From Nitrosopumilaceae archaeon (GTDB lineage Archaea > Thermoproteota > Nitrososphaeria > Nitrososphaerales > Nitrosopumilaceae), in the NCBI GenBank assembly GCA_965200155.1, contig CBDATR010000024.1:96001-160000 (forward strand): 64,000 nt of DNA, read 5' to 3'. Every line of letters begins with the position of its first letter. The stretch's first letter is position 1. Positions 1 through 64,000 of the stretch are shown piece by piece. The notes under the pieces are model-generated. The model was not told the origin of the DNA. It was given only the letters and a program-made list of their open reading frames with translations, and made no database searches. A program made the translations under genes and the position numbers.

Positions 1-969
1 TCCCAAAGAGTGGTAGTTTTGGGGTTCAATTATGCGGTGCCATCACTGCATTGCGTGCGGAAAAGATTCCAATAAAACGCATACCTGTAATTTCGAAGGA
101 TCTCTTCGGCCTAAATATATCGGTGGGTGCAGTAAACAACATAATTGCCAGGGCCGCCGATGCATGTGAATCATTTATGGAAACAATTCATGAGAATATA
201 ATAAAATCACCCAGCATTCATGTGGACGAAACTGGTATATCACTGGCGGGTAGGCGTGGTTGGGTATGGGGGATGCGGGCCGAAGAGTGGATGATGTCCA
301 TATATGACAAAAGTAGGAGTTCAAATGTAGTGAACAAATACCTTAACGGTTACCAGGGAGCGATAGTAACGGACAGGTACGTTGTGTACCGCCGGTTTGA
401 TGACGGTGGGAAGCACCAGTTGTGTTGGGCGCATTTATTGCGCGATACCCAGGCATTACATGCAGGATTCTATATTGATCCCGGTGCTCAGGACACCCGG
501 ATCAAACTTGACAACGACCTGAAAGGATTGTTCCGGAGCGCACGGGAATCCCTGAATCACTGCGGGCCGTCCGCGCAATTACGACACTCATTTGAGACAG
601 GAGCAGAATCCATTCTGCATCAGTACTGTGATGTTGATGATACTGAACTACAAAAGAAGGTAAAAGGATTGAATAAGGCCATACCATGCATGTTCGTATT
701 CTTAGAATATGACAGTGTAGAGCCCACCAACAATCCAGCGGAGCAGTGGAACCGGTTCTGATACGCAGTGGTATTCCGCAAGATTGGTGGCCAGATAAAG
801 GGTGGCGAAAGGGCCATGCGCCGCATGTCCACATTCGTATCATGCGTTCAGACATGGAGGGCTCAAGGCCTTTCTGTAATGAACGAGGTTGCTGCCAGAA
901 TGCAGTTATAATTAAAAAAACTGGGACGCATTCTATCTTATTATGTGATCAAAACACGTGAACTCATAC
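1..969 (+). mobile_element. IS66-family element (single-ORF type), right part, cut by window start
   Basis: DDE_Tnp_IS66 motifs (HVDETG, TDRYVVY, QLCWAHLLR, PTNNPAE); right TIR TGATCAAAACACGTGAACTCATAC ends at 969; near-identical to copies at 44833 and 61548. Confidence 0.93.
51..911 (+). pseudogene. IS66 transposase C-terminal part with in-frame TGA at 759-761
   Basis: Frame stays open for 49 codons after the TGA to the native TAA (909-911); the copy at 45175-46539 reads through this point as ALRY. Confidence 0.85.
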
Positions 970-1091
970 TTACATGCTCAATTAATATGCGCCTTTTTGA
1001 TACAGTTTGGTTGTATTTCCTTTCAGTTTTAGTGAGTGATTCCGCACCCCTGTATGGAATTATGACCTTTGCACCGGATAGGAAACTTTTC
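970..1091 (-). mobile_element. IS5-family transposase internal fragment between two IS66 ends
   Basis: Reverse complement of about 3096-3217. Confidence 0.85.
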
Positions 1092-1507
1092 GTATGAGTT
1101 CACGTGTTTTGATCATTAACTAAGATATAGATTGGTATGACAATATTTTGCTTAAATACCAAATTTGCAATAAGAATCTAATGAGAAGACGCCTGTCCTA
1201 TAAGGAATTGGAACTAAAAAATAAGCTTCTTTAGGATACCCTTGCGTCTACCAAGAAAGAACTTGCACATTACAAGGAGAATGAGTGAGAGATAAAACGT
1301 GGAGACATAATACTTGCGTTTACCAAGAAAGAACTTGCACATTACAAGGCAGAGGCCATGGGCCGCCTTGTCCTACGTCTTGCGGCCACCGAGAAAGATC
1401 TTGCACATTACAAGGAACGTGTGAGAGTATTGGAAACACATATGTCACGCATCACAGAAGAAATACAAAATCTCACACAAGATTTCCAAATTATTAGGAA
1501 TTATGTA
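1092..1507 (+). mobile_element. IS66 left-end fragment, degenerate
   Basis: Left TIR GTATGAGTTCACGTGTTTTGATCA at 1092; matches 61548 onward but carries a stop and inserts. Confidence 0.9.
1241..1415 (+). repeat. CRISPR-like mini-array: 3 x 37-bp repeats (1241-1277, 1313-1349, 1379-1415) with 35- and 29-bp inserts
   Basis: Repeat CTTGCGTCTACCRAGAAAGAWCTTGCACATTACAAGG is single-copy in intact IS66 copies (44982-45018, 61697-61733). Confidence 0.85.
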
Positions 1508-1885
1508 GTATGAGTTCACGTGTTTTGATCATATGATATGATAGAATGCATCCGAGTTTTTTTAATTATAACTGCATTCTTATAGCAACCTCATGCTTGT
1601 ACTGGAGGGATGGTGGAGAGTGAGCATTCTCATATAAGCCGAGCCATGATTACCGCAATTTTCCCTTGTTTTCCTTCCAATTCATTTACATAATTTCTAA
1701 ACGCATTTTTTCTATGTTATGTCTGCTTCTTACACGTTCCTTGTAGTGTGCAAGATCTCTCTTGGTAGACGCAAGGGTATCCGGAGATTTGCAGTTCCTC
1801 ATGGCCGGCGTCTGCTCATACTACAATTTAACCAAATATTGTCATATCAAGTTTCATCGTATGATCAAAACACGTGAACTCATAC
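1508..1885 (-). mobile_element. Internally deleted non-autonomous IS66 derivative (378 bp)
   Basis: Both 24-bp IS66 TIRs present; interior is a patchwork of 5' and 3' transposase fragments; no TSD. Confidence 0.85.
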
Positions 1886-2129
1886 ACATTTGGTTCATAT
1901 CCCTGATTACGTGATTGCCATCGTGTTTGATATTGCGTAACACGCATGCTTTTTGCGTATCTCGCTCTGGGAATACAATACGTGATTAGACCGTATGCGC
2001 AGAATCACTTCTCCCACCCTGCACGTCTAAACCAAGTTGTTAGATACGAACAATTGACCTAGTATCATGGGTTTTCCCACAGACTCATGTGAAACAGAAA
2101 AGTTAAGACCTAATTTTGTAATACCAGGT

Positions 2130-3375
2130 ATGCTAAAAGCAGAAGAACTGTATGAGTTCACGTCTTCCGGAATCTTATGCACAAATCACATTAACTGTCG
2201 CGATCAGTTATGCGTAAATTTAGACACAGGTGAACTCATACGAAGAACTCACCAGGGAGCAGTTAGTCACAGAGCACTACCGGCTACGCACCAGGTCCGA
2301 GGCCGAAGTAACAAACCTGCGTGGAAAAAATGACAGTTTGTGTGGAAAAGTTGACAGTCTGCACGCTAAACTTGAAGCTCAAACAAAGAATGCCCTCGTT
2401 TCAAATCTCGATGACATCATAGAACGCAAGGATCAGCTTCATTCCCTGACCGGATGCACCCCGGAAGAGTTCAAATGGATACTAACCAGATTCACAGAAT
2501 ACGTAGAGTCCCTGGAAGGCGATGATGCACGGCGATTCTTAGAACTTACAAATGATCGCGGCCATGTGAACAAATTTCCGGTCAGGCATGTACTCTTAGT
2601 TACACTGATACGCCTGCGCTGCAACACAAAGCAGGAGCTTCTTGCTGCAATACTCAAGATAAACCAGTCAAACATATGCCGTTACATCCAGTTTACAAAG
2701 CAGGGACTGATCAAGATACTCCCAACGGCCGATACCGTTGCAAAAGCAATATCGCAAATCAAGTCAGCATCGGACTTTAAGGAAATTGTTCCCGGTCGAG
2801 CCGGAGGGGAGATAAAGACTGACGGTACACATGTACGCGTACAACGTCCTGAAAAAAATCAGGAGGCAATGTACTCTGGTAAACAAAAAACCCACACGTA
2901 TAACGTACAGATAACATCAAACAAGAAAAGACTGATAATTCACATCAGTGGAGTATATGAGGGAAAAAGACACGATTATGGCATATTCAAGAATGATATT
3001 CCCCTTGGAGGCAAATGGGGCAAGTCCCTAAAAGAATCAACCACGCCACCATCCGATAAGATAACAGTAATAGCAGATGCAGGATACCAGGGTATGAAAG
3101 ACTTCCTACCCGGCGCAAAGGTCATAATTCCATCCAGGGGTAGGGAATCACTCACTAAAACTGAAAGGAAATACAACCAATATGTATCAAAAAGGCGCAT
3201 ATTAATCGAGCATATAATTCGAATGCTAAAGGTATATCGTAGATTAAGTCAGGTATATGATGGTAGTCGTGAGGAATTCCGGGAAGATCTACTCGTAGTA
3301 TCCGGGTTGCATAATTTACACATTATGCACAAGCATACCAGGTACAAGAAATTCTTGAAAAATATCTGTCCATAA
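2130..3375 (+). pseudogene. IS5-family transposase interrupted after codon 6 by a MITE
   Basis: ATG 2130 (MLKAEEL) continues as TREQLV after the MITE plus TSD; motifs TDGT, YSGK, ADAGY, RILIEHII. Confidence 0.88.
2150..2241 (+). mobile_element. 92-bp MITE copy 1 (in IS5 tnp)
   Basis: TIR GTATGAGTTCAC; 8-bp TSD GAAGAACT. Confidence 0.97.
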
Positions 3376-3685
3376 TTTCCGTGTTATTATAATTCGAATA
3401 TTACTCATCAGAAAATCCACTAAATTAATGGGTTTTGTGGTAACCATTTAGCTCACTCATGATATCCGTCATCAAGATCCAGTCGCCCCACTACACGACA
3501 TTTGCAATCACGGCATACGTTAGTGCTGGCAGGTGCCATTAACATTGTTCATGCTTGACTGATTGTGTGCCATAAAATACACCCCAGTTTGAAGCAACAT
3601 GGACTATTCCTGTCAATCATGCGCATAAGGTCTATTGAACTTACCATGTACTATTTTATCGCCAGTGTGCTAAGTTTAGCAATAC

Positions 3686-4248
3686 TGGAGTGGGCCCTGC
3701 GCTTGAGAATGTTTTTTGTAATTTTCTAGGCACAGCTATTTACCTACATTTTGGACGATGTGTTGCCCTTTTTGCTTCTTTCGGAGAACTCCACGGGAGG
3801 GACATATCCTAGTGCTAAGTGTATCCGGGAGTGATTGCAGTCGTTTTTATCATCGTTCTCTTGTAACATCTTTTTCATTTCAGAATTTTGGGATCTTGGG
3901 TTTCTGTCCAATTCCTCAGAACAGGCCTTTGGGAATCTCGCCCTCCACGTGTATAGTGTGCGGGGCGATATGTTGTTCCGCCTGCAGATCTCTGCGGTGA
4001 CTGCTGTCGAGTCTAAGGTTTCCAATGGTATGAGTTCATCTGTGTCTAAATTTACGCATAACTGATGGAACAGGTTGTTCTAGTTAATGTGATTTGTGCA
4101 CAAGATTCCGGAAGACGTGAACTCATACTTCCAATGACCTTCTCCTCCCGACTCCATTGGTGTTTTTTGTCAACCATGGCACACTCCCCCTCTTGAATCC
4201 AAAAAGTGTGAGTTGATATCTATTCTCAATGTCATGGGGCACCGGCCA
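3686..4248 (-). mobile_element. IS3-family element, internally deleted (OrfA fused to OrfB tail)
   Basis: TG...CA ends with imperfect IRs; 4-bp DR ATAC; OrfA HTH from ATG 4177 (WSREEK...AEICRRNNISPRTLYTW); OrfB tail HSRIHLALGYVPP. Confidence 0.75.
4028..4128 (-). mobile_element. MITE copy 2, 101-bp variant (in IS3 orfA)
   Basis: TSD TTCCAATG; central CGCGAC replaced by GGAACAGGTTGTTCT. Confidence 0.96.
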
Positions 4249-4332
4249 ATACGACTGTGGCAGTCTGCCTCATTATACCAAAAACAGGATGGTATCGGCA
4301 GAATATATTAGATAGTTAGTGATGATAGGTGC

Positions 4333-4878
4333 GTGACAAGCTGTACTGATGTCTTGGTGGGGATAATCATGGGTTCCACCTCAGATATGCGCGTTATGAG
4401 CGGTGCTGCAAGGGCACTGGATAAGTTAGACATCAGGCATGAAGAACAAATAGTATCTGCGCACCGTACCCCCTCCAGACTGTCTGAATACGCGAAACAT
4501 GCACTGGAATCGGGGTTTCGCGTAATAATAGCGGGGGCTGGCGGAGCAGCACACCTGCCCGGGATGATATCTTCGTACACCACAATACCGGTAGTGGGGG
4601 TGCCTATTCTCACGTATGCGGACAAGGGTCCCGGGGGCAGATTCTCGGCTTTTGGCGGCATGGATGCATTGCTGTCCATATCTGAGATGCCAACAGGCTC
4701 GCCAGTGGGCACCATGGGTGTAAACAAGGCCGAAAGCGCTGGTATATACGCCGCCATGATACTGGGTAATGAATTTGAGGACATACGGATAGCCCTCACC
4801 AAGTACAAGGAGAAACGTTATCGTGACGTGACACAGGAATCCGAAGAATTGCGTAGAAACGGATTGGCGAACATGTAA
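4333..4878 (+). CDS. purE: N5-CAIR mutase PurE
   Basis: IIMGSxSD, VSAHRTP, IAGAGGAAHLPG motifs. Confidence 0.96.
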   Translation: MTSCTDVLVGIIMGSTSDMRVMSGAARALDKLDIRHEEQIVSAHRTPSRLSEYAKHALESGFRVIIAGAGGAAHLPGMISSYTTIPVVGVPILTYADKGPGGRFSAFGGMDALLSISEMPTGSPVGTMGVNKAESAGIYAAMILGNEFEDIRIALTKYKEKRYRDVTQESEELRRNGLANM

Positions 4879-6081
4879 CTATGTCAGAATGCGAAAGTCT
4901 ACATCCTTTGCCTGTAGCGCATGTATGAGGGCCGTGGTGTTGACCTCGCCTTCTGTCTCTATGCTTATGGTGACTGATACATGCCCCGCGCCCACATCGG
5001 AACTAAGCCTATCGTGAGTCATTTCCACAAGGTTGGCGTTTGCCGCGGCTATCTCGTCCATTATCTCCTTGAAGACTCCTGGCCTGTCTGGAAATAACAT
5101 CTTTATCTTGATCAAGCGACCCATGGATGCGAGTCCTCGATACACTATTTGGCCAAGCAAGTACATGTCTATGTTGCCACCTCCCATTATGCATACCACC
5201 TTCTTGCCCGGTGATGGCCGCTTTGCTATAACATATGCCAGGGCTGCCACTCCTGCTGGCTCCACGACAAATTTGGTCCTCTCCATAAGCAAGAACATGG
5301 CCCTTATGATGTCTGTCTCCTCCACCAACACTATGTCGTCTATCTGGTTCTTGATTATTGAGAACGTCAGTTCACCGGGAACCCTTACTGCAATGCCATC
5401 TGCTATGGTGGCCGAGCCGCCTACTCCCTGCACATGGCCGCCTTTCCAAGATTTTTGCATCGCAGGAAACGAGGATGTTTGTACGCCTATCACCTTGGTA
5501 TGCGGACTTCTTGTCTTGACGGCTGTCAATACACCTGCCGCCAATCCGCCCCCTCCCATGGGCACGTATATTTCGTCCACGTCCGGCATCTCATCTAATA
5601 TTTCAAGCCCGATAACGCCCTGACCAGCTATAATGTGGGGATCATCAAATGCATGTATTATCTTGGCATCACATTCTGTGGCCATCCGGGCTGCCCACTT
5701 GCCTGCCTCCTCATAGTCGGCACCGTGCAAAATTACGTTGGCACCATATCCACGTGTGGCCGCTATCTTGGCCGGTGATGCACTCTTGGGCATAACAATA
5801 GTGCAGGGTATTCCTGCCTTCTGTGATGCATATGCTACACCCTGCGCATGATTGCCCGCCGAGGCGGCCACAACGCCTTTCTGCCGTGTCTCGGGCGTGA
5901 GCATGCTTATTGTATAGTGGGCCCCGCGTATCTTAAAGGAGCCGGTTTTCTGTCGGAATTCTGCTTTGAGATATACCTGTGAGCCGCTTATGGTGCTAAA
6001 TGTAGATGAGTAAATCAGTGGCGTTACGCGTACTTCACCACGCGTATTGGCCGCCTGTATTATATTGTCATATAAATTCAT
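4879..6081 (-). CDS. ilvA: Threonine ammonia-lyase with C-terminal ACT domain
   Basis: KTGSFKIRGA PLP lysine, SAGNHAQG, GGGGL, PDRPG ACT. Confidence 0.95.
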   Translation of the reverse strand: MNLYDNIIQAANTRGEVRVTPLIYSSTFSTISGSQVYLKAEFRQKTGSFKIRGAHYTISMLTPETRQKGVVAASAGNHAQGVAYASQKAGIPCTIVMPKSASPAKIAATRGYGANVILHGADYEEAGKWAARMATECDAKIIHAFDDPHIIAGQGVIGLEILDEMPDVDEIYVPMGGGGLAAGVLTAVKTRSPHTKVIGVQTSSFPAMQKSWKGGHVQGVGGSATIADGIAVRVPGELTFSIIKNQIDDIVLVEETDIIRAMFLLMERTKFVVEPAGVAALAYVIAKRPSPGKKVVCIMGGGNIDMYLLGQIVYRGLASMGRLIKIKMLFPDRPGVFKEIMDEIAAANANLVEMTHDRLSSDVGAGHVSVTISIETEGEVNTTALIHALQAKDVDFRILT

Positions 6082-6336
6082 GAAATTTTTAAATACACTG
6101 TCTTATTTGTTCCTTGTGTATTTCCCTGCGTGCATACACTAACAAATCTTAGGTCTGCGCATTATGGATTTGTGACAAATAAAAGACGGTTTGGTCACAA
6201 TTAAACACCGTACTAGGTGCGCTCTTTGTATATTTTTGTCCTGTCACAAATGTACACAATTAAAATAATTCTAATTATATTTAACGTGTAAAGAATAATT
6301 TAATAGAACATAAATATCAAAAACAGGATATTATTC

Positions 6337-6437
6337 GTATGAGTTCACCTGTGTCTAAATTTACGCATAACTGATGGAACAGGTTGTTCTAGTTAATGTG
6401 ATTTGTGCACAAGATTCCGGAAGACGTGAACACATAC
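6337..6437 (-). mobile_element. MITE copy 3, 101-bp variant (intergenic)
   Basis: TSD TATTATTC; same variant core as copy 2. Confidence 0.96.
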
Positions 6438-6474
6438 TATTATTCCTCTACATTTAAAATAAAATTTGACTCAT

Positions 6475-7653
6475 CTAACCGTGATCGTGGTCATGATCAT
6501 CATGTCCATCGGCTTTATCGTCCTCGACGGTTATTGTTATTGACGTCTCTATGGGCTCACCGCCCCAGTAATATGGTGCATGGTCGTTGGTGTACAGACT
6601 AAGTGTGACTGTATGAGTTCCTGGCTCCAGAGCATTCAGATGATGCCGTGCCTCATAGATGCGGGTTGTATATTCGCCATTTATGGCCATGACTATGTAT
6701 CCTTCTCCGAGTGTGTGTGCCTGTCCTACATTCTGCGGTGATAGAACAAAGTCTTCTGTGGTCATCTCTAAATTATTGCCACCGCCACGGGTATCAACAT
6801 ATGACTCTGCCGAGATCATCATGGATGAAGTGCCAGTAACTGGTTCTGTGGATATGGGTTGTTCATTAGATTCTGGAACTATTACCATCATGGTTGCTTC
6901 TGCCGGGAAACCATTTACATATACATCCTCATGGGAATTCATGTTTAACGTTACACGAATGTGATGACTTCCTGGATCTAGCTCTCCCAGATAGTAGTTG
7001 GGTCCATACATGCGATTAATCTTTACACCATCTGCGTATATGTGAGCATGACCCTCTCCGTCAATATTGTCTTGATTCACGTTTTCCGGTGTCCATGTCC
7101 AACCTTGTGTTGTGGCACTAACGATCACGCCTCCATGTTCGTCAATACTGACAGAGATATCTATGCCCAATGGTAGGAGTGTTTCTACATTAGAATGCAT
7201 ATGGTCTCTTTCCATGTAGCCGTCTTCCATCGCCATGTTATCTTCCATGGCATCATCACCGTGATCATGTGAGTGTCCATCGTCGTGATCATGACCACTG
7301 ACTACAATCGTGCCTGTCATCCATGAGAATGACTCTACACTAAACGTGTATTCTCCGGAATCCGGGAATCGAAGAGAATATGTCTGACCAGGACCAATCA
7401 CTCCGGAATCGATGGGATTTTCGTCGGTCCCGCCTATCACTCTGATTGTTACGGTTCCATCATTGGACCATATTATCTCACCGTTAGGATCCAGCGATGT
7501 GGTGGATGGGTTAACACATGACTCTACCGGGGTACACTTTTCCATAGTATCCGGTGTCAGACTGATGGTAACCTGTGCATGATCAGCATAAGCAGATACA
7601 GAAATAACTCCAAACAGCATCATTGCTGTTACAATTGCTAATTTCATTACCAC
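6475..7653 (-). CDS. Secreted His-rich putative metal-binding protein (cupredoxin-like domain plus two GEGH-type domains)
   Basis: Signal peptide; DSGVIGPGQTYSLRF...WMTGTIVV; His/Asp tracts; GEGHAHIY and GEGYIVM repeats. Confidence 0.75.
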   Translation of the reverse strand: MVMKLAIVTAMMLFGVISVSAYADHAQVTISLTPDTMEKCTPVESCVNPSTTSLDPNGEIIWSNDGTVTIRVIGGTDENPIDSGVIGPGQTYSLRFPDSGEYTFSVESFSWMTGTIVVSGHDHDDGHSHDHGDDAMEDNMAMEDGYMERDHMHSNVETLLPLGIDISVSIDEHGGVIVSATTQGWTWTPENVNQDNIDGEGHAHIYADGVKINRMYGPNYYLGELDPGSHHIRVTLNMNSHEDVYVNGFPAEATMMVIVPESNEQPISTEPVTGTSSMMISAESYVDTRGGGNNLEMTTEDFVLSPQNVGQAHTLGEGYIVMAINGEYTTRIYEARHHLNALEPGTHTVTLSLYTNDHAPYYWGGEPIETSITITVEDDKADGHDDHDHDHG

Positions 7654-8008
7654 ATATACGACAGTATTGTTTATTAATTATACGATTAATTATTTTTCAT
7701 AAATTTTACCAATATTAAATTCTTGTATAGCAGTCACCATAAGTCTTGGCGGTGATTTTCCATAAAATATCACAACAGGGATGGCAGACAGACTAAATCA
7801 GCAGATGCAAGTAATAGACCTTATGCGCATGATTGACAGTAACATCCCATATTGCTTCAAACCGGGGTGTATTTTATGGCACACAATCAGTCAAGCATGA
7901 ACAATGTGAGTGGGCACCTGTCAGCACTAACGTATGCCGTGATTACAAATGTCGTGTAGTGGGGTGACCGGATCTTGATGACGTATATCATGAGTGAGCT
8001 AAATGGTT

Positions 8009-8100
8009 GTATGAGTTCACCTGTGTCTAAATTTACGCACAACTGATCGCGACAGTTAATGTGATTTGTGCACAAGATTCCGGAAGACGTGAACTCATAC
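8009..8100 (-). mobile_element. MITE copy 4 (in IS5 end)
   Basis: TSD AAATGGTT. Confidence 0.97.
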
Positions 8101-8319
8101 AAATGGTTACCGCAAAACCCATTAATTTAGTGGATTTTCTGATGAGTAATATTCAAATTATAATATCACGGAAATTATGCATAGATATTTTTCAAAAATT
8201 TCTTGTACCTGATATGCTTGTGCATAATGTGCAAATTATGCAACCCGGATACTACGAGTAGATCCCGGAATTCCTCACGACTGCCATCATATACCTGACT
8301 TAATCTACGATATACCTTT

Positions 8320-8411
8320 GTATGAGTTCACGTCTTCCGGAATCTTGTGCACAAATCACATTAACTGTCGCGATCAGTTGTGCGTAAATTTAGACACAGG
8401 TGAACTCATAC
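8320..8411 (+). mobile_element. MITE copy 5 (at IS5 inversion junction)
   Basis: Intact TIRs; flanks ATACCTTT/CACTCATG differ (no TSD). Confidence 0.95.
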
Positions 8412-8625
8412 CACTCATGATATACGTCATCAAGATCCGGTCACCCCACTACACGACATTTGTAATCACGGCATACGTTAGTGCTAGCAGGTGTCCACTC
8501 ACATTGTTCATGCTTGACTGATTGTGTGCCATAAAATACACCCCAGTTTGAAACAATATGGGATGTTACTGTCAATCATGAGCATAAGGTCTAATAAACA
8601 AAATACATACAAGCTCTACAGATGG

Positions 8626-8826
8626 TCAAATCTCTGTAGCTGGTTTACTATCGTCTCTAAGTTTTTTGCGGTACATAATTACTGCTATGGCTATTCCCAC
8701 ACATGCCAAGAATACAGGCCAGCGTAGCTCGCTCTCTCGCAGCCCCAAGAACGCGTATATAGTACCCCCCACAGCTGCAAAGCCAATAATTTCCAGTATT
8801 TTTATCATGTATGAAATGCAATACAT
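8626..8826 (-). CDS. Small membrane protein, two TM helices
   Basis: Two hydrophobic segments and a basic tail; start uncertain. Confidence 0.55.
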   Translation of the reverse strand: MYCISYMIKILEIIGFAAVGGTIYAFLGLRESELRWPVFLACVGIAIAVIMYRKKLRDDSKPATEI

Positions 8827-8886
8827 TATCGATATAACTTATTATGCTGCTTCGTAACGAGGCCACACCACAGACACTCTTGCAGT

Positions 8887-8994
8887 AACCATTTAGGTTA
8901 CTCCATTGAAGGATAGCTCAATTTGGTGAGCCGCTTCACTCCATACCGGATCACCCAAAACCGTTTAGGTTACTCCATTGAAGGATAGCTCAAT
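8887..8994. repeat. Direct repeat 36 bp x2 (8887-8922, 8959-8994) with 36-bp spacer
   Basis: AACCRTTTAGGTTACTCCATTGAAGGATAGCTCAAT, one mismatch. Confidence 0.9.
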
Positions 8995-9096
8995 AGTACG
9001 AAAAGTCCGCTTAGGATCCGGCGTACAGTAGTTCAGATTGCACAAGCCACGAAAGGCTATGGTAAAGGGAATAACAGAGGAATCAAGACAAAAGAG
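8990..9096 (+). mobile_element. IS481-family left-end fragment truncated by MITE
   Basis: Matches 50168-50270. Confidence 0.88.
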
Positions 9097-9188
9097 GTAT
9101 GAGTTCACGTCTTCCGGAATCTTATGCACAAATCACATTAACTGTCGCGATCAGTTATGCGTAAATTTAGACACAGGTGAACTCATAC
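9097..9188 (+). mobile_element. MITE copy 6
   Basis: Intact TIRs, no TSD (adjacent deletion inferred). Confidence 0.95.
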
Positions 9189-9367
9189 TGACAGATGTCA
9201 TTTTAAGCTGCTGAAACGTGGACAGAACCAAGACTGCACACATGCATCTTGTTGTCAAACCGGGCACTCGTTGTTGTATGGGTGTGTATCTCGATGGGGA
9301 TTCTGTGCTAGGCGACCACAAATTCCAATAGAAACGATTTTAGTATGTGTGTATTAGGAATCACAAC

Positions 9368-11185
9368 ATGGAACGCCTCCGAAGAGTGGTGGTGGACACC
9401 AGTGTCGTTATAAACGGACAACTGGAAAGTCTCATTAGTGTAGGAGAGTTACGCGGTTGTGAGATCGTAATCCCCCAGGCCGTTATAGACGAGTTGTATG
9501 ATCAGGCCGCAATGCATCACCAATACGGCCGGGACGGGTTAGACATGCTGGCAAGATTATACAAGAATGCCAAGGAAGATGGAACGAATATAACAATACA
9601 CGGAAACCATGCGGCCGAGAATCCCGATGTTGCAAGTCCTGTACGCGTAGGCTCCATAGTAAATGACGCGGCCAAGCGACTGCGGGCTACATTGTATACA
9701 TCAGACAGATTGCAACATGCAGTAGCCCAGGCACAGGGAATCGAGACCACATTATTGTCTACAGAGATCAAGGCCGAGGAGTTGGAATTCCACCAGTACT
9801 TCGATGAAGACACCATGAGTGTACACCTCAAAGAGGGATTGCCGCCCGCGGCCAAGCGCGGTGGGCCTGGCTCGTTCATAATGGTAACGCTAGAAGAGAA
9901 AGCCCTGGAATATCAATACATGGATCATATGGTTTCAAAGATAATGGATGCCGCCCACAGTGCCAGGGGAATGATAGAGATTGAGAAGCCGGGTGCTACA
10001 GTAATACAGTATGGCAATTATCGCATAGTCATAACACGCCCACCCTTCTCAGAATCCACAGAGATAACTATAGTGCGCCCCATGGTAAAGATGTCTTTGG
10101 ATGATTACGATCTCTCCGAGGAACTTATGGAGCGATTCTCCAAGCGAGCCGAGGGCATAGTCGTATCCGGCCCCCCAGGATCCGGCAAGTCTACCTTGGC
10201 ATCCAGTCTTGCAGACTTTTACAATGAACGGGGACGCATAGTCAAGACATTCGAGTCTCCAAGAGATCTACAGGTGACCCCGGGCATAACGCAGTATACA
10301 AAATTGGACGGCAGTTTCGAGAACTCCGCGGATGTTCTCTTGCTGGTACGCCCTGATTACACCATATTCGACGAGGTACGGCGCCGAGAAGATTTTGACA
10401 TATTTGCGGATCTGAGACTGGCAGGTGTTGGAATGATAGGCGTAGTTCACGCCAACTCACCAATAGACAGCATACAGCGATTCATAGGAAAGATAGAGTT
10501 GGGCATAATTCCCAGCGTATTAGATACGGTAGTATTCGTAAAGGATGGAGGCATAGAGAAGGTATACGAGTTGGAACTGAAGGTAAAGATGCCGTCAGGT
10601 ATGTCCGAGGCAGACCTGGCACGGCCAGTTATCGAGGTGCGGGACTTTGCATCCAAGACCCTGGAGCACGAAATCTATACCTTTGGTCAGGAGAATGTCA
10701 TAGTCCCCGTAGCCGGTACTGTAAGCAGTAGTGTGAATGGCATAGCAGAGGACAGTATACGAAGAGTGTTTGAGCGGTATGACCCCAACGTTGAAGTGGA
10801 GATACTCTCAGAGAACAAGGTGCTGATACGCGTGGCCAAGCAGTCCATATCCAGCATAATAGGGCGACGGGGCTCAAACATTAGCGACCTGGAACGCAAA
10901 CTTGGTATATCCATCGATGTGGAGGAGCGTAACGGGGAACAGGTACCAACAGGTCAGGATGTACCAGTCCGCATGTCCGAGTCAAAGAATGTGCTCATAT
11001 TTGATGTTGGCAAGGAGTACTCATCCATGCAGGCAGCAATATTTGTCGGCGACACGTATCTGACATCTAGGCGCGTAGGCCACAAAGGACAGGTGAGACT
11101 GCCAAAGCGCTCAGACGCGGCCAATCGCCTCATAGACCTGGCATCCTCTGAGAGCGATGTTCGAGTCACTATTCGAGATGGGTAA
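9368..11185 (+). CDS. PIN-domain ATPase with KH domain (PINA/VapC-VirB11-like)
   Basis: N-terminal VVDTSV PIN; GPPGSGKST; ESPRDL; FDEVR; IIGRRG KH. Confidence 0.92.
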   Translation: MERLRRVVVDTSVVINGQLESLISVGELRGCEIVIPQAVIDELYDQAAMHHQYGRDGLDMLARLYKNAKEDGTNITIHGNHAAENPDVASPVRVGSIVNDAAKRLRATLYTSDRLQHAVAQAQGIETTLLSTEIKAEELEFHQYFDEDTMSVHLKEGLPPAAKRGGPGSFIMVTLEEKALEYQYMDHMVSKIMDAAHSARGMIEIEKPGATVIQYGNYRIVITRPPFSESTEITIVRPMVKMSLDDYDLSEELMERFSKRAEGIVVSGPPGSGKSTLASSLADFYNERGRIVKTFESPRDLQVTPGITQYTKLDGSFENSADVLLLVRPDYTIFDEVRRREDFDIFADLRLAGVGMIGVVHANSPIDSIQRFIGKIELGIIPSVLDTVVFVKDGGIEKVYELELKVKMPSGMSEADLARPVIEVRDFASKTLEHEIYTFGQENVIVPVAGTVSSSVNGIAEDSIRRVFERYDPNVEVEILSENKVLIRVAKQSISSIIGRRGSNISDLERKLGISIDVEERNGEQVPTGQDVPVRMSESKNVLIFDVGKEYSSMQAAIFVGDTYLTSRRVGHKGQVRLPKRSDAANRLIDLASSESDVRVTIRDG

Positions 11186-11630
11186 ACTTCTCGATGATAT
11201 GCGGGTTCGCCTTCAAGTATGTTACAAACTTTCGCAGCTGTGCCATTGTTTGCGGATCCAAATGATGTTCCACCCCCTCCGCGTCCCGATTGGCAGTATC
11301 TCCTGTTATACCCAATAGTTCAAAGAATTCCAGCAGTGTCCCGTGTCGTTGACGAATGGACTGGGCCACGTCACTGCCCTTCTTTGTCAGATGTATGCCG
11401 TGATACCGCTCATATTCCAGAAAGCCACCATCATCCAGTCTCCGGAGCATCTTTGTAACGCTAGGTGCACTTACACTCATGTATCTGGAGATATCCAGCG
11501 TGGTAGCATAGCCCTTAAGCTCTACCAGCTCGGCTATTACCTCCAGATAGTCTTCAGTTCTTGTACTGTATGGGTTTTTGTCCGCATCATGTGCCGCCCG
11601 AATGGATTCCAGTCTGCTATCCTTTTTCAT
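11169..11630 (-). CDS. DtxR/MntR-family metal-dependent repressor
   Basis: EDYLEVI, VSAPSVTKML, RH..LLEF, AEGVEHH. Confidence 0.93.
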   Translation of the reverse strand: MKKDSRLESIRAAHDADKNPYSTRTEDYLEVIAELVELKGYATTLDISRYMSVSAPSVTKMLRRLDDGGFLEYERYHGIHLTKKGSDVAQSIRQRHGTLLEFFELLGITGDTANRDAEGVEHHLDPQTMAQLRKFVTYLKANPHIIEKFTHLE

Positions 11631-11681
11631 AAGAATAAATGAGTCACGCGCATTAAAAAATGATTGAACCCATTACTAGCA

Positions 11682-13160
11682 TCATACAACCCGGACCGGT
11701 ACGCCCAATACACCACCCATGCGCGTACAGGCACGCTGGAGTATGGTGTGGGGAATAGATCTCACGGGATTGAGTATATGCATCTTTATTACCCCATCCT
11801 GTATATTCATATCCACACCAGCCTCGGCAGTCATGATCAATTCGCACAAGGCCAGAATGGGAGCCAGTTTGACCATGATCTTTTGGTCACCAGGACACAA
11901 TATGCCGGAATATCTGTCCAAAAGCAGCACAGTGCGCTTTGGTTTTTTAGAATATGATAATGAAAGGGCGACCAGCAGTTGTACACGGTGCGAAAGCATG
12001 CTAGGCTGATCAATTGCCCTGTACACAAAGTCGTCAGCATCACGAAAAGTCTGCAATGACTCTATGTTTGTAGCCGCAGCCAACAGCATACGAAACTCCT
12101 CGTGACTCAGCAGGCGTGATGAACTAATGAAATGAACCACGTCAGAGGCGCCCGCGGGTATTCGCTTCCTGCTGCGGGGCGGTCGCACAAGCTCCCGCAC
12201 ATGGTAATCGGATATGAAATTGTGATTAAACGCAGGGTACCTAGATGCCAGTGCCAGTACACCCTCCCGGAGACCCACGGAACTCACTGTAATCTCTTTG
12301 GAACTATACATGGAGACTATTTCCGATATAACGATGGCGCCGGCTTTTATGATATCTGCCCTACCCCGGCCTACCTCGTACATATCTGCCAACTCTGATC
12401 TGTCAATAGACAGCAGGGTCTCAGTCGTATCATGTATGGCAGATGGTTCTATTGTATAGTTGTGGAGTTTTTTCAGGGGATAGTCGGCGTGATTTTGAAT
12501 ATATCTTGCCAGTGTTCGCATGGCACCGCCTACCCCCACCAATGTGGCCTGATTCCTCCGGGAATCCAATATGCGAGGATCTGGAAGGATATCACGCAGA
12601 TATTCACGCAGGCGCTTTACAGACTGTTCGTTAAAGTCCGAGTCCCCGGCAAATTTTCGTGTCAGAACCAAGGCTCCCAAAGGGAGAGACAGGGTCTTCA
12701 GTATGGTATGATTCCGGGACGAGACAAATTCTAGTGATCCGCCACCAAGATCAAACATTATGGATGAGGGGATATTCAACTGGGTGGCCGCACCGGCATA
12801 TGAACACAGTGCCTCTTCCACACCGGATATCACAACAAAATCAAAACCTGACTCGCGGCTTATGGTATCCAATAATGATCCCCGATTGGCCGCATCGCGC
12901 ACTGCGCTGGTGGCCACGGCGCACACCTTGGAGACACCCTCATACTGCAGTATGTTCCTATACATGATAAGCGTGGGTATGAGTTCACTCAGTGCATCCT
13001 CATTTATCACCTTACTACCGTACTCGTCCAGACGCATCTTTTTAGACTCCCGACGATACGGGCGATAGACACCCGTACGATCCTTCTCATAGCAGACCAT
13101 CTTTAGCGAGTTAGAACCAAGATCAACCACGGCAATGGATTTTGAGCGCATACGAGTCAT
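11682..13160 (-). CDS. ppx: Ppx/GppA exopolyphosphatase
   Basis: DLGSNS, ATSAVRDA, DLGGGSLE, GLREG. Confidence 0.92.
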   Translation of the reverse strand: MTRMRSKSIAVVDLGSNSLKMVCYEKDRTGVYRPYRRESKKMRLDEYGSKVINEDALSELIPTLIMYRNILQYEGVSKVCAVATSAVRDAANRGSLLDTISRESGFDFVVISGVEEALCSYAGAATQLNIPSSIMFDLGGGSLEFVSSRNHTILKTLSLPLGALVLTRKFAGDSDFNEQSVKRLREYLRDILPDPRILDSRRNQATLVGVGGAMRTLARYIQNHADYPLKKLHNYTIEPSAIHDTTETLLSIDRSELADMYEVGRGRADIIKAGAIVISEIVSMYSSKEITVSSVGLREGVLALASRYPAFNHNFISDYHVRELVRPPRSRKRIPAGASDVVHFISSSRLLSHEEFRMLLAAATNIESLQTFRDADDFVYRAIDQPSMLSHRVQLLVALSLSYSKKPKRTVLLLDRYSGILCPGDQKIMVKLAPILALCELIMTAEAGVDMNIQDGVIKMHILNPVRSIPHTILQRACTRMGGVLGVPVRVV

Positions 13161-13633
13161 GTCATCATCACCATCTGTTTTGGGGTCAGCATGTACCTAA
13201 TTATCCCAGCACCGGACGGCATTATATTCACACATACCAGTCCGCCCTTCTTTATGGACAGAGATACCGCACTATCGCATACCATACTGGAAACCATACC
13301 CGAAAGATGCGGCTCGTGGCCAACTAGCATCACCGAGTCCACACCGGCAGCAAGTACGGATTTTGTAGTCACCTCCGGAATTATCTCCGGTTTTAACTCT
13401 TCCCAAGTAACAACGTCGCATTTGACATGGCCGGACACTATGGAGGCGGTCTGCATTGCCCGTACAAGAGGACTAGACGCCAATATATCCGGTCGTATAC
13501 CCATCTTTTTGATCACACTACCTATCTTTTCTATTTGTCGGCGGCCGGATATTGTCAAGGACCTCTGGTAGTCACTGGGCACCATTTGGGATGGCCGTGC
13601 AGCCTTGCCATGTCTTAGGAGAAATATATTCAT
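13157..13633 (-). CDS. sixA: Phosphohistidine phosphatase SixA
   Basis: LLRHGKA, SSPLVRA.QTA, VGHEP; ATGA overlap with ppx. Confidence 0.92.
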   Translation of the reverse strand: MNIFLLRHGKAARPSQMVPSDYQRSLTISGRRQIEKIGSVIKKMGIRPDILASSPLVRAMQTASIVSGHVKCDVVTWEELKPEIIPEVTTKSVLAAGVDSVMLVGHEPHLSGMVSSMVCDSAVSLSIKKGGLVCVNIMPSGAGIIRYMLTPKQMVMMT

Positions 13634-13761
13634 GTAATGGTGTATCTGTTTATGAATATAGGATTTTTTATACGATAGATATATTGTTATATATACTATA
13701 AGACATTGTTATACTGGTAATAAGCGTCAATATTTTAACTGTGTAATTGCCACCATAACCA

Positions 13762-14079
13762 ATGTATGCACATGTGATAAAAGACAACGCCAGGCAGGCC
13801 GTCAGGATAATAGAGGACATGGCAAGCGCCGAAAGCGAGGGAGGCCCATACCAGCGCCGAATCATAACGGCCAAGGTAGAGGAACTAGAGCCCATACTTA
13901 GTGAGATAGCCGATGCCGCCAGGGCCAGTTCCCTCTCCAACGGCGAGGAGTTGGCGGCAGATATGGAGTCAATGTACAGGGAAGCGGGAAGCATAGTGAG
14001 TGGCACCAGTGGCAGCGAGTTCTATGATGATTGGAAGAGCAGGCTGGAGAGTGTTATACTGGACGCTTTCCGTCTCTAA
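13762..14079 (+). CDS. Hypothetical helical protein
   Basis: 105-aa ORF behind an AT-rich divergent promoter region. Confidence 0.6.
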   Translation: MYAHVIKDNARQAVRIIEDMASAESEGGPYQRRIITAKVEELEPILSEIADAARASSLSNGEELAADMESMYREAGSIVSGTSGSEFYDDWKSRLESVILDAFRL

Positions 14080-14879
14080 AGTATATGGTGCAAGACTTCC
14101 ATGGAGCCGGCCACCGTATGTACAGGTGCCACCGTATGTGTTATCCGCGCCTTCCTGAGTTCCGCAGCGGTGAAGGGTCCAATGGACACCACCGGAATCA
14201 GGTTAAGTTTGTCGGCTACGTTATACTTGGAGGTGCGACCCATTATTTCCATAAATGCCCGTACCGATGATACGCTGGTAAATATAATGCCATGAATATC
14301 CCCGCGCTCCAGCATAGTGACAAATTCCAGCCATATGTCCCCGCCTTGATGGGGTTGTACATCATACGTGTACAATTCCCGTACATCAAACCCTATCTTT
14401 TTGAGTAGATTCCCAAGAAATGGTGTTGATGCACCACTGCGGGGCACCAGTACCCGGTTACGCGCCCGGTCCAGTCCGCTAAAGACCTCCCCTATACCCA
14501 CCGATGAGTACACTGATTTTGGCATTGAGTTGACTTGTATTCCATATCGCTCCAGCATTGCAGATGTCTTTGGTCCAACAGAGACGACGTTTGCATTGGC
14601 TGTGATAAAACGCGTCTGGTCTAAGGTGCCCTGGCGAGCAGCATCCTCAAAGAGTAGTGCCACTGCCCTGGAACTCATAAAGACGATGTGATCCGGTTTG
14701 TACTCGTTACACTCCCGCACGTATCCACCGGAGATATCATGGCCGCGCCCAACCAATTGTATGGTAGGAAGCGCCAGTACCCGGCCCCCCTCAGACTCTA
14801 CCATACCAATGAAATCCGCGGCATCCTTGGCTCCCCTAGTAATTGCTATATTTTTCCCGGAGAGGCTGCTCATATCCAA
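14076..14879 (-). CDS. hemD: Uroporphyrinogen-III synthase
   Basis: IAITR, VGPKT, FTSVSSV, SIGPFTA; hem operon context. Confidence 0.92.
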   Translation of the reverse strand: MDMSSLSGKNIAITRGAKDAADFIGMVESEGGRVLALPTIQLVGRGHDISGGYVRECNEYKPDHIVFMSSRAVALLFEDAARQGTLDQTRFITANANVVSVGPKTSAMLERYGIQVNSMPKSVYSSVGIGEVFSGLDRARNRVLVPRSGASTPFLGNLLKKIGFDVRELYTYDVQPHQGGDIWLEFVTMLERGDIHGIIFTSVSSVRAFMEIMGRTSKYNVADKLNLIPVVSIGPFTAAELRKARITHTVAPVHTVAGSMEVLHHIL

Positions 14880-15610
14880 GATAGATCCTCGTGCAAATCC
14901 ACCACCTCGCCCACTATTATAACCACCGGCGGGCGCATTGTACTTGCCATGGCAGGCAGAGTGGATAGTGTACCAAACTTGATACTACTTTTCGCTGTTG
15001 TGCCACGATGTATGGCCACCGCGGGTGTGTCCGGGTTCATCCCCCCACTTACTAGATCATCAAATATGGAGCGCATCCTGTAGAGACCCATCATTATCAC
15101 TATCGTATCGACAGATTTGGCCAGACTCTTCCAGTCCACCGAGGGCTTGTCCTTGTCTGGATCTTCATGGCCTGTTACAAATGCTACCGAGGAGGAGTAT
15201 CTCCGGTGTGTGAGCGGTATGCCGGCATAAGTGGCCGAGGCATGTCCAGATGTTATACCGGGGATAATTTCAAAGGGAACAGAGTGTGCGCGCAGAAACT
15301 CCGCTTCCTCACCGCCCCGGCCGAACATGGTGGGATCTCCGCCCTTTAGCCTAACCACATGACTATATTTCTGCGCGGATTCCAGCATTATTTGATTGGT
15401 CGCATCCTGATGTGTGGTTTCATCACCGGGAGCGCGTCCTACACATATGAGAGATTTTGAGGAGTCGACAGTTTTCATGATAGCGTCACTAACAAGCCGG
15501 TCATACAGTATTATGTCAGCCTGACTGATTAGTTGTGTTGCCCTTACCGTAAGTAGTCCTGGATCCCCGGGTCCGGCGCCCACCAGGTATACGATACCCA
15601 TCTTATCCAT
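14870..15610 (-). CDS. cobA: Uroporphyrinogen-III C-methyltransferase
   Basis: GAGPGDPGLLT, RLKGGDP, GRGGEE, PLTHR. Confidence 0.95.
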   Translation of the reverse strand: MDKMGIVYLVGAGPGDPGLLTVRATQLISQADIILYDRLVSDAIMKTVDSSKSLICVGRAPGDETTHQDATNQIMLESAQKYSHVVRLKGGDPTMFGRGGEEAEFLRAHSVPFEIIPGITSGHASATYAGIPLTHRRYSSSVAFVTGHEDPDKDKPSVDWKSLAKSVDTIVIMMGLYRMRSIFDDLVSGGMNPDTPAVAIHRGTTAKSSIKFGTLSTLPAMASTMRPPVVIIVGEVVDLHEDLSWI

Positions 15611-15616
15611 GTATAA

Positions 15617-16534
15617 TCAACTGCCCCACTCCGACATGGTATGGCGCCATTTTAAACCAAGCTCGCCAGCACCCATATCCAAAAGGAGATTGCCGGCTTC
15701 CCGTCCAACTGATACGGGGTCTGTCCCGGCTGCACGAGCCACCATGGGAGCGGCTCCGTCCGGCAGGTATGCTGCTGCTGTGATACACACTATTTCATTA
15801 TCCGGGTACGCATAGACACCCACAGGAAAGCGGCATCCGGATCCTATGATATCAGACACAACACGCTCAGCCTCTGCGCATTTGCGGGAGGACTCGTCCT
15901 GAATGGATCTTAGTAGGGGCAATATGTCAGTATTATCGGCGCGAGCCACTATTGCCAGGGCACCCTGACCGGGAGAGGGAACGAACTTTTCCGTATCCAG
16001 TACATCATATGAGACATCCAGACCCAGTCGCCGGAGTCCTGCCTGTGCCAGTACAACAAAGTCAAAGTCCCCACCCACACGGGATACTCTGGTGTCAACG
16101 TTCCCCCGTATGGGCCGGATTGTTACATCAGGAAATTCCAGCCTTATCTGTGCCATCCGCCGTACGCTGCTGGTTCCTATGACATCACCGCGCGCAGGCA
16201 GACTTGCACCATTACGGCGTATCAGGACATCATTTGGCGGAAGACGGCGGGGCACGCATGCTATACCAAGTTCATCTGGAATGTCGGTAGGAACGTCCTT
16301 CATGCTGTGTACCGCAAAATCCGCGCGGCCACTGGTTACTGCAGCGTCCACCTCTCTCTCAAATATGCCGCGTCGCTCCATGCTGAAGAGCGGCCTCCGG
16401 TCCCTGTCGCCTTGTGTGGTGACCCGTAATATCTCAAATGTATCACTATGAGAGACTGCCTGCAGTTCCTGTATCACATGACCGGTCTGTGCCAGGGAGA
16501 GTTTGCTCCCCCTAGTGGCCACAGCATACCTCAT
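15617..16534 (-). CDS. hemC: Hydroxymethylbilane synthase
   Basis: TRGSKLSLAQ, VHSMKDVP, GTSSVRR, RGNVDTR. Confidence 0.95.
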   Translation of the reverse strand: MRYAVATRGSKLSLAQTGHVIQELQAVSHSDTFEILRVTTQGDRDRRPLFSMERRGIFEREVDAAVTSGRADFAVHSMKDVPTDIPDELGIACVPRRLPPNDVLIRRNGASLPARGDVIGTSSVRRMAQIRLEFPDVTIRPIRGNVDTRVSRVGGDFDFVVLAQAGLRRLGLDVSYDVLDTEKFVPSPGQGALAIVARADNTDILPLLRSIQDESSRKCAEAERVVSDIIGSGCRFPVGVYAYPDNEIVCITAAAYLPDGAAPMVARAAGTDPVSVGREAGNLLLDMGAGELGLKWRHTMSEWGS

Positions 16535-17808
16535 GTCCTCATGCTCTCAAGGGACGTTTGGTATGACTCACATATCTTGTCTATATCGTCTGATGTCATG
16601 GCGCCGGACAAAAATACCGTCTCATACTGGGAGGGGGCAACAAATACTCCCTTTGCCAGAAGCAGATCAAACAGTGTCCGGAATCGCGCAGTGTCGGACT
16701 TTTTGGCAGTAACATAATCCTGAACCGCATGATCCGTAAAGAATACCTGCAGCATTGAAGAGATATTATTCACCTGACACAATATTCGATTATCCGCCGC
16801 GACATCCCGTATGGTCTTGGCTACCATGTCACAGTATCGCTCCAGTCTGGGATACAGATGAGCAGCAGTACGGTTTATCGTATTAATAGAAGATATAGCC
16901 GCGGCCGCAGCTATGGGATTTCCCCCAAAAGTGCTGGCCTGGTATGCAGGACCGCCAGGCGCAAGATCTTCCATTATGGCACGCTTCCCGCCTATGGCCG
17001 CCACTGCAAACCCATTCCCCAGAGCCTTTGCCAGGGTAGTCATATCGGGAGTTACAGAGTAGTATGATTGGGATCCCCCCGGAGACATACGGAATCCGGT
17101 AACTACTTCGTCAAATATCAGGGGCACACCCTGTTGCATAGTCATGTGGCGAACCTGTTGCAGAAAGTCATTACCAGGAGGTACAAGTCCCATATTCGCC
17201 ATTACAGGCTCCATTATAACACCGGCCACATCTTGGCGCGTCTCCAGAATATCTGCCAGTCCCGAGATATCATTGTATTTGGCCATGATTGTATGCCGGG
17301 ATATATCCGGCAGTACGCCCGCTGACGATGATATACCCATGTGTGCCGAACCGCTACCAGCCTTTGCCAGGACAGAGTCGTGGGCCCCATGGTAGCCTCC
17401 CTCAAACATCACTATCTTGGGGTTGCCCGTGTATGATCGCGCCAAGCGTATGGCAGCCATGGTAGCCTCCCCCCCGCTGTTCACCATACGGGCCATATCC
17501 ACGGAAGGATAATTGTGACATAACAGCTCAGAGACATACACTTCCAGCTCTGTGGGAATGCAAAAGAGCGTACCTTTCTCCATCTGCTCTATAACGGCCC
17601 GGATCACTGCGGGATGCCGATGACCCAGTAGTAGTGCCCCATAACCGTTACACATGTCAATCAATTCCTGGCCGTCCGCGTCCCATATTCGGGAACCCTC
17701 AGAGCGCCTTACAAAGAACGGGTACGGATCATAATGACGAACAGGGCTATTTACACCATGAGGTATACACTCCCTAGCCCTTCGGCTCAGAATGCGCGAT
17801 ACAGACAT
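16531..17808 (-). CDS. hemL: Glutamate-1-semialdehyde aminomutase
   Basis: GVNSPVR, GYHGAHD, FDEVVTGFR. Confidence 0.95.
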   Translation of the reverse strand: MSVSRILSRRARECIPHGVNSPVRHYDPYPFFVRRSEGSRIWDADGQELIDMCNGYGALLLGHRHPAVIRAVIEQMEKGTLFCIPTELEVYVSELLCHNYPSVDMARMVNSGGEATMAAIRLARSYTGNPKIVMFEGGYHGAHDSVLAKAGSGSAHMGISSSAGVLPDISRHTIMAKYNDISGLADILETRQDVAGVIMEPVMANMGLVPPGNDFLQQVRHMTMQQGVPLIFDEVVTGFRMSPGGSQSYYSVTPDMTTLAKALGNGFAVAAIGGKRAIMEDLAPGGPAYQASTFGGNPIAAAAAISSINTINRTAAHLYPRLERYCDMVAKTIRDVAADNRILCQVNNISSMLQVFFTDHAVQDYVTAKKSDTARFRTLFDLLLAKGVFVAPSQYETVFLSGAMTSDDIDKICESYQTSLESMRT

Positions 17809-17861
17809 ATCGTTTCAAAATTACAACTGCCCATTTAAAATATGATACCGGTGATTTGGTA

Positions 17862-17977
17862 GTAACAGTATGGGTCGTGTAAAATATCGGGCATCCCCAT
17901 AACATATGCAAGACATTACAAGAAAGCATGTTCGCGGTGTATTTTGAACGGTTGCTCAGGGTGACCTAAACGATTAC
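17862..17977. mobile_element. Older MITE-like element with GTAA...TTAC ends
   Basis: GTAACAGTATGGGTCGT...GTGACCTAAACGATTAC; interior similar to 32766-32866. Confidence 0.6.
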
Positions 17978-18020
17978 TAGAGAATGCTTAAACGGGTTAA
18001 ATCGCATCTTAAGACATTAA

Positions 18021-18281
18021 ATGCCAATAATTATAGCCGTGTTGTCTGCGACAATAGTAGTGTCTGTAATTGGTGGCGTTTACGGAAATCAAGCTGAGAT
18101 ATTCCATAGTATGCATGTGTCAACATCTGCCGCAGATGATGTCCGGATAAGGGATATTACAGATCCATTGACAGTAGTAACTAATGGTACTGGTGGTTTT
18201 ACAAATCTGGAGGGAGTATAGAGTATCAAGCTGCTCGACATGGATGACAAGGCATATGCCCTGATGTCAGTATATACAGAG
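18021..18281 (+). pseudogene. Secreted LVIVD-like repeat protein remnant
   Basis: Signal peptide, then DDVRIRDITDP..TNGTGGFTNLEGV*SIKLL..KAYALMS; nonsense codon, truncated by IS481. Confidence 0.5.
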
Positions 18282-19236
18282 TGTAATGTATGAAAAGTCG
18301 GTCCGCTAGTCATTGGCATCCTGCTCCATCCATTTTGCATCATTTACCCTAATTGTCTGGATCGCCTTTTTATTCCTGGAGTGGTGTTTCGCCGTTATCT
18401 ATATCCAGTGAGAAGTGCAATCTTCTCTCATTGTAGTAGTCGATATAATCCCGGAGACTGTCATGATGTCATATCTCATTGGACTCTTAAATAAGAGTCC
18501 CCTCGTCCTCAATCATTCCATGGAAGCGCTCCAGTTTGCCATTTGTCTGCGGGTGGTATGGTCTGGAATTGATTAGTATGATATCTTGATCCAGCAGTTC
18601 TTCCTAGAATAGTGTGGTTTTCCAGCTTTTCTTGCCCTTTTATTGTCCTACGAGACACGCGCCGTTATCCGAGATGCAAGGGCGCCGAATCGTTTCATTA
18701 CCAGTCTCAGTAGAGCGGCGTTCTCTGAGGTTGCATGCTCAAATAGTGCCGCTCCGACTATACACCTGGATGCATCAACTATGAGATTCAGTCCCTTGAA
18801 GCGCTAATCTTTCATGACATGCCAGTGCCACATTGCATTAGAATATTTACGCTCATAGCGTATCCACTCTGACTTTGCAAGTGATGAGCCTGCCGTACCG
18901 TTCTTTTTCATTATGCGATATACTGCGCGATATGTATCATGTCTAAGCCTCTTTGCAATACGTACTACTCCGGCGGGATCCTTGTGATATGCTTCAGTTA
19001 CCATTCGTATCTGGGTGGCGGTGATTGGTATCATAGGCCTGCCCGTCTTTACTCGAGTCGTTCCCGTTCTCTGGTTCACAATCTTCGTACGTGTCTTGTT
19101 TCAGGTCTTGAGCTATGTTGGTGGTGGCAACGCCTCTTTTGTCTTGATTCCTCTGTTATTCTCTTTACCATCTGACTTGTGCAATCTGAACTACTGTACA
19201 CCGGATCCTAAGCGGACTTACTTTTTGTACTATTGA
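18282..19236 (-). mobile_element. IS481-family element, decayed
   Basis: Ends TGTAATGTATGAAAAGTCGGTCCGCT / TCAATAGTAC; RYER..SNAMWH, PQTNGKLERF in broken frames. Confidence 0.9.
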
Positions 19237-19300
19237 ATTTACCCGGCCAAGACTTATGAGCGGCGCTATATTATCCATTGCCGCCAAGGCAGGGGCAATA

Positions 19301-22111
19301 TCACGTTATGAACAGGGCGGGCTTGAATGGACGGGCTGTGTGTGCCTTGTTGCCAGGGTCGTCCGGAGACTCTACATTATCATACACTACTACCTCGGCG
19401 CCCTGGAATGTCGTGTTAACAACATCCTGTAGGTGATTCTCCAGCAGATTCCGCTCATCAAAGGATACATCATTCAGCCGGTAACGCCGCATATCCACAG
19501 GCTCAGAGAGTATATCCTTGAGGCACCGCGTGATCTCCTTTGGTCTTCGGCGCAGGTCCGCCGTTTTGGGATTATCCCCCAGGGCAGCCATGACATCCCG
19601 CATACGCGTGTGCCCCGCGTCCACGCACCGCAGAACTTCGAGGTATATGTGATGCCAGTCTGCCACGTATACCATTATGCGGCGTGGAGTGATCTTGGAT
19701 ATACTCACGATATGGGATATATCGGCCAATATGCTCCGCAGAAGGTGTTCAGCCTGTAGAACTGAGTCATCGGTACCGGTACCGGTAGGCCAGGAAGCCT
19801 CCGCGACCAGTCCGGAGTTACCAAGAGCGAGCCACATCTCTTCGGCGGCATGTGGAGCAAAGGGTGAGAGGAGTGCCGCGCGCGTACTGCATATCATGTG
19901 TTTTATGCCCGGTGGCGGAGCAGCGCCAGCCAATCTTTGCCGGTACCACTGCATGTCAGACTCCAGGCCGTACAATATATCGTGTAGCGCCTCCCGCATG
20001 CGCATACGCTCCATATTGCCCGTGACACGCTCCACCAACGCATGCACACGAGCCAGTAGCCACCGCTCTGGCATTCCCGTGTTCTCCGAGGATCCCCTCT
20101 CAAGACCGGAACACTCACGTATAATTCGCTCCAATCGCTGCCCCATACCTGAGACCGAGTCCAGGTTTATGTCCGCATCCTGTAGCAGTTCTGCAGATAT
20201 GGTTATTCCCAAACGTATGGGGTCCGCCCCGTACTTTTCAATGGCCCGCCGAAGGGGTATGATATTTCCCATGCTCTTGGACATCTTCTTGCCACCCATG
20301 AGAACTGAGCCGTTCACCACTATCTGACGGGGCCAGAGATTTCGCGGAAAGATTGCCACATGATTCATTACATAGAACGTCAGGTGGTTGGGAACGAGAT
20401 CCCGCCCCGAGTGACGGGTATCCACAGGATAAAAGTACAGGAACTCCCGGCGTATCTCATCTATGTTGGGTATGTCCGGTCGCGGACCCATACCCAAAAA
20501 GACATAATCAAAGAACTTCTCGTCCATCATGTCTGCCGACAGGGACTTGTCGGTAACGAATTTCATTATAATGTAAAATGCTGAATATATAGTAGAATCA
20601 GAGAGGCTCTCCACTATCCAGTTATCATCCCAGGGAAGCTTGGTACCCATCCCGTGTTGCCTGGCGCATGCTCGTTCCCGAAGCCAGTCCACCACATTCC
20701 CAAACTCCGGACGTATCTCCGGCGGCAGTATATCCATCTCCCCCATGCAGTCCCGGGTATCCTGTTTCCAGTCATCGGAACCGTAATTCAGAAACCACTG
20801 ATTGGAGAGTATCTTTACCACGCATATGGTACCACACCTACAGCGAACATCATCGGCCATCTCCAAGAACTCGCCCCCGTGATTATTCTCCAGTAGCCAG
20901 TCCCGTATGGCGTCCTTGCATTCTGATACGCGCATACCGGAGAACTTGCCGCAGGACTCCAGAAGTGTACCCGTATAGAACTCCTTGTTGTATATATCCG
21001 AGGTGACCTCGTCCAGTTTTGGGTCATGCTGGTTCTTTATGCCATGGGCTTGGCATGCCTCTTGTGCCGGTACCTTGCCGTATCCGGGTACATCAATAAC
21101 GGGTATGGCTCGTATACCCTGCGCCTCTTGCAGTGTATCGGAGATATCCTGCAGGGCCATATAATCAAAGGGGGCATGAGCTGGTACTGACATTACAAGA
21201 CCGGTACCCGTATTGGGATCCGCAAACCCTGCCGGAAGCATGGGCACATCCACGTTTAATGGTGTTTGAATACGCTTGCCAACCATCTGGGCACCCTTCA
21301 GTGTACCCAGCTTCTCTGCTTTGATATCCTGGAATGACAACTTGTAAGTGCACTGGGGTGAGACTATCCATTCTTCATCATCCACCCGCACTATATCATA
21401 TGTGACATCCGGGTTTATCCAGACGTTGGTCACACCAAATATTGTCTCAGGACGCAGGGTGGCAGCTACAATGGTATAGCGACCCCACCTAAACTTTACC
21501 AGTACATATTCGGTGAACTCCGGCTCCACATCACCCAGCGTATCATGCTGTGACACAGGATTCTGATCCCTGGGACACCAGCCGACGGGGTGAGATCCCT
21601 GTATTATTAGGCCCCTCTCCCGCAGGAAATTTACCTGCCACTCTACAAACCGCCTGTAAGGCTCATCTATGGTTGTGAATTCCCGGCGCCAGTCTATGGA
21701 ATAGCCCATCTCCATCATGCCCGTCTTTATCTCCGTCCGAAAGTAGTTGGCAATATTCAGTGGCTTCACAAAGCTCTCTATGACATGAGGCGGAACGCCA
21801 AACATGTCCCGCAGACCGGATAACAATTCCTCATCCCTCGCTTGTACACGTCGGGCCATACCCAGAATGGGAGTACCCGTATAATGGAAGCCCATGGGAA
21901 ATAGTACGTTATACCCGCGCATGCGCCAGAAACGCGCGTTTATGTCAGCCAGTGTATATGTGCGGCCGTGCCCCATGTGCTGGGGCGAGTTTGGATAGGG
22001 GTACGCTACCGTTATGGTCTTTTTGGGGCGGTCATCGGGTTTGGGCCGGAATAGGCCCCTCTCATCCCACCGGTGTTGCCACTTTTTTTCCACATCTTGC
22101 CAGTATGTCAT
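19301..22111 (-). CDS. leuS: Leucyl-tRNA synthetase (archaeal type)
   Basis: YPYPNSPQHMGH, TLRPET, KMSKS; ATG 22111 overlaps alaS stop. Confidence 0.96.
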   Translation of the reverse strand: MTYWQDVEKKWQHRWDERGLFRPKPDDRPKKTITVAYPYPNSPQHMGHGRTYTLADINARFWRMRGYNVLFPMGFHYTGTPILGMARRVQARDEELLSGLRDMFGVPPHVIESFVKPLNIANYFRTEIKTGMMEMGYSIDWRREFTTIDEPYRRFVEWQVNFLRERGLIIQGSHPVGWCPRDQNPVSQHDTLGDVEPEFTEYVLVKFRWGRYTIVAATLRPETIFGVTNVWINPDVTYDIVRVDDEEWIVSPQCTYKLSFQDIKAEKLGTLKGAQMVGKRIQTPLNVDVPMLPAGFADPNTGTGLVMSVPAHAPFDYMALQDISDTLQEAQGIRAIPVIDVPGYGKVPAQEACQAHGIKNQHDPKLDEVTSDIYNKEFYTGTLLESCGKFSGMRVSECKDAIRDWLLENNHGGEFLEMADDVRCRCGTICVVKILSNQWFLNYGSDDWKQDTRDCMGEMDILPPEIRPEFGNVVDWLRERACARQHGMGTKLPWDDNWIVESLSDSTIYSAFYIIMKFVTDKSLSADMMDEKFFDYVFLGMGPRPDIPNIDEIRREFLYFYPVDTRHSGRDLVPNHLTFYVMNHVAIFPRNLWPRQIVVNGSVLMGGKKMSKSMGNIIPLRRAIEKYGADPIRLGITISAELLQDADINLDSVSGMGQRLERIIRECSGLERGSSENTGMPERWLLARVHALVERVTGNMERMRMREALHDILYGLESDMQWYRQRLAGAAPPPGIKHMICSTRAALLSPFAPHAAEEMWLALGNSGLVAEASWPTGTGTDDSVLQAEHLLRSILADISHIVSISKITPRRIMVYVADWHHIYLEVLRCVDAGHTRMRDVMAALGDNPKTADLRRRPKEITRCLKDILSEPVDMRRYRLNDVSFDERNLLENHLQDVVNTTFQGAEVVVYDNVESPDDPGNKAHTARPFKPALFIT

Positions 22112-24717
22112 GGTATCAGCTCCGACCGCGCCCAAGATACAGCCTGTTCCACATGCGTGTCTTTCCGACCACCCCCCTGAGCAAAGAAGTTATCTCCCAC
22201 CGCGCGGCCACCTAGTATGTCCGATATGACTTGTGCTATATGTATGGCACTGTGAAGGGACTGAGAGCCGCAATATACCATTACTCGTATGGCCGGACCG
22301 CTGTGAAATATGCCGCAATATGTCAGATGAGTGTCGCCTTTTATCAGCCTCTTGCCCATCTTTGTATGGAACTTTTGGTCATACTCGTCATGGTATACCA
22401 CACAGGATCCACCGCCAAATACTGCACCATACTCTGAGCCTTCCCCCCGGGGAACCACATCTAGTAGTCGTTCCATAGCATCAGAGTGCGATTTTCTTGG
22501 TTCTTGCTTTTTTGGCGCGTCTGTCATGACAGGAGTGTTAGCGGCCTGCGGTCCTGAAACGAATTCCAGTCGCACCACCCCGTCCTGTATGCGTTTGGAG
22601 CGTGTTATCCGAATTTGCCCAACTTTACCGGTACTGGATACGTGCGTACCCCCACAGGCCTCTATATCCTCGTTCCCTATGGATACTATACGCACAGCCT
22701 TAACTGGCACTACACCCCCCTGATATATGCTGAAACCGTACATCTTCTCTGCGCTTCCCCTGTCCATATATTGTACGGAGACGGGCAGATCCCGTTTTAT
22801 CATATTATTGGCCTCCCGCTCTATGCGGGATACTGCATCCTTGTCCAGGGCAGAATGGTGGGTAATATCCAGTCGTGCATGATCCTCGTCCTTGTACGCG
22901 GAGTGTTGCCAAACCCAAGAACCCAGTACACGACGGGACGATGCATTGAGTATGTGTGTGGCAGTATGATTTGAGGTTATTCTGTCACGGCGAGTTCTGT
23001 CTATACTACATCTTACCGTATCACCGATCTCCGGCGCCTTGCCGCGTATGTAGTGCACTATAACATTACCGTGCTTCTGCACATCCACCACCGGACACAT
23101 TTCAATTGTACCCGTATCCGGTTCCTGACCCCCACCCCGGGGATAGAAGGATGTCCTGTCAAGGATTACGGTGTCTTCCCCGGATTTCAGTACACTGGAA
23201 GTAAAGGTGGTAGGATCCTCCTCATAGTATAGAGGCACCGTATCAGGCATGTTATCCAGATTGGGTGTATCTATATGCTTTGGGCGCTGCTTTTGGTGTA
23301 ATTCGGCCAACCGCGGATAAAATTCAGCCGGTACCTGCTCCATTGCCCCCATTTCCACCAGGTAATCGGGCGTTATCCCATCGGACTCGTACAGTGTTAT
23401 TAATTGGGAGACTGTAGGGGGCGTTCTCTGGTTCCGTATTCTGTCAGATATACCCGACATCCTGGTCTTGGATGCAGCATATCTTGCCAGCTCTATATCC
23501 AGGATATCATGTACGTCCTGCCGTCGCGCATCCAGCTCTTTGTATGTACCGGACAGGTAGTCTATATGGGAATCCACAATGTTATGAATGTTCATCGGCC
23601 CCAGGGAGCCCGCCACCCGGCGTAGCATCATGCGTAGGTTGTAGCCACCGCCCACATTGCTGGGAAGCGATCCATCACATATGGCAAATATCAGGGTACG
23701 TATGTGATCCGCCACCATGTATACGGACTCCAATGGCAGTATCATGCTCTTCAGTGTCTGCTCAGAGAGACCCGCTACCTCAATTGCGTGTTTGCGTAGC
23801 TGGTTTATATCGCGTATGGTATCCAGGCTCTTTGCCACGGCAGTATAATATGACTTGAGAGCATCAGGTTTGGGGTCCACCCCGCATGATGTAATCATCT
23901 CTTGCAGTACCGGTCCAAAGCAGCAGTCATACGCGGTGGGAGTGCCCATGGTAATCCATGCAAAACGCTCCAGTCCCGCGCCCATATCAATAACTCGCCT
24001 GTCCAGTGGACTGTAATTGTCCAGGGTTCCCTGAAACTCGGTAAAGACTGCATTTCCCAGCTCCAGACCGCATACAAAGTACTCCAGCGAGGGTCCAAAG
24101 GAACCCCCTCCGGCCCAGACATCCTCCACGAATGTGATCTCCTTGGGAAATATGCCAAATATACGAGTCAGCAAGTCATAGTCCAGCTGTATGCACTGAT
24201 CCTTCCAGTAACCCCCCGTATCGGGAATGCTGTGCTGGCCCACCATGCAGAAACTGGAAAAGTGTCTGCCACTAACCCCCACATTATCAATATCCTTGAA
24301 TCTGAGACATGGCTGGGGCACCACAAGGGGGTTAGCTGGAAATTCAAAGGTGATCTTGGAACCGGCCACCCTCTGAAAGTCCACTATGGAGGCTATTGTG
24401 TAATAGAGATCATCGCGCCATCTGCACACCACCGGATAGCGCGGTGTGGAGACGTGATTCATGGACACAAAGAAGGACTCCATCTGTCGCCAGGATTCGG
24501 CATAATCAAATCTTTTGTCAGTTGGAGGGTTGCCTATGAACGAGTAAGTGTCAGGACCGTCATCCGGGCACATATCCCGTTCCGGATCAAGCGTCCAGAA
24601 GAAGCGGCCGCACCTAGAGCAGGCACGGCGCTCAAAACCCAGATCCGAGAAGAGATGTACAGCGTAATGCCTATCAGGCTCCTTGGAGAAGTGTGCCAGT
24701 ATCTCGGATTTGTTCAT
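22108..24717 (-). CDS. alaS: Alanyl-tRNA synthetase
   Basis: PVVCRWRDD, DMGAGLER, NHTATH, CGGTH. Confidence 0.96.
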   Translation of the reverse strand: MNKSEILAHFSKEPDRHYAVHLFSDLGFERRACSRCGRFFWTLDPERDMCPDDGPDTYSFIGNPPTDKRFDYAESWRQMESFFVSMNHVSTPRYPVVCRWRDDLYYTIASIVDFQRVAGSKITFEFPANPLVVPQPCLRFKDIDNVGVSGRHFSSFCMVGQHSIPDTGGYWKDQCIQLDYDLLTRIFGIFPKEITFVEDVWAGGGSFGPSLEYFVCGLELGNAVFTEFQGTLDNYSPLDRRVIDMGAGLERFAWITMGTPTAYDCCFGPVLQEMITSCGVDPKPDALKSYYTAVAKSLDTIRDINQLRKHAIEVAGLSEQTLKSMILPLESVYMVADHIRTLIFAICDGSLPSNVGGGYNLRMMLRRVAGSLGPMNIHNIVDSHIDYLSGTYKELDARRQDVHDILDIELARYAASKTRMSGISDRIRNQRTPPTVSQLITLYESDGITPDYLVEMGAMEQVPAEFYPRLAELHQKQRPKHIDTPNLDNMPDTVPLYYEEDPTTFTSSVLKSGEDTVILDRTSFYPRGGGQEPDTGTIEMCPVVDVQKHGNVIVHYIRGKAPEIGDTVRCSIDRTRRDRITSNHTATHILNASSRRVLGSWVWQHSAYKDEDHARLDITHHSALDKDAVSRIEREANNMIKRDLPVSVQYMDRGSAEKMYGFSIYQGGVVPVKAVRIVSIGNEDIEACGGTHVSSTGKVGQIRITRSKRIQDGVVRLEFVSGPQAANTPVMTDAPKKQEPRKSHSDAMERLLDVVPRGEGSEYGAVFGGGSCVVYHDEYDQKFHTKMGKRLIKGDTHLTYCGIFHSGPAIRVMVYCGSQSLHSAIHIAQVISDILGGRAVGDNFFAQGGGRKDTHVEQAVSWARSELIP

Positions 24718-24985
24718 GTAACAGTACTGAAACTTAATGGCATTATGAGTATTTAGAGTCGGGCACATTATGGCTAGGCATGGCATTCCGGCTAATCACT
24801 GGATACCAGACTTGTGAAAATCAGGCTGCCGCCAAGTTACAGAATAAAACTCCGAGATGTGTTACCGGGGTTTTTCTGCCAGTAAAATATTGGCAGCGCG
24901 TATGGTCGAATTTATGCACGAATCATGGCTCATGCAAGTTACGGGAAATCATTCCCTCGCTCACTAAAACATGAAAAAGATTTAC

Positions 24986-26518
24986 TTACTGGCTAGTATC
25001 AGTACATGAACCGCCGTCCACGGTATTGTAATCAATTACAATCAGCATACCGTTTATTGGTGGTATGGTGCCATCAATTCTAAGATTCGCATTATTGAAG
25101 GATATTGGGTATGACACATCTCGTAGTACACCGTCATCGCCCAGATCTATTGTAACATCAGGGGAATTGTCCCTATCACCATCAAGAACTGTTAGCCGCA
25201 TCTCTGCAAAGCCGGTCAACGCTGTATTCCATGTTCCCACTGCCTGGACATCGATGTCGGTGATCTCCACAGGATCATCATTGCAGTCTAGGGTATTAGA
25301 GAAGGTACTCAGTATTCCTGTATCAGAGGATATGTTGGCGCTCAACAGTAGTGAGTCCGAGTCGCTGAGCGTGCTGCTGCTACCCAGTCCCGTATTCAAT
25401 ACACAAGTGGTATCTCGACTGCCCAGATACTCCACAACAATACTGTACCTGAAGCCAGAACTGTCACGGGTGGATTCCGATACTGCTCGCCCTGTGTCGT
25501 CCTGCTGGCTGACAAACGTTAGCGGTGTGCCAGCGGGAAGGGACTGCAGGTTAAAGGATGAGCCCCTGTTAAGAGTGGTGTATGAGCCTGAGGAGACCTC
25601 AAACTTGCTGTTGTACAGATCCTGGTTATCTACACGAAGATAGTTCTCCGGTGTTATGCCGGTAGGATTCGGTGGCAATACGGTTTGGCCAACGCCCACC
25701 GTGCGTATTTGATCCAGATTCACAACCTTATCACACGAGAACGTCATCTCAAGTGTATAGGTGTTACCGCTCCTTGTGCCAGCATTATTGTATGTATAAG
25801 CAGTGATATCCTGTCTCAGGGTGTTCTTTGACAGTGTAGTAGGCAGGGAAGGACTAGTTTGCGAGGGCTGCTCAAGTTTGCTCTCCAAGGCGGTCAGCCT
25901 GTCCTCTACACCACTCAACTTTGTGTTTATATCGGAGTTTAGCCTGTTGACAGAATTGGACAGAAAGTCCAAGCTGGATACCACATCATCGTTGTTATTG
26001 TCATCAGAACCCATGGAAGCCTGTATGGATATCAGGGTGCTCTCTATATCCGTCAGCCTGTCCTCTATACTTCCAAGCGAGATATTGTTGGCCGTTATGG
26101 TGGCGGCAAGGTTGTCAAAGTTTGAGATTGCCGATTCTATAGTGCTCACACTGGTGCTTATGCGATTAACATTGCTCGTTAGGCCAGTAACAGAGTTCTG
26201 CAAACCGTCAAGGTTCGCCAATTGCTCGCTCACGGCATTCACTGCACCATTCACATCATCCACACTGCTTCTGGTCTCGATTATCTGTAGCTGAGTCTCG
26301 GTGACCTGATCACTTACCCTATCCACTTGGTGGCCTATGCCATTTATAGTACTGTTCAAGCCGGATATCTGCTGAATCATTTCCAGTACATCAGATATGG
26401 AATCCATCATGCTAACCACATTATCATCAATGTTTGTTAGACGCTCTGTATTGCTTTGAGCATACGCTGGTACCACACTGATTGCTATTCCTAAAAGAAG
26501 TACAATTATAATTTTCAT
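24986..26518 (-). CDS. Secreted coiled-coil/beta-domain surface protein
   Basis: Signal peptide, long heptad region, S/T-rich beta domains with Cys pairs. Confidence 0.7.
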   Translation of the reverse strand: MKIIIVLLLGIAISVVPAYAQSNTERLTNIDDNVVSMMDSISDVLEMIQQISGLNSTINGIGHQVDRVSDQVTETQLQIIETRSSVDDVNGAVNAVSEQLANLDGLQNSVTGLTSNVNRISTSVSTIESAISNFDNLAATITANNISLGSIEDRLTDIESTLISIQASMGSDDNNNDDVVSSLDFLSNSVNRLNSDINTKLSGVEDRLTALESKLEQPSQTSPSLPTTLSKNTLRQDITAYTYNNAGTRSGNTYTLEMTFSCDKVVNLDQIRTVGVGQTVLPPNPTGITPENYLRVDNQDLYNSKFEVSSGSYTTLNRGSSFNLQSLPAGTPLTFVSQQDDTGRAVSESTRDSSGFRYSIVVEYLGSRDTTCVLNTGLGSSSTLSDSDSLLLSANISSDTGILSTFSNTLDCNDDPVEITDIDVQAVGTWNTALTGFAEMRLTVLDGDRDNSPDVTIDLGDDGVLRDVSYPISFNNANLRIDGTIPPINGMLIVIDYNTVDGGSCTDTSQ

Positions 26519-26636
26519 TTGTCACTAATTTACAATTTGGTATATAGCCACGGTGTCAAAAAAAAGTATACATATTGTCAAATATTTTTACACCGCTACA
26601 AAGGCCGGAACGTCAAGTTGCCAGACACTCATCCAA

Positions 26637-27944
26637 TCATAATCCAGATCGCATGTGATCCACTATCTTGCCGGGGTTAAGCAGATTGTAGGGATCAAGG
26701 AGATTCTTTAGCTCCACAAATAGCGAGTAGTTCTTTTCGCCATACTGGTATTGTATTAGAGGAGTCCTAGCTATCCCGTCCCCGTGCTCTGCAGTTATTG
26801 TTCCGTTCATGCTCACCACGCTCATCAAGTATTGGGTAGCTGCCTCGCCGTGGGCATCCGCGCCTACCCTGAGGTGGATGTTGCCATTCCCCGCGTGTCC
26901 GTAATAGTACACTTTTGCGCCAAGTTGCGAGCCCATGTGCGCCATAGACTCAAAGAGTTTGGGCAGTTTATCCAGGGGTACGGCGGCATCCTCCACCATG
27001 CTGGGCCGGTTTCCCACCGAACGCATAGACAGCGACAGCGAGGAGTTGCGTTTGTCCCACCATGCCTGGGCCCGGTCCCCGGTAGCTATATCCACCACAT
27101 GATTGCGTATGTGCGCCCCTATTGCACTATCCCACCGATTATACTCGAATTCGGCAAACAGAAAGCACTGACACCCATCCAGTATGCCGGGGCCCACCAC
27201 TTCCAATGAGGCGGGATCGCATTCTATTATAGCGTCGCAATCCCGTATCGCATCCTTTTCATCAGCATATCGCAGAACTACCAGAACTCGATATGGCGGT
27301 ATAGGCAGCGTGCGTAGCCGGGCGGAGACTATTATTCCCAAGGTACCCTCAGAAGCCGCCAGTACCCGGTGGGTTTCCCGCTCACTTCCCACAGCATCCA
27401 GCCGGTAACCGCAGGAGTTTTTGGATGTGCATGGGTATGATGAAAGAGAGACCCGGTTGCAGATATCATATATCTGCCGGGAGTACTTTTGGTTATTGGG
27501 GAGTGTGACTATATTCCCCCGCCCGTCCACAAAGGTGACTTCCAGCAAGTTGTCCAGAGTACTGCCATACTTCAGGGAACGACTCCCACTGGCATTATTA
27601 CCTATCATGCCACCTATCCGGCAGTAGGGTCCCACCGACGGATTTGGGCCAAGGAAATGCCCACTCCTGGACAGAGTCTGGTTTAGTGCGCCTAGGGAGA
27701 CTCCGGCCTGTACGGATACAGAATCGCGGTACGCGCGTATCTTGTTCATATGACACATGTCCAGTATGATGCCAGAGTTTAGGGCACCGCCCACAAGTCC
27801 CGTTCCTGCCCCCCTAGGGGTAATCGAGAGACCGCGCTCCCGGGCCATGTGTACTATATCTGCAACATCACCGATGCTACGAGGAAAGGTAACTCCCGCG
27901 GGGCGTATACTGTAGGTACTAGAATCGACTGAGTAGTATTGCAA
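26637..27944 (-). CDS. FAD-linked oxidase (GlcD/D-lactate dehydrogenase-like)
   Basis: PRGAGTGL.G, SEGTLGI, GHAGNGNIH, EHGDG, LNPGK. Confidence 0.9.
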   Translation of the reverse strand: MQYYSVDSSTYSIRPAGVTFPRSIGDVADIVHMARERGLSITPRGAGTGLVGGALNSGIILDMCHMNKIRAYRDSVSVQAGVSLGALNQTLSRSGHFLGPNPSVGPYCRIGGMIGNNASGSRSLKYGSTLDNLLEVTFVDGRGNIVTLPNNQKYSRQIYDICNRVSLSSYPCTSKNSCGYRLDAVGSERETHRVLAASEGTLGIIVSARLRTLPIPPYRVLVVLRYADEKDAIRDCDAIIECDPASLEVVGPGILDGCQCFLFAEFEYNRWDSAIGAHIRNHVVDIATGDRAQAWWDKRNSSLSLSMRSVGNRPSMVEDAAVPLDKLPKLFESMAHMGSQLGAKVYYYGHAGNGNIHLRVGADAHGEAATQYLMSVVSMNGTITAEHGDGIARTPLIQYQYGEKNYSLFVELKNLLDPYNLLNPGKIVDHMRSGL

Positions 27945-27966
27945 TAGGTGATCAGACTGGCATATG

Positions 27967-29268
27967 CTAGAGCCGGATTCGATAATAATCCCACCTCTCA
28001 GGATCGCACTTTTCTATAAACTCGGCCTTCTCCTTCTCTATACGAGACTGAATTACATCCCGCAAGGCAAAGCTTGTAAGGAATTGATACCGCTTTGAGT
28101 ACGACTGCATGATAAAGAGGTGTCGCATCTTGCGGCCACCCCGCAGTCCCCAGTACCCCATTCTAAGTGCAAGAGGCTCAAGGAATACCGTATTGTGGAG
28201 GCCGTAGTTTTTGTCCCGCACCTGTGATGCAAAACGGTAATCCTCCAAGGGCCCCCCTTTGGCAAACCCTATGATGTCTCCTGTGTAGGTGTTCAGTCTC
28301 AGTGTATTTAGGATCGTAGAGGGATCCTTTATTGACTCCCGGAAGCTGTCTTGTCCAAACTGTAGCGGTAATGGAAGTTCCTTGAATATTTCCATGAGGG
28401 AGTCAATGAAACCGGGATCGTTGCGCGTAGCCATGGTATCTATTGTGGGCACAAAGCGCAGGTTGTCATAGGTATGCTTGGCCTGCACAGTGATCTCCTG
28501 TGTCCGCAGTTTCATAAACGAGAGTACCGTGTCAAAAAAATTCTTTCTCATTTCACGTGGGAGTGATTTCATTACATCCCGGCATATGGCGGACTCGTTG
28601 TTCAGTAAATACTCAAAGTATGCCACTGATCGCTGCACTATAAGCGAGGGCGCCCATGCCAGTGCATGTGCATTCATCTTGGCCATATCCATGGAGTGTG
28701 AAAAGTCTCCCAGGGCATATCCCCCTATGCGATCTGCAACCGACAGATACCACCCCCACCTCATGTAATGCTCCTGTTTAGCCTTGTCATTTCCCACAAA
28801 ATTTGATTGCTTCAAGTACGAGATAGCTTGCTGTACAAGATTGGGATCATCTTTCCAAGGGTAGGTCGTCCGCAGTATCAGGGCCTTGACTATATCCAAA
28901 TCCAGGTCCGCAGCATCTATCATGGACCGTATGTTGGAGTCGTTGTTGATGAATTTCACGACTTGTTTCTCGTGGGGTTTGTCGTTGGTTTTGGTGGGAT
29001 CAAAGTCGTGTAATAGTGCAGCGGCATACATATGTCGCATGTCGTACTCGGATATCTTGTCCTGCTTCTTCTTGGCAGACAAGGACACCAGAATCACATA
29101 TGTGACTGCCAGTTCGTGATCTATGTTATGATACCCATAGTAGTCTCTTCCCAGCCCTCGGCTCTCAAACAACTCTATGATATAGTCCAGAAGCTGTAGC
29201 AGAGGAGCGTCAGATATACCCGCATCCAAAAGCGCCCTGGCAACAAGGCCCCGCGTTACCCTTTGCAT
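27967..29268 (-). CDS. HD-domain protein
   Basis: YHNIDH, AALLHDFD, VADR. Confidence 0.8.
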   Translation of the reverse strand: MQRVTRGLVARALLDAGISDAPLLQLLDYIIELFESRGLGRDYYGYHNIDHELAVTYVILVSLSAKKKQDKISEYDMRHMYAAALLHDFDPTKTNDKPHEKQVVKFINNDSNIRSMIDAADLDLDIVKALILRTTYPWKDDPNLVQQAISYLKQSNFVGNDKAKQEHYMRWGWYLSVADRIGGYALGDFSHSMDMAKMNAHALAWAPSLIVQRSVAYFEYLLNNESAICRDVMKSLPREMRKNFFDTVLSFMKLRTQEITVQAKHTYDNLRFVPTIDTMATRNDPGFIDSLMEIFKELPLPLQFGQDSFRESIKDPSTILNTLRLNTYTGDIIGFAKGGPLEDYRFASQVRDKNYGLHNTVFLEPLALRMGYWGLRGGRKMRHLFIMQSYSKRYQFLTSFALRDVIQSRIEKEKAEFIEKCDPERWDYYRIRL

Positions 29269-29484
29269 TGACGCGCGGCACCCGTAACATCTTTTAAATT
29301 ATTCCCAGAGCAGTTCGCCAAGGTTATAGCTGGATACGCATAACCCACGACAGGTAGTCCTACAGAATATGGCAGGGGCAACCTTGCAACACCCACATAC
29401 TTATACAGTTTGCACTACCAATCACAGGATATGACAGGCGCCCATGTTAATACAGATTAAAGGGAAAACCACTACCATGATATA

Positions 29485-30072
29485 ATGAACCGCGTACATT
29501 GCAATTCCCAAGGGGTCGCGCAGGCAGCCCAAATTATAAGCGAGGGGGGCACGGCAGTATTTCCCACAGATACCGTGTATGGTATTGGGTGCGATCCATA
29601 CAACAGGGACGCGGTGCGGCGCATATACAGCATCAAGCACAGGAATACATCCAAGGCACTCCCCGTCTTGGCATACTCCACAGACATGATATGGCAGATA
29701 GCAGAAGAGAGCCATACAGCCCATACACTGGCCACAAAATTCTGGCCAGGGGCGCTTACAATGATATTGGACGTAAAGGATAGCCTACTCGAGGAGAGTC
29801 TGAATCTGGATGGCAGAATAGCCCTAAGAGTGCCCGCAGGCAGATGCATACGCGCCCTGCTGCGCAAGTGTGGTATGGTGGTAGGCACCAGCGCCAACCA
29901 GTCCGGGGCCCCGTCACCGGTGAACCCGGATTGCATATCTGTATCATGTGACATAATGCTGGATGGTGGCACTATATCCGGTGGACAGGAATCCACAATA
30001 GTCAGTGTCACAAGAGAGCGCATGACCATAGTGCGGGAAGGGGCAATATCCCGGGAGACACTTGGTGCATGA
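29485..30072 (+). CDS. tsaC: Threonylcarbamoyl-AMP synthase (TsaC/YrdC/Sua5)
   Basis: FPTDTVYG, FWPGALT, TSANQSG, STIV, REGAI. Confidence 0.93.
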   Translation: MNRVHCNSQGVAQAAQIISEGGTAVFPTDTVYGIGCDPYNRDAVRRIYSIKHRNTSKALPVLAYSTDMIWQIAEESHTAHTLATKFWPGALTMILDVKDSLLEESLNLDGRIALRVPAGRCIRALLRKCGMVVGTSANQSGAPSPVNPDCISVSCDIMLDGGTISGGQESTIVSVTRERMTIVREGAISRETLGA

Positions 30073-30593
30073 ATCTTATCATAACGTGTCCCCGGCGCAT
30101 GGAACACGATGCCAGAGAAGAGGCAGCCACACTACTACAAGAGATGGGCGACTCGCAATGTGTTCTGGAACTGACGGAGATATCCGGTATAATATATGGA
30201 ACTACTGAACTGAATCCCCATACCCTATCTAGGGAATTAACAGATATGGTATTGCAGGAGCCCTGGCGTATAAGATACATACGAAGAGTTATACCCATAG
30301 AGAGGACGGCGCTCACATCCATAGCCCACATAAAAGACCTCATACTGCCCCTTATACCCGGAATATCCAAGGAACAGACGTACCGCATAACCGTAGAGAA
30401 GCGTAACTCCGGCATATCCAGCGCGGACATAATAAACACAGTAGCCGGAATCATACCCAACAGGGTATGCCTGGAGAACCCGGACGTAATAGTTCAGATA
30501 GAGATAATGGGTGGAATTACAGGAGTATCCCTGATAAGACCGGGAGATATATTCAGTCTGGACATTGTGAAACGTAGTATATCAGAGGATTGA
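30069..30593 (+). CDS. THUMP-domain RNA-binding protein
   Basis: RRVIPI, YRITVEKR, VCLENPD.IVQIEI. Confidence 0.88.
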   Translation: MNLIITCPRRMEHDAREEAATLLQEMGDSQCVLELTEISGIIYGTTELNPHTLSRELTDMVLQEPWRIRYIRRVIPIERTALTSIAHIKDLILPLIPGISKEQTYRITVEKRNSGISSADIINTVAGIIPNRVCLENPDVIVQIEIMGGITGVSLIRPGDIFSLDIVKRSISED

Positions 30594-31310
30594 GGCGCGC
30601 TCAACTAGGAGATCCTCCAAGGCATGACCGGCATCCAGCGCGGCCTTGTTAAACTGCCCCATCAGGAACTGGTCGTTATCTGAGGGAAAGGGCTCAGTCA
30701 CATCAGCCAGCGATTCGGCCAGTCTCACAATATATGATTCAGGACCGATTGCCATCACCACGGCAGGCATTCCCGGAACCACGCCGGTCATGCGTATGGC
30801 CTGTGCTATTTGGGTAGTACCAGCCAATCTTAGCAGAATGTCCGACTCTAGGCTTTTTGCTATCATGATACCGCGGCGCCGGGATTCCAGAGATACCTCC
30901 AGTATGCGGCGCAGATGGGATAGACCCAGAACATGCCTAGAGGAGACCGCCTGTATATGTGCATGTGGAAATCTCTGGCGCAGTGCATCAAGATCTACAG
31001 ATGACACACACAGGGCAGATACGACAGTATCCAGTATTTCAAACCGCACAGCTTGGCCCCCGTGTATTACTGGTATTATGGATACGCGATCATTGTCATG
31101 CAGTATAGCCGAGAGTCCGCCCAGAGATGATGAGTCGGCGCCATTTACAGCCACCAGTATATTCTTGGTATCCAGGGAGGGTGTGTCAGGGGGTTTTGCG
31201 CGGATAAGCATATGTAGCATATCAGATATGGTCATATTCTCACACTCCAGCGTAATACGACCTGACGGAAACGACTTTTTTGCACCACCCAGGAACTCTA
31301 TCGCAACCAT
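30582..31310 (-). CDS. Ubiquitin-like (MoaD/Urm1/SAMP) domain fused to KEOPS Cgi121
   Basis: ILVAVNG...VSIIPVIHGG followed by AKSLESDILLRLAGTTQIAQAI. Confidence 0.88.
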   Translation of the reverse strand: MVAIEFLGGAKKSFPSGRITLECENMTISDMLHMLIRAKPPDTPSLDTKNILVAVNGADSSSLGGLSAILHDNDRVSIIPVIHGGQAVRFEILDTVVSALCVSSVDLDALRQRFPHAHIQAVSSRHVLGLSHLRRILEVSLESRRRGIMIAKSLESDILLRLAGTTQIAQAIRMTGVVPGMPAVVMAIGPESYIVRLAESLADVTEPFPSDNDQFLMGQFNKAALDAGHALEDLLVERASIL

Positions 31311-31369
31311 ATGACACAGGAAAATCTGTACGGATAAAAATTATTTCTGGCAGGAATCAAGACTGGTAA

Positions 31370-31717
31370 TTACTCGTTCTTGTCGTTTATGTCATATACG
31401 ACACCGTCAGGCGCGTTCTCAGAGTCGTCCTGGGAGTCCTCGTCGGTCGCCTCATTAGGTATCTCCGTAGTTTCCTGATCCGTCTCGGCATCTTCGGATT
31501 CCTGTTCCCGTGCCAGCCTATCCTCTTCACGCTTGTGTTTCTCGCGAATCTCTCTTTTTATGGTCTTTGTTATCAAGCCTGCAATCTCGTTCTTTAGTTC
31601 CTTGGAAGTTATTGTTGCCAATTCCCCTAGGGTGCGCTTGTTGTCATCGAAATCTGGACCGAATCTATCCCCATAGGTCTCCAATATCTCCGTTGAGAGT
31701 CGCCTTACCCTATTCAC
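31370..31717 (-). CDS. rps17e: Ribosomal protein S17e with acidic C-terminal extension
   Basis: DFDDNK, SKELKNEIAG.IT. Confidence 0.88.
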   Translation of the reverse strand: MNRVRRLSTEILETYGDRFGPDFDDNKRTLGELATITSKELKNEIAGLITKTIKREIREKHKREEDRLAREQESEDAETDQETTEIPNEATDEDSQDDSENAPDGVVYDINDKNE

Positions 31718-31748
31718 TGCCCTCTTGCATGTAGAGGACTAATTATAT

Positions 31749-32495
31749 CTATACGTGAAGAAATGATAGCGTGTTTTGTTCCAGTAATCCTGCGGCATCC
31801 CCATAGGACAGTTTCAGGGTATCTGCTACGCATAACACCACACTAGGAAGGAATGCAGGAGTGGCGTTCATATTCCCAAAGCATCGCCCAAAGGAGACAG
31901 GTCCGTCGGTTTCCACCAGTATTTTGTCAGGACGGCTTATGGATAACAGGCGTCGCTTGTCTGCGGCATATACTGCCAAAGGCCCATAGGACACATACAT
32001 ATCCGCATCCATGGCCCGCCGCAGCTTACCCTTGCTACCCTCAAACCAGTGCAGCAATACAGTGCAACGAAAGGAGCTCAGAGTATCCAGTATCATGTCC
32101 AGACTCTTGCGCGAGTGTACCGAGACAGGGAGGCCCAGTCTTTCGGCCATCTCCAGCTGGGCCACAAATATGTCCATCTGCTGAGATAGCCCCACATCAT
32201 AGGTGGGATCCAGCCCGATCTCACCCACTCCGCATGCACGGCCGTTATCCAGCATATGCTCCACACAATCCAAATCCCCGGAGCTAGCAAACTGGGGGTG
32301 TATCCCCACAAAGGGTATTACAGGAGCGCCCGACTCCGCCAAGGCCAGCGTGGCTTCAGAGTCAGCCACATTGGTGGATACGCAACAGGCCTTTATGTGC
32401 ATACGATTCATTGCCAGAATTATCTGCGGCATGTTGCCCGTATAATATGCGTCAGATAGATGTGCATGTGAGTCGTACAAAAATGTGCCCGGCAA
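31749..32495 (-). CDS. tatD: TatD-family hydrolase
   Basis: DSHAHL, GIHP, GEIGLD, VHSR, ETDGP. Confidence 0.93.
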   Translation of the reverse strand: MPGTFLYDSHAHLSDAYYTGNMPQIILAMNRMHIKACCVSTNVADSEATLALAESGAPVIPFVGIHPQFASSGDLDCVEHMLDNGRACGVGEIGLDPTYDVGLSQQMDIFVAQLEMAERLGLPVSVHSRKSLDMILDTLSSFRCTVLLHWFEGSKGKLRRAMDADMYVSYGPLAVYAADKRRLLSISRPDKILVETDGPVSFGRCFGNMNATPAFLPSVVLCVADTLKLSYGDAAGLLEQNTLSFLHV

Positions 32496-32541
32496 CAGGT
32501 CATTGTTTGGTGTCCTTTTATTCTAATTTTTCCAATCACAT

Positions 32542-32769
32542 ATGGATATGGTTGATGTGGAATTGGGACTGGCTCCCATGTACCGAATACTCAAGAATAA
32601 CGGCGCGGGAAGAATAAGCGACGAGTCGGTTGCAGAGCTGCGTCGCATAACGGAGGATACTGCAAGCGCCATAGCCAAGAGTGCAGTGGAGTTGGCAACT
32701 CATGCTGGTCGAAAGACTATCAAGGCAGAGGATATAAGACTGGCATCAAAGATGCTCGTAGTCAAGTAA
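32542..32769 (+). CDS. Archaeal histone
   Basis: LAPMYRILK..GAGRIS...HAGRKTIKAEDI. Confidence 0.95.
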   Translation: MDMVDVELGLAPMYRILKNNGAGRISDESVAELRRITEDTASAIAKSAVELATHAGRKTIKAEDIRLASKMLVVK

Positions 32770-32866
32770 TCGTATAGGTCGCGTAAAATATCAGGCACCC
32801 ATACGATGATGGAAAACAAGAATGGATGTGTATTTCAAACTGTCCAGGGGTGACCTAAACTGTTAC
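32766..32866. mobile_element. Older MITE-like element with GTAA...TTAC ends
   Basis: GTAATCGTATAGGTCGC...GTGACCTAAACTGTTAC; similar to 17862-17977. Confidence 0.6.
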
Positions 32867-32913
32867 CAAAGTCCTAAAGGGTTTAATTGTACGTGTCAAA
32901 TTTGAAAAGGAGC

Positions 32914-32985
32914 GGTGAGGTGGCAGAACGGTTATGCGTGGGCCTGCAGAGCCTATACAAGAGGGTTCGACTCCCTTCCTCACCT
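32914..32985 (+). tRNA. tRNA-Cys(GCA)
   Basis: Acceptor GGTGAGG/CCTCACC; anticodon arm TGGGC-CTGCAGA-GCCTA; GTTCGA T-loop; T-run follows. Confidence 0.95.
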
Positions 32986-33002
32986 TTTTCAAGATTGGCA
33001 CA

Positions 33003-33443
33003 TTATGTGACTTCCACTATTCCATCCATCCAGGGGTGTAACGTGCAGTGATACACAAAGGTGCCCGGCTCCGCAAAGACGTAACTGAATCTGTCTGTAG
33101 GCTCCATGTGACCGCTGTCAAATTCGTATGGCGGATCCCCGTACATGCCAGAGGTCACACTGTGGAATGCAGAGTCCTGGTTCTCCCATACCACTTCCTG
33201 ACCGGTGGACACTTGTATCAGATAAGGTGTATAGCATTGCATGTTAACCTCGCAGCCGGGCCTGGAAGACTTTGTAGTCATTATGACATGGGTGTCAGAT
33301 GGGAGTTCCGGCGTATCGGCGGTTCCTGGAGTTGATGAGACCTCCGTTGCCTGAGTCGATGCCATGGACACCAAATACCACAGTAATACAACCATCAAAA
33401 CAACCGACGCGGCGGCCACAAGAGGCAATCTACCCTGACCCAC
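33003..33443 (-). CDS. Membrane-anchored plastocyanin/azurin-family cupredoxin
   Basis: HSVTSG and YHCTLHPWM type-1 Cu ligands. Confidence 0.92.
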   Translation of the reverse strand: MGQGRLPLVAAASVVLMVVLLWYLVSMASTQATEVSSTPGTADTPELPSDTHVIMTTKSSRPGCEVNMQCYTPYLIQVSTGQEVVWENQDSAFHSVTSGMYGDPPYEFDSGHMEPTDRFSYVFAEPGTFVYHCTLHPWMDGIVEVT

Positions 33444-33524
33444 GGAAACATATACGACGGAACTTTATATATAAAATTGCAATACTAACATGGTTGTCCC
33501 CTTCCCAGTATACTCACAGCCCAT

Positions 33525-34088
33525 GTGTGTGACATGTCACTGGTGCCCTTCCTAGAAGAGGCTTGGGAGTTCCCCATATTTTCCATAATTGCCATAGGGG
33601 GAGCCGTCGTTGTAGGGTTGGTACAGGGAAGAGTGCTTGGCAAGGCAATTACCGCAAGATTTGCCAGAATTCGCCGTCACGCATGGATATCATCCATAGG
33701 ATTGCTGGTACTGTTTTTGTCCAATGCTCTGATAAGCCTGCCGCGCTTCTCGTCGCCGGACAAGATACGCATCTCGGATTTATTTGCGTCAACGGATCCT
33801 CAGGCGTTCGCGGAGACGCTCTTTACGCTGATGGGTGTTGGAACAGGCTTCTTGGCAATATTTGCCATATCAGTTACTGTAATGAGCCTGTTATTGCTTC
33901 GTCTAGCTCCCATAAGAGGGGCATCCAAGGCCTTTGTCATAATAGTCAGCTCCCTGGTCATGCTGCTAACGATTCTCTCCAGGTTCACGTACTTGTCACC
34001 CAGTAACCTGGAGGTTGTACTGTTCTTTTTGTACCAGATTGGCATAACGGCAGGAATATTCATTTGGACCTTGCGCTGTAAGAGATAG
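33525..34088 (+). CDS. Hypothetical membrane protein
   Basis: About 5 TM segments. Confidence 0.7.
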   Translation: MCDMSLVPFLEEAWEFPIFSIIAIGGAVVVGLVQGRVLGKAITARFARIRRHAWISSIGLLVLFLSNALISLPRFSSPDKIRISDLFASTDPQAFAETLFTLMGVGTGFLAIFAISVTVMSLLLLRLAPIRGASKAFVIIVSSLVMLLTILSRFTYLSPSNLEVVLFFLYQIGITAGIFIWTLRCKR

Positions 34089-34096
34089 AGTCGTTA

Positions 34097-35422
34097 TCAC
34101 GAATAGCCTGCCAGACGGAATCCTGCTAACATCCAGCGCTCATCCATACGAAAGAAGTTACGGTAGCTTGCACGTATGGACATGGAGGGCGTTCCAAAGG
34201 ATCCTCCCCGCAGCACCTTTTGTGATGTGAACCACTTGTCGTTATACTCCTCAAAGGCAGACTGAAATCCCGGATACCCCACAAACTCCGAGGAGGTCCA
34301 TTCCCACACATCACCAATCATCTGCTGGCACCCACAGGGACTGGCCCCCTGGGGATAGCTCCCTATGGGGGCAACCTTCCAGGTATGGGACTCCAGAAGA
34401 TTGCAGTGTTGTGGCGATGGTGACCGGTCCCCCCAGGGAAACTCCCTGGGGATATTGCCATCCCAGCAGGCTGCCTTTTCCCATTCAAACTCGGTAGGAA
34501 GGCGCATGCCTGCCCATTTAGCATAGGCATCAGCCTCATAGTAACTGACATGGACTACAGGTTCGGCCATGTTTACCGGTCGGATACCGGCAAAGTCGCG
34601 GGTGTGCCATTTATTATCAATATACTCCCAGTACATGGGAGATTCCCACTCTTCCTCCTGTGCAGTCTTCCATCCGTCAGAGAGCCAGTACTTGTAACTC
34701 TCATACCCACCATCTTCCATGAATTTTATGTACTCGCCATTAGTGACAGGAAACCTGCCCATGACATAATCGTTAAGGTATACCCTGTGCCGGGGCAATT
34801 CCACATCATAGCAGAACCCATCCCCCGCATATCCGGCCTCATATATGCCGCCATCTATGGATATCATATCAGTACGGACCGGTCCCGGCGGTCTTGGGGT
34901 CTCTGAGTACTTTAGCGGAATGTACTGATCCGCGAGCAGGTGCTGCAGGTCATATACCAGCAGCTCCTGGTGCTGGCATTCATGATTCAGTCCCATCTGG
35001 AAGAGTGATTGTGTCCTTGAGTCTCTGTTATTCTGGAGAAACTCACCTACACGACGGCTTACTTCCACATAGTAGTCCAGAATGCGATCCAGGGTAGGTC
35101 TAGATACCACCCCCCGACGATCCTTGCGATGCGGTTCGCCGAACTGGTTATAGTATGAATTGAGATAGGTGGAGAATTCCTCCCTGTAGAACTGGTAGGA
35201 GGGATCAAGTCGCTTCATTATAATCTGATAAAGCCAAGAGACATGTCCCAGATGCCACTTGGGAGGGCTCATATAAGAGGCGGTCTGTACCACAAAGTCA
35301 TCATACTCTAGTTTTGCAACCAAACCCAGTGTCCTGAGTCGCGTCTCTACAAACTGTCCCTCCAGGGAATCACGGGTTGTCGTATGAGGTATCTCCTGCA
35401 TGATACTTTTTATGGCATCCAT
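34097..35422 (-). CDS. egtB: Ergothioneine biosynthesis sulfoxide synthase EgtB
   Basis: SPPKWHLGH, HECQHQELL, FGE-sulfatase domain (RLPTEFEWE, GDVWEWT, VLRGGS). Confidence 0.92.
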   Translation of the reverse strand: MDAIKSIMQEIPHTTTRDSLEGQFVETRLRTLGLVAKLEYDDFVVQTASYMSPPKWHLGHVSWLYQIIMKRLDPSYQFYREEFSTYLNSYYNQFGEPHRKDRRGVVSRPTLDRILDYYVEVSRRVGEFLQNNRDSRTQSLFQMGLNHECQHQELLVYDLQHLLADQYIPLKYSETPRPPGPVRTDMISIDGGIYEAGYAGDGFCYDVELPRHRVYLNDYVMGRFPVTNGEYIKFMEDGGYESYKYWLSDGWKTAQEEEWESPMYWEYIDNKWHTRDFAGIRPVNMAEPVVHVSYYEADAYAKWAGMRLPTEFEWEKAACWDGNIPREFPWGDRSPSPQHCNLLESHTWKVAPIGSYPQGASPCGCQQMIGDVWEWTSSEFVGYPGFQSAFEEYNDKWFTSQKVLRGGSFGTPSMSIRASYRNFFRMDERWMLAGFRLAGYS

Positions 35423-35480
35423 GTGACGGCAGGGAGTAATCGCTTTTTAATACGTTCTGAATTTGATGTGAAAATTCTCC

Positions 35481-35572
35481 GTATGAGTTCACCTGTGTCT
35501 AAATTTACGCATAACTGATCGCTACAGTTAATGTGATTTGTGCATAAGATTCCGGAAGACGTGAACTCATAC
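35481..35572 (-). mobile_element. MITE copy 7 (upstream of egtB)
   Basis: TSD AATTCTCC. Confidence 0.97.
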
Positions 35573-35697
35573 AATTCTCCCATGACCTCTCCGCTACGCG
35601 CATGCACGTAGTGCCGCTTTTATGATAATGGCGGTACAGGCTCAACTAGGTTTGATTAGGTCAGACCAGCGTACAGTTTAATTATTTTGTATTTGTC

Positions 35698-36843
35698 TTG
35701 GCGCTTATGCTAACTCTTGTACTGGTCGCGGCAATCATATCCTCCGCAGCGGCCCAGGAGGCAGACTATGCACCCTACGTCGAGAGTATACAGATGTTGC
35801 TGGATAAAGATACAGAACAGGCCCATGTGTCGGTATTGCTGCAGAGTATAAGTGTAAATGACATAATGATTACAGGCCCTCTTGAGCAGGATTTACGGGA
35901 ACATGACAGGATACTGGCGATGCTTCTCACCAATACGGATACCTGCGTTCCGGGGGTCACCGACGAGGCATGCATAATACTGAACATGCTAAGAGTGCCC
36001 GACGAGAAAGATATCATAACAGTACAACAGAATGTAAGGACCGAAGGAGACAAATTCATAGATGAATTGAATACCACTTTTGGTACCAATGCCGAATTCC
36101 ATTCGGTATTTGTCCATCATGACAATACGCAAAGTCAGACCCTAGGAATGTCAGGGGCAGTTGATCGTAACACGGTCTCTGCGGTATATACCATACCGCA
36201 ACAGGATACTACTGATCTCTTTGAGATGCTGGCAGCCAAACTGCTCGCGCCTGACATATACCAGGGGGGCGGGTTTGTTGACGCTGCAAGAATCCTAGCT
36301 GCCCAGGACAATGCCACAGTCACCTTTGCGGCCATTCCCGGTAACACCAACAGCCTAATGCAACTTCGAGTCCTAATGCCATACCAGCATGCACAGGATA
36401 CCGTGAATCCGCTGGAGCGAATTGGTAGTGTGGCAAGATCAGCCTATTTTGATGAGGGATTCTATCCCCTAAATTCACTTGTTCGCGTTGTTATAACATC
36501 AGGAGAGGGTATAGCGGTATCGGATGTGCAGAGTCCCCTACTGCCTACAGCCATAACCAATGGCAGAATCATCCCTTCGGAGATCTCTGGTGCGGGCTGG
36601 GTCTTTGATCCCGCATCGGGAATAATAATCAGGGGCACGTACCTAATTGGAGCCGGGGGACAGGCGAACTTGGAGCAGACGGCAATTGTGCTGGGTGAAA
36701 CCGTATTGGAGACACCTGTCGCGACTCCCATAGCAGAGGAGGCCGAGAATATGTCCTGGGACAATATTATGATAGTTGTTATAATAGTAGTGACAGGTGC
36801 CGCCGCCGGTGTATTCTACTTACGCGGGTACAAAAGATCCTAA
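35698..36843 (+). CDS. Exported protein with C-terminal membrane anchor
   Basis: Signal peptide; C-terminal TM helix plus basic tail (FYLRGYKRS). Confidence 0.75.
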   Translation: MALMLTLVLVAAIISSAAAQEADYAPYVESIQMLLDKDTEQAHVSVLLQSISVNDIMITGPLEQDLREHDRILAMLLTNTDTCVPGVTDEACIILNMLRVPDEKDIITVQQNVRTEGDKFIDELNTTFGTNAEFHSVFVHHDNTQSQTLGMSGAVDRNTVSAVYTIPQQDTTDLFEMLAAKLLAPDIYQGGGFVDAARILAAQDNATVTFAAIPGNTNSLMQLRVLMPYQHAQDTVNPLERIGSVARSAYFDEGFYPLNSLVRVVITSGEGIAVSDVQSPLLPTAITNGRIIPSEISGAGWVFDPASGIIIRGTYLIGAGGQANLEQTAIVLGETVLETPVATPIAEEAENMSWDNIMIVVIIVVTGAAAGVFYLRGYKRS

Positions 36844-37391
36844 AGCAGCAAAACTGCCGCCGCAAATACAGTGGTCCATAGACCATTCTTGTCCCCGGTA
36901 GCGGTCTGTGTGATGTTGGATGTCTTGTATATCTGGCCGGATATGTTCCACTGCTGTTTTTTTTCATCCCAGCTCTGGTCTATATCAAAGGGTATGCCCA
37001 AAGACGAGGCCAGCATTTGCGCAGCTATATCCTCTGCATAGTCACCAGCCTGTCGCTCATTCTCTCCGAAGGAAATGTGCTCGGACAGGTAACCATAACG
37101 GGAGGGATCCTTGGGACGGGCAAGTCCCACAGAGGCGGCGCACAGTCTATGAGGCTCATTGACCTGATTTTTAGAGTAAATGGTAAAGAGAATTTGGCCA
37201 GGCTGTATCAGTTTTAGACCCTCTATCTTTGACACCAAACGTGCATTGGGGGGAAATATGCTAGATATGAGTACCAGGTTGGTTCCAGCGATACCGGCAT
37301 CTCTCAGTGCATATTCGAAACTTGTTAATTTGTCAGGATGAACTCCCTTACCCTTTGTTAGGAATAGTTTCTTTGCAACCAAGTCCAGCAT
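36840..37391 (-). CDS. pdaD: Pyruvoyl-dependent arginine decarboxylase
   Basis: SFEYALRDAGI, NLVLISSIFP self-cleavage site, YGYLSEH. Confidence 0.92.
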   Translation of the reverse strand: MLDLVAKKLFLTKGKGVHPDKLTSFEYALRDAGIAGTNLVLISSIFPPNARLVSKIEGLKLIQPGQILFTIYSKNQVNEPHRLCAASVGLARPKDPSRYGYLSEHISFGENERQAGDYAEDIAAQMLASSLGIPFDIDQSWDEKKQQWNISGQIYKTSNITQTATGDKNGLWTTVFAAAVLLL

Positions 37392-37532
37392 AAAGAGGCG
37401 ACGCTTGCTGAAATAATTTAATTGTACGGATGGAGAACACGTCAGCATAAAGCGTCAGGTTAGCAAATACCAACCAATGACAAAAGTACACGCATATGGA
37501 ACTTAATATGATGCGGTGTCTACGTTGTAGTA

Positions 37533-38093
37533 TTGACTGAGTGGTTCGGGGATTTTTTGGGGTTGGCATACCGATACTATGACCTAAGAATGAATGTGGT
37601 TCCGCTATTTTTGGACAGACGTGAAGGACTCAAAATATGGCAGAATGTGATACACTGGTGGTCAGACATGTCCGTCAGGATAAGATTCGTGGAGAACGAT
37701 AAGCAATACTGGTTTATCATGGGCGCGGAGTCAAAAAGACCGGATACGAACTTGTCTTTTTACAAGGTGCTAACCCGCTCCCCCCATTATGAGAGATTCA
37801 AGGCAGGATGGGACGAGGCAGCATACCTGCGCTTTGGGGAGTATTCAGTACAGGATATCAAGAAAGCCAAGGACTCAGACATGTGTAACTGCGGACATCT
37901 GGCAGGGGATCACGCTGATGATGATGGCAGTAGTGAATGCCTGGAGGAGGAATGCTCCTGTAAAGAGTACGCGTCTACCCAAATATACATGCTAAAGAGG
38001 AAGAAGACAGTTACAGATATCATATTCATGGATGAATCCCAAGTGCGCGATGATCCCCTAGCATGGAACTGTATAAACGCCAATAGTTCCTAG
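37533..38093 (+). CDS. Hypothetical protein with Cys/His cluster
   Basis: CNCGH...H...C....CSC putative Zn site. Confidence 0.7.
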   Translation: MTEWFGDFLGLAYRYYDLRMNVVPLFLDRREGLKIWQNVIHWWSDMSVRIRFVENDKQYWFIMGAESKRPDTNLSFYKVLTRSPHYERFKAGWDEAAYLRFGEYSVQDIKKAKDSDMCNCGHLAGDHADDDGSSECLEEECSCKEYASTQIYMLKRKKTVTDIIFMDESQVRDDPLAWNCINANSS

Positions 38094-38308
38094 TCTTTAC
38101 CCAACCGCACATGCTTGCCGGGATAGTGCTTGTGAATCCCGTCCGAGTAGCACTGGCCGCACAAGGAGCCGGTGACTGACCACTCCTTCATTGGGGCATA
38201 AGATTTAGATATACGCTCACCACATATAGCGCAAGAACCGCGTTCCAAGACAGCCTGATGAGCACAAAGTTCGTATAAATACGTTGTAAGTTTACCGGGA
38301 ACAGCCAT
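38090..38308 (-). CDS. Small Zn-finger protein
   Basis: CAIC...CGQC; start uncertain. Confidence 0.65.
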   Translation of the reverse strand: MAVPGKLTTYLYELCAHQAVLERGSCAICGERISKSYAPMKEWSVTGSLCGQCYSDGIHKHYPGKHVRLGKD

Positions 38309-38531
38309 TTTAGTCTATTTGTATATGTGTCCATGCCGTGAAGTGTACACCAAGATTTGTTGTGCCGCCAATATTCCGGAATTACTCCAGCCAATCCCAA
38401 CGGATATCGAACTATAGCGCCATACCAGAACAGTATTCCCGTGACAATAGTCTCTGCCAAGGGCTTGTTCCCCGCATCATGATGCAGATAACGTATGTTG
38501 AGAGTGACTCAAGTGATTCTCAAACTTAGAG

Positions 38532-39559
38532 TGTATTATACAAAAATTAGGTCGCACTAATTTTAAGGCCCTTGCAAAGGATTACTTTATGATTCATCGT
38601 TCTACACGTGCTTCAAAGAAACTCACAGACAAGCAGATTGAATACGTAATCCGGCTCTGCAAGAAAGGAGAGTCAAGCAGGAACATTACAGCAAGTATGA
38701 AGGTCTCACAGAGACATATTCAGCGCCTGTATGCAGAGAATCGTAATGCCGGTACAATATACACGCACAATCAGAACCAGGCCGTCCAATCCAAAACCCG
38801 ACTCAGATACAATTGATGCGGTACTGCGCCAGTGCAAGAATGATCCAGCAGGAGTGTTACAAACAGCAAAGGTACTCCACATCACCCAAATACAATACAG
38901 TGTACAAAATCATGAAAGACTATGATTTAATGGCACCACCGACACGGAAGGGACGACGCAAATGGGTTAGTTTTGAGAGAATGTACTCAAACGCCATGTG
39001 GCACGTGGACTTGCACATCATGAAGAGCAAAAAATGGGCAGGAATGAAACCTTGTAGTATACCTGGATGATGCCTCTCGATGCGTTGTTACAGACAGACT
39101 ATTCCAGCATGCCACCTCTAAGATCGGTCCTGGCTCTGCATGATGCAATCAGTATGTTTGGTCACCCTGCCACCATACTATCCGATAACGGTTCATGCTT
39201 TGTAGGCCCAATGACACGTAAAAGAGAGAAACCAAAAATGTACCTGGAAGCCTACAGTCTTTGAGGCGGCTCTCATTGATCTTGGAATCCCCATGATAAA
39301 CTCAATACCACAGACTAATGGTAAGATGGAGCGGTTCTTCAGGAGTCTTGGGGAAGGCATGGAATACTATGGTGGCATGTCCAAATACATCGAGTATTGT
39401 AATGAGCGCAGACTGTACTGGTCCCTTGACATCGATAACCTGGAGACTCCGCTCACGGCGTTTCACAACAAAAGAGATACACAGTCAATCAGGAAGAGTG
39501 ACACAAAATGGATGGAGTGTGATGCCAATTACTATCGGACCGACTTTTCATACATTACA
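38532..39559 (+). mobile_element. IS481-family element (second isoform), frameshifted
   Basis: TGT...ACA ends; perfect 15-bp DR TTCTCAAACTTAGAG; NAMWHVD, ILSDNG, PQTNGKMERF. Confidence 0.93.
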
Positions 39560-39595
39560 TTCTCAAACTTAGAGAGCTAAATTTAATAACACTTA

Positions 39596-39892
39596 TTGCA
39601 ATCAGTTGACATGGTCGCATATAGGACTAGTATGCAGATAATAGCAGATCTGCTAGTCGCCACACAAGATTCCGGTAGAGAGGGAATAAGACCTACCACA
39701 TTACTTAGCAAGGCGAATCTTTCACACTCCAGATTAGGTAAATTTCTGGGGAACCTTATCAGCGCGGGCTTGGTCAACAAAATAGAATATGACGGCAGGC
39801 ACACGTTTGTAATTACACCCAAGGGTAGACAGTACCTTGAATCATACCAGAGATTTTGCAGTATAGCAGAGTCCTTTGGACTAGAGCTGTAA
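39596..39892 (+). CDS. Winged-HTH transcription regulator
   Basis: YRTSMQIIADLL...KANLSHSRL...ITPKG. Confidence 0.85.
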   Translation: MQSVDMVAYRTSMQIIADLLVATQDSGREGIRPTTLLSKANLSHSRLGKFLGNLISAGLVNKIEYDGRHTFVITPKGRQYLESYQRFCSIAESFGLEL

Positions 39893-39896
39893 CACA

Positions 39897-40061
39897 TTAT
39901 CTTTTCCTTTTATATTGACGACGGTTTTTTGCCGTAGAGTAAAAAATTACCGCTATGGCACCGGCCAGCATTGCGTAGAACTCAATCCAGCGCGCTTGAG
40001 CTGCCATTATAGCCATACCACCCACCAGTAATATGAACACCACCAGCAGATACTTGTCCAT
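39897..40061 (-). CDS. Small membrane protein
   Basis: Two TM segments plus basic tail. Confidence 0.6.
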   Translation of the reverse strand: MDKYLLVVFILLVGGMAIMAAQARWIEFYAMLAGAIAVIFYSTAKNRRQYKRKR

Positions 40062-40174
40062 GAAACTCAAGAGCAATACGTTTGGTATAACTGTTAAGGG
40101 CACAATGCTGAATCAGGATCGATTATACCCAACAAATTTGGACATTGCCGCAAGTGATATGACAGATACAAAGA

Positions 40175-40510
40175 TTACCGTTTTCGCCGTCGTCGGTCAC
40201 GAGAAGTAGGATCCTGTGTCAAAAATCTCCACCCGAAGAACCCGCCCAGACATAGTTGCGACACACCCAACATTGTTAGGAGAAACACCGATTGTGAGAG
40301 GCCGACATATATTCCAAAGACGCCAGTACACAAGAACATAATCATGATATTACGCAGTTTATGCGGAGGAAGACGTCTCACAAATAAGCACTTACATACT
40401 GAGTATAATACGTTGTGGTTTTGATCGCGGGAACGGGCTCCATACGGCACATTCAAGGTTGCCGCCAAACGAGGTACTAATGCATGGACACGGGAATCAA
40501 ATGTCGACAA
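40175..40510 (-). CDS. Small membrane protein (start uncertain)
   Basis: Two TM segments plus Arg-rich tail in the C-terminal half. Confidence 0.5.
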   Translation of the reverse strand: MSTFDSRVHALVPRLAATLNVPYGARSRDQNHNVLYSVCKCLFVRRLPPHKLRNIMIMFLCTGVFGIYVGLSQSVFLLTMLGVSQLCLGGFFGWRFLTQDPTSRDRRRRKR

Positions 40511-40795
40511 GATAGCCTGAATTAATCTGTCACGGGTTAAGCAAACTACCGAATCATGGTCTTGGGTTCATCTCTCTATATCAGGTAGGCCAAACGAGGC
40601 ATGTCACTAGATTCGGCACTCTTCGCACGATCATTGCATAAGATCAAAGTTGGTACCCTCAATGGCTACGGGATGGTGTATTGCATGGAATGCAAAGAAC
40701 CATCTTGCGCACAGATGGCTCCATTCTGTAATGGTAAGTGAAAACCTGCATCTTGCATACGGTTTAAATCAATGGATCATGACACTGTCCACAGT

Positions 40796-40873
40796 GCCAA
40801 TGTAGCTCAGCCTGGCTAGAGCATTCGCCTTGTAAGCGAAAGGTCGCGGGTTCGGATCCCGTCATTGGCTCCA
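40796..40873 (+). tRNA. tRNA-Thr(TGT), CCA encoded
   Basis: Acceptor GCCAATG/CATTGGC; anticodon arm TTCGC-CTTGTAA-GCGAA; TTTAAA TATA at about 40763. Confidence 0.95.
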
Positions 40874-40926
40874 TATTCTGTATAAAACCAAACATGTTAA
40901 TATCCCCACATCCGCGAATTCACATT

Positions 40927-41928
40927 ATGAGCAAGGATTCCACCGAGTCCAACGATAAACCCAACACCCAATCGGATGACCCAGCTGAGAACGACGCGAC
41001 AGGAGATGAGTCTCCGGATACCAATACACAAGAGTTTGAAGAAACCAATGCGCCACAAGATGCGGTTCCGGTTATTGAAGAAAAGCAGGAGGCAATACCA
41101 GAGAAGACTGCTAGAGCAAGACAAGGTGGTATGAACAAGGGCGTATACGGTGCCCTGATTGCCACAGTAGGAGTGGCGGCGTTCTTTGCCGGACTATCGG
41201 TGCCCGTACTGAACAGCGATCCCATAACCATGTCAGACTTGGAACAAGCCGTGATGTTTCTTGAGGACAAGATAGACACGCTTTCAGATGACCTGCAGGA
41301 GATAGAGGACAGAATGTTGACTGAGCCACAAGGCTCCACTACTGCCACCCAACCCCCGCTAAGAATTAGTGCGGACGATGATCCTGTCATGGGCAGTTCC
41401 AATGCCCCCTTGTTAATGATCGAGTTCTCCGACTTTCAGTGTCCGTTCTGTGCCAGATTCCACAGTGAGACACTTCCACTCATCAAGGAGAACTACATAG
41501 ATACCGGTATTGTAAAGATGGTGTACCGTGATTTTCCGCTGGAAAACATACATCCTAACGCGGTGGCAGCCGCGGTTGCCTCAGAGTGCGCACACGATCA
41601 GGACACATATTGGCCATATCACGACATTCTCTTTGAGAGAATCGGTGAGTGGGGAAGCCTAACGCAGGCAGGAGCAGTAGAGCAATTCAAGGCCTATGCA
41701 ACAGACCTAAGCTTGGAGTTGGAGACATTTTCAGAATGTCTGGACACGGGCAAGCACACGAATGAGGTAAGTAATGATTTCAACGATGGTAGAGCATATG
41801 GCATAACTGGCACACCAGCATTCTTCATAGGTAACGATCAGATAGGGTACTATCCACTATCCGGTGCGCGGCCCTACAGTGAATTCCAATTCGCCTTTGA
41901 GCAACTACTAAGCTTGACATCACAGTAA
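40927..41928 (+). CDS. DsbA-family thiol-disulfide oxidoreductase
   Basis: EFSDFQCPFC, YRDFPL, GITGTPAF; TM anchor. Confidence 0.92.
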   Translation: MSKDSTESNDKPNTQSDDPAENDATGDESPDTNTQEFEETNAPQDAVPVIEEKQEAIPEKTARARQGGMNKGVYGALIATVGVAAFFAGLSVPVLNSDPITMSDLEQAVMFLEDKIDTLSDDLQEIEDRMLTEPQGSTTATQPPLRISADDDPVMGSSNAPLLMIEFSDFQCPFCARFHSETLPLIKENYIDTGIVKMVYRDFPLENIHPNAVAAAVASECAHDQDTYWPYHDILFERIGEWGSLTQAGAVEQFKAYATDLSLELETFSECLDTGKHTNEVSNDFNDGRAYGITGTPAFFIGNDQIGYYPLSGARPYSEFQFAFEQLLSLTSQ

Positions 41929-41997
41929 ACCTGCAATATAGAGTCACACCAAATAGCATATGGCAATTATACCAACCGCCACTTTACCAGATAAGAG

Positions 41998-42089
41998 GTA
42001 TGAGTTCACCTGTGTCTAAATTTACGCATAACTGATCGCGACAGTTAATGTGATTTGTGTATAAGATTCCGGAAGACGTGAACTCATAC
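41998..42089 (-). mobile_element. MITE copy 8 (intergenic)
   Basis: TSD GATAAGAG. Confidence 0.97.
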
Positions 42090-42239
42090 GATAAGAGACC
42101 TAGCAATGGGATTGAATGGATTCAATATCCATTCTAAACCAACAAGCGCTTATATTTAGCACAGTAAGTATAACATTACTGAAAATGACAAAATATGCAT
42201 CGAGGCAACCCTTGTGCCATCGATTGAGTAGAGTGGAAA

Positions 42240-43606
42240 ATGACAAATTTTGAAGAGATAGGAATAGACGAGAGGCTACAAAAAGCTCTCAGCGAGATTG
42301 GCTTTGTAGAACCATTCCCCATACAAGAGGCAACTATACCGGTTTTGTTATCGGGGCGTGATGTAGTAGGTCAGGCGCATACTGGATCGGGAAAGACCGC
42401 GGCATACTCGCTGTCTATGTTACAGGATGTAAATCCGGATCGTACAAATCAGGGACTTATTCTTGCACCCACAAGAGAGCTGGTTCTACAGATAGCCGAA
42501 GAGCTGAAGAAGTTTCCAAGTACATGAATATACGCGTTATTACCATATATGGAGGGCAAAGTATGAATGTGCAAATTAGTGCCCTAAAAGAGGGTGGCGA
42601 AATTTTGGTTGCAACGCCTGGTCGACTGATTGATCACCTTAAGCGTGGCACCATTGAGCTTGATAAAATAAGACACATGGTTCTGGACGAGGCAGACACC
42701 ATGCTGGACATGGGTTTCATAGATGACATACAGTTTGTACTGGATCTAGTACCAGAAAGGAAGGTTATGTCATTATTCTCTGCTACCATGCCAGTTGAAA
42801 TACTGCGTCTCGCGGAAGAATATCTAAAGAATCCAAAGCACTTTCTTTTGGACGCGGACGATCTTAGCGGCGAGGGCATAGATCAGTCATTTCTAATACT
42901 CAGAGACAGAGAAAAGGAGAAACATCTTCTTAATTTCATAAACGAAACAAAGGGCCAAAAAATAGTATTCTGCTCCACTAAATACCGCACTCGAGATGTA
43001 ACCCGTATGCTGCACAGGGCAAAGATGGACGCAGTAGCAATAGAGGGAGACATGACACAGCACCACAGAGAACAATCCATGGGCAAGTTCCGCAGTGGCA
43101 AGGCAGACATATTGGTAGCCACAGATGTGGCAGCTCGCGGCATAGATGTTCCCCAAGTGCAACTGGTGATAAACTATGATGTACCAAACCAAGATCTCAT
43201 GTACTTTCATAGAATAGGCAGGACGGCCCGAGCCGGGGCAAAGGGCAAAGCCATCACATTTGTCTCATATTCATCAGTATCAGACTGGAACCTCATAAAA
43301 CGGCAGATCAAGGTAGAGCTGACGGATCTGAATAAATCCATGGGCATAGAAGTAAACATACCGGATCCACTAAAGCGCCAGATAGCACCCCGGCGGCATG
43401 CAACAGGCGGTAGCACGTACCGGAATGGTAGACGACAGGGAGGCAGTCATGGCAGATTCGGAGGTCGAGATGGTGGCAGATATGGCCGGGGCCGAGTTGG
43501 TGGTCGAGATGGTGGCAGATATGGCCGGGGCCGAGTTGGTGGTCGGTTTGGTGGTCGAGATGGTGGCAGAGACGGCGGTCGGTTTGGTAACCGGGGCCAA
43601 AAATAG
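42240..43606 (+). pseudogene. DEAD-box RNA helicase split by a 1-nt frameshift near 42515 (or a sequence error)
   Basis: Q motif, GSGKT, PTRE in ORF 42240-42527; TPGR, DEAD, SAT, HRIGRTAR and RGG tail in 42524-43606. Confidence 0.85.
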
Positions 43607-43698
43607 GTATGAGTTCACGTCTTCCGGAATCTTGTGCACAAATCACATTAACTGTCGCGATCAGTTGTGCGTAAATTTAGACACAGGTGAACTTATAC
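43607..43698 (+). mobile_element. MITE copy 9, abutting helicase stop codon
   Basis: TIRs with one mismatch; no TSD; a decayed MITE right half follows at about 43735-43764. Confidence 0.95.
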
Positions 43699-44015
43699 GA
43701 AATATTCCGCGTAATTACTAATCTGTTGCAAAAATGTGCGTAATTTAGTAAACAGGAATTATGCGAATCGGTCATGAAATACACCAATGGATTTTGTCCA
43801 TGATCATTTTGAGTTGCTGTTTTGTCAACCTATTTAAATAATCGCCGTTATTTAACAAAAGAAATTTGTACATAATTCCTGTGTTGTGTAATGAAAATTA
43901 TGGAGAATTGTATATCGTACACTAGTTGTGAAATTTGTCACCAAAATTTGTAAACATGATCATGCAGCGCAGAAGATCGAACAGTTGTTATATACGAGGA
44001 ACATTATCTGGAATA

Positions 44016-44303
44016 ATGGAGAAGATACAGTACGATGGTACAGTATGGGCCATCAACCACAAGTATCCGGATCCCTTGATAGAACATGCATTGCATAAAC
44101 TGGAGCAACACGGGGTTAACCGTGACGACATTGTATTGACTGATGCTCCAGATAATGTAAAGTTGGGCGCCGTCGTGGTGCAAATTTGGCCATACCACCT
44201 AGATGTTACCCGAATTCGCATAATACGCAACGAGTCCTTTGTGAGTGGAAAGATTATGACAATAGAGCTAAAATTGGACCAAGACGGAAACTATGCGGAT
44301 TGA
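44016..44303 (+). CDS. Hypothetical protein
   Basis: 95-aa ORF coupled to the next gene. Confidence 0.65.
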   Translation: MEKIQYDGTVWAINHKYPDPLIEHALHKLEQHGVNRDDIVLTDAPDNVKLGAVVVQIWPYHLDVTRIRIIRNESFVSGKIMTIELKLDQDGNYAD

Positions 44304-44779
44304 AGACTGGTATTATCATTCTTAGCATAGTGGTTGCCATATCGGCTACCTTGGGATTTTATCAGTACAATGCAGAGCAGATACGCCAAGCGGGATTTAC
44401 CTTTGGCAATGATCTGCAACAGATACAGGATGACATAAAACTGCTTCAGGATGATTTCTACTTATCCATAAAACAATGGGAGGAGGGGGACATAGACAAG
44501 GAGAATCTCATATCACGTCTGCGTGTGCATGTCGAAGAATTTGATGTGATAATGCTTAGATATGACACGCTGAGTCCCCCTAGCGGATTTGAGGGAGCAG
44601 TGGATCTTTTCCAACTTTCATCACAGGCCCAGCTGGGGAGTGATGTGCAGTATATTAAATGGTTAGAGACAGGAGAAGAATCAGCCAAGATACGGTCTGA
44701 TCTTCAGTTGACTGAGGCGTTTGAGCTGGAATTAGCTGCACTATCTGAATACAACAAAGTGCGAGATGGTGTCCAGTAA
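44300..44779 (+). CDS. Membrane-anchored hypothetical protein
   Basis: TTG start overlaps upstream stop; N-terminal TM plus helical domain. Confidence 0.7.
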   Translation: MKTGIIILSIVVAISATLGFYQYNAEQIRQAGFTFGNDLQQIQDDIKLLQDDFYLSIKQWEEGDIDKENLISRLRVHVEEFDVIMLRYDTLSPPSGFEGAVDLFQLSSQAQLGSDVQYIKWLETGEESAKIRSDLQLTEAFELELAALSEYNKVRDGVQ

Positions 44780-44921
44780 GTAGCAATAGATATTATCTTT
44801 TAGAAATCGACATAACAACTACCAAGATTATTGTATGAGTTCACGTGTTTTGATCATTCACTAAGATATAGATTGGTATGACAATATTTTACTTAAATAC
44901 CAAATTTGCAATAAGAATCTA

Positions 44922-46539
44922 ATGAGAAGACGCCGGTCCTATAAGGAATTGGAACTGGAAAATAAACTTCTTCAGGATACCCTTGCGTCTACCGAGAAAG
45001 ATCTTGCACATTACAAGGAACGTGTGAGAGTATTGGAAGCATATGTGTCCCGCACCACAAAAGAAATACGAAATCTCACACAAGATTTCCAAATGTATGA
45101 GTTCACGTCTTCCGGAATCTTATGCACAAATCACATTAACTGTCGCGATCAATTGTGCGTAAATTTAGACACAGGTGAACTCATACTTCCAAATTATTAG
45201 GAATTATGTAAATGAATTGAATGAGAAATTAAAAGAAAAACAGGGGAAAATTGCGGTACTCACAACGCGACTTAAATATTATGAGAATGCTCACTCGCCA
45301 CCATCCCTTCAATCCCTCCAGTACAAGAAGCGAAAACAGGAGGAGCAGAAGCGAAAACAGGGAGATAATAAGCAACAGAAAGAAGCCAGTACGAAATCAG
45401 CCAAAAAGGCTGGCGCGCAAAAGGGACACAAGGGGGTTTCCCGTTCCCACAACCCCGGCAGAGTAGTGCATCACACCTTTGAGTACACACCAATATGTGA
45501 GTGCGGCAATATAATGACAAAAATTGGTTGGAAACAACGACACATAACGGAATTAATACCAGCCAAAATAGAGGAGACCCTTCATGTGATAGAAATGGCT
45601 GCATGCAAGTGCGGCAAAAAACAACTGGCCCCAGCAGCGGGCGTCCCAAAGAGTGGTGATTTTGGAGTTCAATTATGCGGTGCCATCACTGCATTGCGTG
45701 CGGAAAAGATTCCAATAAAACGCATACCTGTAATTTCGAAGGATCTCTTCGGCCTAAATATATCGGTGGGTGCAGTAAACAACATAATTGCCAGGGCCGC
45801 CGATGCATGTGAATCATTTATGGAAACAATTCATGAGAATATAATAAAATCACCCAGCATTCATGTGGACGAAACTGGTATATCACTGGCGGGTAGGCGT
45901 GGCTGGGTATGGGGGATGCGAGCCGAAGAGTGGATGATATACAAAAGTAGGAGTTCAAATGTAGTGAACAAATACCTGAACGGTTACCAGGGAGCGATAG
46001 TAACGGACAGGTACGTTGTGTACCGCCGGTTTGATGACGGTGGGAAGCACCAGTTGTGTTGGGCGCATTTATTGCGCGATACCCAGGCATTACATGCAGG
46101 ATTCTATATCGATCCCGGTGCTCAGGACGCCCGGATCAAACTTGACAACGACCTGAAAGGATTGTTCCGGAGCGCACGGGAATCCCTGAATCACTGCGGG
46201 CCGTCCGCGCAATTACGACACTCATTTGAGACAGGAGCAGAATCCATTCTGCATCAGTACTGTGATGTTGATGATACTGAACTACAAAAGAAGGTAAAAG
46301 GATTGAATAAGGCCATACCATGCATGTTCGTATTCTTAGAATATGACTGTGTAGAGCCCACCAACAATCCAGCGGAGCAGGCTTTGCGATACGCAGTGGT
46401 ATTCCGCAAGATTAGTGGTCAGATAAAGGGTGGCGAAAGGGCAATGCGCCGCATGTCTACATTTGTATCATGTGTTCAGACATGGAGGGCTCAAGGCCTT
46501 TCTGTTATGAACGAGGTTGCTGCCAGAATGCAGTTATAA
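44922..46539 (+). pseudogene. IS66 transposase, interrupted by MITE, intact C-terminus
   Basis: Coiled coil, PPS, GAQKGHKG, Zn finger, DDE, AEQALRYAVVFRK. Confidence 0.9.
45095..45186 (+). mobile_element. MITE copy 10 (in IS66 tnp)
   Basis: TSD TTCCAAAT. Confidence 0.97.
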
Positions 46540-47369
46540 TTAAAAAACTGGGACGCATTTGCCAGGGCCGCCGATGCATGCGAATCATTTATGAAAACAA
46601 TTTATGAGAATATAATAAAATCACCCAGCATTCATGTGGACGAAACTGGTATATCACTGGCGGGTAAGCGTGGCTGGATATGGGGGATGCGGGCCGAAGA
46701 GTGGATGATATACAAAAGTGGGAGTTCATATGTAGTGGACAAATACCTGAACGGTTACCAGGGCGCGATAGTCACAGACAGGTACGTTGTGTATCGCCGG
46801 TTTGATGACGGTGGGAAGCACCATCTGGGCGCATTTATTGCGCGATACCAGTATATTACATGCAGGATTCTATATCGATCCCGGTGATCAGGACGCCCGG
46901 ATCAAACTTGACAACGATTTGATCCGGAGCGCACGTGAATCGCTGCGGGCCGTCCGCGCAATTACGACACTCATTTGAGGCAGGAGCAGATGCATCAGTG
47001 CTGTGATGTTGATGATACTGAACTGCAAAAGAAGGTAAAAGGATTGAATAAGGCCATACCAGGTATGTTCGTATTCCTAGAATATGACAGTGTGGAGCCC
47101 ACCAACAATCCGGCGGAGCAGTGGAACCGGTTCTGATACGCAGTGGTATTCCGTAAGATTAGTGGCCAGATAAAGGGTGGTGAAAGGACCATGCGCCGCA
47201 TGTCCATATGTGTTCAGACATGGCGGGCTCAGGGCCTTTCTGTAATGAACGAGGTTGCTGCCAGAATGCAATTATAATTAAAAAACTGGGATGCATTCTA
47301 TCTTATTATGTGATCAAAACACGTGAACTCATACAATGTTTTAGTGTCTAAATTGTACCAATAATTGTG

Positions 47370-47447
47370 ATATGAGTTCACGTCTTCACTATGCGCATAA
47401 CTTATCACTATACGTTGTGCCTGATTTAATTACGAGTGAATTTATGC
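47370..47447 (+). mobile_element. Degenerate MITE relative
   Basis: ATATGAGTTCACGTCTTC...GTGAATTTATGC. Confidence 0.55.
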
Positions 47448-47544
47448 TAACGCATATCATCTCCCAAGAATGATGCCAAATTTCTACAAGCGCGCCTATC
47501 ACGCGTGCTATTAAAAAGATAAATCATGGTACATATCAGGTTAT

Positions 47545-47832
47545 TTGGCGAGCCGGAGCGCGACACGCTGCTAACGCAGAGGAAACTCCTCCCTCCTGGC
47601 AGGAAGCGCGACCCGGAGACAGGTAGTTGGAGACAACTGGCGACGGCACAGAAACCAGTCCTCCCCTCATACAATGAAGGCCAACGCCGGAGGTTCGGGG
47701 ATATAGGACGTGAAAAGGCCGACCCGCGCGGAGAAAGGCCAAACAAGACCTTAGCATCCTGCCGCAGGTCTAGGTAGGCCGCATAGCTAAATATCGCTAG
47801 AAACAGAAGGAGGGTTACTTCCGGCGCGCCAA
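47545..47832 (+). ncRNA. rnpB: Archaeal RNase P RNA
   Basis: P1 TTGGCG.GCCGGA/TCCGGC.CGCCAA; P4 GAGGAAACTCC ... AACAGAAGGAGGGTTA; ACAGAAA loop; TATA-like TATTAAAA upstream. Confidence 0.93.
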
Positions 47833-48059
47833 TATTATACTAGGTGATTTTTGCGTTACAATTCAGATCGTCATGTGACTTATTCTGTAACAAAATACAT
47901 TTCATTCATGTCTGAATTCATGTACCATGAGTTGTAAAGATTAGTGTGGTTTAAACACGTGATCGTGTTCTCTGATTGTTTTCGCTCATGATGGGAGGAG
48001 CCAATTTTCTGCATAACAGCATCCGGCCTGTATGAGTTCACGTCTTCCGGAATCTTGTG

Positions 48060-49114
48060 TGTAATGTATGAAAAGTCGGTCCGCTAGTCATTGGCATCCC
48101 GCTCCATCCATTTTGCATCATTTGCCCTAATTGTCTGGGTCGCCTTTTTATTCCTGAAGCGGCGTTTCGCCGTTATCTATATCCAGTGAGAAGTGCAACC
48201 TTCTCTCATTGCAGTAGTCAACATAATCCCGGAGACTGTCATAATGCCATATCTCATTGGACTCTTAAATAAGAGTCCCCTCGTCCTCAATCATTCTATG
48301 GAAGCGCTCCAGTTTGCCATTTGTCTGCGGGTGGTATGGCCTGGAATTGATTAGTATGATGTCTTGATTCAGCAGTTCTTCCTAGAATAGTGGGTTTCCA
48401 GTTCTTTTTGCTCTTTTATTGTCCTACGAAACACGCGCCGTTATCCAAGATGCAGGGGCGCCGAATCGCTTCATTGCCAGTCTCAGTAGAGTGGCGTTCT
48501 CTGAGGTTGCATGCTCAAATAGTGCCGCTCCGACTATACACCTGAATGCATCATCTATGAGATTCAGTCCCTTGAAGCTCTCATCTTGTATGAGTTCACG
48601 TCTTCCGGAATCTTGTGCACAAATCACATTAACTGTCGCGATCAGTTGTGCGTAAATTTAGACACAGGTGAACTCATACCTCATCTTTTCATGACATGCC
48701 AGTGCCACATTGCATTGGAATATTTACGCTCATAGCGTACCCACTCTGACTTTGCAGGTGATGATCCTGCCGTACCGTTCTTTTTCATTATGCGATATAC
48801 TGCGCGATATATTGTAATTCTGTCTAAGCCTCTTTGCAATACGTACTACTCCGGCGGGATCCCTGCTGTATGCTTCAGTTACCATTCGTATCTGGGTGGC
48901 GGTGATTGGTATCATGGACTGTCCATCTTTACTCGAGTCGTTCCCGTTCTCTGGTTCACAATCTTCGTACGTGTCTTGTCTCAGGTCTTGAGCTATGTTG
49001 GTTGTGGCAACGCCTCTTGTCTTGATTCCTCTGTTATTCTCTTTACCATCTGGCTTGTGCAATCTGAGCTACTGTACGCCGGATCCTAAGCGGACTTACT
49101 TTTCGCACTATTGA
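48060..49114 (-). mobile_element. IS481-family element, decayed
   Basis: Same ends as 18282-19236; 16-bp DR CTTCCGGAATCTTRTG. Confidence 0.92.
48588..48679 (+). mobile_element. MITE copy 12 (in IS481)
   Basis: TSD CTCATCTT. Confidence 0.97.
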
Positions 49115-49242
49115 CTTCCGGAATCTTATGCACAAATCACATTAACTGTCGCGATCAGTTGTGCGTAAATTTAGACACAGGTGAACTCATACTCCGGCCT
49201 TGTGTACCATTTGTAAGATGCTCCTACTGAAACATAGGTTGT

Positions 49243-50115
49243 CTAGATGTTCTCTATTGCAGTAGAAACGCCCACCCGGTATCCGGGGCACTTGAATTGA
49301 TATATGTCGGATATGCGTTTGTTTGATACTGATGTGGGGGCGCACAGTAGCCGGATCATATCTCCGCCTAGCTTCAATTTTGCCACAAACGCGGGTATGC
49401 TCTTGGGTTTCTTTACGCCCAGAACGTGTGCCGTATACTCAAAGAACTCCTGAAGTGTTACTATTTCAGGATCTGCCACCACATATCGCGAATGCCTCAA
49501 TCCATCACTGTATATGGCCACCAAACTGCCTACTGCATCCTCCACAGTAACAAACGCCTTGCGGTTGTTACCACCGCCTGGTATCATAAAAGTACCACTA
49601 CGCATCTTTTTCACTACCAGTTCCCTAAACCATCCGCCACATCCATAGACGTCACCAAAATACGCTACCGAGAAACGAATTCCCGCATCACGGCACTCTT
49701 CTTCCATATGCCTCTGTGCATACATGCGCATGCGGGTAAATTCCGTATCTGGATTGTACGGAGTGTCCTCATCAATTATACCATTCACACTCCCAAACAC
49801 GCCCAGGCCAGATGCGTATATGAGCGATTTTGTTTTGTCTCGTATTGCGGACATTAGATTTTTGGCACCATCCACGTTAGTCTGGCGCAGTTTTTTGGAA
49901 TTCTTCTCCAGTGGGGTCAGTGCCGCCATGTGAAATACGCAGTCAAACTCATGATCGCCTACCGAAAAAGACAAGTCTCGTATGTCGCCTTGAAGTGTAA
50001 ACTTGTCTGCATGTAACTCTCTTGATAACCCATAAACTTGGTAGTCTGGCTTTAGTCTCTGTACAAGGTGTGATCCTATAAATCCGGATGAACCTGTCAC
50101 CAGCACCTTGTTCAT
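49243..50115 (-). CDS. NAD-dependent epimerase/dehydratase (atypical SDR)
   Basis: VTGSSGFIG, FHMAA; YxxxK apparently replaced (FTRMR). Confidence 0.85.
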   Translation of the reverse strand: MNKVLVTGSSGFIGSHLVQRLKPDYQVYGLSRELHADKFTLQGDIRDLSFSVGDHEFDCVFHMAALTPLEKNSKKLRQTNVDGAKNLMSAIRDKTKSLIYASGLGVFGSVNGIIDEDTPYNPDTEFTRMRMYAQRHMEEECRDAGIRFSVAYFGDVYGCGGWFRELVVKKMRSGTFMIPGGGNNRKAFVTVEDAVGSLVAIYSDGLRHSRYVVADPEIVTLQEFFEYTAHVLGVKKPKSIPAFVAKLKLGGDMIRLLCAPTSVSNKRISDIYQFKCPGYRVGVSTAIENI

Positions 50116-50167
50116 GAATACAATGGTATAGTATGGTATTTTAAGTCAGTGAATGAGAACTATACAA

Positions 50168-51098
50168 TCAATAGTACGAAAAGTAAGTCCGCTTAGGATC
50201 CGGCGTACAGTAGTTCAGATTGCACAAGCCAGATGGTAAAGAGAATAACAGAGGAATCAAGACAAAAGAGGTGTTGCTGTCACCAAAATAGCTCAAGACC
50301 TGAAACAAGACACGTACGAAGATTGTGAACCAGAGAACGGGAACGACTCGAGTAAAGATGGGCAGGCCCATGATACCAATCACCGCCACCCAGATACGAA
50401 TGGTGACTGATGTATACAGCAGGGATCCCGCCGGAGTAGTACGTATTGCAAAGAGGCTTAGACATGATACATATCGCGCAGTATATCACATAATGAAAAA
50501 TAACGGCACGACAGTCGCCTCACCTGCAAAGTCAGAGTGGGTACGCTATGAGCGTAAATATTCCAATGCAATGTGGCACTGGCATGTCATGAAAGATGAG
50601 CGATTCAGGGGACTGAATCTCATAGATGATGCATCCAGGTGTATAGTCGGAGCGGCACTATTTGAGCATGCAACCTCAGAGAACGCCGCTCTATTACTGA
50701 GACTAGCGATAGAACGATTCGGCGCCCCTGCATCTTGGATAACGGCGCGTGTTTCGTAGTACAATAAAAGTGCAAAAAGAACTGGAAACCCACTATTCTA
50801 GGAAGAACTGCTGGATCAAGACATCATACTAATCAATTCCAGACCATACCACCCGCAGACAAATGGCAAACTGGAGCGCTTCCATGGAATGATTGAGGAC
50901 GAGATTTGGCATTATGACAGTCTCCGGGATTATGTGGACTACTACAATGAGAGAAGGTTGCACGTCTCACTGGATATAGATAACGGCGAAACGCCGCTTC
51001 AGGAATAAAAAGGCGACCCAGACAATTATAGGGCAAATGATGTAAAATGGATGGAGCGAGATACCAATGACTAGCGGACCGACTTTTCATACATTACA
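50168..51098 (+). mobile_element. IS481-family element, decayed
   Basis: Homologous to 18282-19236; no DR. Confidence 0.92.
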
Positions 51099-51151
51099 CA
51101 CGAAAAACCATGGGTAAAGACTTATGGTGACTGCTATAGTATAGCGAAAAT

Positions 51152-53104
51152 ATGTCATCGGATCCTGCCAAGATGGCCAAGTACGAGCTCAGAAAGTTGG
51201 TCACTACCTGCATGCACAGCGATATACTGATCATGGAAAAGCATACAGAGACACGGGCGGCTGCTGAAAAGCTGCGCCATCACTATCGTGACGAGATAGT
51301 GGTAACTGAGGAAGGCAGGGGAATAGGAATGGTCACCGACAAGGATATACTCAGGAAGGTAGGCGATATCACGGTATATGCAGAGTCCACCATGCTTGTG
51401 GATGTAATGTCCTCGCCCCTGGTTACTATTCGAGATAACAAAAGCCTTCGTGATGCCCTCACCCTTATGAATAAGAGGCACTGTCGTAAGCTGCCCGTAT
51501 CGGACAGGAGTGGACACATACTGGGTATAATATACAAGAGTGACATACTGGTGGCCGCGGAGCGATCCATACTGGCACTATCACGGGGCATAAGTCCCTG
51601 GGGAAAGGCCATCATAGGAAACCTTGGATTTGTGTTACAGTTTGCAGGCATACTTATGATAGTGCCAGCCTTGGTGGCCACATTTCTTGGTGACACCATA
51701 ACGGCCACGGGCATATACCTGAGTATGGTTTTGTTGTTATCTACGGGTTTCTTCCTGAACTCATACGGCGAGAAGGCCAAGATGGACATGCGGCAGGCAT
51801 CCATACTGGTACTGTCCAGCCTCTTTATACTATCGCTCTTTGGGACTGTACCATATCTGTATGTGCCCCCTGGAATGGAATATGCCGAGGACTCTGTAGT
51901 AGCGGCAGTATTCTTCAGTATGCGCGAGGGTCAGACCTCTCCTTTGGAGATGTTCTCCGGCGCATTCTTCTCCAGCGCGGCTGGGTTCACTACCGGTGGG
52001 ATATCCTTGTATGAGACACCAGAAGATCTGCCCCAGAGCTTTACGTTCTACCGCAGCTATACCCAGCTGGTGGGAGGTATGAGTTTCATTTATCTTGTAA
52101 TAACTGCCTTCTACCCATCCAGCAGACTTGAAGGCATGCGGAGCTTCATAACTGGCAAGGAGCTGCATCTAAGGGAACTCTTCAGTACTATAACTGCAAT
52201 ATTCGCCATTTACATAGTGGTGGTGGCCGCGTTGCTGTACATACTGGGTGACAACAACATACTGGACGACTTTTCGCTAGCCATGAGTACCCTGGCCACC
52301 GGGGGCTTTGTACCTGACTCGGGTATGGTGCAGAACATGAGCTGGCCGAAACAGGGCGTGCTTGTGGCCGCCATGATATTGGGAGCCTTGCCCTTTACCT
52401 TCCATCACGCCTTTGTGACCCGAAAACTCAGGCCCAAGCTGGGCAAAGAGGTTCTGGCATACTTTACACTACTTGTGTCTGCCATACTATTGTTCAGTAT
52501 AGTTGGGGGCTTAAACGCCCTGGAGTCTGTGTTCTATCCAATATCTGCTAGCACCACAGCGGGTTTGCAGATATCCTCACTGGAGAGCCTCCCCATCCCA
52601 GGCCAATACATACTCATCATACTAATGCTGGTGGGAGGTTGCGGCTTCTCCACTGCCGGCGGCATCAAGGTATTTCGCATCTTCCATATGACAGGACTGG
52701 CAGTATACCTGCGTCCCCGGTATATGCGGAATAACATCAGGAGGATTCTGCGTCTCAACAAAACTTCCATTATAGCATGGTCAAGACATATTCGCAGTGT
52801 TGATCCAAACGGTAACTCGCGCCGCCAGGATATACTGTACTCCATTATAGTTATCGCCGCCTTTCCGTTCATCGCGTTCCTGACTGGTTCATACCTGGTT
52901 ACCTTTGAGGGGGCAAATCCTGATGCGGCATTCTTTGATGCAGTAGGTGTTATAACTACCGGGGGACTCTCTGCCGGTGTCATAGATTTTGATACATCTG
53001 TCCACACCAAAATACTGCTGTCGGCGCTGATGATATTTGGACGCTTGGAGATAATTGCCCTGATATACCTGATAATTCCCCCCATATACACAGCTAAACA
53101 CTAA
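51152..53104 (+). CDS. trkH: TrkH-family K+ transporter with N-terminal CBS pair
   Basis: CBS motifs (GMVTDKDIL, VMSSPL); pore motifs FTTGG, LATGG, STTAG, GFSTAGGIK, FGRLE. Confidence 0.88.
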   Translation: MSSDPAKMAKYELRKLVTTCMHSDILIMEKHTETRAAAEKLRHHYRDEIVVTEEGRGIGMVTDKDILRKVGDITVYAESTMLVDVMSSPLVTIRDNKSLRDALTLMNKRHCRKLPVSDRSGHILGIIYKSDILVAAERSILALSRGISPWGKAIIGNLGFVLQFAGILMIVPALVATFLGDTITATGIYLSMVLLLSTGFFLNSYGEKAKMDMRQASILVLSSLFILSLFGTVPYLYVPPGMEYAEDSVVAAVFFSMREGQTSPLEMFSGAFFSSAAGFTTGGISLYETPEDLPQSFTFYRSYTQLVGGMSFIYLVITAFYPSSRLEGMRSFITGKELHLRELFSTITAIFAIYIVVVAALLYILGDNNILDDFSLAMSTLATGGFVPDSGMVQNMSWPKQGVLVAAMILGALPFTFHHAFVTRKLRPKLGKEVLAYFTLLVSAILLFSIVGGLNALESVFYPISASTTAGLQISSLESLPIPGQYILIILMLVGGCGFSTAGGIKVFRIFHMTGLAVYLRPRYMRNNIRRILRLNKTSIIAWSRHIRSVDPNGNSRRQDILYSIIVIAAFPFIAFLTGSYLVTFEGANPDAAFFDAVGVITTGGLSAGVIDFDTSVHTKILLSALMIFGRLEIIALIYLIIPPIYTAKH

Positions 53105-53127
53105 TTTACCATTGGTATACGCCACTC

Positions 53128-53913
53128 ATGACCCAGGCAAGAAAGGGGACATTACTCATTGCAGGAGGGTTGGCACTAATAGCTCTTCTCTTTGTGTGGT
53201 ATTATAGATATCAGGATCCCCAGACATTTACACCCATGGCCGCTGATTCCATTCAGTGGTTGGCGACCATGTTCTATGTACTTCTGGTTTCATGTATGGG
53301 ATTGGCGGCATGGGGGGTTTACCTGTTCCGCAAACACTCCCTGGATGATGACAGCCTGGTTGGTATCATTGCGCGCACCACCTGGAACCCAAAGTCTAGC
53401 CGGATATTCTTGATAGTCTTTGCATCATACGGAATATTCTTCTCGCTGGTATCCGGCACATTGGTGTATCAGCCACAGATAGACTTTGAAGTACATTATG
53501 GGGCAGAGATACCTTCCGCGTTCATAGCTCCCTGTTGCGGCGAGATGGGATATATGCCCAAAATAATCATATATCTTGCCAATCATGTGGGCCTTCAGGT
53601 AATACCGCTCAATCTTGTTCTGCAGATTGCCGTGTCGTATCTGGTTGCATTAAATGCCTCCCTGGCAACGGTGGCCTATTCCGCGTCAAGGAAGCGCCGG
53701 GGCGTGGGTATCATAGGGGCACTGACAGGCCTGTTTGTGGCATGTCCTACCTGCGCGGGTACAGCCGCGTCCATATTCGTGGGGACCGCTAGCGGCATAG
53801 CCATTAGTCTGGCACTGGCACAACTACAGACTGTATTTATCGCGGCATCCATACCATTGCTCTTGGCTACCCCGTTCCTGCTCGCCCGCCAGCTTAGATC
53901 ATGCACTGTGTGA
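53128..53913 (+). CDS. Membrane protein with PCCG and CPTC motifs
   Basis: Multiple TM segments with Cys pairs. Confidence 0.75.
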   Translation: MTQARKGTLLIAGGLALIALLFVWYYRYQDPQTFTPMAADSIQWLATMFYVLLVSCMGLAAWGVYLFRKHSLDDDSLVGIIARTTWNPKSSRIFLIVFASYGIFFSLVSGTLVYQPQIDFEVHYGAEIPSAFIAPCCGEMGYMPKIIIYLANHVGLQVIPLNLVLQIAVSYLVALNASLATVAYSASRKRRGVGIIGALTGLFVACPTCAGTAASIFVGTASGIAISLALAQLQTVFIAASIPLLLATPFLLARQLRSCTV

Positions 53914-54150
53914 TATGAACTGGTTCTCGTGGCCGCCTATATTGTAGCCTTCCTGACGTAGGTACTTGAGGCATAGCTTGTACACCACAGCATCAAACTG
54001 GGCGCGTTTCATCACGTCGTCCCAGGATACCTGTCCCCTCCTGCGTACATCCTCTGCTATGGTGGGTACCAGTAATTTGGCAGCATCTTTACACTCCTGA
54101 AAGGAACGACCTCCCTTGTACGCGGTCAGTCGTGTATCACAAGCGTCCAT
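53899..54150 (-). CDS. Hypothetical protein
   Basis: 83-aa ORF abutting the upstream gene. Confidence 0.65.
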   Translation of the reverse strand: MDACDTRLTAYKGGRSFQECKDAAKLLVPTIAEDVRRRGQVSWDDVMKRAQFDAVVYKLCLKYLRQEGYNIGGHENQFISHSA

Positions 54151-54522
54151 TTACAGATCAGATGCTAGAGTCTTTATCTTTGTTACCATCATTACCTTCT
54201 GGTCTATGGGCATCTCCGGTTCCATGGTGAAATATATGATGTTGCGGGGTGTGTATATGACCATCTGTGTAACCTTCTCGCGCTCCACATGCACGTATCG
54301 CACCTTGCCCAAGGTTTCATCAAAGTCTTTGCGCATCTGTCTCCGCTGTGCAACCTGTTTGCAAAAGTGTTCTTCCTCCATCTGGGATTTTAAGTTGGTC
54401 TTGCCAGACTTCATTATAGCTTCCCGTATGTTACCGCGCACATCTATAACGGCGGCAAAGCGCATCTTTGGATCCAACCCTATTATCTCCTCTACCAACT
54501 TCAGGAGGGCGGCCCCATTCAT
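54151..54522 (-). CDS. Thaumarchaeal roadblock/profilin-like small protein
   Basis: LDPKMRFAAVID..G...LGKVRYVHVEREKV. Confidence 0.75.
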   Translation of the reverse strand: MNGAALLKLVEEIIGLDPKMRFAAVIDVRGNIREAIMKSGKTNLKSQMEEEHFCKQVAQRRQMRKDFDETLGKVRYVHVEREKVTQMVIYTPRNIIYFTMEPEMPIDQKVMMVTKIKTLASDL

Positions 54523-54698
54523 AAGACGCAAGCGTGAGTGGGGCAATATAACTTGAACGTAATTGTATAAACTAATCTTTGTCCAAACAGTCCTTGGTAC
54601 TAAATTTATGCAGAAATACATCACTGAAATGAATGAAAATGCATGTATCAAGGGGATTACGTATCATTTACGCGTATTTGTACACTACTGTAATAGTG

Positions 54699-54897
54699 GT
54701 AACAGTTTAGGCCACCTTAGTAACTTTCCCTACAGACAACAAAGGCAGGGAATGGTGGGAATCTCACTTTCTACGTAACACTTGCATGATGGGGTGGCAT
54801 GGTATTATCTGGGGACTCATTCTGGCGTATGGCCGGTTCGAGGAATACAATCTTGTCGAATTTTGTGTCACAAGCGCGCCCCAACTTAAACGGTTAT
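54699..54897. mobile_element. Possible older GTAA-ended MITE-like element upstream of tfb
   Basis: GTAACAGTTTAGGCCAC...CCAACTTAAACGGTTAT. Confidence 0.4.
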
Positions 54898-54949
54898 CTA
54901 ATTTTTGTACACTGAATTTATAAGTACCAAATGTAATACATAACCTTAA

Positions 54950-55858
54950 ATGTTATCAAGCAATAACAAGGAGAGGTGCTCCCGATGCTCGTGTGACATG
55001 CTGATCACCGACAGTGAATCCGGTGAGTTATGTTGTGCCAAGTGCGGATATGTCATCACTGAAAGAATACAAGAGTCTGGTCCCGAATGGCGCTCCTTTA
55101 CGAATAACGAGCGCGGAGACCGGTCCCGGGCTGGCGCTCCCACATCACTGAGTATACATGACATGGGACTGGCCACAGTCATAAATCCAATCAACAAGGA
55201 CGCATCCGGAAGGCCGCTGACTGCATCAATGAAGAATACCATAGAGCGACTCCGAACTTGGGACAACCGTAGCCAGGCACACGAGCCTACGGACCGTAAC
55301 TTTAGGCAGGCGTTTAGTGAGCTGAACCGCCTTAAGGACAAACTTGCACTGTCTGACAACGTTGTAGAAAAGGCTGCATACATTTATCGCAAGGCGCTAG
55401 ATAAGGGCTTGGTACGCGGCCGGTCCATATCCGCGTTAATGGCATCATCTCTTTTTGCTGCGTGCCGCTATACTGAGACGGCGCGTAACATAAAAGATAT
55501 CGAGAGTGTGTCCAACATAAAGCAGAAGGATATAGCCCGGTGCTATAGGTTACTGGTCAAGGAGCTGGATCTACGAATGCCCGTACCTGATCCCGTGCAG
55601 TGTGTCTCCCGTATAGCTAGCCGTATAGACATCGCCGAAAAGACAAGAAGGCTTGCCATCAAGGCACTTAAGATGGCTCAGGAGAAGGAGGTCTCCGCGG
55701 GAAAAGATCCCATGGGGTTGGCCGCGGCCGCATTATACTTGGCATGTGTTGAGAATGGGGAAGATAAGACCCAGCGAGACATTGCCAACGCTGCCAGCGT
55801 TACCGAGGTTACCATACGTAATCGCTACAAGGGCCTCAAGGAGTCCTTGGACATTTAA
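54950..55858 (+). CDS. tfb: Transcription initiation factor B
   Basis: Zn ribbon, GPEWRSF, GRS, GKDP.GLAAAALY, VTEVTIRNRYK; TTTATAA about 30 bp upstream. Confidence 0.97.
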   Translation: MLSSNNKERCSRCSCDMLITDSESGELCCAKCGYVITERIQESGPEWRSFTNNERGDRSRAGAPTSLSIHDMGLATVINPINKDASGRPLTASMKNTIERLRTWDNRSQAHEPTDRNFRQAFSELNRLKDKLALSDNVVEKAAYIYRKALDKGLVRGRSISALMASSLFAACRYTETARNIKDIESVSNIKQKDIARCYRLLVKELDLRMPVPDPVQCVSRIASRIDIAEKTRRLAIKALKMAQEKEVSAGKDPMGLAAAALYLACVENGEDKTQRDIANAASVTEVTIRNRYKGLKESLDI

Positions 55859-55964
55859 GCTGTTTGTATAAATTCACTTTTACTTATCTGGTGTGGGGGA
55901 TTTCGCACTATTGACCTTGCAGCAGGCTTGAAGAATTTTATATTATACAAGATATTGGTTATAC

Positions 55965-56120
55965 ATGCCAACTAAGATGTATTGTGAATCCTGTAACGAG
56001 GTCTTTGCCTCGCAGGAACATTATGATCGCCACTTAAAGTCTTGTAATATGGGTGGGTGTGGTGAGTCATGCATTATAGACGCGGTCATATCGCGTATAT
56101 GGAATAAATTAAAAAAGTAA
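55965..56120 (+). CDS. 51-aa C2H2-like Zn-finger protein (below ORF-track cut-off)
   Basis: MPTKMYCESCNEVFASQEHYDRHLKSCNMGGCGESCIID...; TTTATATTAT TATA-like upstream. Confidence 0.75.
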   Translation: MPTKMYCESCNEVFASQEHYDRHLKSCNMGGCGESCIIDAVISRIWNKLKK

Positions 56121-56155
56121 GAGTTATTTTTATTCTACTATTACAATATTACCAT

Positions 56156-56620
56156 ATGCTAAAGCAGGTCTTTACCGCACCATATGTAGCACTGGCCGTT
56201 GCCATTACAGGCGGCATGGCCTTTGGTTTGTTATTATTATCGGAGTTCATATTCCTGGTGCCCTATATCATAGGTCACATACCTTCTGGTACTGAGATAG
56301 GGTTTGCCCTCGTACTGGCTATATCTGTCATGTCCGGTCTGGTCATACCCATGAACGTCTATCGCATAAGAACCATGAGGAATAACAAGACCATGGGCGG
56401 TGGAGTTGCGGGCTCGCTGATAGGGGCCGCAGCCGGTGCTTGCAGTTGCGGACCGGTGGGATTTGCCTTAATATCGACCTTTGGCAGTGCAGGTGCCGCA
56501 GCATCTTCGTTTCTGACCAACTATGATACACCCATTCGTATAGTGGCACTGGCCATACTGTTCGTAACCTTGTATACCACTACCCGCTCCTTAAACGTAC
56601 AGTGCCGTATACCCCAGTAA
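56156..56620 (+). CDS. Membrane protein with ACSC motif
   Basis: Four TM segments with a Cys pair. Confidence 0.75.
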   Translation: MLKQVFTAPYVALAVAITGGMAFGLLLLSEFIFLVPYIIGHIPSGTEIGFALVLAISVMSGLVIPMNVYRIRTMRNNKTMGGGVAGSLIGAAAGACSCGPVGFALISTFGSAGAAASSFLTNYDTPIRIVALAILFVTLYTTTRSLNVQCRIPQ

Positions 56621-57789
56621 CCCTTGGTGACCCAATGATAACATCGTCCCGAGAGGCCAGGGAGGCCGCGACTCTTCAATGGAACCGCATGCTGGCTGCC
56701 CAGACCGATTTACTCTCCGCAGACGGACTACAGGGTTCCAGTCCACCGTCGGTCTTTGTAGGCGAGGCAGGGTATCCCCGGGTGAGGGTGGGTCCTATGA
56801 TTCCTCCCCGTCTTGGCGACACCTCAATTCTGGATGCTCCCGAGAGGTGGGCGGGTCTAACCTTGCAGGATATAGTATCCCATCGACTCTCCCTGGTGCG
56901 GGGTGTGCGCAGCATCCCTGTGGGTGCTACCACGGGCACATACATAGAGGAGTTGCAGGGTTTGGCCATGGGGGAGCGACCTACTGATTCTGAGATTGCC
57001 ATCTCCGGGGGATTCAAGCTGACCAATACCACCGACGGACACAGTGCCCCCTTTGGTCCTGTAGGGAACATAAAGAATATGCACATATCCAGCGTTACCG
57101 CCAACCGGCAAATTCAGAGACAGTACTATGACACAGATGTAGGCACAGCCCAGGCCATATTGGAGCTCTACCGATCTGACATCGATATATCGCGCATACA
57201 GAAATGCATGAGTATAGGAATGTTGGGTAGAAAACGACGCCTGGTACCCACCAAGTGGAGCATAACTGCCACCGATGACACAATATCTGCGCATCTGGTA
57301 CGTAACGTACAGGAGTGCCCTCTAATTGACTCATATCGAGTATTCCGGTATGAGCACCTGGGTAACACGTACTCCGTAATATTGTATCCCAATGTATGGG
57401 CTTTTGGATTCTCCGAGGCATGGTATGTTGGAAAGACACCCGTATTTGGCTCGGATTACGAGGATGGTTCCGGTTTCCGTGGATACCCAAATACTGCGGG
57501 AGCCTATTTTGCCTCGAGGCTTGCAGTGGCAGAGTATCTTGAACGGCGTCATCTGCAGGCCACGGCCATAGTCCTAAGGGAGATAGCGCCTTCATACTCG
57601 ATACCTGTGGGTGTCTGGCAGGTACGTGAAGGTGTGCGTCACGCTATGCGGGGCAAGCCCACATTCTGTCATAACATGACCGAATCACTAAATGTTGCCT
57701 GTAGTGGACTTAGTATACCCCGTAAAACATGGCTTGCTCAGAATGGAATAGGTCGCGTGGTATGCCAGCGCAGTATAACTGACTATTGA
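56602..57789 (+). CDS. Nre-family archaeal DNA repair protein
   Basis: GSSPPSVFVG..GYP.V.VGP, LVPTKWSITA.D, PVGVWQVRE, C-terminal PIP QRSITDY. Confidence 0.9.
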   Translation: MPYTPVTLGDPMITSSREAREAATLQWNRMLAAQTDLLSADGLQGSSPPSVFVGEAGYPRVRVGPMIPPRLGDTSILDAPERWAGLTLQDIVSHRLSLVRGVRSIPVGATTGTYIEELQGLAMGERPTDSEIAISGGFKLTNTTDGHSAPFGPVGNIKNMHISSVTANRQIQRQYYDTDVGTAQAILELYRSDIDISRIQKCMSIGMLGRKRRLVPTKWSITATDDTISAHLVRNVQECPLIDSYRVFRYEHLGNTYSVILYPNVWAFGFSEAWYVGKTPVFGSDYEDGSGFRGYPNTAGAYFASRLAVAEYLERRHLQATAIVLREIAPSYSIPVGVWQVREGVRHAMRGKPTFCHNMTESLNVACSGLSIPRKTWLAQNGIGRVVCQRSITDY

Positions 57790-58037
57790 TAGATGAATGT
57801 TGAAATGATAATACCTGAATTTCGTGCTACAAGATAATGCATTGAGATGGTTCAGTATGCCTCTGGAAGAATCTTGGGCATCAAAGGCGGTCAGTTCAGG
57901 ACAGCAGACACATATGATTCCGCAACACTTTGCCACTTGCCTGTAACATTGTGCATGTCATGTCCCCATATGCCTATTCAAGTCTCTTGAAGAGTGTGGC
58001 GCCCCCCCCCCCCCATATGCCTGAATACTGAGACATG

Positions 58038-58178
58038 GTGACCGTTTAGGCCGCATAGAAGGTTACTAGAGCGCGAGCTTGCCAAGGTCATTATAATGAC
58101 GCTGGTCCATATCCAAGTACTGGCTGCCCAGAATCGGAAGTCACAGAGATCCATGACGGGAGTGACCTAGACGATTAC
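58038..58178. mobile_element. Possible older GTAA-type MITE-like element
   Basis: GTGACCGTTTAGGCCGC...GTGACCTAGACGATTAC. Confidence 0.5.
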
Positions 58179-58225
58179 ACGTACGTGTGTGTAGCTTTTA
58201 TTGGAACTATTATGGTGTAGTGATA

Positions 58226-59146
58226 ATGCGGCGCACAATGATAATGGGAATCGGCGTGGCTGCTTCTCCCATAATATTTGCCCTGCTTGCATACCCGGAC
58301 AGCTTCAGCCTGAGCTGGAACCAGGGACGGGGCGGCTTTCTGTTTGCCTTGGCCTTTCTGGGTGCAGAGCTTGTGGGATTGCGCCTAGCCCCCAGCATGC
58401 GTCGCGTACTGTTCACTGTGCCACTGGCCATAGGCGTCATGGCATATCTGGCCATCATGGAGTCGGGAATGCAGGATGTTCTGGCGGCATCTGCAGAAGA
58501 GTATGGCGTACAGCTGGTATACTCGTGGATATGGATGTGGGACTTTTTGGTAATGACCTCATTCCTGGTTGCGGTATTTGTCATATACTTTGGCAAAAAG
58601 TGGGTTCGGGTGGCCCCCGCGGCACCCATGTTCCTGGGCGGCAGTGCCATAATACTGTCCCTGGACGCGTTCTTTCCTTATGACACGTTGGGTCCGCTAC
58701 AGTACATTGTCCCGTATCTGGTGCAGGCCAATGTATGGCTCATAGGATTGCTGGATCTGGGAACTGCCACTGCCCGTGATAATGTCATGTTTCTTCGGGG
58801 GGATCATGGCCCCATGGTACTACAGGTGTTCTGGCCATCCGCGGGTGTCCACAGTATTATCATATACTCGCTGGTTATGGGCGCCTTTCTGCTCAAGATG
58901 AACATAATACGACATCGCAAAATCATGTACTTTTGCCTGGGAATATTGGGCACCATAATCGTGAACATGATCCGTATATTCTCGCTGTCGTGGTACGCGC
59001 TTAAGGTGACCGCGGATCCCCAAAGGTGGGAAGAGTTCCACTCGGTAGCTGGCGAGATAATGTTTCTGCCCTGGCTCTTTGCATTCCTGTTTGTAGTAAT
59101 GTGGATAGAGACACGCAGGATGCGGCGCGCTCAGGCTCAGACGTAG
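58226..59146 (+). CDS. Thaumarchaeosortase (archaeosortase/exosortase family)
   Basis: SWNQGRGG, VFWPSAGVHS (Ser at catalytic Cys position), NMIRI, FHSVAGE. Confidence 0.9.
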   Translation: MRRTMIMGIGVAASPIIFALLAYPDSFSLSWNQGRGGFLFALAFLGAELVGLRLAPSMRRVLFTVPLAIGVMAYLAIMESGMQDVLAASAEEYGVQLVYSWIWMWDFLVMTSFLVAVFVIYFGKKWVRVAPAAPMFLGGSAIILSLDAFFPYDTLGPLQYIVPYLVQANVWLIGLLDLGTATARDNVMFLRGDHGPMVLQVFWPSAGVHSIIIYSLVMGAFLLKMNIIRHRKIMYFCLGILGTIIVNMIRIFSLSWYALKVTADPQRWEEFHSVAGEIMFLPWLFAFLFVVMWIETRRMRRAQAQT

Positions 59147-60225
59147 TCTGTTATACTCTGCTGGCCCCGTACGGTACTTAGCTCGCTGACCTTTATGCCA
59201 AGTCGGCGTACGTATTGTGGCTGCTCCTGCATAGCCTCCTGAACCAGAATATGCGCTATCTCCTGCATCTTCTCCAGGCTGCTAGTGGAGTTTCTTACCG
59301 TGCGGGAGCGGGAACGGTTGGTCATGTCCGTGTGTACAAAAATGACGCTGACCGTACGAAATCGCAAACCGCGCTCTGTAACTATATCATGCAGTATCTT
59401 ACACAGTGATTGTATCTGGGAGCGCATCTCGGTATGGCTCTTTGCATCCTGTTTTAGGGTAACAATCTTGCTATATTGCAGGCTAGGCGGTCTCTTCTTT
59501 ACCGGTTCATCATTTATGCCCCGGGCGGAATTATACATGAATGTGGCACTCTTGCGCCCAAACAGTCTCTGCATCTCGAATATGTCCTGGCTCTTTAGTT
59601 GGGCTATGGTACTAACGCCCATCTTGTCCAGCTTCTGAACGGTCTTTCCGCCTATCCCCGGAATATCGCTGGGCTTGAGTGATTCAAGAAATGATTCTAA
59701 TGATTCCGGTCTTACCACCGTGAGTCCGTCGGGCTTTTTGAAGTCTGATGCAATCTTGGAGAGCAGCTTGTTCTGAGTCACGCCCACCGAGCAGGTCATT
59801 CTGAGTGATTCCCGAATCTCATTCTTCATCTGCTGGGCTATATGCGCGGCTCGCGTAAGTTCTCCGCCCACCCGTGCAGTCACATCAAGATAAGCCTCAT
59901 CCCTTCCCACATACTCGAATATGTCTGCAAATCGCTGCATTATCTCCATGGCCTTCTCGGATATGTCTGAATAGTAATCAAAATCAACCGGAATAAACTC
60001 CGCGTCTGTATCCCGTAATAATCGGCTGGCCTGGTGTATTGGCATGCCTGAGCGTGCACCAAACTTTCGTGCCTGGTAGTTGGCTGTGGCCACGGCGCCG
60101 CTTCCGCCACCTCGATTGGAGTATATGCATACGCAGACTGGTATGGTTCTGAGCCGCGGTGTCCTTATCTCCTCACACTGGGCATAAAAGTAATCAAAGT
60201 CAACATGGAGTATTGCACGATCCAA
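59137..60225 (-). CDS. dinB: Y-family DNA polymerase IV
   Basis: HVDFDYFYAQ, ANYQAR.FG, GRDEAYLD, KPDG, PIP QQSITDY. Confidence 0.95.
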   Translation of the reverse strand: MDRAILHVDFDYFYAQCEEIRTPRLRTIPVCVCIYSNRGGGSGAVATANYQARKFGARSGMPIHQASRLLRDTDAEFIPVDFDYYSDISEKAMEIMQRFADIFEYVGRDEAYLDVTARVGGELTRAAHIAQQMKNEIRESLRMTCSVGVTQNKLLSKIASDFKKPDGLTVVRPESLESFLESLKPSDIPGIGGKTVQKLDKMGVSTIAQLKSQDIFEMQRLFGRKSATFMYNSARGINDEPVKKRPPSLQYSKIVTLKQDAKSHTEMRSQIQSLCKILHDIVTERGLRFRTVSVIFVHTDMTNRSRSRTVRNSTSSLEKMQEIAHILVQEAMQEQPQYVRRLGIKVSELSTVRGQQSITDYV

Positions 60226-60335
60226 CGTTCCCTCTAAGGAATAATTCTATGGCGTCAACCATAAGTCTTGCGTGGTGTCTCGTGCCAAACTGCTCATCCG
60301 GTAAGATGTGACTTGTCATCACTTTTCCCCCTGAT

Positions 60336-60443
60336 GTCTCCGGACGGCTCGCTAGGCGTCTAAACATATGCTTCCAGCTCACTGGGAACCAGCGTTGCCG
60401 GATGAACGTCTCCGGACGGCTCGCTAGGCGTCTAAACATATGC
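60336..60443. repeat. CRISPR-like unit: identical 36-bp repeats (60336-60371, 60408-60443) with 36-bp spacer
   Basis: GTCTCCGGACGGCTCGCTAGGCGTCTAAACATATGC; internal GACG/CGTC stem; reverse strand ends in GAGAC; no cas genes. Confidence 0.9.
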
Positions 60444-60632
60444 GCAAGGGAATCACGATTACTGGTGTGGCTTGCTCATGTCTGAGGAATGCGTGAACTT
60501 GTGTCCCGCATTTATGGATAATTATTGCTGCCACTATGCTACAAAGCATGATTTGAGATGTGGATACCAATCAGTACAAATGGTTCATTGTCAGACAATA
60601 CATCAATATAGAATATCCATGTATAATTAGCC

Positions 60633-60860
60633 GTGAGTGAGCCTGTAACAGTAGATGAAGAGGGTCCAAAGATAAGACCTGAGCTCATGGAGACTGAGAA
60701 ATTGTATCATTGCATATACAAGAATTGTGTTCTGTTATTCTTTCTGGATGATCAAAAGTTTCTATGCTGTTATGAGGTAGATGAACCTGATATAGTAAAA
60801 AAGATACAGAACTGCGACGGAAGTATAGAAGATATACTTGCCCAGTACGGTGGACTATGA
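60633..60860 (+). CDS. Hypothetical protein
   Basis: 75-aa ORF after an AT-rich promoter. Confidence 0.65.
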   Translation: MSEPVTVDEEGPKIRPELMETEKLYHCIYKNCVLLFFLDDQKFLCCYEVDEPDIVKKIQNCDGSIEDILAQYGGL

Positions 60861-61226
60861 CTACAAGTAATGTGCTTTGGTGTGAACGTGATATTCTTCC
60901 TCATACTGTGTTAGGAATCCGCAGTGGGGGCAGGAGAACATTCCTGGATTGGGACGTGACTCTTTTTCAATGACTTTGCCTGTGGTGGACTTTATGAATA
61001 TGACATCGGACACCGGTACCACCTCAAAGTTGTGTCCCTCTCCTATCGATTCTAGATATTCCTGTATTGCTGTAACTACCAAACTCTTGTCCGGCTCCTC
61101 GTCGTCTATGGGTGAGAGCATAAACTCCGAGATCTTTAGCGTGGGAATGGCCTCGGCCTGATCTGCTACATATACTGCCAACTCGTTTAGTATGACCTTG
61201 ACTTGGTCGCATTTTACGGTGATCAA
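60861..61226 (-). CDS. Protein with C-terminal C2H2 Zn finger
   Basis: CPHC...HTKAH. Confidence 0.75.
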   Translation of the reverse strand: MITVKCDQVKVILNELAVYVADQAEAIPTLKISEFMLSPIDDEEPDKSLVVTAIQEYLESIGEGHNFEVVPVSDVIFIKSTTGKVIEKESRPNPGMFSCPHCGFLTQYEEEYHVHTKAHYL

Positions 61227-61547
61227 TTTGTCCAGATCATGACGGTGTTTAATTAAAGCCTTTGTTACACATTAGACCTTATGCGCATGATTGACAGTAA
61301 CAGCTTAGGTTGCTTCAAACTGGGGTGTATTTTATGGTACACAATCCGTCAAGCATAAACAATGTGAATAACATCTGCCAGCACTAACGTATGCCGTGAT
61401 TGCAAATGTCGTGTAGTGGGGCGACTGGATCTTGATGACATATATCATGAGTGAGCTAAACGGTTATCACAAAACCCATTAATTTAGTGGATTTTCTGAT
61501 GAGTAATATTCGAATTATAATATCACGGAAATTATGGACAGATATTT

Positions 61548-63219
61548 GTATGAGTTCACGTGTTTTGATCATTCACTAAGATATAGATCGGTATGGCAAT
61601 ATTTTACTTAAATACCAAATTTGCAATAAGAATCTAATGAGAAGACGCCGGTCCTATAAGGAATTGGAACTGGAAAATAAACTTCTTCAGGATACCCTTG
61701 CGTCTACCGAGAAAGATCTTGCACATTACAAGGAACGTGTGAGAGTATTGGAAGCATATATGTCACGCATCACAGAAGAAATACGAAATCTCACACAAGA
61801 TTTCCAAATTATTAGGAATTATGTAAATGAATTGAATGAGAAATTAGAAGAAAAACAGGGGAAAATTGCGGTACTCACAACGCGACTTAAATATTATGAG
61901 AATGCTCACTCGCCACCATCCCTTCAATCCCTCCAGTACAAGAAGCGAAAACAGGAGGAACAGAAGCGAAAACAGGGAGATAATAAGCAACAGACAGAAG
62001 CCAGTACGAAATCAGCCAAAAAGGCTGGCGCGCAAAAGGGACACAAGGGGGCTTCCCGTTCCCACAACCCCGGCAGAGTAATGCGCCACACCTTTGAGTG
62101 TGCTCCAATATGTGAGTGCGGCAATATAATGACAAAAATTGGTTGGAAACAACGACACATAACGGAATTAATACCAGCCAAAATAGAGGAGGCCCACCAT
62201 ATGATAGAAATGGCTGCATGCAAGTGCGGCAAAAAACAACTAGCCCCAGCAGCGGGCGTCCCAAAGAGTGGTAGTTTTGGGGTTCAATTATGCGGTGCCA
62301 TCACTGCATTGCGTGCGGAAAAGATTCCAATAAAACGCATACCTGTAATTTCGAAGGATCTCTTCGGCCTAAATATATCGGTGGGTGCAGTAAACAACAT
62401 AATTGCCAGGGCCGCCGATGCATGTGAATCATTTATGGAAACAATTCATGAAAATATAATAAAATCACCCAGCATTCATGTGGACGAAACTGGTATATCA
62501 CTGGCGGGTAGGCGTGGCTGGGTATGGGGGATGCGAGCCGAAGAGTGGATGATATACAAAAGTAGGAGTTCAAATGTAGTGAACAAATACCTTAACGGTT
62601 ACCAGGGAGCGATAGTCACAGACAGGTACGTTGTGTATCGCCGGTTTGATGACGGTGGGAAGCACCAGTTGTGTTGGGCGCATTTATTGCGCGATACCAG
62701 TATATTACATGCAGGATTCTATATTGATCCCGGTGCTCAGGACGCCCGGATCAAACTTGACAACGACCTGAAAGGATTGTTCCGGAGCGCACGGGAATCC
62801 CTGAATCACTGCGGGCCGTCCGCGCAATTACGACACTCATTTGAGACAGGAGCAGAATCCATTCTGCATCAGTACTGTGATGTTGATGATACTGAACTAC
62901 AAAAGAAGGTAAAAGGATTGAATAAGGCCATACCATGCATGTTCGTATTCTTAGAATATGACTGTGTAGAGCCCACCAACAATCCAGCGGAGCAGTGGAA
63001 CCGGTTCTGATACGCAGTGGTATTCCGCAAGATTAGTGGCCAGATAAAGGGTGGCGAAAGGGCAATGCGCCGCATGTCTACATTTGTATCATGTGTTCAG
63101 ACATGGAGGGCTCAAGGCCTTTCTGTTATGAACGAGGTTGCTGCCAGAATGCAGTTATAATTAAAAAAAACTGGGATGCATTCTATCATATTATGTGATC
63201 AAAACACGTGAACTCATAC
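61548..63219 (+). mobile_element. Complete single-ORF IS66 element (1672 bp)
   Basis: 24-bp TIRs; 8-bp TSD AGATATTT. Confidence 0.96.
61637..63010 (+). CDS. IS66 transposase, ending at premature in-frame TGA
   Basis: 457 aa; lacks the last 49 residues present in 45175-46539. Confidence 0.85.
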   Translation: MRRRRSYKELELENKLLQDTLASTEKDLAHYKERVRVLEAYMSRITEEIRNLTQDFQIIRNYVNELNEKLEEKQGKIAVLTTRLKYYENAHSPPSLQSLQYKKRKQEEQKRKQGDNKQQTEASTKSAKKAGAQKGHKGASRSHNPGRVMRHTFECAPICECGNIMTKIGWKQRHITELIPAKIEEAHHMIEMAACKCGKKQLAPAAGVPKSGSFGVQLCGAITALRAEKIPIKRIPVISKDLFGLNISVGAVNNIIARAADACESFMETIHENIIKSPSIHVDETGISLAGRRGWVWGMRAEEWMIYKSRSSNVVNKYLNGYQGAIVTDRYVVYRRFDDGGKHQLCWAHLLRDTSILHAGFYIDPGAQDARIKLDNDLKGLFRSARESLNHCGPSAQLRHSFETGAESILHQYCDVDDTELQKKVKGLNKAIPCMFVFLEYDCVEPTNNPAEQWNRF

Positions 63220-63491
63220 AGATATTTTTCAAGAATTTCTTGTATCTGGTATGCTTGTGCATAATGTGTAAATTATGCAACCCGGATACTACGAGTAGAT
63301 CTTCCCGGAATTCCTCACGAATGCCATCATATACCTGACTTAATCTACGATATACCTTTAGCATTCGAATTACATGCTCGATTAATGTGCGCCTTTTTGA
63401 TACATATTGGTTGTATTTCCTTTCAGTGTTAGTGAGTGATTCCCTACCCCTGTATGGAATTATGACCTTTGCGCCGGGTAGGAAGTCTTTC

Positions 63492-63583
63492 GTATGAGTT
63501 CACCTGTGTCTAAATTTACGCACAACTGATCGCGACAGTTAATGTGATTTGTGCACAAGATTCTGGAAGACGTGAACTCATAC
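63492..63583 (-). mobile_element. MITE copy 13
   Basis: Intact TIRs, no TSD. Confidence 0.95.
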
Positions 63584-63882
63584 TTTTTTATACGTAAAAA
63601 CTAATAACGCTCAATACATAAAATCTATTATGTCTAATCTTAATTCGGATAATGTAATCATATATGTGGTAGGAGAGCGGCTTTCATGTGACACCAAGGG
63701 CAACATATACCATATGCCTGGCGGCAAGGAAAGAAAGGTCACCACGAATGAAGCTCGTACTATTGCAAAACGGTTATTGGAATCCGGGGGGGTAAAGGGA
63801 TCCAAGTATAATATATTACAATCAGGTTCGTTCTAAGTACACTAGTGGTTGTCACTCTCATTATTGAACGACTTTATTTATT

Positions 63883-63930
63883 AGACCTTATGCCATGATT
63901 GACAGTAACAGCCTAGGTTGCTTCAAACTG
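63883..63930 (-). mobile_element. IS5 right end
   Basis: ATT|AGACCTTATGC.ATGATTGACAG. Confidence 0.85.
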
Positions 63931-64000
63931 GTATGAGTTCACCTGTGTCTAAATTTACGCACAACTGATCGCGACAGTTAATGTGATTTGTGCATAAGAT
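63931..64000 (-). mobile_element. MITE copy 14 (cut by window end)
   Basis: GTATGAGTTCACCTGTGTCTAAATTTACG. Confidence 0.95.

Follow-up and report, generated by a model that had tools for sequence, protein, structure and literature searches.

Arrays that stand isolated from a CRISPR-Cas locus (orphan arrays and mini-arrays) are short and lie far from cas genes, and some are carried on mobile elements, viruses included. Off-target integration has been proposed as the origin of some of them, and the mini-arrays of mobile genetic elements usually carry repeats like the CRISPR repeats of their hosts. Isolated or orphan CRISPR arrays have reportedly been treated by Shmakov and co-workers (2020, CRISPR J 3:535). 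To our knowledge, the main evidence on how new CRISPR arrays originate comes from one laboratory study in Escherichia coli. In the type I-E system of this bacterium, insertion of a spacer by Cas1-Cas2 at a non-CRISPR site duplicates a target of repeat length and can seed an array (a neo-CRISPR array), and the same work is reported to give circumstantial evidence for two other species as well (Nivala, Shipman and Church 2018, Nat Microbiol 3:310). The Cas1-Cas2 of Pyrococcus furiosus was seen in vitro to integrate off target at sites that share features of the repeat, and points spread across the repeat jointly give it specificity (PMC6698737). Streptococcus thermophilus shows ectopic spacer acquisition, in which the insertion takes place away from the leader-proximal repeat, within the array (PMC7999890). 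The type I-G / I-U adaptation complex consists of a Cas4/Cas1 fusion with Cas2, and acquires 36-bp spacers (PMC6547450; PMC10504553). In the Cas4/1 system that was studied, ~30% of the unique spacers in a naive assay came from the host chromosome, a TTN PAM lay upstream of ~50% of the unique spacers, and the non-PAM end joined at the leader side. This work concerns the canonical leader-repeat site, and the term 'off-target' is absent from the main text of either paper (PMC6547450; PMC10504553).

Here we describe a three-copy array inside an IS66 transposase gene of an uncultured Nitrosopumilaceae archaeon, which is very probably a neo-CRISPR array produced by off-target spacer integration by the host Cas4/1-Cas2. 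Like the orphan arrays and the mini-arrays of mobile elements, the IS66 arrays of this genome are short, lie away from the cas genes and sit on a mobile element; unlike those mini-arrays, they have transposase coding sequence as their repeat, with 15/36 identity to the repeat of the host. The likeness to the E. coli case lies in insertion at a non-CRISPR site with duplication of a repeat-length target. However, the E. coli arrays arose in a laboratory strain with induced adaptation genes, whereas those seen here are natural, belong to a type I-G Cas4/1 fusion and occupy ~43 sites in one genome, one of these being within a transposase gene that still looks mobile (Nivala et al. 2018). As with the P. 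furiosus enzyme, spacers would have entered repeat-like sites outside CRISPR; those experiments were done in vitro on a plasmid, while the products here are chromosomal and fixed in the assembly, with a partial likeness at six repeat positions (PMC6698737). The studied I-G/I-U systems share with this genome the Cas4/Cas1 fusion, Cas2, spacers of the 36-nt class and captures derived from the host (PMC6547450; PMC10504553). In S. thermophilus the adaptation machinery also inserts at a non-standard position, but the events stay inside the true CRISPR array (PMC7999890).

In the window (the whole stretch of 64,000 nucleotides that was analysed) we observed three copies of a 36-mer of IS66 transposase coding sequence at 1241-1414, starting at 1241, 1313 and 1379 and thus spaced by 72 and 66 nt. 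The two inserts between them, of 36 nt (1277-1312) and 30 nt (1349-1378), are mutually unrelated. Since two other arrays have A or T at position 37, the duplicated unit (CTTGCG...TACAAG) was taken as 36 nt rather than 37, which gives the inserts their lengths of 36 and 30 nt. The array has the near-identical direct repeats and the unique spacers of similar length by which a canonical CRISPR array is recognized. The features at this locus, and the unfilled IS66 copies in the window, are as follows:
1092..1506, + strand: 5' fragment of an IS66-family element, with the left terminal inverted repeat from 1092 and the transposase ATG at 1181, truncated at 1506
1241..1276, + strand: repeat 1, the 36-nt IS66 target in what is probably its newest copy; encodes LASTKKELAHYK; 35/36 against repeat 2
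1277..1312, + strand: spacer A, 36 nt, a copy of G000:C24:21284-21319, which lies in the host family-B DNA polymerase gene
1313..1348, + strand: repeat 2
1349..1378, + strand: spacer B, 30 nt, with a 6-nt in-frame deletion against the 36-nt form in four other loci
1379..1414, + strand: repeat 3, probably the oldest copy, which keeps the ancestral G13 and T21 and runs into native transposase coding sequence
1507..1897, - strand: nested IS66 internal-deletion derivative (MITE-like), with inverted repeats I1-I3 and a single unfilled 36-mer at 1740-1775
44982..45017, + strand: single-copy (unfilled) 36-mer in another IS66 copy
61697..61732, + strand: 36-mer present once (unfilled) in the near-complete IS66 copy at 61547-63220

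The original prediction had a 37-mer present three times at this locus and once each in the IS66 copies at 44982 and 61697, with derived bases shared by repeats 1 and 2 and the ancestral bases kept in repeat 3. The copies were confirmed, and the base differences and both inserts were as it had given them. At up to 3 mismatches the 37-mer was found at five places in the window (1241, 1313, 1739 on the minus strand, 44982 and 61697), versus 0.00 expected from shuffles; the array copy at 1379 has more than 3 mismatches to the 37-mer and falls outside these five. All three array copies keep the frame of the transposase ORF, which begins at 1181. The IS66 copy that carries them is dead: stop codons interrupt it at 1232-1234 (TAG) and 1286-1288 (TGA), and the nested reverse deletion derivative cuts it off at 1506.

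The genome has a resident type I-G CRISPR array of 289 repeats of 36 nt, and 101 of its 288 spacers are of 37 nt, 85 of 36 nt and 63 of 38 nt. The IS66 unit, at 36 nt, has the length of the resident repeat, and inserts of 36-37 nt fall within the range of the resident spacers. An intact Cas4/Cas1 fusion and Cas2 adjoin the resident array, and Cas3g, Csb2 and Csb1 are on its far side. The fusion, an open frame of 555 aa, matched the Cas4g/Cas1g profile at 710.7 bits (cut-off 560) over 546/546 profile positions, and was the only Cas1 match in the assembly. Between cas4/1 and cas2 sits a second small array, whose repeat is a different one, of 37 nt. The window array lies within an IS66 ORF on contig C24, away from the cas locus on contig C9, and has neither leader nor cas genes next to it. 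Only 2/288 of the resident spacers match the genome outside the array, too few for the PAM of the resident system to be derived from them; one of these two overlaps an off-target insert at C25:4797 and falls on no source locus.

When we examined direct repeats across the genome, we observed 46 exact repeats of 34-40 nt at offsets 71-75, as against 45 over 146 other offsets in the range 50-200. Repeat length among 68 exact repeats peaked at 36 nt (17) and 37 nt (19). The histogram of offsets also had a peak at 82, which came from ordinary 41-nt tandem repeats. We counted 47 clean events at 43 sites, no two of them with the same insert, and 21/47 of the inserts had a source at another place in the genome. 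In-silico removal of one repeat plus the insert reopened ORFs of 407, 495, 523 and 326 aa, and an ortholog in the same-genus genome G005 is without the 24-aa insertion. Some genes were broken by footprint insertions, and in-frame events were enriched (22/42 versus 100/280, p = 0.042). Two such footprints, separate from the IS66 array, lie in the window:
60336..60443, strand not assigned: 36-nt insert between two identical copies of a 36-nt unit (60336-60371 and 60408-60443), at an unrelated site
8887..8994, strand not assigned: 36-nt duplication (35/36) around a 36-nt insert

The insert of the footprint at 60336-60443 matches G000:C24:85416-85451 at 36/36. No source was found in the genome for that of 8887-8994, and the duplicated unit there contains CTCCATTGAAGG, a near-match to the 3' end of the true repeat. 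G005 has the same kind of system, and a 400-kb sample of it showed no events at offsets 71-74 and three at offset 75, all within tandem-repeat tracts, where ~8.6 would be expected at the density of the present genome. As this sample held no clear case, the footprint load does not appear to be a general property of such systems.

We further compared the footprint targets with the true repeat. The resemblance was weak but significant (z = 5.4): best identity averaged 12.8 in the targets and 11.07 +/- 0.32 in random 36-mers. Enrichment was seen at T2, T3, C5, C11, C12 and C26, all of which are present in the IS66 36-mer. The original prediction had seen a CRISPR-like 3' end in the IS66 unit; set against the true repeat, whose 3' end is CATTGAAGG, the likeness of the end CATTACAAG(G) is real, but it is modest, the overall identity being only 15/36. 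Source flanks showed no single PAM motif. TTN was present on one side of the source in 7/22 cases, and in the six of these seven that could be oriented both ways, the orientation implied by TTN agreed with that implied by repeat-likeness in 2 and disagreed in 4.

These observations bear on which enzyme was responsible. Another integrase, either a second Cas1 or a casposase-like enzyme, could have made the integrations, and since the assembly is 87.64% complete such an enzyme could be missing from it, in the unassembled part or on an element since lost; the second small array between cas4/1 and cas2, with its different 37-nt repeat, and the want of a consistent TTN PAM would both be in line with this. 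We consider it highly improbable, since a single Cas1 was found, the 36-nt duplication and the 71-75-nt period match the I-G array exactly, and particular positions of the I-G repeat recur in the targets. This geometry, along with the co-occurrence of the footprints and the I-G system, points to Cas4/1-Cas2 as the likely enzyme.

We then turn to the IS66 family as a whole. Allowing up to 7 substitutions, the 36-mer had 89 matches in 66 loci, where it was single (51 loci), double (8), triple (6) or quadruple (1). The genomic copies thus divide into 51 single loci, in which the ancestral state is kept, and 15 arrayed ones with 2-4 copies, as is to be expected if, as originally predicted, a CRISPR-like array was built de novo from IS66 coding sequence. 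The same prediction held that one site was struck repeatedly, and we observed six unrelated inserts of spacer size at this site. Four of them (A, B, D and E) measure 36 nt; the other two (C and F) measure 37 nt and are out of frame. The repeats on either side of the insert are identical in the C and D arrays, and in the E-F-B array repeats one to three do not differ. Insert B, the oldest, is common to most arrays. In arrays with at least two different inserts (orders A-B and E-F-B), B is always distal and the newer inserts are on the IS-left side, in agreement with the predicted growth at the IS-left end. One array (C31:2830) holds insert A twice and resembles a secondary duplication of a repeat-spacer unit.

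The array-bearing IS66 copies are found on several contigs, and their left flanks are of several kinds. One of them, at C43:71556, is complete (1742 nt, with both terminal repeats), and its transposase ORF has 530 aa, versus 508 aa in unfilled copies. Its flanks, CCTAATTT and ACTAATTT, are a candidate target-site duplication with a 7/8 match by eye. The domain PF03050 (DDE_Tnp_IS66) was matched on a full copy at 61637-63004 (E 2.2e-31). Many of the array-bearing copies have decayed, the window copy included; judged by their sequences, some copies with in-frame arrays still look able to transpose. A search for the two-repeat IS pattern found no record in either genome_contigs or metagenome_contigs, collections from which records of this genome itself may be left out, and the IS 21-mer was present in 0/40 of the relatives searched.

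Insert A could be traced to the polB gene, at 36/36 in the arrays C10:6462 and C10:210309 and at 35/36 in the window; the source ORF matches PF00136 (E 1.1e-52). A TTG is directly 5' of the match in polB, and the orientation that places it there is also the one that best matches the true repeat. The 36-nt form of insert B matches G000:C1:23455-23490 at 31/36, directly past a ribulose-phosphate 3-epimerase domain, in a pentose-phosphate gene. Inserts C, D, E and F had no source in the genome, and 24-nt cores of C, D and E gave 0 exact matches in viral_contigs.

We also compared the IS66 unit and its surroundings with the resident array. A 9-mer, GAATTGGAA, that precedes the true array and the IS site alike suggested leader mimicry, but this was rejected, the best local alignment being at chance level (p = 0.35). 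An anchored comparison of the upstream IS sequence with the true leader found nothing alike. The IS66 unit folds at -4.1 kcal/mol (z = 0, no stable hairpin), and the true repeat at -14.3 kcal/mol (z = -2.7). No Rfam CRISPR-DR family reached threshold for the IS arrays, nor did any for the first part of the true array, so that this result speaks neither for nor against them. Because no consistent PAM, leader similarity or repeat hairpin was found, the IS66 arrays are unlikely to function as immune loci.

One could still suppose that the IS-borne mini-arrays, off-target in origin, are now functional, being transcribed with the transposase mRNA and processed to guide RNAs, or otherwise selected. 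Their polar growth and the spread of filled copies would fit, as would a contig from an RNA library that covers the junction of repeat 1 and spacer A, although DNA carry-over could account for this contig as well. We give this little credence: the unit has no stable hairpin, unlike the true repeat, spacers A and B match host genes whereas only 2/288 spacers of the true array match the genome outside it, and many copies have decayed, that of the window among them.

The repeats could also stem from ordinary in-frame tandem duplication: slippage or unequal crossing-over would have copied the segment that encodes the coiled coil, and the stretches between the conserved 36-mers would have diverged afterwards. 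The spacings, 72 and 66 nt, are both divisible by three and the repeats are in frame, and the array at C31:2830 with insert A twice is of the kind that such duplication gives. The inserts, however, were not significantly like IS66. Insert A aligned with the native 60 nt downstream of repeat 3 at p = 0.12 and with a whole IS66 copy at p = 0.89, and the values for insert B were p = 0.93 and p = 0.13. The patchy similarity of the first insert to native downstream sequence, entered as a caveat in the original prediction, was therefore no better than in shuffles, and what the inserts match is other host genes. The 36/36 match of insert A to polB, the six unrelated inserts at one site (two of them 37 nt and out of frame) and the same footprint at 43 unrelated sites all argue against tandem duplication, which we regard as very unlikely. 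Diverged tandem duplication was rejected, since the units are not homologous over their full length and the inserts are unrelated to each other or to IS66, with local alignments no better than those of shuffles.

The junctions of repeat 1 with A, and of repeats 2 and 3 with B, were covered by other runs, namely by contigs of two other DNA runs and one RNA-library run and by raw reads of a fourth run, and the assembly is thus supported here by reads. A joint that skips 138 nt was seen in 3 raw reads; it most likely comes from other, unfilled IS66 copies and does not count as an allele of this locus, reads at this multi-copy IS66 locus being such that they do not separate alleles. An assembly or chimeric-read artefact in this metagenome-derived genome, which is fragmented (51 contigs) and repeat-rich and has only short Logan contigs over the array region, is extremely unlikely, since several contigs carry the same arrays in different surroundings, the contigs and raw reads of other runs cover the insert-repeat junctions, and an artefact would not recreate a 36-nt duplication with a 36-37-nt insert at 43 sites.

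We therefore return to off-target integration by Cas4/1-Cas2, for which the following course can be proposed. A type I-G Cas4/Cas1 fusion with Cas2 would normally put spacers of 36-38 nt at the leader end, duplicating the 36-nt repeat each time. In this genome, the adaptation enzyme may have used the IS66 coding 36-mer, which partly resembles the repeat; staggered joining at both ends of the 36-mer, followed by gap repair, would leave the 36-mer duplicated and the captured fragment in between. Spacer B would have entered first, and spacer A, the piece of host polB, later at the IS-left repeat; this order of the events is the one that we infer from the arrays. As a repeat and a 36-nt spacer together make 72 nt and keep the frame, some filled copies retained an open transposase gene, and their transposition could have brought the array to new sites. 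The window copy probably decayed after its array had formed.

The genome supplies dozens of natural, datable off-target products of a Cas4/1 fusion, and the IS66 hot spot brings together independent hits, polar growth and the ancestral state, all within one genome. They open to test the repeat positions read by the integrase (candidates T2, T3, C5, C11, C12 and C26), capture before selection (self DNA in 21/47 off-target inserts versus 2/288 true-array spacers) and the cost of stray integration. The IS66 copies also show that nascent arrays can be spread by a mobile element. A wider reading, which we put forward as a doubtful possibility, is that active IS66 is both cradle and vehicle for new CRISPR arrays: it would offer a polar site that is used repeatedly and in which in-frame units are tolerated, the proto-arrays would be copied by transposition, and the ~45 other footprints would be an unselected record of I-G capture. 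If so, host DNA would make up nearly half of the unselected captures, unlike the true array, whose content is selected. If, in addition, some of the arrays are transcribed and processed, this would be the birth of a CRISPR array caught in mid-act, on a mobile element.

We observed that the three repeats lie in an IS66-family element, within its 5' part, as follows:

1092-1506, 5' part of the IS66-family element (left terminal repeat at 1092, transposase ATG at 1181)
1507-1897, reverse strand, internally deleted IS66 derivative, interrupting the 5' part at 1506

The repeats start at 1241, 1313 and 1379 (spacing 72 and 66 nt) and enclose inserts A (1277-1312) and B (1349-1378). The 37-mer of the original prediction had five matches in the window (at most 3 mismatches) against 0.00 expected. 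The three repeat copies with two inserts in IS66 coding sequence were borne out. PF03050 (DDE_Tnp_IS66) matched the full IS66 copy at 61637-63004 (E 2.2e-31). The repeat unit codes for LAS/ATE/KKD/ELAHYK, in the N-terminal coiled coil of the transposase, and all 3 copies are in frame. With stops at 1232 (TAG) and 1286 (TGA), this transposase copy is dead.

The window also holds MITE-like elements of ~90 nt with IS66 terminal repeats GTATGAGTTCAC (~2150-2241, 4029-4130, 45095-45186, 63493-63575 and 63932-end), the one at 45095-45186 sitting within an IS66 ORF. The 3' half of IS66 recurs at 46560-47330 as a partial and diverged second copy that adjoins the one ending near 46550, through either partial tandem duplication or nesting of a remnant.

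Ordinary tandem duplication was ruled out, since neither insert could be aligned to IS66 or to the 60 nt of native sequence that follow. For insert A, p was 0.89 against the whole IS66 copy and 0.12 against the downstream 60 nt, and the suspicion that it resembled native downstream IS sequence thus fell away; for insert B the values were 0.13 and 0.93. Insert A corresponds to G000:C24:21284-21319 (contig C24 of this assembly, on which the window lies), with 36/36 identity for the variant in two arrays on contig C10 and 35/36 for the window copy. The ORF holding this source matches DNA_pol_B (E 1.1e-52). The 36-nt form of insert B matches G000:C1:23455-23490 at 31/36, just past a ribulose-phosphate 3-epimerase domain. 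Within the IS, both inserts keep the reading frame that they have in their source genes. This probably reflects survivorship, since a 72-nt stop-free insertion leaves the transposase open.

The IS66 unit was then sought across the whole genome (up to 7 substitutions allowed). It gave 89 matches at 66 loci, of which 51 had one copy, 8 two, 6 three and 1 four. The comparison of all copies that the original prediction had called for thus yields 51 single-copy and 15 arrayed loci. Position 37 is A or T in two arrays, which fixes the duplicated unit as the 36-mer CTTGCG...TACAAG. Six mutually unrelated inserts were found, two of 37 nt (C and F) and four of 36 nt (A, B, D and E); B is 30 nt where a 6-nt deletion has shortened it, as in the window. 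Wherever B is paired with another insert it is distal, with A, or E and F, on the side of the left terminal repeat. The two repeats are identical within the C array and within the D array, and in the E-F-B array repeats 1-3 are identical and repeat 4 differs. Insert content, order and repeat identities together point to at least six uses of this one 36-nt site, three of them (B, C and D) in a previously single-copy element, with additions at the same end. The repeated hits at one site and growth toward the left IS end that had been proposed are therefore upheld, as B is distal and the newer inserts lie on that side. No source for C-F was found in the assembly, and exact searches of viral contigs with the C, D and E cores gave no match.

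The genome carries a type I-G CRISPR system on contig C9:

Cas4g/Cas1g fusion (NF049935, 710.7 bits, cut-off 560)
Cas2, AT-rich leader and array of 289 repeats, with Cas4g/Cas1g
Cas3g, Cas3-extension protein, Csb2 and Csb1/Cas7g, on the other strand, after the array

The Cas4g/Cas1g fusion is the only Cas1 found in the assembly. The true repeat is the 36-mer ATTTCCGCAGCCTAACGGTTGCGGCCTCATTGAAGG, with periods of 73 nt (101), 72 nt (85) and 74 nt (63), and the 288 spacers are mostly 37 nt (101), 36 nt (85) and 38 nt (63). The resident geometry is that of the IS66 arrays. Between cas4/1 and cas2, at G000:C9:70403-70587 (L001 19403-19587), there is a small array of three repeats, with a different repeat of 37 nt (minus-strand end CTGAAAG) and spacers of 37 nt. 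Near the interference genes, G000:C9:100753-103428 (L002 8753-11428, minus strand) encodes an 891-aa protein with a weak match to the anti-phage DUF1156 (162 bits, cut-off 1000). The host is an archaeon, as the archaeal SSU model outscores the bacterial one (1437.6 vs 1093 bits) and the window holds an archaeal RNase P RNA:

47548-47829, archaeal RNase P RNA (179.1 bits)
32914-32985 and 40796-40870, two tRNA genes

More than half of the region's sampled words occur in runs labelled sponge metagenome.

We further scanned the whole genome, minus the true array, for exact direct repeats at all offsets between 30 and 200 nt. Offsets 71, 72, 73, 74 and 75 gave 7, 28, 18, 7 and 7 events, while other offsets averaged 1.6. 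Exact repeats of 34-40 nt numbered 46 at offsets 71-75 against 45 over the other 146 offsets (50-200). A side peak at offset 82 consisted of ordinary 41-nt tandem repeats. Repeat lengths at offsets 70-76 (n=68) peaked at 36 nt (17) and 37 nt (19), as a 36-nt duplication with chance one-base extension would give. Clean events (exact run of 33-40 nt at offsets 71-75) numbered 47 at 43 sites, all with different inserts, and in 44 of them the run was at least 36 nt. Sources elsewhere in the genome (at least 28 aligned bases, mostly full length at 100% identity) were found for 21/47 inserts, in contrast to 2/288 true-array spacers matching outside the array. Two footprints lie in the window:

60336-60443, perfect 36-nt duplication at a non-IS66 site, 36-nt insert matching G000:C24:85416-85451 (36/36)
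8887-8994, 36-nt duplication (35/36), 36-nt insert for which no source was found

The first is an independent off-target footprint; the unit of the second includes CTCCATTGAAGG, which resembles the true repeat's 3' end but sits mid-unit. Another non-IS66 site was used repeatedly (three-repeat array, C24:237593-237780), and a second hot spot is one 36-mer of another multi-copy element, with three different inserts at C13:35858, C34:161231 and C34:37400 (periods 73, 72 and 78 nt).

At G000:C9:44444-44836 we observed an off-target array of ~6 repeats, which shows four- to fivefold amplification of one repeat-spacer unit (period 73, the same spacer each time) and then a unit with another spacer (source C10:414241-414277, 35/37); off-target arrays can grow by recombination too. 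The footprint insert at G000:C25:4760-4868 and the true-array spacer at C9:75210 lie on opposite strands and share an overlap of 26-28 nt; the same source DNA was sampled for both.

Judged by sequence, the footprints behave as insertions. With one repeat and insert removed in silico, ORFs are restored for an Mrr-type nuclease (407 aa), an amidohydrolase (495 aa) and a dihydroorotate dehydrogenase (326 aa), as is one of 523 aa (serine hydroxymethyltransferase, upstream end). In-frame events keep ORFs open, as at C22:16729 (599 vs 575 aa), whose ortholog in G005, a genome of the same genus, has a single motif copy without the 24 extra residues; the ortholog in a further genome, G009, has an unrelated low-complexity stretch there. 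Periods divisible by three occur in 22/42 non-IS66 events vs 100/280 in the true array (Fisher p = 0.042), which is compatible with selection against frameshifts.

The off-target 36-mers show a weak but significant likeness to the true repeat (mean best identity 12.8; random genomic 36-mers 11.07 +/- 0.32; z = 5.4, reached by 0/2000 resamplings). T2, T3, C5, C11, C12 and C26 are enriched (z 2.2 to 4.3), and the IS66 36-mer bears all six, matching the true repeat at 15/36 in forward orientation (P(>=15) for a random 36-mer, 0.038). I-G repeats of relatives are 36 nt and share ATTTCCG...CGGCCCCATTGAAGC, which places T2, T3, C5 and C26 in conserved parts. For the IS66 site, the forward orientation fits the likeness to the repeat, the upstream-end growth and the TTG directly 5' of the source of A. 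In the available text of reports on I-U/I-G adaptation (PMC6547450, PMC10504553), the PAM given for the Geobacter Cas4/1 module is TTN; its spacers are likewise 36 bp (36-37-nt inserts here), and ~30% of unique spacers came from the host chromosome. No single PAM emerged across our insert sources: TTN stood on one side in 7/22 (chance, by rough estimate rather than computation, ~3/22), and the orientation it implies conflicted with repeat likeness in 4/6 testable cases. The IS region upstream of the 36-mer showed no resemblance to the true leader (p = 0.35).

Logan contigs from two DNA runs and an RNA-library run cover the region, as do raw reads from a fourth run, at 3-7 reads per strand across 1279-1371. 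The assembly, whose check against reads had been proposed, is supported by pieces spanning the first repeat into A and the second repeat through B into the third. Allele frequencies are unreadable at this multi-copy locus. Contigs leaving insert A at 1312 run on into polB sequence 3' of the protospacer, an independent link of A to polB. Unfilled full-length IS66 copies code for 508 aa. The array-bearing copy at C43:71556 is complete (1742 nt, ~66 nt longer than the window's 1674-nt copy). It keeps both terminal repeats between near-identical 8-bp flanks, and its 530-aa ORF extends across repeat-B-repeat. Left flanks are of at least three kinds for A-B arrays and at least four for B-only arrays, indicating that arrays were copied after formation. 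Inserts C and F each add 73 nt and were each found once.

Taken together, the IS66 arrays and the footprints were very probably made by off-target integration. The IS66 array shows five of the features that define a product of off-target Cas1-Cas2 integration, with mixed signals from PAM and target likeness, and would be one; by repeat family and adjacency it lies outside the canonical class of cas-linked, processable arrays. The CRISPR-like reading is supported and extended by spacer-sized non-IS inserts, the resident I-G geometry and the genome-wide footprint. The closest precedent, as far as the accessible text of the reports goes, is E. coli, where non-canonical, off-target spacer integration seeds neo-CRISPR arrays, with circumstantial support in two other species; in P. 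furiosus, off-target integration at repeat-like sites was described in vitro (PMC6698737). Here, a natural genome holds dozens of probable products, with one target site inside an IS transposase. In the main texts searched there was no account of so many in one natural genome, or of a neo-CRISPR array within an IS transposase.

The IS66 unit folds at -4.1 kcal/mol (z = 0) and the true repeat at -14.3 kcal/mol (z = -2.7). Without the stable hairpin, the unit is a doubtful substrate for the I-G Csb2, and together with the host-derived spacers this leads us to read the IS66 arrays as by-products rather than immune loci.

Cas4g/Cas1g scored above cut-off in 6/41 genomes searched (this one counted). 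In 400 kb sampled from G005, exact repeats of 30-44 nt numbered 22 over offsets 40-200, with 0 events at offsets 71-74 and 3 at 75, these three all within tandem-repeat tracts. The same criterion yields 51 events at offsets 71-75 in the present genome, or by simple arithmetic ~8.6 expected per 400 kb. On the G005 sample, the footprint load is not general to such systems. The lineage would thus have an unusually active or lax module, or tolerate insertions, and its heavy IS load suggests the latter.
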